NCBI GenBank assembly: GCA_907165135.1
Contig: OU015567.1
Span: 8,432,001-8,496,000 of the forward strand
Direction: 5' to 3'
DNA: 64,000 nucleotides
From: Oikopleura dioica
Lineage: Eukaryota; Animalia; Chordata
In this document: positions 1-64,000 of the stretch, piece after piece
Layout: each line of letters starts with the position of its first letter
Position numbering within the stretch: the stretch's first letter is position 1
Made by a program: the position numbers and the translations under genes
The notes under the pieces: model-generated
Seen by the model: the letters and a program-made list of their open reading frames with translations, nothing else
What the model was told of the DNA's origin: nothing
Databases searched by the model: none

Positions 1-1450
1 ATTGGGAAACCGAGCTTTTCTTTCTCCATTTTCAGCTTTTTCAGCGCGACGACTTGTTCAGATCTTTTGTCGACGGCACGGAAGACGACGCCATATGTTC
101 CTTCTGCTATTCTATTCAGGAATTTATAACTGTCGTCGACTTGCCGACAGCCTTGTATCGATGGATAGTAAAAATCTTAAAATGACACTTATTTTTGGCT
201 CTTTTCTAAACTCTTACCTAGTCTTCCTCCTTCTGGTTCCTGATCATTTTCCAGCGCCTCTCCATTTTCGTCATAAAGGCCCCCCAAAACATCCTCCTGC
301 GCTGGAGGCGGCGGAGTCGCCATATGAGCTGGACTGGAGTGTTGAGAAAGAGAACGCGCTGTCATTTCTTGCTGGAGCGATGTCACCGCGGCTGGAAGTG
401 CTGCAAGTTCTGGTTTGTCTGCTTCATCGTCGCTAGAATCACTTGCCCATTTGGACTTGGTTTTCTCTCGAATGAGGTCGGAATTGACGGAATCTAGCCG
501 GTTACGGGAATGGTACATTGGTTCGTCGCGCACTGGAGTTAATCTTCTTTCAGATTCAGAAAAGTTTTCTCATACATTTTTGCCAGAATTATTCAAGATT
601 TGATCTCGATTCCAAACGATTAGTTTTTTCAAAAAAAAAAGGAAGAAGAATCGTCAAAAGTCGTCATTTTTCTGAACCATTCCTGTGAGAATCTCCATTC
701 TGCGTACTTTTCCTATTCTTGCTGCTTTCCATAATAACATCAGTCACCAATTTCAAATCGTTTTCATTCGTTTCATCATTGATGAGTTCGTTGATCAAAT
801 CGTCGGCCGTGATTTTTTCATCTTTTATTTCTCCTTCGTCCGATTCCGCGTCAGAATGCGCGTTTCGTTCGCCCCGGCTAATGTTCTTCTCGTATTGCTT
901 TGTCACGGGATTGAAGACGACTGAGGAAAGGGATGAAAAATGACGAAAATTGAACAAAATTCTTGATAGAAAAAAATTCTATTGAACGCCTCTTTATTGG
1001 CTAGATTTTCATCCCTTTTCAGAAGGCGAAGATCGATCTCTCGAGCTTCTCTTTCTATCTGACTTGTTCGAAATCGTCACAGTCCTTGACGGTCTCGCTC
1101 TTTTTCTCTCATCTTCGCTGGAAGTCCTCGATTTCTTCCGATCTCGATCGTCCCTCTCATCGGAATATTTCCGACTTTTCTTGCTCGATTTTCCGATTTT
1201 CTTTCGCAAATCTTCTCGCAGCTTTTTCAGCTCGTTTTCGCTCATGTTATCTGCGTTTTTCAAATATTCGCCAGCGAAATCATCTGCAATTTCTGAAAAG
1301 ACATTTTCAAGTTGACTTCAATAACTCAAGAATCTTCTAGAACTCTTTCTCTTTTCCAGAATTCGTCCCTTTTCTCTAAAATCAACTAGATTTGTTATTT
1401 CGAATCTTCTTACCAGAAGCCAAATCGTCCCAGATCGCCTCTTCTGACAT
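1..1450 (-). CDS. 5' part of a multi-exon gene for a charged, Arg/Ser/Asp-rich low-complexity protein (probably nuclear); continues beyond window start
   Basis: ATG at 1450 ([12 protein letters not shown]) followed by a GTAAG donor. Exon ORFs 1009-1263 (RS/RD-rich), 664-957 and 189-533 lie on the same strand. No diagnostic domain seen. Confidence 0.6.
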
Positions 1451-2072
1451 GGAATCGAATCTGAATCGTCTCTAGAACAAATAAGTTACTCGCTTCTGAG
1501 TAATTCTCCTTACGCAGCAATTTTCATTGGCTGAAAGAAGGCGCGCTCAGCCAATCATAACCTATACTTTCTTTCAAAATTGGAAAAGGACTTCAAAACG
1601 CGAGACCGATAGTGATGCCTTAAAATGAAGAAGCTGATGTTGTAGCATCCATTGCAAAAATGAAATATATTAAAAACTGACAAGAATAGAGGGATAAAAT
1701 GAAGAAGCAAAACTCCTACTAGTTGACCCGTCAATTGCAATGGTCGATTGCTTATAATCTTACTGAATACCCCTTGCAGTAACTGCCCTAATCGTCGAAT
1801 TGAAATTAACGATTTCCATTATTAATACTTATTTTATATTTTCATTTATCATTTCATTCTTTACTTTTTCTTCAAGCAACTTCAACATCAGGAGACCGAG
1901 ATGTCCTGATTTATCAACAGAGAGGGGCCCTCTGCTACAGTAATTTACTCGAAATAATCTGCATTCGCGGATATAAAAGCAAATATGTCCTGAATAAAGC
2001 CGACGCTAAAGTTTGAACACATGCGCTTTCCCAAACCTTTATTCGCTTCGTTCAAATAATTTTTTCCTCAAA

Positions 2073-4191
2073 ATGAAATTACTTTTATTCTTATTTTTGC
2101 TCGCTCAGAGTTATGAGCTCGCTGAACTAGAGAAGAACTTGGATGTTTTAGTTGAATCTCTTCGTCTTTCAAATGCCATTCCAGGGGTCTCACTTGCAGT
2201 CGTTGATCTGAAAAACGAAAATTTCATTTCGAAAGGATATGGAAAACGCCGAGTTGATCAGGAAGACCCTGTTTCTGAAGAGACCTTGTTCTGTCTCGCC
2301 TCTAATTCGAAGCTTTTCACCGGCGTCTATTCCGCTTTGGTCGAAAAATACACTGGAATTTCTCTGGATACAAAAATAAACGATATTCCCGAGCTTAGAG
2401 ACGATGAGGACATATTTCTTATGCTCAATTCTTGCTCTTTATCTCAAGACGTGACACTACGTGATTTTCTTTCCCACAGAACTGGGACTAAAGCAAAGTT
2501 CAAAACTATTTTTTACAAAAAGTTCATAAATTTCTCATGCTGAACTCGAAAATAGATGATTCTCCGACCCTTACTCTTGGTTGTGATGTTGACACCCGTG
2601 ATATTTTTGCTTCTCGCTCCCGGCATATGGAAGAACTCAGCCCTATTCGATCTAAGTACAGATACAGTAATTCTGGTTACACTCTGGCAGGCTTCGTTGC
2701 AGAGAAACTCTGCCAGACATCTTCTTATTGTTTGAGCCAGTTGGGCTCGACCTGGGAGGACGGAATAAAGGCGATTTTCAACATGGCGCAGATGGATTCT
2801 TCAGCAGTGGCTCAAGATATCGTCGGAAACTTTTCTTTCTATGACGATATTACTGCTCGATCTACGTTGGTTGATTGGCAGGGGAATCAACATCCTAATG
2901 AAATAGCAAGGGCTTCTTGATTGTGAAATTTTTAAATTATAAAATTCAAGAAATAGCCAGTAAAAGAGGTAATTTCACGATCGAAAGCGATGGAGCCAAG
3001 TTACGGTGTCGTCTCCAACAGTAAAGACATGGCCCGCTGGATTGAATTCATTCTCAGCTCTTCGACGACTGCAGATTTGAAGCTGGATCAAGACGGAATC
3101 CCTTGCACTGGCTGTAGAAAAGTCTTTTCCAAGGGACCAGGACAGTGTTGTTAATTTTAATATTGGTTCATTATATTTTCATAAAAACAAAAAATAATTA
3201 AAACCCCTGGAAAGGTTCACCGCCAACGGACACGGAAGTCGTCTACGCTCTCGGAACAAGAACTGGAATGTACAGAGACTATCGAAAATGGGTTCATTCT
3301 GGCTCTTTTGGCGGCTACAATTCTTATCTCTATATGCTGCCTGATATGAAAATTGGCGTTTTCACAGCGGTGAATGGTGGAGGGGATACTTATGGGGCCA
3401 TGAGGAAGATCATTCATTACGCTTTTGATACAATGCTCGGACTTGCACCAGACCTTTCAACAAGCAATATCGAGAGAAATGATCACGTGAATCAGGATAA
3501 TCGAGAGAGGAAAGGATTGCCAGATCTTTTACCGGCAAATTTGGAATCTAAAGAAACGGTTCTTTACCAGCCAAAGTCACTGAAGCCAGAGTTTTCGAAC
3601 CTTATTGGCTCCTACTATCATCCTCTTCTTGGAGAAATGAAAATCTCTAAGAAAAATCGACGATCTTGCCAGACCTACGAAATCTACGAAAGTCTCTATG
3701 TCCAAATTGGAGAGCTCGGGACTGGTTGGATTGAGAATTTAGCTTTTTACGATACTGGCTTGATAAACGAAAAATACATGTATCCCTTGTCAATCGATCC
3801 CGCTGAAAACGAGCAATGCTGTGTCGGAATTCGATGCAATGTTGGATTTTTATCGCTTTCTCATTAAATTTTTCTCTTTAGGAGGTACAGAAGATCATTC
3901 CAGGAGTCTACCCACTCGTTGAAAACAACGATTCTCCAGCGCTAGATTCTTGGATCGATGTTGATTTTATTTGGGACAGTCGAGGTAAAGTACCCTCAGC
4001 TATCATTAAAAAAGGATTTAGTTTGGTACGTGTCCGACTACGATCCAGTATTCACATTCAAAAAGAGCTCATCCGGCGAGTTCACTGTTGAATTTCGCCG
4101 GGGATCATGGTCTTCTGATGTCTATGTTTTCACTCGAGAACGAAGAGATGAGTTTGAATGGACAGATAAATGCAACCTCAATTCTTTGTAA
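2073..4191 (+). CDS. Secreted beta-lactamase-fold (class C/AmpH-like) serine hydrolase, multi-exon
   Basis: Signal peptide MKLLLFLFLLAQS; IPGVSLAVV; FCLASNSK (SxxK); TLRDFLSHRTG; YRYSNSGY (YxN); HSGSFGGY. Pieces are joined across short introns. Confidence 0.85.
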
Positions 4192-4550
4192 GAATACCTT
4201 GATCTGACTGTGGATAATATTCGTGAGAAAAACAAGTGCGCAATTTTAATGGTTTTCTTCCTTGATTGCAAATTTTCAGCAGAAATGCGGCGGAAAGTTA
4301 TTCAAACCATATTATTGTTTATTTATTTCAGAGTTATTTCATTAAATTGAATTCAAATTTTGTGTGCAGCATAAACTGTAGACGGAAATAATGGTGGGTG
4401 ATCGCACTTCTGTGTAGCTTTTTCATTTTAAATTCTCGGTTAATTATATGAATTGGCCTTGGAGGCCCTTTGATATCTCTTCACATTTTTTGTTAAAATA
4501 AACTCGCTTTATTTTATTTTGCGAATTTTTTCGTCCTGCAGCGCCGCACC

Positions 4551-5499
4551 ATGGCATCAATTTTCGGCTTCAGCGAAGATTACAAGAAACAAGCTCTTCT
4601 TGAAATTATAACGAATTATGATTCTAAACATAGGGCATTTTTCGTAATTTTCATAAGGATATTGATGATACTGTACTCTTGAAAAATAAGGAGACGCACA
4701 GGAAGTGTTTTTTTCTTTCTTTCATTTTCTCAAACAGAGATAGAAAAAAATTAACCCTACGAATGGTTTTTCACGAGTGGTATTTTCCTGATAGCTCTGA
4801 CAAGCTCAAATCAGCGAAAAAAGTACGTCTTCAAATCATTTAATTTAAAACCTCTTAGCTCATCTGTCCATCAATTTGGGGTTGTACTGGAGAAATGTCA
4901 ATTGAACAATTTCGGCGAATTATCATTTCTATGTGGGCTTTACTCACGGGTAAAATGAATTTTCAGTCGTACTTTTGAGGTCTTATTAGTTTCGGGTATT
5001 TTGGTTCTCACAACTGCTATCAAGCTTCCTTATGGTGGCGGCGTTGCCCCTGCTGCGACATATATTGTCACTGCAACGGGGACGATTATTCTAGGACTCA
5101 TTGTCTGTGGATTCGGGACGAGTATGTACTCAGCTCAGAACAAAGACAGTGCAGATATGACTGTCAGAAAGGGACTCTTTTGCATGACGACTATACTTTT
5201 CCTTTTTGCGGACTCAATCAGCATTTGCTTCTCTTTCATCATCGCTGTTTTCTCCTTCGACCCATTTTTCCTAGCTTTGAATTTGCCTCTGTTTGTTATT
5301 TTACTCGTACTTTTCGTGCTGGCACTCGTCACTCTCATCAAACAGGTACGGTAACAAGGTAGAAAGACTGGAATTCAGGTTCATTTAGACATGCTGCCTG
5401 TGGAATAAAAACGATCGAGAGTGGCTAGAGAAGAATGAAATTACCAATGAAAGCGACGGTTCTGGACAAGGAATCAACGAAGAGAAAAATTTTGAATGA
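4551..5499 (+). CDS. Small multi-pass membrane protein, unknown family
   Basis: Several hydrophobic segments in ORF 5001-5354 and upstream exons; last exon TCCLWNK...KNFE* ends at TGA 5497-5499. Start codon uncertain. Confidence 0.55.
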
Positions 5500-5642
5500 C
5501 TTGAACAAAATAAAATACTAGAAAAATATGAATCCTTTATTCAAAATGTACAGATAAAGCGATGTAAATAACAATATTGTCAAAAACGTAAAATTCACTA
5601 TGTATAAGTCTGCAATTAACTGGTAACGGTACAGTAGCTGTT

Positions 5643-8520
5643 CTAATAATTGAAGGCAGTTTGAAGTTTGCTCAGGCCTTTTTTCATCTGTCGGCCAGTC
5701 GTAATTCCGTGACGCTGTTTCCATTTTTCGTACTCGATAGAGGCGCTCTGGGTTGAGGTCATCGACATTGTATCACTAAAAGAATGTTCTTAGCTGAAAA
5801 TATTGCTATTTCTTACAAATGCTGCTGCCTTCTTCTGTCGAATTCCTGAAGAAGCTTTTCTTTGCTGGAAACGGGCGGTAGCGTCGAGGATTTTTTCAAA
5901 ACTGAAGGGGGCATTGATTGAGCTTGAGAAATAGTTCTTGGGAGGGTTTGAGAGCTAGAACTCGTTGGTGGAACTGGAGCTGGAATCGACGGCGGAGTAA
6001 AAGCCTGTCGAGTTGGCTGACTTGCTGGTGGTTGATACGAATTGAAACTCAGTCCCTATTTTGTTGAAGATTTTTGAAAAAGACTACCAACTTACGAGAG
6101 GGTCGAAAACATTGATATTATGAAAAGCTGGTCTAAGAGGAGCGCAAGTTTTGCAAGCAGCACAGGTTGCACAGAGCTGCTGTTGTGGTTGTTGCTGCAG
6201 CTGCTGTTGTTGCTGTTGTTGTTGAATTTGCTGCCTTTGAAGTGCCTTTTGTTGTTGTACTCTCTGCTGTTCTTGTTGCTGTAGAAGTTGTTGCTGTTGA
6301 AGTTGTTGGAGCTTCTGCTGCTGTTGGAAAGCTCGGTAATCAGTGAAAGAAGGTTTTCTGATTGGAGCAGAGTACATTCTCGTCAGGCCGGCTTCGGAGT
6401 CGGAAGAAAACTAAAAAATCAAAATAAACGAAGAATTAAAAAAAATCGTACCGCTTCGTGATGATAGAATCCACCAGTTGGTAACGAGCCCGTAAAACTT
6501 GGCCTGGTGTAAAGCGGTGGCGGGGCTTGATTGAAAAACTGTCCATTAGAATGAGCTGGAGCACTTGAAGAAGACACGATTCGGGCAAATGACTGCCTCA
6601 GCAAGTTGTTGTCTGCTTGCCAAGAAAAGGGACTGTTGGGTTTTTTTACCAATTATAATCCGAAGGGATAAACATGAGGAAAGACTCTCATCTTGTAAAT
6701 ACTGTACAAAATAATCTTCTTGTTATCGCAACGTTTTTAAAACGAAGCTGAGTTGCTAGCGAAAAGTATTTTATGAAGAACTCGTTATATATGTTCGCGG
6801 TATGCGTTCCCTTCCGCCGATAAGGAAAAAACCCCTTCCTTTCTTCACCTTGATGATGCTGAGAAACGCTCCTTGAGAGGCCAAAAACACCAGGTTCGGA
6901 GCCAAATTGATACGGATCGGAGACTTGGGCGGGGTAAGTTCCATAGCCAAACGAGGGCTGCATTTTCTTGATTTGATTGAGCACTTCTCGCGGATCGCTC
7001 TCAGCCAGAAAGGCTCGGTGGTCCAGGTTCTTAGACAAAGGTGCATCAACAGCTCATGTTTTTTTGGTTCGGATTTGCATACTCAAGACAGTACACACCT
7101 GAGTATTTTAAAGATAAGTTTTTCTCCCCAACCTTTCTTGAAAAACAAGTCAAAGTCAAAGATAATGAATAGCGATACACAATTTCCGAATTTTTATCGA
7201 CCTTTTCCCACCGCTACCTCGATGTCTAGTCGACAAACTTCGGAAAGCTGCTTTCAGATTATCGAATTCGAAAAGAATAGGAATTTTGCTTATTATGGGA
7301 ATATTCAAGACACGTTTCTTTTTTTCGCGCTCGAGTAAAAATCGCGGACACTTGAGTCTAATCCAGTTTCACCCCGTAAATACGGCCATGGAGTGTGTAA
7401 AATTTCATGGTTCACGAAAAGCGCAATTCTAGACAAGAACAAAAAACGATTTTACGGAGATCTAAATCTTCAAACTTGCCACGTAGTTACGTTTTTCGTT
7501 GTTACATTCTAGCTCATTTTAGGATAAACACAAAGGCTGATGGACCCTTTCCGAAATCGACTTGGATCGATTCAGCGATTTCCAGCCAGTAGACACTTTC
7601 ACCGGTCTATCTTCGAACCAGTTCGTTGTCTTCATCATCCTCGAAATATCGGCCACTGATTTTGAACGTTTCTTTCGTTCGTTATTGCTCATTTCTTTTG
7701 AACGGCCCCGAGATTGCTCAGTTTCGATGGAGCTGCCGAGTGAGTGCTGATCTTGACTCCCCGAGTGGAGAGACGTCTTTTTCAAGTTGCAAAAAAACTC
7801 GTTAGAAATATAGATATAAAATAGATATAAAAAAACGTCAAGAATCAAGACGTTGATTGAGCGGTTTTTGTAAAACAAGCGTTTTTGCTAAACCTTTCCT
7901 GATCAGAATTATGCTCGGAAGGAGGCTTCGCTGCGTCGAGGTCTGAATACATTTGCTCTAGCTTGCTTACCTTTTCCGAAGTCACCATCAGTCCAAATCC
8001 GTGCGGGCAATCAAAATACTAAAACATGATTGAATTTCAAATTTATAAATTTCTAGCGTTTCCGAATTCGAGGACCTTGAACTAGTCCACCACTTCTAAA
8101 AATAATCTTCTCTAAATATTTTTCAAGTTTTCGATAAACCCAAGTTGGGTCTCAAAATTCAAAATTTAAAATATCTATCCTGGCAATTTCTATGTTTTTT
8201 GACTTACTTGTCGACTTCCGAAGATTCCAGAGTTGTTTGTCAAAGGTTCGTCAAGTTGGACTCCGACGAAGACTTCGCCAAGGAGATCACGTGGTAGGTA
8301 GTCCTCTAGAATCGGTCCAATGTACTTGCAAAAGCCTGAAAAATTCAATTTAGGCTCCTTTTCTGGACCGTTTTATTGACTTTCTTGGAGGAAAAAAAAC
8401 TTATTTAGGTCAAGTTAAAACAAAGAGTCAAGCTTGAGTCTCGTTACTGTCATTTCTTACTGACGTGTTTGGATGCAAAAGCGTATTTATAATCAGCACT
8501 TGTACGTGGCGCTAGAATTT
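5643..8520 (-). CDS. CAP-Gly domain protein with a Gln-rich low-complexity region (multi-exon; 5' end and single-gene status uncertain)
   Basis: Minus-strand exons at ~8207-8337 and ~7970-8020 read GFCKYIGP...FVGVQLDEPLTNNSGIFGSRQ|YFDCPHGFGLMV, the CAP-Gly pattern. Downstream exons include poly-Q. Last exon ...EYEKWKQRHG...LQTAFNY* stops at 5643. Confidence 0.6.
6170..6325 (-). repeat. CAA/CAG-rich coding repeat (poly-Gln tract)
   Basis: QQQQKLQQLQQQQLLQQQEQQ... in ORF 6084-6377. Confidence 0.8.
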
Positions 8521-10066
8521 TTCTCTCGCTTCGAAAAAAATGGGTATGTTTGAAAAAATGATGAAATTCTCTTCTGAGAGAGGACTCGCGGTGAAATTTA
8601 TCTTTGTACGTCGAGAGGACGTTGGCCTTGGGCCACGTTGAATGGTGGATGTGCCACTTTTGGATGATGGCAGGCGGGAAAGGGATGAAGCGGGATATGA
8701 AAGGGCAAATATCCGAGAAATTTTTTCAGCCCCGGGATCAGCGAAGCATCGAGACTTTCGATAATCACTTGTGCCACTTTTTTTTATTCTGGATTAAAAT
8801 TGAATTAGTGCAGGAAAACAGTAAAGCCCTTTTAAAAAACGGTCCATACGGCATCGTTAACACGATGTCCAACAAGCACCAAAACACCAGGATTATGTCC
8901 TTCGGTGCTTATTGTAAGGCGGAGTTTAGAATCTAAACCTCGTGGCAAGTTAAATTAATAAGTTTCTTCGGTGTTTTGGATTCAAATCTTATTTTGAAAA
9001 TTATCCTCAAAGGTAAAAGGTTGCTACTTTCGAACGCAACTATTTAGAGTGGTTTTGGAGATAAGAGTTCATTAACTTTAGTTTACTCAAAATAAACGGA
9101 TTATGCTGAGAAAAAACAAAATGAAGAAAAGGAATTACAATTCGGCTGAAGATTTGAGCCATTATGAACCTCTAGAATTTTAGAGGATGCCTGGGTTTGG
9201 CCCTAACCGTTAGGGTTAGGGTTACAAAAAAAATTGTCTCTTTCTTGGTTCAATTTATTGTCTCTATCATGAAATTTCAGAAGCGACATTCCATACGAGG
9301 AAAAAAGTAATTCAACGAGTTCTTGCTCAGGAATTCAAGGCGGAATTCTAGCTCACTCCAAATTCAAGGGAGACTCTCAAGCTCACGGCTAAGCGAAATT
9401 CCATTCATTTGCACAATTATGCTCCCGAGATTCATGGCTTTCAAACTTGAAACTCAACACTAAAGCTAAAGAAACTGCTTTTAAAATCGATCCTTCTATT
9501 AGAAGAGGAATTTTTTCAGTGTCGGAAGTACTCTCTTTTATGTTTTTAAAGAAATGTCAAAAGAAGGATTGGTTTAATATTTTTATTCTTATCGGCGATA
9601 AGGCGCGCAGCGGGAAGCGTAATCCGGTTGCAAGTGCTCACCGAATTTTTCGCAATTAGATGACCGAGCATCTTCTAAAGGAAGCGGCGCGAATTCGAGC
9701 GTTCTTTCGTACTTTGACCGTGAATTACTCGCTGCTCGTATGCAAGCATACGCTTGTCACCGTATTAGCTCGAATCTGGGACGAACATCATCCGATTTGA
9801 GATTATGAAATCCTTGAAATGCAGAAAAATGTCAGAAAAAATAAAATATTCGTCGATAATTATTAATTTTAATATCGAACCGTCAATTTTTCTTTCAACT
9901 AAAGAACTTTAGTTGACAATCTTGGACAAGCTTTGTTTTGAAAAATTTTTGCAATTATTGGAAAAATTAACACACCCTTCTAAGACGCCCCGTCTTTTGA
10001 TTTTTACGATTTTATTTTTAATAGGTGGGTTTTCTAAAAAACAATCAGAGTCAACAATTTGACAAA

Positions 10067-10610
10067 ATGAGCAGCAGATATAAAAGCAAAGAGTAATATC
10101 CACCAGTATCCGCATTTTTCTATTTAGATAATTTAAGAGGGCGAGATTATTTTGGTTTTCCCGATTTTTCGACTACAGTAAGAGCCACCCTTGGTTTACC
10201 AAACGATGAAGAATTATGTGAGGCTATGAAAGGTAAACTTTTTGAAAAGTTGCCGAAAGGATTGTTTCTTTTAGATATATATACATCCGGCCGGGAGTAT
10301 CTAAAGATGTGCGATGATCTCGCTGATGACGATGATGGCATGGAAAGCTTGGACAATTGGCAGGAAGGTATCGACTACGTCTATCCCTCTTGCGATTTGG
10401 TAAGGCAAAAATAAAAAGGTTGAAAAGCAAGATTTCTTTTCGCTTTTTAGATTGTTTGCCCTCATATTCGCAAAACCCTCGAAGCAAGAAGCGGATGCAA
10501 AGAAAACCACCTTGGAAGCGTCACAGTATTCATATTGATGATCTTTTTCATGATGAAATAAAAGAATTTTCTCCCATGCATATATATTTGCATGAGAACA
10601 GTAAGCGTTA
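10067..10610 (+). CDS. Small spliced protein of unknown function
   Basis: Exon-like ORF (...LGLPNDEELCEAMKGKLFEKLP...YVYPSCDL) ending at a GTAAG donor near 10400. No family recognised. Confidence 0.35.
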
Positions 10611-11542
10611 GAAAATCAAGTACCAAAATAATTCCATCAGCAAAAGTGACGCGCTTTCGGCCTCTAATTTATTTTTCCTCATATCAATAATTTTCTCGTT
10701 TGAATGCAACTCCAAGCTCATTTCAACAAGTGTTTATAATCCATTTTTTCAATAATCATCAATTCTTAAATTCTTACCTAGATATTTTCCCTTGACAAGA
10801 ACTCGATCTCCAACTTGCAATAATTGACTCTTCTCGGAAATTCTCGGTGCGCTTTTGGATTTTCTGAAGGCTGGATTTTGGACATCGGCTCTCTTCGTCC
10901 TGAAATTTACGGGGCTTTAGTTAAGGTCATGTTGCAAGGTATCCACGTCTTGGGGCAAATCGCGAAGTCAAGGCTCGTTTGTACTTTCTTTCCGGACAGC
11001 TTGTTGCGGAGAAGGGTTTATGGGATTATGCGCGAATAAGGACTTATGCCTAGGCCTTTTTTCACTGTGCCGGAATGTGCCGAGTATCTTGAAAATAAAC
11101 GATCTGCCCCGTTTGGAAAATAAATGAAAATGAAAAGTGTGATGACATTATGACAAGATCACTAAGCGATGATGAAAACAGGATAATTCTCGGTCGTTGC
11201 TGTTGAAAACAGTAATTTCAAGTATGAGTCAAATACCGGTAGCCGCAATGACTTTGGGAAAAATTCTCACCATGGCTCTTTTTTACGCATAGACGGTAAA
11301 AACCACAGATAACCATGAAAACGTAAAACATGGCTGCGTGAAATATTATCTGGCTAGGTAATTCTATGACAGAATTTATGTCTATGAATTGTTTGAATTT
11401 ATTGGTGGTTCAAAAGTTTGAAATTCAATGATGATTTATGAAAAATGAGTTACAGAAAAAGCTCATTATTAGAACATCCCTGAATGGCGAATATGAAAGA
11501 TGACTTTATCTACTTATGTTATTATAATTTGCACTACAGTAA

Positions 11543-12388
11543 TTACTCAATCGGCTGCACTTGGGCCTGAATAAGATCAAAATTCTTGTCGATCGTTTCA
11601 AACATCTCTAGAATCCCACTTTCGCTGTAATCATCGTCGTAAGCCTCATCGGAATCTCCCTGACTCGAATTCAAGAACTTGCTTGAATTTTCCGCCGACT
11701 TCTCTCCTCGCTGGGAGGGGCGGAAAGTGAGCTGTTCGTACCTTGAGCGGCCGCGGCTTTGTTCAGAGCTGGAGCTGCTTTTGAAACTGCTTGGTGGAGA
11801 GTGGCCTTCACTTCCTGCGGTGGCATGGGCGTCTTCGTTGTGTTGAAGAGTTCGGGTGAGGGTTTTTAAACGCTCGAGGAGTTTTTCGTTGCGTTTTTGA
11901 CTGAAAAAGGGTTGAGACGAGGATGAGAAAGATTGATACAGTATCAAAAAAAATAGTCTATTTAAAATAGGCCGCGCCTTAGTTTATTCTCGGTAAAATT
12001 TGAATTGAAAATGACACTTATCGATGTCTATCTCCTTAAGAAGCGTGTGCACGAGAGTTACAACAGTAAAATTCAGAAGTGACTGCTCTCAGGGTCAAAT
12101 TTATGCCTCACTATTAAGCCCTCCTCTATGTAAACTTGTATCGTCTTGTCGGGTGGATTTTCGTGGATGCAAGGAAAATCTAAGTGGCCCTCGAAAGTAC
12201 CCGCGTCCGACTAGCATGGCAGATTTGACGTTTTTTGGACACTGCCGCTCGACCCAGAAAAAAAGCGGATCAAAAGTTTAAATAAGTTCTTCTAGCAAGT
12301 TTTAGATAAACGTTTCTTTGGCGAATTCGGATCTCCTGTAAGCGGAAAATCGACTTCCAAAACAGATCGAAAAGAACGGTCTATCATG
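11543..12388 (-). CDS. Ser-rich protein of unknown function
   Basis: 134-aa ORF 11543-11947 with a coiled-coil-like stretch and acidic end; possible upstream exon from ATG ~12388. Confidence 0.4.
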
Positions 12389-14086
12389 GTAAAATGGCGT
12401 TCCACGTAAAACTGGTGGGGATTAAGGGTGTGGCGCAGGGGCATCCAGGGGTTTAGACGGAAAATATAAGATGTTGGCGGTGAGTGGGGGAAAGTTTATG
12501 AGATAAACGGGACGATAATTAAGTTTATTCATACTTACAATACTTTTAAATGATTATTTGCAGAATGATCTATTGTCAAAAGACTATTAGCGCTTTAGCA
12601 CACCTATTTTTGTTGAATCAAACTAATAGGGGTGGCAAATTATTTCTGAGTTTATCTCATTTTATAGATAAATATAGATAAAGTTCATTGAAGAATGTGT
12701 TACGTAGAAAGCCAAAAATTTTTGCACACGACATTTAATGCCATCAAGGTGGTAGGTCCTTAGCGGAGCCTCATCACAGCCTACCTAAGAAAACTGATTA
12801 GCAGCTCAAATCTCGCTCTAAGAGTCCACGATTATGGTAATGAAGTTTCACGAACGTCAGAGTAATTTCAGATGAACCGAGCCAACTGAGATTTTCACGG
12901 TCAAAGTCGACCGCCAATAATTTTCGATTTTGTCATTCATGGACTTCAGTTTCTGGTTGGATGATTTTATTAACCGGAAGGTTGTCCGACCTTGACTCAA
13001 AAATTTACACGAAATTATCATTTTCAATTGTCAATTGATCATTTTCGATTCTAAAGGCAGACTTTTAAGGCTTGGCTAACTCTTGCTACACCAAATATCA
13101 AGATAAAATAAGTATTTTAAATAACCCTTATCTAAAAATCCCTTCGACAAGATCATCAAAACCGCAAATTACCGGGAATAACCACGAATTTCAATCCTGA
13201 CCATGATAATCCTTGTTTTGCAAAACACTTGTTTTGCAATTACACTTTGCAAAATTTTCATTATGATAATAATCTCAATGTCATCCCCCCAATTTTCTGA
13301 TCAACTCACGCTTCTCACCCACGTTTGACCTATTTATTTAACCGTTTGAGAAATCACTTTTTGGTCAAAAATTGAGCCCCTAGAATTTCGAAGGCGCGAA
13401 TTAGCCGCATTAAAAACAACTATTCACTGCTGTGAAAGTATTTTTAGATGATTGAACTTACTTGAAAGTGTCTAATTGCCCCGGTTTTACGAGTTGGGCA
13501 CACTCGTCTTCACTCGGGCTCGAGTACAGCACCCCAGAATGTTCATATTCTGGTCTTGGCGCCATTTTTCAAACAAATCTCTCAAAAAAAAAAGTTGCAA
13601 TTAATTCTTTGCCTGTTAGGTCACTCTTCTGTTAATCACGATTTTCTGCTTTTCTGTTCAAAAAATCGTCAAACTGTGCCAATGAAGGTTGAAAAAACGC
13701 CCTTTCGCGGAGATCAGGAGCGCGCACGATTAGCCGCTCGTGGCGCCACCTAGACCGCTACCCGCGCGCGCAATCGGTGGTGCCCTAGTGCTTGTGATTC
13801 CGCGGAGCAGGCCCGTTTCAAACTCAGCAAAACATCTTCCAATGAAAAGACACGAATACACGGTACAGAAAAGGAGGAGCATGCATTCCAAGGTGAAATT
13901 CGGCACGTCAAAAAACTTGGTTCAACTGGCAGTTTATTGACAGTAGCAATTTTTACGGACGCTGTAAGAAATTCCAGCTTCTTTGAATACCGCCTTTTCT
14001 TCGCGATTCTGCAAATGAATTCTGACTTTGAAATTTTTGTTAGTATCCCCATTCTTACTAAAGTAAAAGCACTGCGTAAAATTTAA

Positions 14087-14175
14087 AAGCCGCTTGCGGC
14101 TTCGAGAAAGAGAAGACGAAAAAGCCGCGCTTCGCGCGGCCTAGGTTTTCAATTTCTCGAAGCCGCAAGCGGCTT
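14087..14175. repeat. 23-bp perfect inverted repeat with an internal GC hairpin (probable MITE remnant)
   Basis: AAGCCGCTTGCGGCTTCGAGAAA (14087-14109) and its reverse complement (14153-14175); GCCGCGCTTCGCGCGGC lies between them. Related motifs occur at ~62055-62140. Confidence 0.7.
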
Positions 14176-15181
14176 CTCGATTTTCGGCAGTTACAGTATT
14201 TTTTCCGTGGAAACAATGGGCGAAAATAAGTCGGTCTGAAATCAACACAGCGGTATTATACCAAGAAACTAACGGTGTAAGTCTCAGGTTTCTGTGGTAT
14301 GTGACATTTTGTAAAAACGGTATTACGGAATGTTTGATCTGTATTTTATTGTAGACGTTAGTCTTTTGGCTTTTCCGTTGCCTCAACCGCAAGTTTGTCT
14401 TTCAAGTTCTTGAGCTACTGTTACTGTACTTTCTTTGTTGAAGTCTTTTAGTTTGATAAAGACTTGAGAAAATTGCGTGTTCCTGAAATTTTGGTACGAT
14501 TAAGTGGCGCACTCGATTGTGAAAACGCTTCTTTGATGACAGCTCATAATCATAAAATAGAAAGGCGTCAAATCATCTCTTCATCCCCTTTTTGGGGCTA
14601 TTTAAATTGCACTCCCGGAAACTGCGTAATAATTACTTCTTTTAGGCGTGAGAAAAAAGGGAATGAAAAGAGGACAAGTTCATTGGACGCGAAATTCTAG
14701 CGCTGGATTCACGAAACTCAAATATATAAAAACCGATGCCGTGTTAATTTACCAAACAGTCGCGTTGCAGCAGACCAGGGAATGACCGCAAGATGCTGAT
14801 GCCACTTTTAGATTCACGTTTTCAATGGTCGAAAACACGATTCCGATGGTTAGCCGCAAAAATATGAGCTCAGGGTGGAGAGACAGCGGATTCCAAAAGC
14901 TTTGATGGAGCGATAAAGAAATTCCCAATAAGTTCGAATTATGTTCCTGGTTCCCGATTCCGTAAAAATGCGGCTCTGGAAAAAATCTCTCGAGAGTCGT
15001 GTTTTACAAACCAGTGATAAGGAAAGATGATTTTCCACGTTATCCTTTTGCTTTATACGTTCGTATACTAACTGATAAGAGGTGATAAGGGGCGCTGATT
15101 CTCGAGGAAAGACCCGTATGAACTTTTTTCATGAAAATAAATTTCTATTTTAATAAAGCGACAAAAGAACATGTTTTCTTC

Positions 15182-17235
15182 TCAAGCAGACATATCAATC
15201 TCATCTTCTTCGTCTTCGATAGAATTGTCTGGTTTCAAGCAGCGCATGATAATGAAAATAATCAAGACCTGTTTTTTGGTTCTACTGTTTGTCTATTTTG
15301 AAGCTTGGGGGAAGCTTGTAGAACCCGTTCCAAAAAGAACAATCCGCCCAAAACACCACCAACAATAATCCCGACGTTGACATCTTCAGATTCTTTCGTC
15401 GTCGTCGTGGTCGTAGTTGTGGTTGAACTTGAAGAACCATTATCTGGATTATTCGGATCTGTGCCCGGATTGGATGGGTCTTTCGTTGATGTGCTCTTTG
15501 TGGTCGATTCTGATTTAGAGTTCCTTCTTTTAATTATTTCCTTTCTGTCTATTTGTCAATCAAGATCAATTCTTTGAGCAAAACGCACTTCCCCAAAGCT
15601 TAGCTATCAATGTGTACAACAGTGCGATAACGTTTCCGGTGATTGCGCAGACTAATTAAATTTACATTTTGAACTCATTCCTGTAGGTCCATCAGTTCCT
15701 TCCGGGTTGTCAGTTACTCCTGGACCTTGGGTACTGGAGCTTTCAGTAGGGGGACCAGTGTATTTTGTCGATGTTGTCGTTGTTGTTTTGGTGGATGTTG
15801 TTGTAGTAGTAGTCGTTGTCGGGAAAATAATAAGGCAATCATCGTCCAACATTTTCCAGTCTGGGTCGGAAACGCAAACAAACCCATGGCTAGTTCCAAG
15901 TTGTCCGTTTTGATCACTACTGCAAGCAGTTGTTTCCCAGTTTTTAACGCCTTCGGTATCTGGATAATGAATTCTCATGACAGCACAATGCTCTGTGCGC
16001 GAATTCGCATCTGGTGGCTGAAAAAGATAAGGTGGCATCGTTTGATTTAACGAAGTTGTAAATTACTGTTTTCCAAAAAGAAACACCATCATTATCAGAA
16101 GCATCATCAATTGGACAATATCCTTCCACATAATCATCATAATTGCCTGAAACGAAAATTCGAAGTGAGAATCTCATTACCGTGTTTAAAAGTGTTTAGC
16201 GGTTGCTACGTAGACCAACAAGTGTTTATAAAAGCACGAGCGGACTATTTGCCATCCCATGCTTTTCAGATACTCGAGGGAGCTGTTTGCGGCGGTGTCA
16301 AAAATGCGGTAGATGATTTAGATCGTCTTGATCTAAAATGACCAGGCTTACGTACTTGGAAGCTCGAACCATGATTTCCACTGAAAGTCTTTTGTTTTTT
16401 GATCTCTTTTGAGGCCTCACGAACTCTTCTGTCGTCTTATATTTTGAGAAAAAGTCGCCCTTTCCTTTCCATGCTCAGCCAAAAGTTACTGTGCATAGCT
16501 GCTCCGGTGCCCGTTTCGTTAATCATCTCCTCCAATTTCTCAGTCACGTCTTCCTGGTGATCCCTACTGTGAATAACTAACGACTTAAAATCGAGTTCAA
16601 ATCAATTAGACACAGCAAAATGACCACCCGTTTAATTCCCTCATATAAACATAAGAAATCCTTTATCATTATTGAAGCTTAAAACAAAAATAAATACCAA
16701 ACCCTTCCGTAATGATCGACAAAATATGAGAACTCGTTCCTGAAGCCCATGAGATTGGCAAAAGTTAAAAGTATCATTGAAACTTTTGTGCGCCGAGGAA
16801 TTTTCAGAAGGGAGGAAACCATAGTGAGTTATTGTCCTGCCTGAACAATAAATAAATAATTATTATCGGTACTTCCGTGTTAACCTTTGATTTCGAACTC
16901 CCACTGACTTTGGCATGTTTCGACTTTTCCATCTTGTCTCAAATTATCCGTCGGAAGAAAACAAGCTGGCTCGCATGTTACGACCGCTGTCTTAGTGCTC
17001 AATTATATAATTAAAAATAATCATTTACATTTATCAAACAGCGTTCAAAATATTGATACTCTTTCGAATCGAGAAATGATTGGTTTTACTCATATTTTGA
17101 ACTTGCTCGAGATCATCTGAGAATTCAATAAAGCTCACTAAAGAGCCATAATCCCTCTTGGTCAACAAAACACGAGCCTATTTTGATTCTAGCACTAATT
17201 CCTGTAGAAGCGACGAGCGCGAGGAGCTTTTTCAT
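15182..17235 (-). CDS. Type I membrane protein with C-type lectin-like domain(s), Thr-rich stalk, TM segment and short acidic tail
   Basis: Signal MKKLLALVASTGISA; EHCAVM...WETTAC...HGFVC lectin-type motif; poly-Thr stalk; TM IIVGGVLGGLFFL|VLIIFIIMRC split by intron 15269-15330; ends EDEEDEIDMSA*. Confidence 0.75.
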
Positions 17236-20011
17236 CAAGAACGCGACCGGATGCTCGTTTCTCTGAGTTTCTTCCTTTAACAAGTTGAGACATTGTGCAT
17301 TTCTATCGCGACAGTAGTACTTTTATTTGCAATCTGTCAAGAAGGCCAAACAACGAATTTCAGATCGTTTTTATCGAAAAGCTGCTTTTCAAAGCTTTGA
17401 AATGAAACTGGTTGAAGTTTCTGATGTTTTTATCGATTTCTGATGATAGTTTTGATATTTTATATTTGATTGACCAATCGTAATATTGCGCCAACATTGT
17501 TAATCGTTGGAAAATAGAAGTAATTAACGAGTTGTATGTTGGAAAATGCTGACGAGCTTTCAAGTTGGAACCATAAACTTGGAAAAGGTCCTCGAGTTAA
17601 TAATTATTGATCCTAACGGTACTACGACCGGTAGAATGAAGAAAACTAGTTTTAATAAAATGTCAATAAATTATAACTCACTCCATTTTTTTCAGAATTA
17701 CGTATTTTAGAATATCTGTTTTGATGTCAAATAAAGCGGGCAATAACTAGGCCATTCTTACTTTAGACTCTAAAGTTTAGAGATTCTTAAATGAAAGTAA
17801 AATGAGTTTTTATGTTGCGCAAACTAAATTAGGGTCTGAATTTTTCGGGTGACCTTTCGGGTTGATTTGCTTGTCCAAGAGCATTCTTGAAACTAGGTCG
17901 GTTATGGAGAAAAAGCGAGAAAAACGTAAGACTCTTTAGAAATATTCAAGAGGGTCCTTTTTAATAAGAGCCTGAACATCCCTTCTGTCTAACTTTTCAT
18001 CGTTGTTAGAATTAGTTTTTCATAATAATTTATTACATTGGCTTTTAAAAGAGTCCAGTTTTGGGACAGATGTTCTAGTAGTTGGGCCACTACGTTCTGA
18101 GCCAATTTCCAAGCACAGAAATATTTTCATAAAACAACTCACTACAGTTTAATTTCAAGCATTTTTCAGCTACCAAGATTGAAAATAATGAATTTATTGC
18201 ATCGTTAAACTGTAATCTTTTGATCTCAATCTTGACGTTGAACTTCGAAGTTGTGTTTGCTTTCCTACCATTTTTCTGTTCTTCAACTCTGAGAATATTC
18301 ACAAAGACACAAGCAAGTGCTGTCAAAAAGAAGAATCAACATAAATGCTTCGCAAATTGAATTTCAGGGGTTAGTTTGGTTCTTTCTTTTCTTGCTTGTT
18401 TTGGGTTGAAATAAGTTTAACTTATTTGATTAGTATTTACAAGGAAAAAGAAACCTGGAATCGCTTCTGCCACGTCTGCACACTTGAACAAAGACTTCTT
18501 AGTTCTTCCAATCTTATTACTAATAAGTTATTAGCATCAATGCCATTTCCTAGAGAAGAACTTTAGGAAAGATAAATTAGCTTATGCTCAGTCTAATCGC
18601 CAGAAAAAGTGACGTGAGTTCTGTCAGAAGCTAACAGTAGTTTCGATAAAGACAACAACTGCGCAAATAAAATTATCGGAATATCTGAAACTTCGAATTT
18701 CACGAATAAGATGCGTGAAAAAAGAAAAAGTGATTGATGACTTTCTTCGGAGAGGAAACGACTTTTTGGGCGAAGAAATTGGACTCTGTTTAGCGTCAGT
18801 GATCCAGAGATTTAGTGGAACAGATCATCGCATGGCCACCTCGGCGGGGGTTTATCGATTTACGTTATCACATATGCGTCGTGTCCTTCAGACCTGCCAA
18901 ATGTTTTCTCCTGATGCACTTACTGTTTTTTTCTCAAAGCTTTTATTGAAAACCCCATTTTCAAATTTTCATACCAAAAAAATGGCCAAAAAAGGCAACG
19001 GGTTAAAATATTTTTAGCCCAAAATATCACGTGATATGAAAACTGTGTCAGAATCATTTTGTATATTGACCCTTTTTTTGGCGATCCTCGTGATGAAAAT
19101 CACTTGAGCCGATAAAATGATAAATGCATCTCGAGGAGGGGTTAACACATGTCAGCCTGAGAAACAAGCCTGAAGTTCATTTATTTCAATCGTCAGAAGT
19201 TTCGAGCGCTTTCTGACGAACACCCGTCTCTGCTTGTGATTTATCGACCCATCCTTCTGCGACAAATCAAATTTATTCAATAATACTGTGCTTTACTACT
19301 GTAGCTTTTTCGACTTGAGCTTCAGTAAGAAATTGGTCGACTCGATCTTTTAGAACCCTGACTCAGGTTTTCTACACATGCTGCCGAACCGAGTTTATAG
19401 ACGATTTTTTTGCGTTTTTTGGCAATTTTGAGCCGAAACGCAAATTCGCGCAAAATAATTTTTTGACAGTGGTAAGCTCGTTCACATCCTGGTAGTGTTG
19501 TCAGCTGTCAGCGGCAGGGCTCTGGGAGCGGAGGTGCTCCCATCTGACCCAAGTGATTTTTGGATGATCGATCTGCTCTCCTGGAAATCTCGAATAGGTG
19601 TACCATAAGTTTATACACTCGTCGAGGATTTTTACTGCCGCCGCCCGGCAACACTAAAAGTCCGGGGATTAAGCTCTCGGAATCGCTCTTCTTCCAGTTT
19701 TTCATTCAAGAGAACGGCTCGGGTGAGCGAGAATCTATGTTTGTATTGTTTTTTTTCCCTGTTACTCCCTGTTCTCGAGTAGTAGCGCGCTAACTGTAAT
19801 CTCTTCACACTTTTAATTGAACTGTTCGCAAGATTCTTCAATTGCCCTTTTAGGCCTTTTAAAAATTTCAACACGGGAGCGACAGTTTATCAAAAAAGAG
19901 GGACTCAAATGCAGACTTTTTAAAAGCAGAGAAAAAAAACGGAAAATAAGAAAGAGACTTTATTTCAAAGAAGAAAAAACTAAAAAAAGAAAACTTTCGA
20001 AAAAGGCTGAA

Positions 20012-23000
20012 ATGTTAATAGAATTCTTTTTGCTCTGGTCATCAGGAAAGGGAAAATCACGCAATGAAAAAAAAGATAACTTCTTTTTTGGATCCAATTA
20101 TCCTTCAAAAGTCAAATCCGCCAAAAGAAAACTATCCGCGGATTCCTTCACATCACCTGTGGTTCTTTTAGAAACGGTCGATCAAGGTACTTTTTTAAAA
20201 TCTTATAAAAAAATAGTTTCGATTGAATTGAATAAATTTTAAATTCTATCATTTTGGTCCTTTGAAACATGGCGGTTTCTAGGGCAAATCGAATATAAGC
20301 ATTTTTATTCGATCAATTATCAAGAAGATGCAGAAAGTGCCAGGAGAAATTGCCGCGCTGGAAGCTTTTCAAAGCGGAAGAAGTAAGTTTGAAAAGTGCC
20401 TAGTTAGGAGAATTAGACGAATTAATCAATTGTACTTCAAGTTGCGTCAATTACAGTGTAGCTTTAATTTGATTATCGAAGAATCTAGATTTTTTGGACT
20501 AAACCAATTTTTAGAGGTGAATTTCTGGATGACCAATAAGATTGCTGTATTAGGCCTACCGGCCAATCAAAACTATTTCCATAAAAATCTGTTCCAAAAA
20601 TTGGTTCTACCCGATTTTTTAGGTCAAATCCCTTTTTTTATGAAAAGCGCGAAAATTAAAATTCATGAGTTTTCGCGAAAAACATTATTTACTTGTGTTT
20701 TTCACGTAACTTTAATTTCCCCGCCTGAAATTCCAAACTGCTGAAATCAAAATTCCTCTGCCCCAACACCTAACTAAAAATAAAGACTTACATGCATTTC
20801 GTCAGGGTTTAAAAATAAACCCCGCCGTGTGTGAGTGAGTGAGGGCCGAACTTGACCTTTTGCGGAAATGGAATGGGGCGCGATAAATTGAGCATTTTTG
20901 TTGTTTAGGTTTTTGATTAAAAGTTCGTCAATCTGGGCTTGATGAATTCACGAATTTGAACTTTCATTGATTCTTCTTTCAGACCGCAGCGAGGAGCCAG
21001 GACGAGGAGGGCGATTAAACCGCAGAAAAATGACGTGAGGAATCGGGACCTAGATCTTTTCACTAGATGAATTTGGTAAAATTGTTGTTGACGGAAACGC
21101 TATCTAATGAGTAGGAAATGAAGCTAATTATTTGGTTTGGTCAGTTATTACGTTCATTGAAAACAATAAACAGAACACTAAAAGAATTTCCTTATGGTCT
21201 TTGAAAATCTAGTCCAAATCCCGAAATACAGTGTCACAACTCAAGGCCTGCATTTTTATCACAAGATCGATCTGAAGGAGCTTACATGCACTTGTAACGG
21301 TAAACACCCTGACGTGGCAGAAAGCCTCTTGACCATCTGGTTTCAATGTCTTTCCCAAAATATTTTCTTTACATCTCTAATCATCCAGTGAAGAAAAAAT
21401 GGCCCTTCTTCAAAAAAGAGTGTCACTTGATACTGGTCATGAAACTATCCAGCTAATACTGTTTTTATCAAAACTAGAACAGTTCTCCATTATTTTAGCA
21501 AAAAGAAAGGATCTACTTTTTCTAAGTAGCTGCAATCGATAGAAACAAGGCATTCTAGCAGCTTAGCATTTTAGATGGAGATAACTGTTAGCACTAGACA
21601 ATTATTTACGCAATATTGATTGTTGTTGACCTAAACGAAGCTTGATTACGATATAATCGTGTTGCTAAATTACGGAAGCATAACTTGCGAACACGTGATT
21701 GACCAAATTAACGATGATTAACGCTAATATTGAATAACAATAAAGCATGAACCTTTCCAAAAGTACCGTAATCTTGAGAAACCACGTTTTATCAACGATC
21801 AATTTTGTTATCGTCGAAAGTTGATGGCGCATAACTCAGAGTTGATGCTTATCTCTTTAATGGAGCACCGAGAGTTGAATTTACCGTTCATTTTCAAGGA
21901 GAAAGAGCGAGTCTAAAATTATTGCTTTAGAAGAAATTTCAAAACTTGAACGCAAGATCGACCGCTTAACGAAACTTGTGCGGCGACTCAAAGACAAGGT
22001 ACCTTGCATTTTCTTCAAGCTTTTCATTAAACGCCTCTTTTAGCCAAAGAATAATAAGCTTCAAAGTTCAAAAGAACCCTTGCAAATCCCGGAGATCGCG
22101 CCAGTCACAGAGAAGCCTCCTGTGGTAACGACTACAGAAGAAGTTAAAATAGTCAAATGTCCAAATGATTGCTCTGGAAATGGGAAATGCGATGAAAAAA
22201 CAGGACTGTGTTCTTGCGATGAAAGTTGGCTGGGAAAAGATTGTGCGGACAAAATCTGGTAATAATTTAAAATCGGCCTAAAATCAGAAAGAAGGACTTT
22301 TTCTTCTTAATTGAACTCTAAATAAGGCCATTATTATGTCAATTTTTAACGAGTTTTAGCAAATTAAAGCGTAAATATCGTCATGTTAAAAAATACATAA
22401 GTTATTAATTTTTATCAAAAATGATCTAATTTTTATAGAAAATTATATTCTTAGATATTCAGGATTTCTAAATCACACTTTTCTTTAGACATTCAACTTG
22501 CTTTATTTCATCTTGGAAACCAAAAGCAATTAGCATAATTGTCTAATTAAAGCTTCTAGCCCTAAAAACTGCAATAATCAAGGCGAATGCGTCGATGGCG
22601 CATGCAAATGTCACCAAAAAAGCGACGGGCGATTCTGGACTGGGCCCGCGTGCGAGACATTAGCGTGCTTTGACGACTGTAATGGGCGGGGAAGCTGCTT
22701 GAATGGAGTTTGCGACTGCGATTTGCCCTGGTTTGGCAAAGACTGTTCCGAAAGAAAGTGCTTGAAGCCTTGCCAAAATGGCTTTTGCGTCGATGGAACA
22801 TGCAAGTGCGCGAAAGGATTTACGGGAATCGACTGCTCGGAAAAGACCTGCCCGAATAATTGCTCCAAACACGGCACGTAAGTGACGCTCATAAACATAA
22901 CCGGACTAAACTTCCTCCGTTTTAGACATTTCTTTTCTCATAAACATGAAATCAATCGATATTTAGATGCAAAAATGGAGTATGCCAGTGTCGAAATATC

Positions 23001-26000
23001 TGGAAAGGGAAGGATTGCTCGATTAGGACTTGTGCTATTGGATCTTTAGCGAAAGGTGAGCCCGCAAAGTTGTGCTTTGGCCATGGCGAGTGCGACGAAA
23101 AAACTGGCACTTGCAATTGTTGGAATCAATTCACCGGCTTCAACTGCGCGAGAAAAAAGTGCATTCCGACTTGTACCGGTAAATAAAAATCACGGTGAAA
23201 GCAAAAACTGATTTTTTCTAAAAAAACAAGGAAATCGAATTTGCAATGGAAGGACGGGCCGGTGTCTTTGCCGACGGAATTGGCACGGAGAGGATTGCAA
23301 CGTGCCGCGATGCCCAAACAACTGCAACAATGGCAACGGAAGGTGTAATCCGAAGACGGGCACTTGCACCTGTAAACCAAACTGGACAGGAGACGACTGC
23401 AGCATTCCTGCTTGCAACAAGGAATGCCAACATGAGTGTAAGTGCGACGCAGGCTACTGTCTCAGCATTGGACCAATTTTCATAATTGATTATTATTATC
23501 GATAGCTAAGTACTACCGTATTAGAAATCGTAGGTCAAGTCGTGCCCCTCCCTTCGGATCAACAGTCGGAAGCAAACGACTACTGTTTCGACTTAAAACT
23601 GTCAACTCAATTACTACTTTCAGCGAAGAGTTTTGGTAAAACTTAACCTTCCCACCCCAAGTTTCGCTCATTTCAAAACAGCGGATTAGTCTGTTTATGA
23701 GCATGTTCTATTCAAAGCTCGGGTCATTTCCGATCCGGCTCCGGTGTAAAGTTTAATGGTGATGTCTAATTAAGCGCTGGATAAATAGCACTTAGCCGTA
23801 ATGGCTCTTCTAATTGGGCTTATCAGCGGCTCAGCGGGGAACGCGTGACTCGGCTCATTTATCAAAAAATAGTATTTACTCATCGTATTTTTTCCGGAGA
23901 GACGTTCGGATTTCAAATTATGATTTAGGGTACAGTTACTACGTGTCTTTTTGAATTTAAAACTCTTATGAAGGTGTTGACCGCAAAATAAGCGCGCCAA
24001 TCCCTGCAGGTTAACTTTGAGCTGATGATGTCTTCATTGACAGACGCGATGATTTTCCCTACGGCTTGATTAATTAGTAGCTCTCTGAAACGAGAGTACT
24101 GAAAATAAGGGGAACGCACGCTGATGTTTGACATAAAGAACGCGGATTTTAGAAACACGTGACCCCCCTTAGCGCATATCCGGACATTCTACCGAGATAT
24201 GAACATTCGAGCGTTTCCTGAAGGGGGCTAAATACAACCTTTTGCATAATAAATAGCGCGTCTTATAAATGATAAGTTATGGTAATGTCAGTCTGTAGAT
24301 CATAAACACCTCTTTCTACTATGACGCGCTTTTTTTAAGGTGGTGGAAGTTTTCTAGCCCACTTCCGCCATACCGACCCTGGAACACCATACCTTTTCTG
24401 AATCAGCAGAAAATTTCAAGAATTTTGACCCATTAAAATTCTAGAAATCTTCACTTCCGGTCGATTCTAGAGCCGGAAGTCATCGAAATTCGGGAGTATG
24501 GGCAACTTGTGGCCTATCAAATTGATTCTCAGAAGATTCTCTATCATCTAAGAGAAGAATCAATCCCATCCACGGCAGTGTTGGAAAAAACCCGCCCGCG
24601 AACCCCGCGGGGGCCACGGGCGGGGGCCACGGGCGCCCGCGCCCCCCGTACCCGCAAGAAATCTCGGATTTGGCCCCCGCGCCCGCCCGCGCCCGTAGAA
24701 AATTTTTCATCTGGCCCCCGCGCCCTCCCGCGCCCGTGCAATATTTTTTTCGCGCCCGCGGGCGCCCGGGGCTCACTATAAATTGAATTTTGCATATTTC
24801 TTCTCTTGGGATTTCACCGGTCTTTTCGACCACAAAGTTCTTTGAAAGGATAGATTTGGCAAAATCGGCATTGGAAGAAGTCATCAGAAAAACGAATTTC
24901 TTCCTTCTTCCCATTTCCAGAAGCCAGTTTTTGGTTTCTTTCGAACATGGTCGGATGAAATAATCGGGCTCTTTCTTGAGGCGAGGGAAGAAAGAGCCAC
25001 GATCGACTTGAAACGCGTATGGTTCGTAACTGTACTCGAACGAGTTGAAGATGTCATCTTTGATCGTTTAATTTGGTTTAATTGGGTTTGATCGCTTCCG
25101 TATGCAAAGCTGAACATGTAACAGCTGTTTAAGTAAAGGAAGCAGATAATTTGTAGATTTTTGGTACTGATGTTTATCACTTGAAGGTATTAAAACGCCC
25201 CACCGAGTAAAAATCAACAGCTGAATCACATGTTGCGCCCTCTTTTGCCCAAAAACTGCATATAATCACTTCTTGATTTTGATTTTCATAAAAAAAAAAT
25301 CATCTAAACAAATTTCAAAAAAAATGTCTGACTACGTTCCAATTTTCAAAATGCCCGCTGACAAAGAGCTTCGCTACTGTAAGCTTTGCTTTTGGGCGGG
25401 AACTCGAAAAAGCCACTTGAGACATCTGCGAACCGACCATTCTGAGCTTTTCCTCGACGGAAATCGGCCGCGATCTTCTGAGTTCTGCTCTGCTTCAGAA
25501 CCAACTGAAGAGCGAACTTACGACATTTCCATCGAGCATTTCATCATCAAAGAAGACAATCAAGGAGGAAAGCAGCTTTGGGCAAGAATCAAATGGAACC
25601 TGAACAACAACAAACGAACACGATTTCAACTCTCCTGGGCAAAAGGATACGTTTTCTTCGACAACGCCGATTTGGAAGAAACCATCAAGCGCACTCTTCA
25701 GAAACAATATACGAAATGCGGCGCCGAAAAAGCCAAGGAAATTTACGATAAAATGAAAACTGTCGCCACCACCCACGAGTTTTCGAATTGTGCTATCTGT
25801 TTCGAGAGAATCGACATCGACGACCTCTGCATCTTCCTGACCACTGCTGAAACGACCTGTAGCGATAAAGTCATCCATGGAATCCACAAAAACTGCCGAA
25901 ACACCGATATCGCTACTGACTTCGTCGAGTGCCCGCATTGCAGACAGAAAGGCTACTTCTATCCCTTCCTCAACCCTGGAACTGCCGACAACAAGCAAGT

Positions 26001-29000
26001 ACCCGGTGACAACGTGATCATCCTCGACGACACTTTCGACGATATGCCACCTCTTTCTCCTTTGTAATCATTACCAATTTCCACAAGTTTACTTTTGCTG
26101 TAATCGTAATCATTAAACTCAATAAATAGAATTGTTAATAACTATTGTTGTTCCTAGCACTTTATTTTGAAAAATACTGGCCTCTGATTGGCTAAAAACT
26201 AAATTTGAAATATTTAAAAGATAAAAGGGGGTCAAGGGTAGTTTTTCGAGGGGAATTTTTTTAGGCATTTTATTTTGAGAAATGCCGGCCTCTGATTGGC
26301 TGAAAACTTAATTTGAGATATTTAAAAGATAAAAGGGGGTGATGGGTAGTTTTCGAGGGGAATTTTTCAGGCACTGTATTTTGAAAAATACTGGCCTCTG
26401 ATTGGCTGAAACTAAATTTGAGATATTTGAGAGATAAGAGGGGTTATGGGTAGTTTTTCGAGGGGAATTTTTAGGCACTTTATTTTGAGAAATGCCGGCC
26501 TCTGATTGGCTGAAAACTAAATTTGAGATATTTAAAAGATAAAAGGGGGTGATGGGTAGTTTTTCGAGGGGAATTTTTCAGGCACTTTATTTTGAAAAAT
26601 ACTGGCCTCTGATTGGCTGAAAACTAAATTTGAAATATTTAAAAGATAAAAGGGGGTCAAGGGTAGTTTTTCGAGGAAAATTTTTTTAGGCATTTTATTT
26701 TGAGAAATGCCGGCCTATGATTGGCTGAAAACTAAATTTGAGATATTTCAGAATTTCAGAAAGGCCTGATCTGTCAGGTACTTTCTGAATGGAATCTCGA
26801 GCTTCCGCGCAAATTTTTTTCGAAAATTTTTCCAGGATCCGAATTCTAGAAAAAATGCGCGGGGGCTCGAGCTTCCTTTCAGAAAGGCCTGATCTGTCAG
26901 GTAATTTTTGAACTCAAGCTGCCACTTCATCAGCGTAATTATGATCATGGAGCCTGAGAGGCGCATGTGAAGTATACTTTTTTACCAACTCTGTCGGAAC
27001 CTGAGATTCCAAAATAGAAAGATTTATTTCAAGCCACTCATGAATCATGACTTTCTTCTCGAATGTTGAGCCATTGACGCAATTGAACCGATAAGGGACA
27101 CTCACACCCCTGTTCAACCGATGCGCCCGGATCATTCCTCAGAAACACATTTTTCGATTTCTCAGAAGCATCTTTTCTTGTTTTTGTCAAGATGGATGGA
27201 CAGCCTGAGAGAAAAAGAAAGAGAGATGAGAATACTGAGAGCGACGAAGTAAAAGGAGAGATGCGCAAAATTTTATCAAGTTCTTCTAGTTGAATTTTAT
27301 TTGTCATTTTCAAAAAGAAAAGAAGGTGGTTGAGTTGGTTGCGCGATGCCAAGAGAAAGGTTTCACAATTGTCGGCTTTTCCTACGTTATGGAAGAAGGA
27401 GTGCGCAAAATCGCCTGTCGAGGACGCTGCACCGGTCGAAAAAGGGCTTTGGCTAATCTCAACAAGGATGGAACTGCTAAAATAGACAAACGTAAGTGCG
27501 CATTTTTTTTCGACCGGGTCTACGGCCTCTTACCCAAAAATGGGTAGATGACTACGGCAAGCGATACTTCTCCTTGGATTCAGGAAAGGATAATTGCGCT
27601 TTTTTTTGTCAATTTTTGGAAGTGCGCATTTTTTTCCTTTAAAGATTACAAGGAGGAGTTTGTTGCTTTCTGCAAAAAGGCAAAGAAAAGAAGATTCACC
27701 CATGAGCAGTTGATGAAGCTTGGCCGTGATCCATCCGATCCTCGATCAATTCAAGATTACTTCTATTCAAAGAAGATGACCCCTGCCGAGAAAAAATTGT
27801 ACGACGAACTGATCCCCGGAAATCATGACTCGATGCCTATCTTGAAGAGTACGAACGAGATTCGCTGGGCTTATTGCGGGGAGCGCTACAGTGCTGTTCA
27901 CATCTGGGAGACGGAGCTGACCGCGATGAAGGATAAAGGAAGGATTAAATCGTTTTAAGTTTGATTTTAAATTCATTAAATTATTCCTTTTCAAGAGCAC
28001 GAGATGAATTATCTGGTCGAGGACGTAGAGTATCCGAATTTCGGTTACGTAAAGGCTGGGTTTAAAAACTGACTGTACAATTAAACAATTGGCAATCATA
28101 AACCTTAAAAAGTCAATGGCTGTGTGCTCTCAGATAATCATGAAAAACTTGCGCAATATGGAGAACCAGGACGCGCGTCAGCCTGACGTCTTCCCTTGCC
28201 TTGAAAGAATCATCAAGGACATTGTCAAAGCGCTGTACGATAAACAATTGTGTCGCTTTACAGATGACCAGAGCAAGGTAATTAAAATTGCGCGCATTAT
28301 TTTTCTTTAGCTAAAAAATGCGCACTTGCATTGTTATTTAAAAAAAACGGCCAGACAATTCTTCGCTCAAAAAGATTGCGCGCTTTACTTTTGCTTCGCT
28401 TTCGCTTTCGCTTCGCTTCGCTTCGCTTCGCTTTCGCTTCGCTTCGCTTTCGCTTTTAATCTTTGATTCGCGTTTCTTTCTTTGCCTTTCGATTAAAGCT
28501 GCAATACAGACTTTCAAACTAAATTAAATATTTAGAAAACCTACAAGAAAGTGAGCCGGGCACTTCTCGCAAAGATGCTGAATGCCTTCTTCGGTGGATT
28601 TTGCGATTCAAATGGTCTAATTCATGAAAACAGCAAAGATACGACTCGAACCACCAATTGCGTGAAAGCTGCCATTTACGTCTCAGTTCCCTACAAAAAC
28701 TGCGATCTTGCTCGTATAATTCGCTTCATGGAGAAATTTCCAAAAGACAGCTTTCTCTCAGAAAACGCCAAACATCTGCGAAATGTCACTTTTGACTGGA
28801 AAAAGATGCGCGGAAATTTATTTCGGATGCAGTTGAACGAATGCACCAGAATGAACCAGCTGAAGCTCCTCAAGATGCTGAAGAAACTGAAAATCAAAAT
28901 CAGGTTTAGTCTGCGCATTTTTTCAGAACTAATTTAATATAGCAAACTGAGCCAGATTGCAGCTCGGATGAAGAGTTCGATTTCAAGAAGAACACTTCAA

Positions 29001-32000
29001 GAGTCGCCAAGATTACGATCCAGGATCCTGACATTTTTGATGAAATGAATAGATATGAAGACTTGACCGAGGACCAATGGAAAGCCATCTGGAAAGGAAA
29101 AGTTGTCGACGGACCCAAGCACCCGCATTTCACTTCAAAGACTTGCGCACTTTTTTGGCAAGATTCAGCGGTCGTTCGCCAGTTCCCAAAACTGTCCAAA
29201 ATTGCGATCAAGGTAAATCTTATAAAAAATATCACTTAATAAGTTTTATGATGAAGCTCGTTTCTGCAAGAGCAACAAGCTGCGAAGCCGAGCGCGAATT
29301 CGCCAGAGGAAGCGAATACACACGAAACAGCAAGCGAAACCGAATCAAAGCAGACACGATTTTGAAGCTTCGACAATTCGCCAAGCATGAAGAAATGGAG
29401 AGGGCGATTAAAAAAATGACTGAAAACTAGAACTGTGAAATTGATAGTTGATTGGAAATAAAACGAGTGAATAAGCGCTTTATTTGTACCATTACTTAAC
29501 TCAGCAGAAAAGCATTCATATAAATTGATAAGTTTTTAGGAAAAAATTGCGGACTCCCTGGGCGCCCGGGGACCCCGCGGGGCCTACGGGCGCGAGGGCT
29601 GCGGGCGCCCTCGGCCCCATGGGCGCTTACGGGCGCGAGGGCTTGCGGGGCCCCCGCCCGCGCCCGCCCGCACCCGCGCAAAATTTTGAAATCGGCCCCC
29701 GCGCCCGCCCGCACCCGCGCAAAATTTTGAAATCGGCCCCCGCGCCCGCCCGCACCCGCGCAAAATTTTGAAATCGGCCCCCGCGCCCGCCCGCGCCCGT
29801 GGGAAATGTTGCGGGTTTTCCAACACTGATCCACGGTCAAATCAACCGCTAAAAACTGAAAAAAAATTCATAAATTTTTGCTTTTTTCGTAGTTTTGGCG
29901 GTCGGTTTGACCGCGGTCGGATAAGTTTCTTTGAATAAATCGATAATAAGATGATTCAGAATCTTCTGAGCATCAATTTGATGGGTCACACTTTATAAAT
30001 ATTCGAAAATTTCGTCAACTTCCGGCTCTAGAATCGACCGGAAGTGGAGATTTCTAGAATTTTAATGGGTCAAAGTGCGTAAAATTTTCTGCTGATTCAG
30101 AAAAGATATGGTGTTCCAGGGTTGGTATGGCGGAAGTGGGCTAGAAAACTTCCACCACCTTAAAAAAAGCGCGTCTATAGTTCTCTATCCATGAAATAAA
30201 GAAAAACCAGATAATCAATCCCATGCAGCCTACACGATACTAGTAATTTTGTGCTGTTTTTCTCGTGTCTATTCGTTCATTAAAAATCTATGTAAATTAT
30301 AATCATTTCAACTATTATGGTGTCGATTCAAGCAAAATCTGAAATCAACGTGAGCACAGATTCCACCAGATAACCTGACATAAAGTTATTTCCTGAATAT
30401 AGCTTATGCAAAAAGCGATCATCCTCAGAGCACCCTGCCGCTTCTAACTACTCCTTAAATTCACGAGAAAGTAGTTCAACGTGGGCATTTAAAAATCCCG
30501 AAAAATTCCCGCTCCAAAAGGGGCCACCGAAATTCCACCCTCGAAACCACGTTCTAGAATTTACTTAAGCCTTTATTTCAGCGATCTGCATTGGCGACAC
30601 CTGCGTTTGCGGCAACGGCTGGACTGGAGAATTCTGTGAGAAGGTGGCAAAGGCGACGAATGTGAATGTAACGCTCAACAGTCCAGATTCTTTCACGATC
30701 AAGTGGGAATCTCCAGCGCCAGAAGTAAATACTGGAGCAGAAATCAACTGCGTTCCTGATTCTGAAGGATCGATTACAGTGTATAAAACAGTTGGGCCGA
30801 ATCAAACCGCGATTACGATTAATGATCTGGAAGAGGGTATGTCACTTCGTAATCTTTATTATCGTGACATCGCGGTCGTTCTCTAGGTACCACTTATACG
30901 ATCAACTTGTATATGAAAATCGGCGATCTTGTATCTCCCCGACGTCACGCAGCATCACGACAGGGATCCAGCCTCCACGGGTACTTAGTAGTTATCAAGG
31001 ACATCGGAGCGTATGCATAACCCGTACTTATTTATCGCTTATCAGAAAATGTCGATTTTCCGATTCGTGAAATAAAGACGTCTCAAGTCCGTGCAGCGAA
31101 ACTTTTGTCAAGTCCTCGCTAAAATCATATTTCAGAACATCAAAGCGACGCAAATTTTCTCCGACAAAGTCTCGATCAGATGGGAGTCTCCTGAAGGCAA
31201 AGTCGACAAGTTCAAGCTCATCTGCTCCTGCTCCGGTGGCGGATCTGAATACGAGTTTAAAAACGACTACTTTACGCATAAAATGACGAATCTCGCTCCT
31301 GACACAGAATACAACATCACAATGTGGTCCGAAACCAACAACGGGAAGCAATCGCGGAGGGAGACGCTCAGATTCAAGGATCGTTGGATTACAGTTTTTT
31401 TGCATAAAATTTCAACTTTGACCCAGTTCATTTTAAATTTTGAGAACACAAAACATCCAAACGGGCAGACGCTAAAGCAAACCTCGAAGCTAAACACGCG
31501 ATCATACGTGCCACACCAAGCGCAAGCCCAAGTTGTGGCCGACTTGTGCGTTGACATAACAAATAACGGCTCATTTCCCAGCTCAGGCACAAATGAAAAC
31601 GAAGAGTCAAACAGATTGTATCCCAAGTGTATTTTTCATCAAAACATTTCCGGTATAAAACTCGAATTTCAATTACACTTTCCATAACTACTTTGTCCAG
31701 ACATTCCTCCACCCAGCGGTGTAGAAGTCAAACAAGAAAAATACTCGACAATCAGCGTAACTTGGCGAAAAGAAGCACTTGCACAAGGTTCAGTTTCAAA
31801 ATAAATTCCACGACTTAGACATTGTTTTGAGTTTAAACAGCCCGTTTGTTGATCAAAACCCGTTTTATTTTGAATTAAAACTTCAGGCTACTACATCGAG
31901 GTGTTTTCCGGGAATGAACAAGTCGCCGAGTATCGAATCAACCACAACGAACTCTTTATCAATGCATCTCTTTTCAACTTGCACGATGATCACGTGTTTA

Positions 32001-35000
32001 AAATCTATTCCATCGACCAGTTCTCCAAGCGATCGAGTCCGACGATCAAGACTATGCGAACCCTTCCTCTGGCGCCGAAGAATTTGAAAATTGTCAAGGT
32101 AGAAAGAACAGTACAGTAGTTCGAAAAGACTGTCTCGCGAATGCAAATGCCACTTGTTATGTTAAACTCGTATTCATTAAAACGATGGGGCGGTACTACC
32201 TAAGTCCGCCCCGGATACAAGACAAACCCCAATTAAGCAACGTGAGGTCTATTCTTTCAGTAACTGTTTAGGTAACCCATGAATCTGTATCAGCAACGTG
32301 GCAAAAACAAGGAAGCGAGACCGATGGGCTTTACCGCGTCGTTCTAGAGGATCTTTCAACTCAGACGCCTCTGCAATTCAATCAGGTAGGACAGACACCG
32401 GCGAAAAGGCCATATTACTTTTCTTATACGATAGAAAAGCAGCAATAGTGGGCTAAATTTAATTCCAACGTTGAATCAATTCGACGAGCTGCGTAACTCG
32501 TGTCACAATTTGGCGTGATTAGGGTTGCAGTTTACTGCAGTTAACGTTCAAAGCGCATTAAGAAATTGTGACTGAAGAATTTTTACTTGAACGAGGTCTG
32601 CTCACCTAATTAGATTATTTTTACCCAGAAGCCTCAATGAAATTTCTCAGCTCGAGAATGAAATCAAAATCGCAAAACTCCGCCCTGCCAACGAATACCT
32701 CTTCTCTGTCTTTACGGTCTCTGCTGACGAAGAATCCCTATCCCTCCCCTCTCAAGCTATTTTCATGACTTCGAACGACCCGCCAGTCGACTTTGCCGCG
32801 TTGAAAGTGACTTCTACGTCCGCCCTTTTAACTTGGACTCCACCTATCGCCGCCACTTCCGCCTATCACATAATCGTAACCAACGACGGCGGAAACATCG
32901 TCCTCAAAAAAGACATCCCAGCAAAAGACACTGCGTCCTACCAACTCGAGGGCCTCTCCGAAGGGACCGAGTTCACCGTCTCGCTAAAATCCATCCCCTT
33001 GGAAAATCGCGGTCTCGCTCCACCAAGCGAAGTCTCGATAAAATTCCAGACGACGTTTCCAGCACCTGAATCGTATAGCCTCAGCCCTGGCGTGGAAGAT
33101 TTGAAGATAACATTCACTCAGTCGCATTCTGATGAGGTCACTTTTAAGGAACACAGGGTTGAACAAAATGTATAATGCAATTTGTAAGTGTCCACTAAAA
33201 ATCCAGCCAATATTCTTGACACCTTTATATTCGCGATCCGTCACCTCTTTCCTTTCGTCTGCACGGGAGAATTTTAATATTATTAAAGCTCTTTTCTAAA
33301 ATACCTGAAGGTACTTGTACTGAAAAAGAGCTCTTTATCTCTGCAATTGCAGCACTGGCTGTGAGACAAATCTGAAATTAGACGATAAATTACGGAAAAA
33401 TTTAATTGACAAGATGTTTACGTGTAACTCTGTTACTTCCCTCGTTTAAATAATACTTTTCAGCTGTTTTTGTTTGACACAACTCAATTTCCATTCCAAT
33501 TAAAATCCCAATCCAATTACAATTTAGACCTTTTAACCCTTCAAAAGCTCATTGAAATGATTCCAGCAAGTATACTCGACCAAACAAGAAGAAACACAAA
33601 ATCATCATCATTCTCTTCCTCCGACATTGATTACATAATAGCGCTGGAAAACTTGCATCCAAAATATTACCGAATGAACAATGAGAAAATCGTGCATGTA
33701 ATGGCTCTGAAACCAGAAACAGAGTACATGGCCGAGTTGAAATACGCGCGAGGGGCGATTGAGGGAAAGCCGGAATATTTCAAATTCAAAACCAAGAGTG
33801 AACAGGCGCGGGATAAATACCACATAATGCAAAATTCGCTCATTGACTGGCAGACACTTGAAGTGTACTGTTAGAAGAAACGCTGCGCTGGGTAAACGTG
33901 GTGTTTATCCTTTTGAAAACAGAATAACTTGGAGATTACGTTTCTCGACGTGAAATCGGATAGGAAAAGTCCAAAATATTTTGCCTTGCAGAATACTTGC
34001 TAGATTCTAGGAGAACCGTTTGTTTTGAAAAAAGGGGATTTTTGAACATTTGAAAGCGCACTGATTATCTGGGATATCGACGAAGTAGATGAGGTGGATT
34101 CATTTGTGCTTACCTACGGAGCGGAAGATATTGAAATTCCAGCTGTACCGGAAGATGTCTTAATCCCGGAACAACACCTGATCCGCATCGTACTCGAGGC
34201 AGAAGACACAACCTATACTCTGCGAGACCTAGAAGAGGACACTCGTTATCACGTCGTTTTGGAAGGTCATCTGCGGGGAGAACTGGTCATTCAGGCACAG
34301 TTCATGATTTATATTTCAGAAATTGGCTGTCTTCTCTTATTGAACTTTTAAAAGGAAAAACGCAGTTTCTCAACGAAAATCTCTGCGCCTGAGAATATTC
34401 AAATGGTCTTCAAATCTTCCACTGAAGCGACGATAACTTGGGAAGACAAGGGTTCTTATTCATTATCAACCATCGATAAACAGTACAAAGTCGAGTACGC
34501 CTCGGCCACTCGAATATCCCCCGAGAATCTGGTGCCTGGCGAGTCATCACTCGATTGGAACAGCCTTACCGTATCCAAAAATAGCGTCAGTCTAAAGAAT
34601 CTCGAGCCTCTGACGAAATACAGAATTCGAGTGGCGGCCCTTGGCAAAGCCGGCCAGGTTCACTCTGCTTTCCGTGAGATCGAAATAATGACCGACCCAG
34701 CGCCGGTGCAGGGGCTCAAACTTTACCGCGCCGGAATTCGGTGGTTGAAATTCGTCTGGGATGCGCCAGAAGAAAATGTTGATGGCTACGAGGTCACATT
34801 GCTTGACGAAATTGGCTTTGATCAAGTGAAACAATCAAAAATTGTCAAAACAACGAGCTGGCGATTCGAAGGTTTAGACGCGTCAACCTGGTATCGAGTC
34901 CAAGTAAAAGCTCTTTCCGGTCCGCTGAAATCCCTTCCGCGCGTGATTCTTGGCCATACAGAGCTACACGAGCCCCGAGCGGTCAGAATCACCGAGATAA

Positions 35001-38000
35001 AAGAATCCTCCGCCAAGGTCCTTTGGGAGCCCGTGGACCAAGAAACCTCAGGACGAGTAACACTGTCCTCCGAAAATTCACCGGAGAAAGTCATTTCCGT
35101 TGGTGCCGGTCAGAATATTCAAGAGCTACTGTACTTAGCTCCCAATACAGAATACAACGTTAAGGTTCAACTAAAAAAGAACCGAATACTATCAGAAGTG
35201 GCGGAGATTGAATTTCGAACCGAAATGCCAGAGCAGATTCCAATTTTGAAGCTCGTTCAGGTTGAAGAAAATGAGGGACAGGATTAGCAATTTTTGAAGT
35301 TATTCAAAAAAAAGGGCGTAAAATTGTAAAATCCTTAAAAGGCAACGTTGGGTTGGGAAGAAAACGAAACGGGCAGTTATCGACTCTCGTGGAGGAAGCT
35401 GAGTGAAGGACTCGAGTGCCACTAAGAGCCCCGCAGAAAGGGATTATTTATAGTGATTAGTCGTTTGAAATCCCCAGTTAGACACTTTTGCGTCGAAACA
35501 AGTCGAGGGCGGAACCGGACGTATTTTCAACTTATCGCCAGGAGAAGATTACCTCGCGAAGCTCGAAACAGCAGGAACAGAAAACTCCTCAGTACTCCAA
35601 TTCAGAACTTTGGAAAAACTTCTTCCCGTCAAAAATTTTAAAGTGGAAAAAGTCGGGACCAACACTGCTACAGTCAGCTGGGAACGCAACGGCGTCATGC
35701 CGGATAAATACGTTCTTGTCCAGCGAAATGAATATTCGGAAAGTAAAATAATTATTGAAGGCGATCAAAGTCCTGAAGAAAAGAAGGCACGGCTTGTTTT
35801 TTTTCTGTTATATTTCTATATTTAGAATAATCTTTTAAAAGCCACGTTCTAAGGTAGTAACTAAGCTTAAACATCTCTTCTATGGGCTAAAATATCAACT
35901 GACGCTTTACAGGTAAGCCAGAGAAATAAATCATCATCGGTCATTTCAACATTTCTAGCGCGAAGGAAAAACAAAGGTCAGAATCGGTCAAGATAGAGTT
36001 TGAAACTTGGCCGAAGCTCAAGGACCCGACGAACTTGACGATAAACTACACCACTCCCGCGGGTAATTCTAGCTCGTTAAACGTGCAATTAGACATCTTG
36101 ACCGATTTTTCTCCGGCTCACCTATTTCTTCAGGCGGGTTGCTATCTTGGTCAATGGCAAGAGCAGATATATTGGATGGCTATCTTTTGACCGTGTTCAA
36201 CAAGAGCTCGCAAGAACGCTCACCAGTCGCGGTCTTGAACATTTCGAAAAATGCCACAGAATATTTGTTCGACGATTTGCTCCATTCCTCAAAGTATAAA
36301 ATTGTTCTCCAAGCGATTCGGGGGGATGAGAGCTCCAAGAAGACAGAGGCCATTTTCAGAACTTCAACCGAATTGAAACCTATTTCAAAATGCAGGAATA
36401 GGGAAGAAACCATAAGAGGCTTAAATTTTCTATCTTTTTGTATTTAAAGAGTGACATTTAAGATGAATATTCACCTGTAATAAATACAGATGCGTACTCA
36501 TCATCGGATTCTCCGCGATCAGTAAAAGAATGTTGATCAACCCTTTAAAAGCGCTTCAAACATAAATGAAAAGTTTGCGGAAGTTAACTACTCGTACGAC
36601 TCAATGGAAAAACAACCAAATGTCTTCATGAAATACACAATATCCGGAACAAGACTTGCTCGAACCGTCATCACAAAATCCTCCAACACAACCGGAACCT
36701 TCGAACTCTCCAATCTCCAGCCAAGCACTGACTACATCGTTGAAGTTCGTACACAGTTTCCACACTATGCCTCGCCTCCTTGTATTGTCAACTTTCGGTA
36801 AATCCTCCCTCTCGCGTTCATCGTTTCATTTCATCAATGTTTAGTTCGTTTTCAAAGCTGTCGCCGCCTTATCAACTCGAAGTGAGCAACTTGACAAACA
36901 GCTCCTTCCACCTCGAGTGGTCTTCTTTAGCAGATCACGTGGACAACTTCCACATCGAAATACTCAACACAGCGTCTTCCAGGATCATCCTCAACCGCGC
37001 AATTTCCGCGAAGCAGGACAGGATTGACGTGGCAGGCCTGTACCCCGCAACGAAATATTCAATGGAACTCTGGTCTGTCAGACAAAACAAAAAGTCAAAA
37101 CGAGCTCAAGTATCAACGACAACGAAAACTAACCCACCGCAGATCATTTACCGCTCATCAACAGAGGAAGACGTGACCGTAACAGTAGTCAAACCGCGAT
37201 TTAACATCAACAATTACATTGTGACCTTGATGAAGGACAACGGCAATGACAAAGAAAACGCGGTTATAAGAAGAATAACAGTTTCGCCAGGAGACGACTC
37301 AGCACGAAGAATAAAGCTCAGGCAGCTCAAACCTTCAACAGATTACATCATCGAAATCTCATCAGTTCTCGACTCACAAAAATCAGAGCCTTGCAGCGTT
37401 TCTTTCAGAACTGCTCCTGGCTCTCCCAAGGACTTAAGGTACCCCCTTCACTTAACATACTTAGCCTTACTTTTTAAATAGAGCCGAAGAAGTAACAGAT
37501 GAGTCCGCGAAAATACTCTGGACCCCTGTGGACGAAAATATCGCCGATACAATCCAAATCGAAGTTCGCAAACTCGAGTACGGCCAATGGAAATTCCACG
37601 ATCCAGGGTTTTTCACGCTCAACTCTTCACGCAAATTCGTCACTTTACCACAACTTGAAGCAGGAGTAAGTTCTCTCAAATCAATCCAAAAATTAACATA
37701 CTGAATTGTGAAGGCGCCTTATCAAGTCAAAGCAAAATTCATCAACGAAGAAACGAGTGAAAGTGCGTTTTCAACAATCGAGTTTCGGGCAAAAATTGAT
37801 GGACCAAAGAATGTAGAAGTTTTGCTTGTTGAACGGTACTCTGCTCAAATGCGTTGGGCGGAGCCGATTATGTTACCGGCGATTGTGAATATCAAAATGG
37901 TGCTGCTGGAGACAGAATCGGGAAAAATCGTCAAAGATTACTCTCTTCCTCCGAAAACGAGAAGTTTCAGCTTTGATGAGCTCCAACAAGGGACAGAGTA

Positions 38001-38869
38001 TACAGTCACTTTGCAGAGCATTGGAAAAGGGGATGAAAGGAGCACAATAAAGAAATACAACTTTAAGACGAAAATTTACAACCATAGAAGGTACCTTAGT
38101 TTTTTACCTAAAACAAAATCTTTATCGCTTGAATTCGCTAGGCCCGAAACTTGCGTAGAAGTCCTCCAAAACGGCTTCGACCAAGATGGTGTGTACACAA
38201 TCTTTATCGGCTCTCATGGAACACTCGAAGCGCCAGCGTATTGTCGTCAGAAAATCGCTGGCGGCGGCTGGCAAGTTATTCAGCAGCGCTCGCTCCAGAC
38301 GCCGTATATTCAGCCACTTATGAAAGATTATGTCGAGGGCTTTGGAAGAGCAGATAGCGACTTTTGGATTGGCCTAGGTATTCTGATACCCGATTTATTC
38401 GTTTTTGCTAGTCAATTTTAGATACAATGTCGATTTTGACCGAAAAACCGAAAGAACTGCTCATTTATATTCGCGACATCTATGGAGCAGAGCAAGTTGC
38501 GCGCTATTCTAGCGTCAAAGTCGCATCAAAAGAAGATGATTACGTTATCCAAATCGGTAAAAAAATAGATGGAGACATAGAAGACGACTGGACGATGACG
38601 AATGGAAGACCGTTTGGAAATTTCGATCATAACAGGCCACTCAGTTGCATCGATCCTCTTGCTTATGGATGGTAAGATTATTTATCCTCTATTGGATGCT
38701 TATCATTTTAAGGTGGCACCTGCCTTCCTGTCAAAATCCTAACTTCAACATCTTCATGGGGCGCCAGAGACCAATCGTCCGGCGAATAAACCCCGACGGA
38801 GTTATAGAAGACGTTGCCGTGGCAGAAGCCGCGATGATGATTCGTCCACCGCAAATTACTCAAAGCTAG
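20012..38869 (+). CDS. TNC: Tenascin (heptad region, ~9 tenascin-type EGF repeats, long FN3 array, C-terminal fibrinogen-related domain)
   Basis: Heptad LERKIDRLTKLVRRLKDK (~21945); CPNDCSGNGKC...C-C...W-G-DC repeats at 22157-23437 and 30582-30640; many FN3 repeats at 30650-38090; FReD PETCVEVLQNG...GGGWQVIQQR...FWIGL. The architecture is diagnostic of tenascins. The symbol marks the family, not paralogue orthology. Start codon tentative. Confidence 0.9.
24590..24775. repeat. Left GC-rich subterminal repeats of the hAT element (GGCCCCCGCGCCCGCCCGC-type)
   Basis: Repeated CCCGCGCCC motifs separated by AT-rich spacers; same motif family as the right end. Confidence 0.8.
24785..25067 (-). pseudogene. 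Captured fragment of a host 5'-nucleotidase domain-containing (NT5DC1-like, HAD-IG) gene inside the hAT element
   Basis: Frame reads IKDDIFNSFEYSYEPYAFQVDRGSFFPRLKKEPDYFIRPCSKETKNWLLEMGRRKKFVFLMTSSNADFAKSIL, resembling NT5DC1 (…G.YFP.IK.DP..Y...C...VK.WL..LK..GK...LITSS). It is preceded by an in-frame TAA and lacks the rest of the protein. Confidence 0.7.
25324..26067 (+). CDS. Intronless transposon cargo protein (247 aa): N-terminal CxxC...H...H zinc finger, possible chromo-like segment, RING-like domain, C-terminal SIM-like motif
   Basis: YCKLC...SHLRHLRTDH; SIEHFII...GGKQLWARIKW...FQLSW; CAIC...C...H..HKNC...CPHC; VIILDDTFDD. ORF is uninterrupted and AATAAA follows at ~26121. Confidence 0.75.
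   Translation: MSDYVPIFKMPADKELRYCKLCFWAGTRKSHLRHLRTDHSELFLDGNRPRSSEFCSASEPTEERTYDISIEHFIIKEDNQGGKQLWARIKWNLNNNKRTRFQLSWAKGYVFFDNADLEETIKRTLQKQYTKCGAEKAKEIYDKMKTVATTHEFSNCAICFERIDIDDLCIFLTTAETTCSDKVIHGIHKNCRNTDIATDFVECPHCRQKGYFYPFLNPGTADNKQVPGDNVIILDDTFDDMPPLSPL
26157..26748. repeat. Tandem array, ~106-bp unit x ~5.5, alternating A/B variants, each with CTGATTGGCT-type CCAAT box
   Basis: Units start near 26157, 26265, 26371, 26474, 26581, 26690 and alternate AAAATACTGG / GAAATGCCGG. Confidence 0.9.
27192..29430 (+). CDS. hAT transposase-derived gene, spliced, apparently lacking the central catalytic segment
   Basis: NLS-like RKRKR; BED-like KIACRGRC; TNEIRW (TRW-like motif); AAIYVSVPYK; C-terminal hAT domain FWQD...FPKLSKIA...ATSCEAEREFA...KRNRI. 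Confidence 0.75.
28392..28456. repeat. (TTCGC)n-type microsatellite in a transposase intron
   Basis: gcttcgctttcgctttcgcttcgcttcgcttcg... Confidence 0.85.
29555..29800. repeat. Right GC-rich subterminal repeats of the hAT element, including ~3 copies of a ~41-bp unit
   Basis: CGCGCCCGCCCGCACCCGCGCAAAATTTTGAAATCGGCCCC repeated in tandem at ~29659-29795. Confidence 0.85.
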
Positions 38870-39054
38870 CCACAAAATTGATTAAGAAAACAAATGTACA
38901 TTTATGATCATTACTTCTTCAAATTCCAGACTGCAAATATCTCTATTGCTCGTTTACTTCTATCAAGAAAATGTAAATAAATCTGTCTATTAAAAAGCTG
39001 TTTCTAAGATATGACTCATATGAGAGTAAGAAACTCTAAAAAACGAGCATTTAT

Positions 39055-42000
39055 TTAAAATTTTGAATCAAAATAAGTTATACGAAAGAAAAGATGAACA
39101 TGGTCGGATTCGTTCACAAGAACACCTTGAGTTTGCCCAGAAAGATCGTGATTTACTCTCGGCGACTCGCGTGATGGCGCTAAAGATGAGTGAAGAGCAT
39201 CTTCATCGTCTGTTGATTGGACAAGATTTTCGAGTTCTTGTTCTGCAGAATCTTGTAAATCTTCATCGTCGCTGCTTTCGCTGAAGTAAGGAGCTTTTGT
39301 TGTAGGAATCTGTGGAGGTTCTTTTTCGATTTCTCTTTCTTCATTCTCGCACGAATTGATGTCTTCAGTTATTTCTTCGCTGACTGAGTCGACTTCTTCA
39401 ACAATCTCATCTGGCAATTCAGGATCGCGATCATCTTCAGATTCTGCTTCTTCTGAGCTTTCAACCTCCTCAACGATCTCTTTATCAGAATCTTCAAAAG
39501 ATTGTCATCGACTGCTACCGATTTTGATTTTTCCTCAACGACAGTTTGACCGACCTTCTGAAGCGATTCATCAGGCTCTTCTATTTTCGATGGCTCTTCT
39601 GCAGGGTTTGATAAATTGATTTCATCTTTGGATTCGATTTTGATGCCACTGTCGATCTCTTTGTCATCGCATTCTTGATCGTTTTTGGTGAAATTTTGAT
39701 GATTTTCATCGTTATCAGAAAAGTCAGCTTCTATGACAGTTTCGTTCAAATCTTCCGCCTCGTCGGCTGTCGATACCGCGGATAGATCAACAGAAGTGAC
39801 TTCAGTGAGCGACATTTCTTCGGAGCAATACTTGTCAGTTTCGGCTTCAAGAAAAGGGTCAAGGAATTGGTAAGATTTATCGGGCTTGATGAGGGGCGAC
39901 TCGGTCATTTTCGGCTCTGAAGATGTCGGTTTTAGAGAAGATCGCTCGGTACCAGTTGTTTTATCAGAAGGAGATTGAGTAGAAGGAGAATTCGATTTTG
40001 GGGAAATTTCTTCCTTGATTTCAGATTTGGGCGAATTGGAGGCTTCTTTTTGTTCGATATTTTCTTTTGTCTGGACTGCTTTTTGGTTCAAAATTTCTTC
40101 ATTGCTTGTTTGTGAAATAGGTTTATCTACATTTTTCGTGTTGTTCTCTGCACTAGATAGTCAGTAGTCGAGGACACCGACGGAGTTCTCTTCGTCGTCT
40201 TCCGAGTGAATTGTCAAAGCTTCTGCTTTCTTTCGCACGTCGTCGATTAGTGGCCCAGTGAGGGGTGGGGACGAGACGGAGTGATTTCGGCTTGGAATTT
40301 TGATCGATTTACGAAGAAACTCGATGACATCTGAAACGAGAAAAATGTTCAATTTTTACGAGTTAAGGAATGACCCACCTTTTTGCTGGCATTTTATAGC
40401 GTAGTCCATCGGAGTACGACCATATTGGTCCTCGGCTTCGACCGGAACGCCAGCTTTGTTAATGAGGAATTGAGCAGCTTCCACGTGACCTCTCGCTGCA
40501 GCGAGGTGGAGACATGTTACGTCTTCGTATCCGGGCTTGAAAGGTCAAATCCGTTGATGTGGGCGAACATCAAGCGGTGTACGTCGTTTGTTTCGGCTGC
40601 GACCATTAATTTAATGAGCTGCACGGTTTCTGAAAAATAAGTCAGTTAGGTTTATGATCTCTCATGGGCGTTGGCCAACTCTGACCTAAATCTCTTATTT
40701 ATTATTAACCTGATTCAGTACTGTTGGAGAAATCGTGAGCCAATCGAACAGGATCGTACTCATGGAAGTGAAATTTCTCGTTGAGCAATTTGGCGAATTC
40801 AAGTGCTCTGATAGAGTTGGCAGATTTGTCAATCTTTGGAGAGTAAAGAGCAAAACCACCGAAGTTGGGAATGATGATCATTGTTCCTCCGCTGATTCCA
40901 GATTTGGCAGGAAGGCCGACTTCGAAAGCCCAGATACCAGAGTGGTCGTTCATACCAGCGGCAAGCATGCAAGAAAGAGTCGATTTGACCGAGTCGTTGG
41001 AGAAGCACTGTTGGCCGGTGATTGGACAGATACCGCCATTTGCTAGAAAAAAGTAATTTCAAGCTTCAATGCGAAATATTTTACCAAGAGTAGCAGCAAG
41101 GACAGAGAGTGAGTCACAGTTGACAGTGACGTTGCACATTTGAGTGTAGACATCGAGCACATGTTCGACGTTTTTCTTGCTGGCGATGCAGCCTTTTTCT
41201 CTGGAATAAAAATTAAGAGTTTTTAAGTGTTGTAATTATTACCGAAGATAATATGAAATTGAAGAGTTTCGATGGCAATCCTCTCGTTCGGACATAAACG
41301 CAGCATAATCAAAACTAACTGCGTTTTCATCGTCTGCTTGAATGCCCGCCACTTGTCTCATAAAGTCCAAGAATGATCCATGTCGATCAGACTTGTTCAT
41401 TTCCTCTTTGTAAAGAGAAGAAAGCAGAATCGCACCAGCGTTGCCCATAGGATTGTGAGGTCGGCCTTGGTCGTCGAGCTTGATGACATTGAATTGGCCG
41501 CCAGAGGTTTCTTGGCCGACAATCGCATGGATTTTTTCGTGACCGAGCTCGTCCAAACTCATTGCGTAGAGGAACGGATTCATGAGGGCCTAAAGAGGGT
41601 TAGAATTAATGACTTAGCAGACAGTTCTTGCCTGCATGGTGAACATCTTCTTTTTCGACCCGAATCCGCATCTTTGTCCATCAACAGAGCAGAAAGACAC
41701 TGCCCACTCATCATCACAATGATACTCTTTCAAGTACTGTGTGTACGTAGTGAAATCTCCTTTGCACTGACCCCAAGTTTCGTCGTACATTTGTCGAATA
41801 TCACCGAGGAAGGTGGGGAAGTCGGCGATTTCAAATTGATTCTGAATCGCTTGGTAGAGAATTTCCTGGCTGTTCGAAATGACGCCACGGAAGGTTAGGA
41901 AGTCGATACCATGAGCATCGTCTCCGTCGAGGTTATTGACAATGTAGTCGTGGCACTCATCAATGTTGCGGCTGAAAGGTTTATTCACTTCATGTCAACG

Positions 42001-42407
42001 AGCTCTGCAACTTACCGAACGTCATAAAGTCGAGGGTCATCCAGCTGCAAGCCAGTGCGCCTAATGACTCGAATAAATCGCTGTCTATCGAGATTTCCTT
42101 GTGGAGTCTTAGATCGATCGAAAATCATTCTCTCGATTTCTTCGTCGCCAGAGCTCGTTCGGCCCATTTCTCGGAACTCTTCAAGAACATCTTCTGTAGA
42201 TGTTATTCTGGGAAAATGTTAAGCTTGCTTTCTTTCTTACTGTAGGTCTTACGTTTGGGTAGAGTCTCGTTTCTTGAGTTCGAGAAGACTAACAGGTCCG
42301 TCATTCGCCATGTCCAAATCTCGACCAAGTCGTTGTCGACCTAACTCAAGAACGACCTTTCGGAATTTGGTCAAAATCCTCTTTCTCTTTGCCGGTCCCA
42401 AAGTCAT
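39055..42407 (-). CDS. Glutaminase (GLS)-family homologue with ankyrin repeats and a long acidic C-terminal extension; catalytic residues substituted
   Basis: WAVSFCSVDGQR, PHNPMGNAGAI, ANGGICPITG, VGLPAKSGISGG, TCLHLAAARGHVE...DQYGRTPMD. Two apparent 1-nt frameshifts near 40533 and 39497. 3' end tentative. Confidence 0.85.
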
Positions 42408-42842
42408 CTTCAATCAGACTTTTTTCGTTTCTTGGCTCGGTATCAAACGCCAAGCTAAAGAATAGTGCTCTCAGGGATCTGGGGCACTCGTTATATCGGA
42501 TACGCCTAAGCAATAAATTGAGATTGAAATCAGAACTAACGCGTTTACGAGTGTGTTTTATAGCGGTAAATGACAAAGATCGACAAATGATTTCGGCGAA
42601 ATTTTAATTTTCAACCGGTTTGGACGAGTTCGCGAGTAATTAGTTGGAATGAAAGAGGGTTTTTTAGTGAACCATCGAGTCGGGAATTCAAGCGGAATTG
42701 GACCTTTCGAAAATTAGTGACCTAGAATTTTTGATTTTTATCTTCGCCTAGAACTTTTTGGCCATCTAACCTTCGGAGAGTTTTAAATTGACTGCTTCCG
42801 TCCACCTTTTTTATTGAATAAAATGATGACCTGAAGATATTG

Positions 42843-44072
42843 TCACAATGACGATATAAGCTGCGGCAAAGTACCAAACGTCTGGATATATTTATAATAC
42901 GAGCTTTTTTTAATCATTTTTCTTCGAAAAATTGTACAGTCTAATCGTTCAGCGGCATGAGATGAGCTTTTGAATGAAGAAAAAGCGTTTTCAAGTGGTC
43001 GCTGTATTCCTTCTAAACATATGTTTTAATTTTCTGTATCATACCTCTTTCAAACTGACCTGCTCTTCGATTTTCTCAAGAATCTGCCAACTAAACCTGG
43101 AATTGTTAGTCATGAGAATTTCTTCGGTTTTTTCATTAGAGAATCTTGCTAGGTTGATATCGCATTTTATCGCAAGGGCAAACGCTAAAAGAAAATATGT
43201 AAAAAATGTATTTGGAGGTTTTTCTTACTGAGATAAGAAGCTTCATAAACAGCAATGGTCCCAGATGATGTTGTCAGCATTCCACTTATTTGAGTGCATT
43301 TTTCAGTTTCGTTCAGTTTTTGAAAGAATGTCGCAAGTATTCCCATTATCACAACTTTAGGCCCTTGAATGGCAAGAGGAGGATCGAACTCTTTCTCGTC
43401 TATAAAACTGAAAAGCTTTTTTGTGTCCAGTTCGTTTCGATCAAGAACAGCTGAGAAATGTCTTCGAATGAGAAAGTCCTCGTTTTCGTTGAAAATGTAG
43501 CCTTTGTTCTCAACTGCTGCTTGGTATTTCTTTTCTACGTCTTTTAGACAAGCTTGATTTCTAACCACGCATGCAAGATCTGCAACGATTGCCTCATCAT
43601 CAGAAAGATCCGTTCTAGTGTACCAAACCAGATTCGAATACGCTTCTTTTATCGAAATTTGAAGATTTTCATCAACCAAGCTTGCTAAATTTCCATCTAC
43701 TCGGGAGACAAACTCGTTTCTCCAAGAAGCAATTGCTTTCCAAATTTCAAGATTACTCTCGTGCTTGATTATTGTCAGTCCTTGGCGGATGATTTTCTCG
43801 TCGTCGTCACTTTCAAAAAGATCGATCAACATATTTTTGCGCTAGAATTTCTTGAAAATAAAGAAGATCGAAACTCGTACCTCTTGAAGATTAAATTGAT
43901 TAAAATACTCTTCTCTTTCGAAATAAATCTCTTCATATTTACTCTCGACTGTTTCTGACTGATTAACTTCGTGAATTTCAAGAGTTTTGTTCAAAGCTGC
44001 CATCAACCAAATCATCGCTAAAAGAAAACATCCAAAAAGATATTGCTGCCGTCGAAACATTTTTGAAAGCAA
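42843..44072 (-). CDS. Type II membrane protein, possibly a Golgi glycosyltransferase-like protein
   Basis: N-terminal RRQQ plus hydrophobic anchor (YLFGCFLLAMIWLMAAL); 215-aa exon ORF 43185-43832; last exon ...ERLDC...FGTLPQLISSL*. Family not established. Confidence 0.55.
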
Positions 44073-44172
44073 ATGAAGACTAAACTGGTGAGAAAATTGA
44101 CCTCAACAACATATTTTCAAATGCAAATAGAGATTCTCCGCGTTTATTTTTTGAGGTTTCAGATCAGTTTAA

Positions 44173-44927
44173 GGATATACCCGATAAAATTGAACTTTTA
44201 TAGCGCCGAAATGCGACGTAAGATCATATATATTTCAAAAGCAATTCTACGTTAAAATGCACGTAGAACTCAAATCTGGTACTTCTTTACATTTTCTCAT
44301 TTGAATTTTTCTCTTTAGAGCGATTTCAAATCTTACTCTCTCGATTACTCGAAATTTTTTGTATAAATCGGTCGAGATTTTTCGATAAATAAGTTCTTTA
44401 GACCCTTATCTGCAATTTTGATGGTTTACTTTTCGTTAATTCCGAAGGAAACCGATTCTAGAGCCATTTCATTGAGGGCTACTCAGCGCGTAAAAGCTCT
44501 ACAAAGCGGCGCGCTGGGAGCTCACTCACTCGACTCCTCTTTTCCGAGAGAAAGTGCGTGGTTGAGCGCACCGCTCTGATTGGTAGCACGCGAAGAAACG
44601 CGCAGAGAAGAAAAATAAGGGTATAAAAGAAGAGAACACTAGAATGGAAATTCGATCGAGTTTAAGAATTTGATCCCATCAATTTTGTAGCTTAGCATCA
44701 TTGCAATACAGAATACGGTTCAGTTTTAGCGATTTAGTGGGAAAATTTCGAGAAATCGAGAGAGTTTGTTTTCAAATCGCTCTAGAGAGGAAAATTCTAA
44801 TGAAAATTTCTAAAAAAGTACCAGAATTTAATTTAACGCACAATTTTAAGTAGGATTGCTATTGAAATAAAAATGATCCGACTTCGTATTTAGGCGCTAT
44901 GAAAGTTCAATTTTATCGGGTATATCC
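44173..44927. mobile_element. MITE with long (~190-bp, diverged inward) TIRs and TTAA TSD, Kolobok-like
   Basis: TTAA|GGATATACCCGATAAAATTGAACTTT ... AAAGTTCAATTTTATCGGGTATATCC|TTAA; no coding capacity seen. Confidence 0.85.
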
Positions 44928-45000
44928 TTAAATTCTAAGGTCAACAATTGACTCAACACACCTTTTTGAAAAATGGAATGAATCAGTAGATTATTTAAAT

Positions 45001-46869
45001 CTAAAATATGTCATTTGAACATTTTATATGATTTCGATGATACCACAGTTCGGCAAGCTTATCAGCGAAGCCTAAAATATATTTATAAGAGTAAGATCAA
45101 TATCTAGTTTTTCAAACCTTCTCCTTCACTTTTTCCATAACGATCATCTGTGTATTGTTTCTCATTATCCTTCAAAACACAATCACTTTTATGCAAGATC
45201 GATGGTCTGCTGCACCAAGCAATTCTTAGCTCCCCAATCGCGTCTATGAAAAACTCCCGATGTCCTTTTCGTTCGAATTCCGGATCTAAAATCGACTTTT
45301 CTTCCTAAAAAAAACTATTTTTGTACCAAAACGAATTTTGCCAACAGTAGTTGTTCGAGCAAGGAAGAAGTTTTCTATAATATCGACCACTTGACATTCA
45401 TTCTCATAGCCCGGCAAATGAAATGAACTGTATTTCTTTCTATCAAAACAGTATCCATCAGGTGATTTTTGTAAATCCAAAAAGTCATTTTTTGCCCAGC
45501 CGCCCATTACATGACTGAATGACATTTTTAGAGGAGATGAAACGGTTCGGCCGAAGGTTAGGGTTCGGGTCTTTTTTAGGTATTTATAATTTGTTGGTAT
45601 TAATTGACTGTTTGAATTTACCCATTTAAAGCTCCACCGATTATATCATAGCCCGTGTTCTCAGCAACTGCGACCATGTACTCCAAGTTCGTTTCTTCCG
45701 AAAAAATGAAATCATCGTCGACCCAAAGGTAGAATTGCGTGCGAACTTGACTCTGTGCTAGAGCTCTTCCGGCGAACCAGCCCTCTCTTGCCGGCATTTT
45801 GTATTGTTTAACAGTGACCAGCGGGTTCTTGAGTTCCTGGAAATGATCTGTTGGATTGTCATCTGCGACTATCACAGTAATTCCGGGATAGAAGGCGGCG
45901 ATCGATTTTATTAACCTATCGACGCAAGGGTACCGGAGATACGTTTTCGTGATGACGGTAACTCGATCTTTGATCGAATTTGATTTTCGCTGCGTCAAAA
46001 CGGGCAGTTTCGTCCTTTCAATTGTCACCGGGAACTGGATTCTGAAATTGATGTCTCCAACTACTTCGAGAGTGACGACATCTTCAAGTTTTCGACCGTC
46101 GTAGGCTTCAGGAATGTAGGTGGTCTGCTGTAGGGCAGCGTTGAACTCTCCTACAGTCATCTCGTTTCTGCTTATGAAATTGTGATATTCTAGTGTGTCG
46201 GATCGGAGAAGCCCAGGACCATCAATAGCGCAAAAGAAGCAGGAAAATTTGACATTAATTATTTTTGATGACGAGGCCGTCACTGTTATGAGCAATGCAA
46301 CAGATTCGAATGGCTTCAAATTGATTAAAAATGGCTGATATTTTGGCGATCGTAATCAAATACAGACTTTTTATCAATTTCCTGAACTTTATATCCACTT
46401 GATACATATTCAACCGGAATATTGCTAGTGGCAAGCAAAAGAGGCGGCTTTGCGATTTCAAAATAGTGGTCTCTCTGCCATAATTTAACATCATCAAGAT
46501 GCTCTCTCGTAGGCCGAGGCTCAAACCCGGACTTTTTGCATTCGCAACTTCCTCCTTCGATTTCATTGAAAATTTCTGGGATTTCTCTTGACCAAGGGCG
46601 AAGATACGAGATGTCAGTTATATCGTGTTTTCTGTAAATTCTTTGAGACAGTTTCTTTCTTGCTTCGATTTCAGAGTTGTTAGTTCCTGGAAACGATGAT
46701 TGATAACAGATTTTTTTCTCGAAAAGATCTTTATTTGATAAAATAAAATATTTTTATAAAGAAAACGTTTATTATTTACAATTATTAATAATTATTTTGT
46801 GCTTTGTATCATTCCTGAAATATTAAATCCAAGCAAAAAGCCCAAGATAAGGGAGTAATATTCTCTCAT
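45001..46869 (-). CDS. Beta-1,4-N-acetylgalactosaminyltransferase (B4GALNT1/2-like)
   Basis: VTVITKTYLRYPCVDRLIKSI...IVADD; GWFAGRALAQSQVRT...LWVDDDFIF; DIIENFFLART; N-terminal membrane anchor. Confidence 0.85.
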
Positions 46870-47183
46870 TTAAGAAGTTTCAATATAGAAAATTTTTTCA
46901 TCCCGCAGGTTCGTAGACAACCGGCCCCCGATTTCATCAGCGATAAATTTAAGACCGGCAACAACTGCTTTAACACGGGACATGAGCTATCAACAGCGGC
47001 TTAAAACCAATGAAACAACTTATTTGAAACTGACATGAAGAAGAAGAAATGGAAAAATATTTTAATATTGAATCTTTTTTACGGACAATGAGAGAGAAGT
47101 TGTTAATTGAGGTTTATTCGTCTAAGGAGATAAGGTTAGGAACACCCAGAGTTTCTTCCCAACTTCATTTATGTGGCCTTGTA

Positions 47184-47465
47184 CCATGGAGTTGAGCTCT
47201 AAGTGGAGATAGGAGAATCTGAGCGACGGAAGCCCTCTCCGTCGCTCGATCTGAGCGCGCCTAATTCAGCGCCAAAAGCTGGAGATTGCCTTCTCGGTTC
47301 TGTGATTGGCTGAATCCCTTCATTTCCGCAGAAATGAATTTCGAGATTCTTCTGAAGCGCCCAGCACGCGCTTAGGAAAATTTCTAGACTTCCCTCCGAG
47401 TGATCTGCGCGGGAAACGGGAAAGGAGACCCGGGGGCTTTCTCCACTCAGAGTTCAACTCTATGG
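47184..47465. mobile_element. 282-bp MITE, TA TSD (Tc1/mariner-type), inserted in the final codons of the adjacent gene
   Basis: TA|CCATGGAGTTGAGCTCTAAGTGGAGA ... TCTCCACTCAGAGTTCAACTCTATGG|TA (imperfect 26-bp TIRs). Confidence 0.85.
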
Positions 47466-49378
47466 TACATGTGAGTTTCTCCAGTGTAGGTGAGCCCATT
47501 TTCCGAAGCGCAAGTTCCGGCTGGCTTCAGCTGGTTTCCCTCGCAGCAATGATCGGAAGGAGCATTGTAGAGTTGGAATGAGCCGACGCTTGTTCCGCAG
47601 CACTTACTCTCATGCTCTAAAGATTTGTAAAATTTTAAAATCAAAAAGTAAATCTTACCGATTCCTCCTTGGGCTTTCAAACAGTTGACATTATCGAAGT
47701 TCTGGAACATAGGATTGAGACTGTATCCGGAGAGAACAGTAGCGAAAGCTTTGTCACACTCGCAAATCGCAAGCTGAAACGCATCTGAGGCGTCGCACAC
47801 ATTATCAGTCGGTTGTGGATACTCCCAGAAGCCTGTTTGCCAAAGATCAGTGGTGTTAGTTCCTAATTTGAGAACATCAACTGAGCATCGGACGCATTTC
47901 TTCCAGCCGTTGATCGCCAAATCGACTTCATCAACCGGTCGGCCATTATTATGAGCAAATGGCTCTAGAAGACCTCGCCCAGTGCAGCCGTAGTCGGTTA
48001 GTGCGGTTCCAGAAAAATCTGGAGCAAGAGCGCTAAGCCACCACTGCATATCGCTCTTTGCTGGTTCGGCGATGAGTTTGACGCAAAGTCGGTCGCTTGT
48101 TCGCTGCATTGGATCGTAAGCAATAGCGCAGAGATCGTGGGAACCAGCTGCAAGTTGGAAGAGTGTAGGAGTCCACGAACAGTTGGAGTGGCCGCTGGTT
48201 TTGTCGACATCTGTGCAGGTCATTCCTGATGGACCGGAGAAGATGATTCGGTCGAGATCAACAAATGTGTTGCCGTTGGCGGTGTACTCAGCGTAATAGT
48301 CGAGAGAAATTGAGCCCGAAACTTTGATGATATCTCCATTTTGAGGACTCGTACCGGTGAAAGCAGGAAGACCTGTACAATGATCGTTAGAGGCTTGTCG
48401 ACGACCTCGGTGATGTCCAGTTTCGCTGTGATCTTCGCCAAAAAGATTGGCGAAAAATTTCTCACCGGAAGATGCAATCTCTGATCTAATAGAAGAGGCC
48501 ATGGAAGGAGTCCAGACCGTAGCCATGAACTGAGCTGGTACAGATGATCGAAGATTGCCATTAACATCGTAGTCTTCAACCTGGATGGCGAGAGGTTTTA
48601 TTCCAGATGCAAAAGCGTCTGCGGAGGGGTCGTATGTGACGATGCAGTTCTCCTCGTCGAGAATGAGAGAATCAAATCGACCCTGGTCACGTGAGAGCGC
48701 TTCCGCTTCGTCAATGGTCGCCCAGCGACACTTGACGTTGTCGCCATCTGGATCACTAGGATTCAAGAAGAGCTTCTGGTCAGTGCACCCCGTCATGATG
48801 TACCAAATAGCAGGGATCTTGAACTGCGGTGAATTGTTGGTCAAATCGTAGACGGTTGAAGCAAAGTTGTAATCGCCATTGATGAGGCTACCATCATCGT
48901 CATGCATAGAAATGGTGCAGCAGCCATTAGCGACATGTTTAAATGGCTGGTTGATATTGAAGGTTTCATCGACGTAGCCAAAGCAGTAGTGGACGCCAGA
49001 GTCCAGCGCAGCTGAATCTTCGATCTCATTGACGATGTATTTTCCAGTTGTTCCATTATTGCCGTAGGCGATAATGTCAATTCCGGACATGTCAGTGATG
49101 CTCTCGGTAATCATCGAGCCACTAAAAATTATTTAATTGCTTATTTGGAGGTAAACAGCGAAATTTAAAAAGGGCGACAACGAACATTTTTCAGCATACC
49201 TAGCACTCTGGCTGGCAACATCAGCATCAGTACAACCCGTGCCATACCCATCCATGCCTCTTCTCCAGCCCATTGTTCGGGTCACCTGAAGATTACCGCC
49301 ATCTTGTCGATATTGGTAGGAGCCAGCGCGGTAGTGGGAAGCAAAAGTAGAGGAAAGAACTGTCCCCAAAAATTTCAT
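47447..49378 (-). CDS. Secreted Cys-rich protein, paralogue A: SHYRAG N-terminus, NNSPQF/DPDGD domain, RGRR site, degenerate sPLA2-like C-terminal domain (oikosin-like)
   Basis: Signal peptide; LTDYGCTG...GRPVDEVD...WKKC...CECDKAFA; CC...YN...CC tail; highly similar to the neighbouring gene. Confidence 0.8.
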
Positions 49379-49838
49379 CTTTTTCAGATTTTTTGGGATT
49401 ACTGTCCGTTCTCTTAGAGTGAGTACAAAAAAAAATATCAGGCTGTATTTATATATTCGTTATCAGCCCGTAGTTTGAGAATTCGATCGGAAAAGATAGT
49501 GAAGTTAAAATCGATCAATTCCTTTTTCAATTCTTCGTTTTCGTCTGAGTTTGCGGTTAGCCACAGCCAGCACATTTCTCCGATTACCTTGTCAGCAGAT
49601 TTGTCTTTGCTTGAATAAACGTATTTTTTAGGTTGAGAAATTTGAAAATTTTCAGGGTTCGAAAATAGACTTGATCAAATAAATGTCAGTTTATTGAAGT
49701 TTATTAGTGTTGCAACACCGATTGTTAGTAAAGAAAAAAGGGAATTAGTAATTTGGGTTCACAGGTCAAAGGTTATACAATTTACACACTCTTAAGTTGC
49801 TTTTTATCACATCTTATTGCTTCCATGATGGATTTAGT

Positions 49839-51843
49839 CTACGTGGATTTGTACATTGGGATCGCTCCGGTGTAGATGATTCCCTGTTCCACAGCGCAGG
49901 TACCAGCTGGTTTCAATTGGTTAGCTTCGCAGCATTGGTCGGATGGAATGTTGTACTGCTGGAAGGCGCCAAGATCGGTTCCGCAGCACATGCTAACGTG
50001 CGCTAGAATTTTTATTAGAACACATTCAAGATGACGGGCGATTGTGATAAAAATAAACTTTTTGATGTCAACTTACCGAGACCTCCTTGTGCTTTTTGGC
50101 AATTGGCTTTATCGAAGTTCTGGAAAGCGGCGTTGGGAGTTCCGATTTGCGAAAGAACTGTAGCCAAAGCTTTGTCGCACTCGCAAATTGCCTTCTCAAA
50201 TGGATCAGAATTGTCACAATCGGTTCCAGTTGGCTGTGTGTACTCCCAGAAGCTGGTCTGAAGTGTTCCTGGAGCAAGAGAATCGACAGAGCATCGGACG
50301 CACTTCTTCCAGCCGTTGATGGCGAGATCGACTTCATCAACTGGTCGGCCGTTGTTGTGGGCGAATGGCTCAAGAAGACCACGTCCAGTGCAACCGTAAT
50401 CGGTCAAAGCATTTCCGGCAAAATCGGTGGCGATCGCGTTCAACCACCAGTTCACGTCGACCTTGGCAGCTTGAGCGATGAGTTTTACGCAAACACGTTC
50501 GCTGGTACGCTGCATGGGATCGTAGGCGATCGCGCAGAGATCGTGAGATCCAGCTGCGATCTGGGAAACGGTGGGTGTCCATGTGCAAGTGGACTGACCG
50601 GTGCTCTTGTCAACTAAGGTGCAGGACATTCCTGTTGGCCCAGAGAAGATGATTCGGTCCATGTCGACAAATGTGCCGCCATTGGCACTGTACTCGGCGA
50701 AGAAATCGAGAGACATCGAGCCAGATACAGTGATAACGTCACCGTTTGCGGGAGTAGAGCCGGTGAAGGTGGGGAGACCGGTGCAGTGATCGGGCAGAGC
50801 TTGTCGTCGACCTCGGTAGTGAGTTGAGTCGTGGGAATCATGACCGAGGAAGTCGAAATGATCGTCGCCGTCGACTTCGTCGAAAAGGCCAGAGAAGAAT
50901 TTCTGGCCAGTTCGGATGAAGGAGCTGGGGGTGGGAGCAACGCCGGGAGCAGATGGAGCCGGCATTTGCGGAGTCCAGACTGTAGCCATGAACTGAGCGG
51001 GCATTGAAGATCGAAGAGTTCCGTCAGCAGCGTAGTCCTCGACCTGGATGGCAAGTGGCTTGATGCCTGAGGCGAAAGCGTCGGCAGCTGGATCGTAAGT
51101 GACAACGCAATTGTCCTCGTCGAGGATGAGGGAATCGAAACGTCCCTTGTCTCGTGAGAGGAACTCGGCTTCGGTTTCGCTGGCCCATCGGCACTTGATG
51201 TTGTCGCCGTCGGGATCAGTTGGGTTGAGGTACAATTTCTGATCGGTGCAGCCGGTCATGATGTACCAAATGGCGGGGATCTTGAACTGGGGCGAGTTGT
51301 TGGTCAAATCGTAGACGGTGGAGGCGAAGTTGTAGGCGCCGCTGAAAGAGACACCGTCATCATCTTGCATTGGAATCGTGCAGCAACCGTTAGCAACGTG
51401 CGTAAATGGCTGGGAGACGGAGAAACTCTCGTCAACGTAGCCGAAGCAGTAGTGAGTGCCAGAATCCAAAGATGCAGAATCTTCGATTTCGTTGACAACG
51501 TACGTTCCAGTGGTTCCAGATGCACCGGTGTTAACTAAGACGTTTCCGGACAAGTCATTAATTGTTTCGGTGATCATAGCAGTACTGAAGATATATTTAA
51601 ATATATTCTCGTCGTCATTCGAGATGATAAAAATCTCTCTGAATTCCCAAAAAAAAATTTTTACCTGACATCCTGGTTGGCAACATTGGAGGCGGTACAA
51701 CCAGTTCCGTAACCGTCCATGGTTCGTCGCCAACCCATAGTTCGAGTGACCTGGAGGTTGCCGCCATCTTGTCGGTACTGGTAGGAACCAGCTCGGTAGT
51801 GGGAAGCAAGAGAAGAAGAAAGAAAGGTCGCCAAAAATTTCAT
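49839..51843 (-). CDS. Secreted Cys-rich protein, paralogue B (same architecture as A)
   Basis: MKFLATFLSSSLASHYRAGSYQYRQDGG; same domain order and intron positions as A; ends PMYKST* at 49839. Confidence 0.8.
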
Positions 51844-52339
51844 GTTTTTTCAACTTTTTTGGGATTACTTACTCGTCTCTCAGAGTGTGTATGATGAACC
51901 GCAATAATTGCCGTGCGTTTATATTGGCACCGCGCGGTGGAAAGATAAGGATAAGCTTCGAAGTCGGCGCAGGGAAATGTAAACTCTGATATCATAGTAT
52001 TGAGATAATGTAAGAATCCAAATACTTCCTTCATAAGATTTCGATGTCCAGGCTCCCTGAGAAAGCGGTTGTATTGTTTTCTGATTTGTGGGAAATGGCA
52101 ATTCGAGGATATGCAAATCTACTCTATCAAAACGGAGCGAGTACTTTTGGTAATTGATTTTTGCATGCGATTTATCTACATATTCACGCAATGTTCCCGC
52201 GCTGAACTAATACTCAACAAGTGCTGCCATGAAAAATTCAAGCTCTTGAACATATTTTCTGATGAATTTTTAAACTTTAATAAGACACAAGCCCTCGCTC
52301 GAATTAGTTTTAATTCTTCAGACGTATTAAAGAGAGAGA

Positions 52340-53024
52340 ATGAACTCCCTGACAAAAACGGAAAGAGAGAATTTGATTAAAGTCTATAAAAAGTTGGATG
52401 AAAATGGCGACGGAAAACTTGCACGCGTAGAGCTTATCAATGCTGTTCGAAATTATTTGGACGAAACAAATCAAGCTGAAACAGAAACCAAACGAAGACA
52501 GGGTGCGGTTCTTTATTCGCTTATGATTTTTTCATTTCTTGTTTAGTTCTGAGCATTGTGGAGACAGTTGTAAAAGCAATCGACAAGGATAAAAATGGGC
52601 TCATTTGCTTGGACGAAATGGCAACCACGTTTAGGGATGAGTGTCAAGATGGACCAGTTGTAGTTGTTGCTGCAATTTTGAGGAAAGTCCCAAAGAATTT
52701 TCGATATTCTAAAAAACCCTTCAGATTTTCTCTTTGGTTTGCAAACGTGGATAGCTCAAATGACGGTAAAATTTCGAAAGAAGAACTTTACGACTTCATT
52801 TACGCCTCCCTTCCACGTTAGATCGATATTTTAGTTTTGTGACCTAAGATTAAAGAATAGAAGATTGCGCAGCTAGCCAGAGAGGATCGCAAGCTGAGAA
52901 CTTGGCTGAAATGGTGACGAAGAAAATTCTCGCTGGAGTTGATGCGGATTCGGATGGCATGATGTCTGTCGAAGAAGCTGTTGGAGCAATTCAAGGTTGT
53001 TGGAAAGAGTGGGACAATCTCTAG
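52340..53024 (+). CDS. Four-EF-hand calcium-binding protein
   Basis: Loops DENGDGKLARVE, DKDKNGLICLDE, DSSNDGKISKEE, DADSDGMMSVEE. Confidence 0.8.
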
Positions 53025-53331
53025 GCTCGACTCAAATGATCTTTTAGGCTTTCACATTTTCCCTGCATGAACTGACATTTGAAGAATTTCAATAAAAATA
53101 ATCATTCTTCTTGAAAACTCTGATTTCCACTTCAATATCGCCTTTACTTATAATTCTTTTTTTTTTCTTACTGCTTCTTATTTTTCGCCAAAAATAACCG
53201 AGTCGATCATCGTGAATCAATCATATTGCACCTTCAATCTCCTAAAAAGCCAGTTTAATTATCGGCTGTCCTTGAAAGTCTGTCTCAGTCCGTCCGCTAA
53301 GTCAGCTTATTCGTTCCTCTGTGTTATTCTT

Positions 53332-55247
53332 ATGAAAGAAGGCGAAGCAGCTACAGCGGGGTTTTTCGCCTTTTTAGTGGTTTTCCCGACAATCGGTACG
53401 GAACTGACAGAGAGGAATCGCGTTTACTTTTCATTCAGCTCTTTTTCTTATCTTGAAATGCTTCGCTACAAATCAGCAAAGAAGGGTCAGTCTAATTACT
53501 TCTAAATTAATCAACAAAAATTGTTTAGATGCGGCTAAATACACCTTATAATTTGAATTTTGCCAGGTTGAGCATCAAGCCAAATCTCGAGGTACTAAAA
53601 CAAAAATTAAAAAACCGTCAAGATCTTTTAGCCGTGCATGGCTTGCCATCGAGTTTCTCCGATTCCGAGGCGTAACGGACGAATAAAGCCTTTGATTCCA
53701 GTTGAGAAACTGAAGTTTTGGTCGATTTCCTCTCCATCCCTCCTTTCTTCGATGGAAACAACCGCGAGTAGAAGATACGAAAATTTGAACTTCCCAATTC
53801 GCGAAAGTTTGATGAGTGTCGACAGAGAATTAACGAAACCACTTTCAGAAATATAGTAATAATTACTTATTGATTAAATCAAAAAGTAGTTGAACGGGAA
53901 CTGCTCATTAGCAAGGATTGATGATGGTTTTAGTAAAATTTCTCAAATAAATTATTTTCAACAAAACCTCTTTCTCATTAAATATTTTCCAGTCTTCAAG
54001 AAAGCTTCATTTTTGAGAAGAAAGCGAAGATAAAACCTGTTAAAGAAACATATTAATTAAAAGCAGATGATCTTAGATTTACGCTGTCTATAGAGTTGGA
54101 AGCAGAAAAGAGTCAGTTTCCTCACGAGAAAATCAGATAATCGCCATTTAAATTTAAGAATCAGTTTGCCAAATCGGCCATGTAAGATATCTCAATCTGT
54201 GCATACACTGCCAATATAAAGTGCTCTCATCACTTCTTTTGAAGAAAAAGAAGCTTGCAATTGAATATCTTTTTAAATGAACTTGATGGAAATGAGAACC
54301 AAATATTCGAAGAAATGGCTCGTGCCAAGAAAAAAGAGACTGCCAGAAAATAGTTGTAGTGAAGATTCTGAGAAAAAATCACAAAGAAAGCGCTTCAGCG
54401 AATCTTTTGTTTTGTCTTCAAAATAACAGTTTCGAGTATATTGATCATGCAATATTACTGACTGCTACAGTCACTCCCGGCCATATTTCCACGGTACTAT
54501 CGTTCAAAAATGCTATGTTTCTCAAGCGCGGTGAAAAGAGAACGAAAAAAATCGGCCGAAAATGAAGTTGAAACTATCGGGTTGAGAATAACCAGGGCTT
54601 GGAAAAGCTTCAAGAAAAAAATCACCCCAGCGGAATATATTCCAAGAAGCAAGATGCGATTCTCCAACAGGCGTCGTCCAGCTATCGTCAAAGTTGAAAA
54701 ATCGCTTCTTTTTGAGCCAATTATTCCTCGAAATTCACGTATTTTTCAACTTTTGCAAGGGCACCAAATAATAATCAAAGAAAGAAAAGATTGTTGGCAG
54801 ACTCCGTCTGACCTTTCTTGGGGTAAAGGAACATTACATGTACCTTCAGTTCTGAAGTAACTGTAATTCAGATATTGACTTCGACGAAAGTAACCGAGCT
54901 GAGTTTTCTGATTTTTCTCAATCAGATCCTTATGAAAATGCGTCGATTAGTACAATGAGCAAAGCGGCCTTGTAAGATGGAATCACAGTTACAGGTATTT
55001 ACTGATGCTTTTTGTAGCGATGAAGACATTGACTTGGAAATGATGGACGATGGAATCAGCACGAATTCTGGAGGAAGCAATGACATCAACAACGATCAGT
55101 CACTTTCTGAGTACGAGGAAAGAAGCTTCAGGTGAGCGAAGAAGGGGACCTTCAGTTTGTAAAAGAAATTCTAGCAACAGCTCGGCGATTGTGTACGAAT
55201 GGGAAGACCTGAATATCGACGAGATTTCTGCTTTGGTCAGACACTAA
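53332..55247 (+). CDS. Possible multi-exon gene of unknown function (basic middle, acidic end)
   Basis: Exon-like ORFs 54510-54860 and ~54870-55247; structure unresolved. Confidence 0.3.
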
Positions 55248-55757
55248 TATTCTTGTTTTCTTTCTTTCTTCGCTCGCGGTTATTTTTAAATAATGATAAA
55301 TCGACAATTACGGGAGTTTTGTCCAACGATTTTCCGACATTTTAGGGGTCAGATTATCCTTTTTACAAAAAAAGAAAGCGGAGATATGCACAAAAGCTTA
55401 TCGCAAAAAGTCATAAAATAAAAGACATTCTATACAAAAATGTGTTCTCAAGCTCTAGAAAATAAAATCGAATTCGTGTGGACCAAAGAATAGACACTTG
55501 TTCGTTTTCTGCTCATTCCTCTCTCTTCTGAAAATAAAGCTGAGAAATTTTCAACCCCATCAATGAAGGAAAATTCCTTACGATCTCCGCATCGATTGCG
55601 CAACAGTTCGTCTCGAGCCAATCAGCGACGCGGATTTTTGGAAAGTTTGGAATTCGTCGTTTTTCGCGCTTTTCGAGAGATTATCTCCTGTCCAGGAAAC
55701 TGCCGAGTTGAGAAAGTAAAAGAATGAAAATTTTAGAGATATCCGAAGAAAAAAAGA

Positions 55758-58425
55758 ATGTCGGGTGCTTCTGGGGCGACGTATTTCGGACAACCGGCGC
55801 TTTATGGATTGATGAAAAAGGTTGATCTGCCGGAAAGGGATGAGAGAGAATTGAAATCGTCGGAGAATGCTGGAGAACTGCCTACTGTAGGAAAGGGTGA
55901 CTGCTTGATCAACTAGAAACACTTATCTATTCTATATTGATGATTTCAAAAAACTTTTTGTGGGGCCGGAAATCGTAAAAAACTGCAAGTGCAGTTTTCT
56001 TCAGCTCGTCAAGACGAGTCGAATGATGGGTCTAACTCCTGATAACTCTAAGGATTTACCGGTTTACCGGCTGGTTACCGGAAAATACGTTGTCACCGGC
56101 CGTTTTTGTTCTAGAAGTGATAGACTAATGTTTGACACCGGAAATTGTTTCTTATAGTCAGTTCTCCTGCAGCCTAAAAGATGAAGGTTGTATCAATTCT
56201 CTGAAGAGAGTTATCACTAAAATACTATTTTTGGCGAAAATGGGACTAGAAATTAGGAACGTGCAGCAACAACAAAATTTAAGTAAAAATTACTGTTTTT
56301 AGTGATAACTCTCTTCAGAGAATTTATACAACCTTCATCTTTTAGGCTGCAGGAGAACTGACTATAAGAAACAATTTCCGGTGTCAAACATTAGTCTATC
56401 ACTTCTAGAACAAAAACGGCCGGTGACAACGTATTTTCCGGTAACCAGCCGGTAAACCGGTAAATCCTTAGAGTTATCAGGAGTTAGACCCATCATTCGA
56501 CTCGTCTTGACGAGCTGAAGAAAACTGCACTTGCAGTTTTTTTACGATTTCCGGCCCCACAAAAAGTTTTTTGAAATCATCATTCATTCCCCTAATCATA
56601 TTCACCCTTGAAAAGGCGGCTTATCAACATGGATCGCAGTGAACGCATTCGGTGAAGTCCTTGCAGGCCTTGCCGCTCCTTTGGACAACGTCTTTCCTTC
56701 AAATCTAACTCCGATTTCAAAAGAAGAACATGAAAGCATTCTTCTGGCGCGAACCTTCGCGATGGAATGCTCCCTCCGCCACGCGAAGAAGAAACAGAAA
56801 GAAAAAGAAAAGGCTCTTCAGCAGCAACAAATTGCAAGGCAGAGGGCTGTTCATTTGATGTGTCGGATTTACGTCGGAGCGGTTAATTATGAAGTTGGAG
56901 AAGCTACTGTCAAAAGTAAGACTCTCAAAAATTTTAACTAAGATTTGCCATAAAGCTTGCGGCTTCTCTCTTCGTAATTATGAAAATATTAATGTCCATT
57001 TTCAGCTTCTTTCGAAACCTTCGGTCCAGTGCGATCAGTAGACATGATTTACGACATCAACACTGGAAGACACAAAGGTTTCGCTTTCGTCGAATTTGAA
57101 ACACCAGAAGCTGCACATTTGGCGTGCGAAGACATGCAAGGCGCAACTGTTGGAGGAAGATCGGTGAAAGTTGGAAGAACTTCGAATATGGGAATGGCAG
57201 AACACTTTATCTCGCAATTCGCTCAAGAAGCCGCTAGGTACTTTTAAAGGGGAATACTGTTAAATTCATCTTAAATTCAGGTACAATCGTATATACGTCG
57301 CGAGTGTACACGAGAACTTGTCAGACGACGACATTCGCGCTGTTTTCGAAGCATTCGGCCGAGTTGTCAGTTGTTCCCTAGTACGAGACGTCAGCGATCC
57401 CGAAACGCACTGCGGCTATGGCTATATCGAGTTCGAGAATCCAGAATCAATGGAAGAAGCGGTCAAGGCGATGGATCGCTACGACTTGGGTGGTAAAATG
57501 CTGCGCGTTTGTGCTTGCGTCGTGCCGCCCAGTTTGCAGAACATCACCACTTCCAACAACAAGGATTTGAAAGACGAGGACAAACTGAAACCGGCGATGA
57601 TGCTTTCCGAAATGATCAAAAGAACTGAAGCGCTTGGAAGAATGTTGCCAGATGCGGAGGGCAGTTCGCAGCCGATGGAAGTTGACCAAAAAGCTATTGC
57701 TGGACCTAAAGGATCTGCTGCTGCGGAGAAAGTAAGGAATAAGGAGGTTTGGTTTTCCGTTAAAATGGAGACCATCTATAAGGACTTTCTCATTGGACCC
57801 CAGATTTTTTATTTTACTTATCGTTATGTAATCTTAGGTGTTGAGATCAATATGGATTTAAATTAATTTTGAACTAATCAATTTCTTTTAGTCGATCAAC
57901 AGCTCGAGCATCGAAGCGGACGCGCAGAATGTGACGCTTTCTGGCCAAGATCAGCGCAATTTCTTGATGAACAAGCTTTCAAGAGCCCCTCAAACCAGAG
58001 TCCTCGTTTTGCGAAATATGCTCAAGGCGGATGAACTCGACGGAGAGGTCGGGGAATTTATCATTTTTTTAGAAATAGCATGTTTTGTATTTAGGTTGAG
58101 GCGGAAGTGACTGAAGAGTGCGAGAATTATGGAAAAGTTACGAAAGTTGTTATTTATCAAGAGAGGCAGAGTGCTGATACCGATGCTGAAATCGTTGTCA
58201 AGATATTTGTTCAATTCAGGTAAATACAGCGATAGCAGCGAGAATACATCAGTGAGAACTCAGAATCGCTTCTGAAGAGAGACTCGTATTCAACTCATTT
58301 TCAGTCTTCCACAAGAAGTGCAAACAGCAATTTCGGCCCTGGACAAGCGCTGGTTCAATGGCAATCAAATTTCCGCGCAAATCTACGACCAAACTGCCTT
58401 CGACATGAAAGACTACACGGGCTAG
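55758..58425 (+). CDS. PUF60: Poly(U)-binding splicing factor PUF60/half-pint
   Basis: [14 protein letters not shown]; [10 protein letters not shown] (RRM1); [18 protein letters not shown]...FEAFG (RRM2); VLVLRNML...EVTEEC..YG.V..VVIYQE...VKIFVQF...RWFNG (UHM). Confidence 0.92.
55938..56582. repeat. Near-perfect large palindrome (foldback): ~285-bp arms, ~74-bp spacer, in a PUF60 intron
   Basis: 55938-56222 is the reverse complement of 56297-56582 with only about two differences seen (one substitution, one homopolymer indel). Confidence 0.93.
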
Positions 58426-58653
58426 TGAAATTAAATGTCACATGACCACCGCTGTTCTGGCGAGACAAAAGGACAATTCAAGTCTCATTTACATCCAAGC
58501 GCGAAATCAAATCGAAAAAATAGCTCAATTGTCAATTTCCGTGAAAGTTCTAGTAAAATCGAGAAAAATTATAAAAAACGCCCATTTTTTATTATTTTGG
58601 GCGATTCATTTCAAAACTGCCTGTCTGAGTCTGATCGAGTCGCCCTTTGCGTA

Positions 58654-61155
58654 CCGTGGGCGAGAGATATCACGACGGAGTCTGAGGGCCCGGGCCGGGG
58701 TTTTGAATATTTCGCGCACATTCAAATATTTTCCCATGCTTGATGGAGGACTTTTATCTGGTGGAAGACCAAATTGATGGAAGATAGGTCTAACCTAGAC
58801 TATTTAAGATAAATTAATCTTTAACTTATAAATAGATAACAATTTTAAAAAATCTTGATCATGTGACTCTTGGAGGACCCTGGAGGACTTTTTCTGGTGG
58901 AAGACCGGCCTTCCTGGAAGACCCTTAAAATTCAGCCACCTTCCATGATTTTTAAATTTAAGGGGCTTGTCGAAGGGCCGTCTAAGCCCCGTCTCTGGCA
59001 AATTTAAATTAAGGGCTTGACGGCCCTTCGGGCCGTCTCAGCCCCGTCTCTGGCAAATTTAAATTAAGGGCTTGACGGCCCTTCGGGCCGTCTCAGCCCC
59101 GTCTCTGGCAAATTTAAATTAAGGGCTTGACGGCCCTTCGGGCCGTCTCAGCCCCGTCTCTGGCAAATTTAAATTAAGGGCTTGACGGCCCTTCGGGCCG
59201 TCTCAGCCCCGTCTCTGGCAAATTTAAATTAAGGGCTTGACGGCCCTTCGGGCCGTCTCAGCCCCGTCTCTGGCAAATTTAAATTAAATTCTTGACGGCC
59301 CTTCGGGCCGTCTCAGCCCCGTCTCTGGCAAATTTAAATTAGGGGCTTGACGGCCCTTCGGGCCGTCTCAGCCCCGTCTCTGGCAAATTTAAATTAAGGG
59401 GCTTGACGGCCCTTCGGGCCGTCTCAGCCCCGTCTCTGGCAAATTTAAATTAAGGGGCTTGACGGCCCTTCGGGCCGTCTCAGCCCCGTCTCTGGCAAAT
59501 TTAAATTAAGGGGCTTGACGGCCCTTCGGGCCGTCTCAGCCCCGTCTCTGGCAAATTTAAATTAAGGGCGTTTGACGGCCCTTCGGGCCGTCTCAGCCCC
59601 GTCTCTGGCAAATTTAAATTAAGGGCTTGACGGCCCTTCGGGCCGTCTCAGCCCCGTCTCTGGCAAATTTAAATTAGGGGCTTGACGGCCCTTCGGGCCG
59701 TCTCAGCCCCGTCTCTGGCAAATTTAAATTATGGGCTTGACGGCCCTTCGGGCCGTCTCAGCCCCGTCTCTGGCAAATTTAAATTAAAGGCTTGACGGCC
59801 CTTCGGGCCGTCTCAGCCCCGTCTCTGGCAAATTTAAATTAAGGGGCTTGACGGCCCTTCGGGCCGTCTCAGCCCCGTCTCTGGCAAATTTAAATTAAGG
59901 GGCTTGACGGCCCTTCGGGCCGTCTCAGCCCCGTCTCTGGCAAATTTAAATTAAGGGGCTTGACGGCCCTTCGGGCCGTCTCAGCCCCGTCTCTGGCAAA
60001 TTTAAATTAAGGGGCTTGACGGCCCTTCGGGCCGTCTCAGCCCCGTCTCTGGCAAATTTAAATTAAGGGGCTTGACGGCCCTTCGGGCCGTCTCAGCCCC
60101 GTCTCTGGCAAATTTAAATTAAGGGCTTGACGGCCCTTCGGGCCGTCTCAGCCCCGTCTCTGGCAAATTTAAATTAAGGGCTTGACGGCCCTTCGGGCCG
60201 TCTCAGCCCCGTCTCTGGCAAATTTAAATTATTTTTGACGGCCCTTCGGGCCGTCTCAGCCCCGTCTCTGGCAAATTTAAATTAAGGGCTTGACGGCCCT
60301 TCGGGCCGTCTCAGCCCCGTCTCTGGCAAATTTAAATTAGAGGCTTGACGGCCCTTCGGGCCGTCTCAGCCCCGTCTCTGGCAAATTTAAATTAAGGGCT
60401 TGACGGCCCTTCGGGCCGTCTCAGCCCCGTCTCTGGCAAATTTAAATTAAGGGCTTGACGGCCCTTCGGGCCGTCTCAGCCCCGTCTCTGGCAAATTTAA
60501 ATTAAGGGGCTTGACGGCCCTTCGGGCCGTCTCAGCCCCGTCTCTGGCAAATTTAAATTAAGGGGCTTGACGGCCCTTCGGGCCGTCTCAGCCCCGTCTC
60601 TGGCAAATTTAAATTAAGGGGCTTGACGGCCCTTCGGGCCGTCTCAGCCCCGTCTCTGGCAAATTTAAATTAAGGGGCTTGACGGCCCTTCGGGCCGTCT
60701 CAGCCCCGTCTCTGGCAAATTTAAATTAAGGGGCTTGACAATGGCTGGGAATGAGGTGATCAATCTCAGTCCCCAACCCCGCCCACTCCCATCGTTTTTA
60801 AAATTCAAATTGACAAAGTTTTCAATTATGTTATGGTTTTGAATTTATTTTTTCAATTTAAAGATTTCTTTTTATTATTATTTACAAATAATTATTATTA
60901 AGTTTATTCATTATTACTAAATGAAAGTCAAAGTTATAAGAATTGAAGGAGGAAGAAGTTTCTTAGGCCAATTATTGAGAAAGGTGAATTGTGAAAAATG
61001 TTTCTAGACGGGGGGTTGTTGTTGTTCTTCGCGGAGGACCCACTCCCACGTGGCGCAAGATGCGCGCCAAAAAGAGCAAAAAGATTGGGACGAGAAAAAC
61101 ACGCGCAAATGCCCCAATCTATTTCCCCCTCCGTCGTGAAATCTCTCGCCCACGG
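58654..61155. mobile_element. Non-autonomous DNA transposon (TA TSD, 27-bp TIRs; Tc1/mariner-pogo type) containing a satellite array
   Basis: TA|CCGTGGGCGAGAGATATCACGACGGAG at 58654 and CTCCGTCGTGAAATCTCTCGCCCACGG|TA ending 61155 (1 mismatch). Confidence 0.85.
58951..60739. repeat. Homogeneous tandem satellite, 55-56-bp unit, ~32 copies
   Basis: Unit GGGCTTGACGGCCCTTCGGGCCGTCTCAGCCCCGTCTCTGGCAAATTTAAATTAA; variation is almost confined to the G-run region. Confidence 0.97.
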
Positions 61156-61282
61156 TATTCTCGAACATTCCGATTTCATGAATACTGTCCAATTTATAAA
61201 TTCGCAGCTCGGCAAGAGAACGAGCTCATTTCTATTTCAATAAAAAGAACCCAATAAGGAAAGAGAAAATTTAGATATTCGG

Positions 61283-64000
61283 ATGGGGTTATTGGTTGTT
61301 GGCGAGCCCTTGAACTGGGAAGATACGAAGAAACATGCGGAATATGTCAGGAAAGGGATTTTATTCTACCGCGATTCTCGTTTCTCAGGAAGCCGCATTC
61401 CCTACTGGTCAGAATTTATAATCAGGAATGTTATTTTTATGTAATAATAAGAGTAAACAAATATTTGATAAGAGAATTTACTTATTCACTTCGCGGTACC
61501 AGTCAGGTACAACCAGATCTGTGTTTTTTAATATCTTATCTTTATTCGGAATAAATTATTCCAGAAAACTGGTGGACTATTCTTGCGTTCGTTGAACCTC
61601 AATACATCAGCTCAAGAATTAATCTTTCCGCCGTTCCCTCAACAAATCCCTTATCGCAGAGAGCACGGACTGGAGCAACTCATCCATATTTACAACCAAT
61701 ACAAAGATCGCTGCTGCGACACGCTAAAATGGGGCGACGAGGTGGAGTACATGATCTGCCGCGGCAACGAAGGTAACTTTCAAAAACGAAACCTGATTCA
61801 AAGACAAAGAAATCGACCTTTCATTTTCAGCAGTAATAATCAACAATACTAGCGGGCAAAAAGATCCAACTCGTCTTGAAAGGCGAAGATATCTTCGAGG
61901 AGCTCGATTGTGAGCAGCAGGACGAGCTCTGGAGGCCGGAATATGCCAGCTACATGCTTGAAGGGACTCCTGGACAGCCTTATGGGGGAACTCTCAATGA
62001 TTTGCTGAAGGATAGGGTCACGATAAGATCGGATTTTTAAGGTGCAAAAAGGGGAAGCCGAAACCGCAGCGTAAAAATCTGAATAAAAAGCCTCTCCGGT
62101 GTGCTACAAAACGAGAAAGCCGCCTGCGGCTTGCGGGTTTCAAGGCTAAAAGAAGGGAGTGCGGCTCTTCTATTTTTCTTACGATTCTAACGATTTTGCT
62201 TACTTTCTCTGATGTCCTGCAAAAGAAATAAGACAAAAAAGAATTTTGATGAAACTAGGAACTTGAAGTTCTTCGTCTCATAAAATTAGTTTGTTTTTCT
62301 AATGAAATATTGTGTCGTGTTCTTTTAACAGAAAGATTATTGATCGTGCCTTCTTTTTAGAAGAAGCATAAATAGTTAGCGGTTAGCTAACTATTTACGC
62401 AAGGTAAGCAGCCCTCTTTTGGACTGCTCCTTGACTTCTTCAGTCAGCGGGATTTTTACCTCATCGCTCCAGCTAAAGAAAAATAAGTTGGATTCCCAAA
62501 ATTTTAAAAATTACCTCTCAGAATTCGGCGTCGGACCTTCCTTGTTCATGCCAAGGCAGTGAACTGAATGAAAGAGAGTCGATTTTGCCCTGACAACAAC
62601 TTCAGTTCTAGAGAAGCGCGAGTTTTTCCTGGAAAAATGGTAATCTGGAGATTTTTTCCATCATTAGCTTGTTTCCGACAAAAAGGCTCTAGAGAAGAAA
62701 ATGGGATTGTAGGATGCACTTATTTTTTAATAAAATTGTTGATTCAGAGAAACCGACTATAAATCGATAGTATTTTGACCCTTGAAACCAGGTCGAGCGC
62801 TCAATGCTCAGAAGACGAAAGCAAGTCGAAGCAAAACTTGAAGAAAACGAGTACCTGGTCGCTTATTCAACCTTCCCCCGCCTCGGCTGCGAGAAATTCA
62901 CCATCCCAGAAGTCGTCATCAATGACCCGGTCACCGACAATCCTTTCACTCAGTCGGAATTCTTCCCCGAACGCGCAATCAACCGCCATCCCCGCTTTCC
63001 AACCCTTTCTCAAAATATTCGACACCGAAGAGGAAAAAAGGTCGAAATCAACATTCCACTAATGATCGATGAAAACACAAGTCGGCCGTTCAGAAGCGAA
63101 GGATTGAAAACGGAGGAAAGCCGACGCGCCCAAATGGACGATCATATTTATATGGACGCGATGGGTTTCGGGATGGGCAATTCCTGTCTCCAAGTCACTT
63201 TTCAAGCGAGCTCGATTTGCGAGGCCAAGCATTTGTACGATCAGTTACTGGGCTCGCATATTTTTAGTTATTGGAGTTCGGAATAAAATTAGTCAGTCAT
63301 AGAGAGGTATCTTTAGGGACACAAGAAATACGCTAGTAATATATCCAATCTCTTGAACTCTGTAGACATGTTGTCGAGCCCAGACAAGTTAATTCCAATG
63401 ACTCCAATAATGCTCGCGATATCAGCCGCTTCTCCGATATTCCGCGGCCTCTTAGCCGATGTTGACACTCGTTGGTCAGTAATTTCTGCCTCTGTCGATT
63501 GTCGAACCGAGGAGGAAAAAGGCTCAGTGCCGCTTAAAAACGACAAATACGTCATTCCAAAGAGTCGTTACGCGTCTGTCAGCTCGTATCTTATGGACGA
63601 GAACCAAAAGTACAACGATATGAAACTCGTTATCAACCCTGAAGCGGAGAAAAAGCTGCTCGATGCGGGAATGGATCCAGTTTTGGCAACGCATTTTGCG
63701 CATTTATTCATCAGGGACCCGGTTACTCTTTGGGGCAACAAGTAAGTTCAGATCGGTTTACTTCGGATGGGAAAGATGAATTAATTATTAGAATATATTT
63801 GGATGATGAGAAAGAGTCCGATCACTTCGAGAATATTCAATCGACAAACTGGCAAACGCTGAGATTCAAGCCGCCACCACCGAACTCGCCCATCGGCTGG
63901 CGAGTTGAATTTAGACCGATGGAGGTTCAATTCACCGAGTTTGAAAACGCTGCCCATTCCATTTTCATCGTGCTTCTTACACGCGTTATTTTAAGGTAGC
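61283..64000 (+). CDS. GCLC: Glutamate-cysteine ligase catalytic subunit (3' end beyond window)
   Basis: [12 protein letters not shown]; LKWGDEVEY; [20 protein letters not shown]; [21 protein letters not shown]; [19 protein letters not shown]; [12 protein letters not shown]. Confidence 0.96.

Follow-up and report, generated by a model that had tools for sequence, protein, structure and literature searches.

The window analysed here, a 64,000-nucleotide stretch of the Oikopleura dioica (Okinawa) genome, contains a hAT element of 5,253 bp (24576–29828). Its 13-bp terminal inverted repeats (TIRs), of which the left one, CAGTGTTGGAAAA, marks the start of the element (24576–24588, plus strand) and the right one lies at 29816–29828 (minus strand), are flanked by an 8-bp target site duplication (TSD), ATCCACGG, whose left (24568–24575) and right (29829–29836) copies on the plus strand match exactly. 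GC-rich 41-bp subterminal repeats are found at both the left and the right end (24632–24748 and 29657–29799, plus strand). The hAT element is nested inside an outer, MITE-like inverted-repeat element with 227-nt arms that are 89% complementary (24323–24549 and 29949–30175), into which it inserted. DNA read depth is very high across the left arm of the outer element. Within the hAT element, a captured 256-bp host fragment from a 5'-nucleotidase-family gene (24814–25069, minus strand, antisense to the ORF described below) is 92% identical to G000:C1:10783193-10783448, where the host exon matches PF05761 (E 3e-15). A tandem array of 5.6 copies of a 108-bp unit, each with a CCAAT-box core, occupies 26157–26748 (plus strand). 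Short CAGTGTTGG copies carry exact 8-bp TSDs in 11 of 12 cases, and the 12 copies checked contain satellite arrays, with no trace of the ORF and no transposase remnant.

The hAT transposase gene (27192–29430, plus strand), for which exon boundaries were inferred and which was compared exon by exon, is spliced and internally deleted. It keeps the NLS/acidic start, the IRW motif, a helical region, the dimerisation region and the terminal S-x3-ER-x-F with the catalytic Glu, and it matches the exon profiles of two further hAT elements in this genome, A and B (E 6e-5, 6e-10 and 4e-7), with homology over the C-terminal half. The first-Asp (DHK) and CxLH motifs are absent from the window, where no profile match to those exons was found. 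Because the catalytic core of its transposase is deleted, the window copy is non-autonomous. The accessory ORF of this non-autonomous copy is still open. In elements A and B, DHK, CxLH, IRF and S-x3-ER-x-F are all present when read as motifs. The Pfam Dimer_Tnp_hAT model matched none of the transposase pieces from the window element, A or B, likely due to divergence of these transposases. A poly-ubiquitin match in a transposase exon of element B was rejected as an artefact of summed 4-bit repeats.

The accessory ORF (25324–26067, plus strand) consists of 247 unbroken codons that end in a TAA stop, and a putative polyadenylation signal-like AATAAA hexamer lies at 26121–26126 (plus strand). When the region was shuffled 2000 times, a stop-free frame of this length occurred once. 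The encoded protein comprises a zinc finger, a chromo-like domain, a long helix, a RING and an acidic tail. A preliminary description of this DNA had noted an uninterrupted, intronless ORF in a TIR- and TSD-bounded element, with four motifs: a finger, an IEHFI..IKW..SW segment, a RING-like pattern and a terminal VIILDDTFDD. Frame, stop, hexamer, TIRs and TSDs were all found, the four motifs are present as described, and the absence of introns is supported by the open frame and by intronless relatives rather than by RNA. The RNA runs X5 and X8, which derive from another lineage, had zero depth even over the host exons used as control, which makes them uninformative on transcription. A Pfam search with the window protein gave zero matches.

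Only two full-length relatives of this ORF exist in the genome, 26–28% identical to it, and they are located in elements A and B. In all three genomic members the ORF lies upstream of the transposase inside a TIR/TSD-bounded hAT element, which agrees with the earlier proposal of a hAT-borne second gene. Three of the outcomes that the preliminary description had named as refuting it, namely the lack of a RING fold, a neutral fragment of a single-copy host gene and absence from other elements, were looked for, and none was observed. The homologues were also expected between CAGTGTTGG TIRs; instead, the hAT families that hold them have other TIRs. The assembly contains a single ORF-bearing copy per family. 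Element B, whose TSD reads as 7 bp as far as it is legible, contains a 108-bp array with the same CCAAT core at the position equivalent to that of the window element's array, and element A holds a captured SMC-family fragment. A related transposase at C5:9178412 had no detectable ORF match. Five relatives from marine metagenomes are joined to, or lie beside, transposase pieces or ends of hAT elements, with E-values of 2e-19, 8e-5 and 3e-4 for L079, L090 and L082; L070 is 80% identical at the nucleotide level to the left end of element B, and L095 matches its right end (E 9e-24). A viral origin is unsupported, because two scans of viral contigs yielded no relatives. Weak genomic RING matches (L074–L077) were discarded as ordinary RINGs that lack the middle domain. 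P0007, a RING-less relative, is surrounded by host genes, with no transposase nearby. These comparisons show that the accessory gene travels with hAT elements and is old and conserved. Conservation of the stand-alone RING gene across hAT families whose ORFs are only 26–42% identical suggests that its function is old and under selection.

Selection was estimated from element B and L070, which gave a dN/dS of 0.12, indicating purifying selection; the figure rests on this pair, as dS is saturated in the other comparisons. Two other pairs had a pN of 0.17–0.21 with saturated pS. A separate accessory gene is thus retained under selection within the element, as expected of VANC-like factors. This bears on the alternative that the ORF is neutral cargo from a recent host-gene capture (Pack-type). 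These elements do acquire host sequences, as seen in the fragment at 24814–25069 and the SMC fragment of element A, and P0007 resides among host genes. However, the three elements share the ORF and its position, the frames are open where those of real captures are broken, selection is purifying, and the genome holds no host parent; our search found the full architecture in no paralogue outside TEs. Linkage, selection, the absent parent and the open frames largely refute a neutral host-gene scrap, and we regard this origin as very improbable.

The spacing of the N-terminal finger (CxxC-x11-H-x4-H; aa 19–39; 25378–25440, plus strand) is the same in each of the 12 homologues in which this stretch is covered. 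The middle domain (aa 64–150; 25513–25773, plus strand), with a three-stranded sheet and helices, is weakly supported as chromo-like. P0016, a distant relative, matched Pfam Chromo with E-values of 1e-4 to 4e-4, below the cut-off, as well as many PDB chromodomains, and a family profile built without P0016 scored it at 12.2 bits versus a shuffle maximum of 11.9 (n=2000). Chd1 was the sole fold match of the middle domain (from residue 282/286, Z 2.3–2.4). The middle-domain profile matched no chromodomain in the PDB, the window protein itself had no direct chromodomain match, and the ESM Atlas contained nothing usable for this domain. In the P0016 alignment, Y66 and W91 fit two cage positions and the third is occupied by Asn/Asp/Glu, so that the three-residue aromatic cage of a methyl-lysine reader lacks its third aromatic. 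The chromodomain-like segment proposed earlier finds weak and indirect support in the P0016 and fold matches, and its cage is incomplete.

The RING (aa 156–206; 25789–25941, plus strand) retains C-x-I-C, CPxC and the following Arg. Its eight zinc ligands are conserved in cross-brace order, as C3H2C3 in the window ORF and its nearest relative and as C3HC4 elsewhere in the family, with a C3–H4 spacing of 3–6 residues that is longer than canonical. A profile of the family RINGs matched the PDB with an E-value of 6e-6 (HRD1), and all 31 matches were E3 RINGs; RNF4 was among the RING matches, without preference over others. An AlphaFold (AF2) model reached a pLDDT of 76.7 and a pTM of 0.74 (an earlier model from four sequences, with a pLDDT of 39, was not usable), and its VIA fold matches were mostly RING/U-box (top Z 5.2–5.5). 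No family member scored above the cut-off of the Pfam RING models, Foldseek searches of the PDB and BFVD returned nothing at E <= 0.001, and the ESM Atlas contained RING look-alikes at up to 0.86, including RAG1 fragments at 0.83, which serve as leads only. Across relatives that are 20–30% identical, the hydrophobic residue preceding Cys2 and the CPxC (Ile/Pro) are kept, and the Arg after the final CPxC is conserved in seven of the eight complete RINGs. These positions have E2-contact and linchpin roles in RING E3s. Ligands, PDB profile matches, AF2 fold and E2-contact residues bear out the suspected RING and show a predicted fold with intact zinc ligands. The protein is probably a ubiquitin ligase working on behalf of the transposon.

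The RING need not be catalytic. The top fold match of the model was Slx1, a helix plus RING, and the Slx1 RING is mainly a structural domain. Together with the atypical spacing and a fifth ligand that is Cys in some members and His in others, this would suit a transposition cofactor comparable to the second, Myb-like protein that Harbinger elements encode, in which the finger and chromo-like domain would attach to target chromatin or to the ends of the element, and the RING would aid assembly or target choice of the transposase by mediating dimerisation or serving as a scaffold. The linkage and selection data fit such a cofactor equally. Against it stand the E2-contact Ile/Pro and the post-CPxC Arg, conserved at 20–30% identity, and the mobility, with no copy in cis, of the short non-autonomous elements and of many further hATs, although supply in trans is possible; we consider it unlikely. 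A catalytic RING could also act on the element's own transposase, or on repair factors at excision breaks, and so tune transposition rather than counter silencing. The E3 features, the small number of full-length elements, the SMC-family capture in element A and the E3 RING of RAG1-like proteins (PMC1131882) are in line with this self-regulation, whereas the chromo-like module and DNA-finger suggest chromatin substrates, and we hold it to be quite unlikely.

The acidic tail of the window copy contains the SIM-like motif VIILDDTFDD (aa 231–240; 26014–26043, plus strand), on which the preliminary description had based a SUMO-targeted ligase of the RNF4/ICP0 type, which would clear SUMOylated silencing factors. 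VIILDD fits the SIM consensus, with the qualification that this match is post hoc and that a comparable motif arises in 1.4% of whole-protein shuffles. The tail codons are biased towards C-ending over T-ending (11:1, compared with 57:24 in the ORF and 3:7 in the UTR); as this bias is coding-like, the tail has been coding for a long time. However, the motif occurs in only one of eight complete C-termini, the other seven stopping about 12 residues past the RING or sooner, and the three nearest relatives of the window ORF are truncated ahead of the tail position. In addition, there is one motif only, and it follows the RING, whereas the SIMs of RNF4 are tandem and lie at the N-terminus; nor is RNF4 preferred among the RING matches. 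Because the tail is missing in the seven other complete C-termini, the SUMO-targeted layout fails as a family trait, and as an explanation of the protein we find it improbable.

We return to a predicted E3 ligase that would act on chromatin and keep the element transcribable or accessible, our preferred reading, to which we give a little under an even chance. In an appendicularian hAT lineage, the transposase gene is accompanied by a separate gene for an accessory protein of ~200 aa, in which a zinc finger and a chromo-like domain are followed by a long helix and a RING. Its RING would function as a ubiquitin E3, and the finger and chromo-like domain may recruit it to DNA or nucleosomes, possibly to the element's own 108-bp CCAAT array. 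There, it would ubiquitylate a chromatin protein or repressor, leaving the element transcribable or accessible. The host context is in line with this reading: O. dioica carries H3K9me2/3 on its mobile elements in testis and has no DNMT1/3 (PMC5240408). On the other side stand the non-canonical C3–H4 spacing, the Slx1 match, RING scores below the Pfam cut-off, a middle-domain profile that matched no chromodomain, the missing third cage aromatic, the single ORF-bearing copy per family and the lack of an ORF match for the transposase at C5:9178412. In the window copy, the acidic tail, which is specific to this lineage, may provide SUMO binding as well, though this would not be the family mechanism. 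That this chordate transposon's chromatin-targeted ligase removes or overrides H3K9me-type silencing at cognate elements, with the newly gained SUMO-binding tail as an extra guide, is possible but somewhat unlikely. We infer the anti-silencing role by analogy: it would be equivalent to that of VANC for VANDAL elements, through a different chemistry.

A 2019 review lists three TE-encoded anti-silencing mechanisms, every one from plants (PMC6719617). With a well-folding protein of ~200 aa, the question of whether animal transposons encode counter-silencing enzymes becomes directly testable, and O. dioica, with its simple heterochromatin and laboratory culture, offers a test system. Like VANC of the Mutator-like VANDAL elements of Arabidopsis and TnpA of Spm, the protein has its own gene in a DNA transposon with internal tandem motif arrays, a possible target of the accessory protein; VANC depends on such a tandem motif (PMC6719617). 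Unlike these proteins, it belongs to another superfamily and kingdom; homology is not expected, and no RING is described for VANC or TnpA in the literature examined. VANC works on DNA methylation, whereas O. dioica is without DNMT1/3 (PMC5240408), and anti-silencing has been demonstrated for VANC, whereas for the hAT protein it is a proposed role. RAG1 and RAG1-like proteins (Transib-related) likewise combine a RING and zinc-binding motifs with a hairpin-forming DNA transposase lineage, and E3 activity is reported for RAG1 (PMC1131882). In those proteins, the RING belongs to the transposase or recombinase polypeptide itself, whereas the hAT RING is a stand-alone gene product with a chromo-like domain. 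The likeness to the SUMO-targeted ligases RNF4 and ICP0, a RING plus one SIM-like motif, is confined to the window copy, and differs in that the motif is unconserved, single and C-terminal and the RING has no preferential similarity to that of RNF4.

Second proteins or ubiquitin/SUMO-pathway modules are present in other DNA transposons, such as the Myb-like protein of Harbinger, KolX of Kolobok and the SUMO-protease domains of Mutator and Zisupton. Compared from general knowledge, these belong to other superfamilies and have different domains. hAT elements are textbook one-gene transposons. No earlier report of a hAT element with a RING and an extra ORF was found in the searchable literature, which excluded Repbase and most subscription papers. 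The elements described here resemble Ac, hobo, Hermes and Tol2 in their 8-bp TSD, short TIRs that start with CAG, subterminal repeats, and DDE transposase with CxxH, RW-like and S-x3-ER-x-F motifs, the full set of which is found in A and B. Unlike those elements, they have transposases too diverged for Dimer_Tnp_hAT and a conserved, separate second gene. Even if this gene encoded a transposition cofactor only, it would still represent a new two-component hAT design.

The accessory ORF of the hAT copy in the window (element W) is one uninterrupted frame of 247 codons (25324–26067) followed by an AATAAA at 26121; shuffling the region 2000 times produced an open frame of this length once. W spans 24576–29828, its ends are marked by a 13-bp TIR (CAGTGTTGGAAAA) and the flanking TSD of 8 bp is perfect, which bears out the preliminary description of a long ORF inside a bounded element. 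W is nested in an inverted-repeat element with arms of 227 bp, which appears to lie within an intron of a fibronectin-III-repeat gene. An isolated third match to CAGTGTTGG is found at 35659–35667 on the minus strand. The W transposase gene (about 27192–29430) is homologous in its C-terminal half to the transposases of two other genomic hAT elements, A and B (E 6e-5, 6e-10 and 4e-7). Neither the first-Asp nor the CxLH motif, both present in A and B, was found in it, which we interpret as the internal loss of about 300 amino acids that would make the W copy non-autonomous. A TTCGC-repeat tract within a transposase intron (28381–28456) is like the subterminal repeats of A and B and hints at past recombination between hAT families.

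The interior of W, accessory ORF and transposase alike, is single-copy in the assembly, and its ends are common to about twenty genomic places. The short non-autonomous copies with the same TIR are 1.2–2.4 kb long and hold internal satellite arrays of ~55-bp units that vary in length; no accessory ORF was found within the 12 that could be rebuilt. As 11 of these have perfect 8-bp TSDs (e.g., C1:10161329–10163415, C2:5352590–5354739 and C4:1262904–1265310), the W-end family moved recently. In a DNA run of another individual, the accessory ORF is present with zero differences across 927 nt, with a read depth about one third of that over a flank contig 4% divergent from the window. This fits a young, polymorphic insertion, a second site not being proved by these reads.

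Searching the genome (64.3 Mb, 19 contigs) by protein and by profile gave exactly three full matches to the ORF, those in W, A and B. The ORF of A (C5:3448259) is 28% identical to that of W; its element measures 8,481 bp, with CAGGCATATAAATT as TIR and a TSD of 8 bp. That of B (C4:1312711) is 26% identical and lies in a 5,345-bp element (C4, about 1312344–1317688) with TIR CAGGGGTCTGGATT and an apparent TSD of 7 rather than 8 bp (ACTGGAG). The expectation that homologues would lie in hAT elements thus held, but not that these would share the W-type TIRs, which differ in A and B and enclose no ORF in the rebuilt short copies. All three elements have the ORF close to their left end and upstream of the transposase, both genes being on the same strand. 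W and B further have a 108-bp tandem array between the two genes (window 26157–26748; 5346–6357 in the B locus), in which a CCAAT-box core is shared by these distant families and the remainder of the unit is different. Transposases akin to those of A and B at C5:9178412–9179083 (31%) and C3:2057915–2058157 (38%) had no detectable accessory-ORF match. Seven hAT dimerisation domains (PF05699) with near-identical scores (C1:636914, 641782, 732634 and 737494; C5:13847453; C4:380299 and 393172) mark a separate young multi-copy hAT family.

About 15 further relatives were found in metagenome and sequencing-run assemblies through public protein searches, and none in viral contigs. In five the hAT context is direct: L070 aligns to the left end of B at 80%, in L079 a deletion has fused the ORF to transposase sequence (E 2e-19), L095 continues into B-type right-end repeats (E 9e-24), and L082 and L090 hold hAT transposase pieces on the strand opposite to the ORF (E 3e-4 and 8e-5). 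The relatives nearest to the W ORF, L079 and L095, are linked to B-type transposase and ends. A RING-less version (L078:2715–3179) is flanked by two host genes, a P450 and a kinase, with no TIR found and no transposase within 12 kb, and may be a decayed remnant or a domesticated copy; the other public sequences are too short for context. The accessory ORF is part of the transposon.

W does hold a genuine passive capture, an antisense 256-bp fragment of a host 5'-nucleotidase-family gene (24814–25069) that is 92% identical to C1:10783193–10783448. The accessory ORF could in principle likewise be neutral cargo; the W copy has no close partner (pS 0.84 and pN 0.42 against L088). The dN/dS among copies, proposed earlier as a check, is 0.12 for B and L070, and at saturated synonymous sites amino-acid identity is still 72% (L088/L079) and 64% (L086/L090). 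These values reject a neutral fragment for the family, and we regard neutral cargo as highly improbable. Element A also holds a captured piece, a broken SMC-family sequence of ~2.6 kb between RING ORF and transposase (2600–5100 in the A locus; C5, about 3445600–3448100, minus strand), with a coiled coil, an ABC signature and a Walker-B-like motif (Pfam SMC_N, E 2e-7; SMC6-like by eye). Such a piece would come from a complex with a link to the silencing of foreign DNA.

The CxxC-x11-H-x4-H spacing of the finger does not vary among the 12 homologues covering it, and the eight RING ligands are present in all eight complete members, the fifth being His in W and L088 and Cys in the others, with 3–6 residues between Cys3 and His4. 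No member exceeded a Pfam cut-off. The family profile gave 31 hits in the PDB, all of them to E3 RING domains (best E 6e-6), and an AlphaFold model from 18 sequences (pLDDT 76.7, pTM 0.74) gave mostly RING/U-box matches for residues 113–224, led by Slx1 (Z 5.2–5.5, rmsd 3–4); as the tool is calibrated, such Z values count as modest. As structure and sequence profile agree, these matches carry weight, and the proposed RING stands. Also kept are the hydrophobic residue preceding Cys2, the Pro of CPxC and the Arg after it (7/8); active RING ligases engage E2~Ub through these positions. A non-catalytic transposition cofactor could equally sit beside the transposase gene; for a protein that keeps these positions, we consider this somewhat unlikely. 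An E3 ligase is plausible.

The middle region was described as chromodomain-like; on indirect evidence, we call it so with moderate confidence. It is modelled as three strands plus helices, and the sole match to it in the fold search is Chd1 from residue 282/286 (Z 2.3–2.4), which we take to be the second chromodomain. In the distant relative P0016 a chromodomain is recognisable (Pfam E 1e-4 to 4e-4; Polycomb, LHP1 and HP1 in the PDB, E 0.006–0.015), several members have TFEP at the position of the chromodomain TWEP, and when P0016 is left out of the family profile, its score against that profile is slightly above those of all 2000 shuffles. Against this, the profile of the region has no chromodomain match and one cage aromatic is absent; the region is not shown to be a methyl-lysine reader. 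A ligase regulating the transposase or break repair would use the same RING, and with a chromo-like region beside it we find this unlikely.

The terminal VIILDD of the W ORF fits the SIM consensus, as proposed, with such a motif in 1.4% of shuffles, and codon usage in the tail is biased as in sequence that has long been coding. The motif does not extend to the family: the seven other complete C-termini end soon after the RING. The nearest relatives are truncated earlier, so the SIM may or may not be shared within its subfamily. The case for a SUMO-targeted ubiquitin ligase of the RNF4/ICP0 type is weak, and a true one is quite improbable.

We tentatively favour an accessory E3 ligase whose N-terminal modules would direct it to chromatin and which would act to the benefit of its element. 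In O. dioica, mobile elements are marked with H3K9me2/3, and DNMT1 and DNMT3 are absent (PMC5240408), so counter-silencing would have to target proteins, which suits an E3. An anti-silencing role is an attractive, testable and unproven hypothesis. The accessory ORF sequence was found in none of the RNA runs searched; two raw runs had zero depth on host exons and only reads <95% alike, and thus come from another lineage and are uninformative. A and B are annotated genes (OKI2018_I69 names) in an RNA-seq-guided annotation (PMC8008620), which weakly supports expression of the family.

Our literature search found no hAT described with a stand-alone RING gene; Repbase lay outside it and may hold an earlier annotation. 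The W-type hAT with its RING gene is a real and new form of hAT. Its accessory-protein arrangement is like that of VANDAL/VANC, the analogy drawn in the preliminary description, and of Spm/TnpA (PMC6719617; bioRxiv 10.64898/2026.08.24.746577), although the hAT RING protein belongs to neither the VANC nor the TnpA family. RING domains are also tied to DNA transposases in RAG1-like proteins (PMC1131882), where the RING is within the transposase polypeptide, whereas in these hAT elements it is encoded by a gene of its own.
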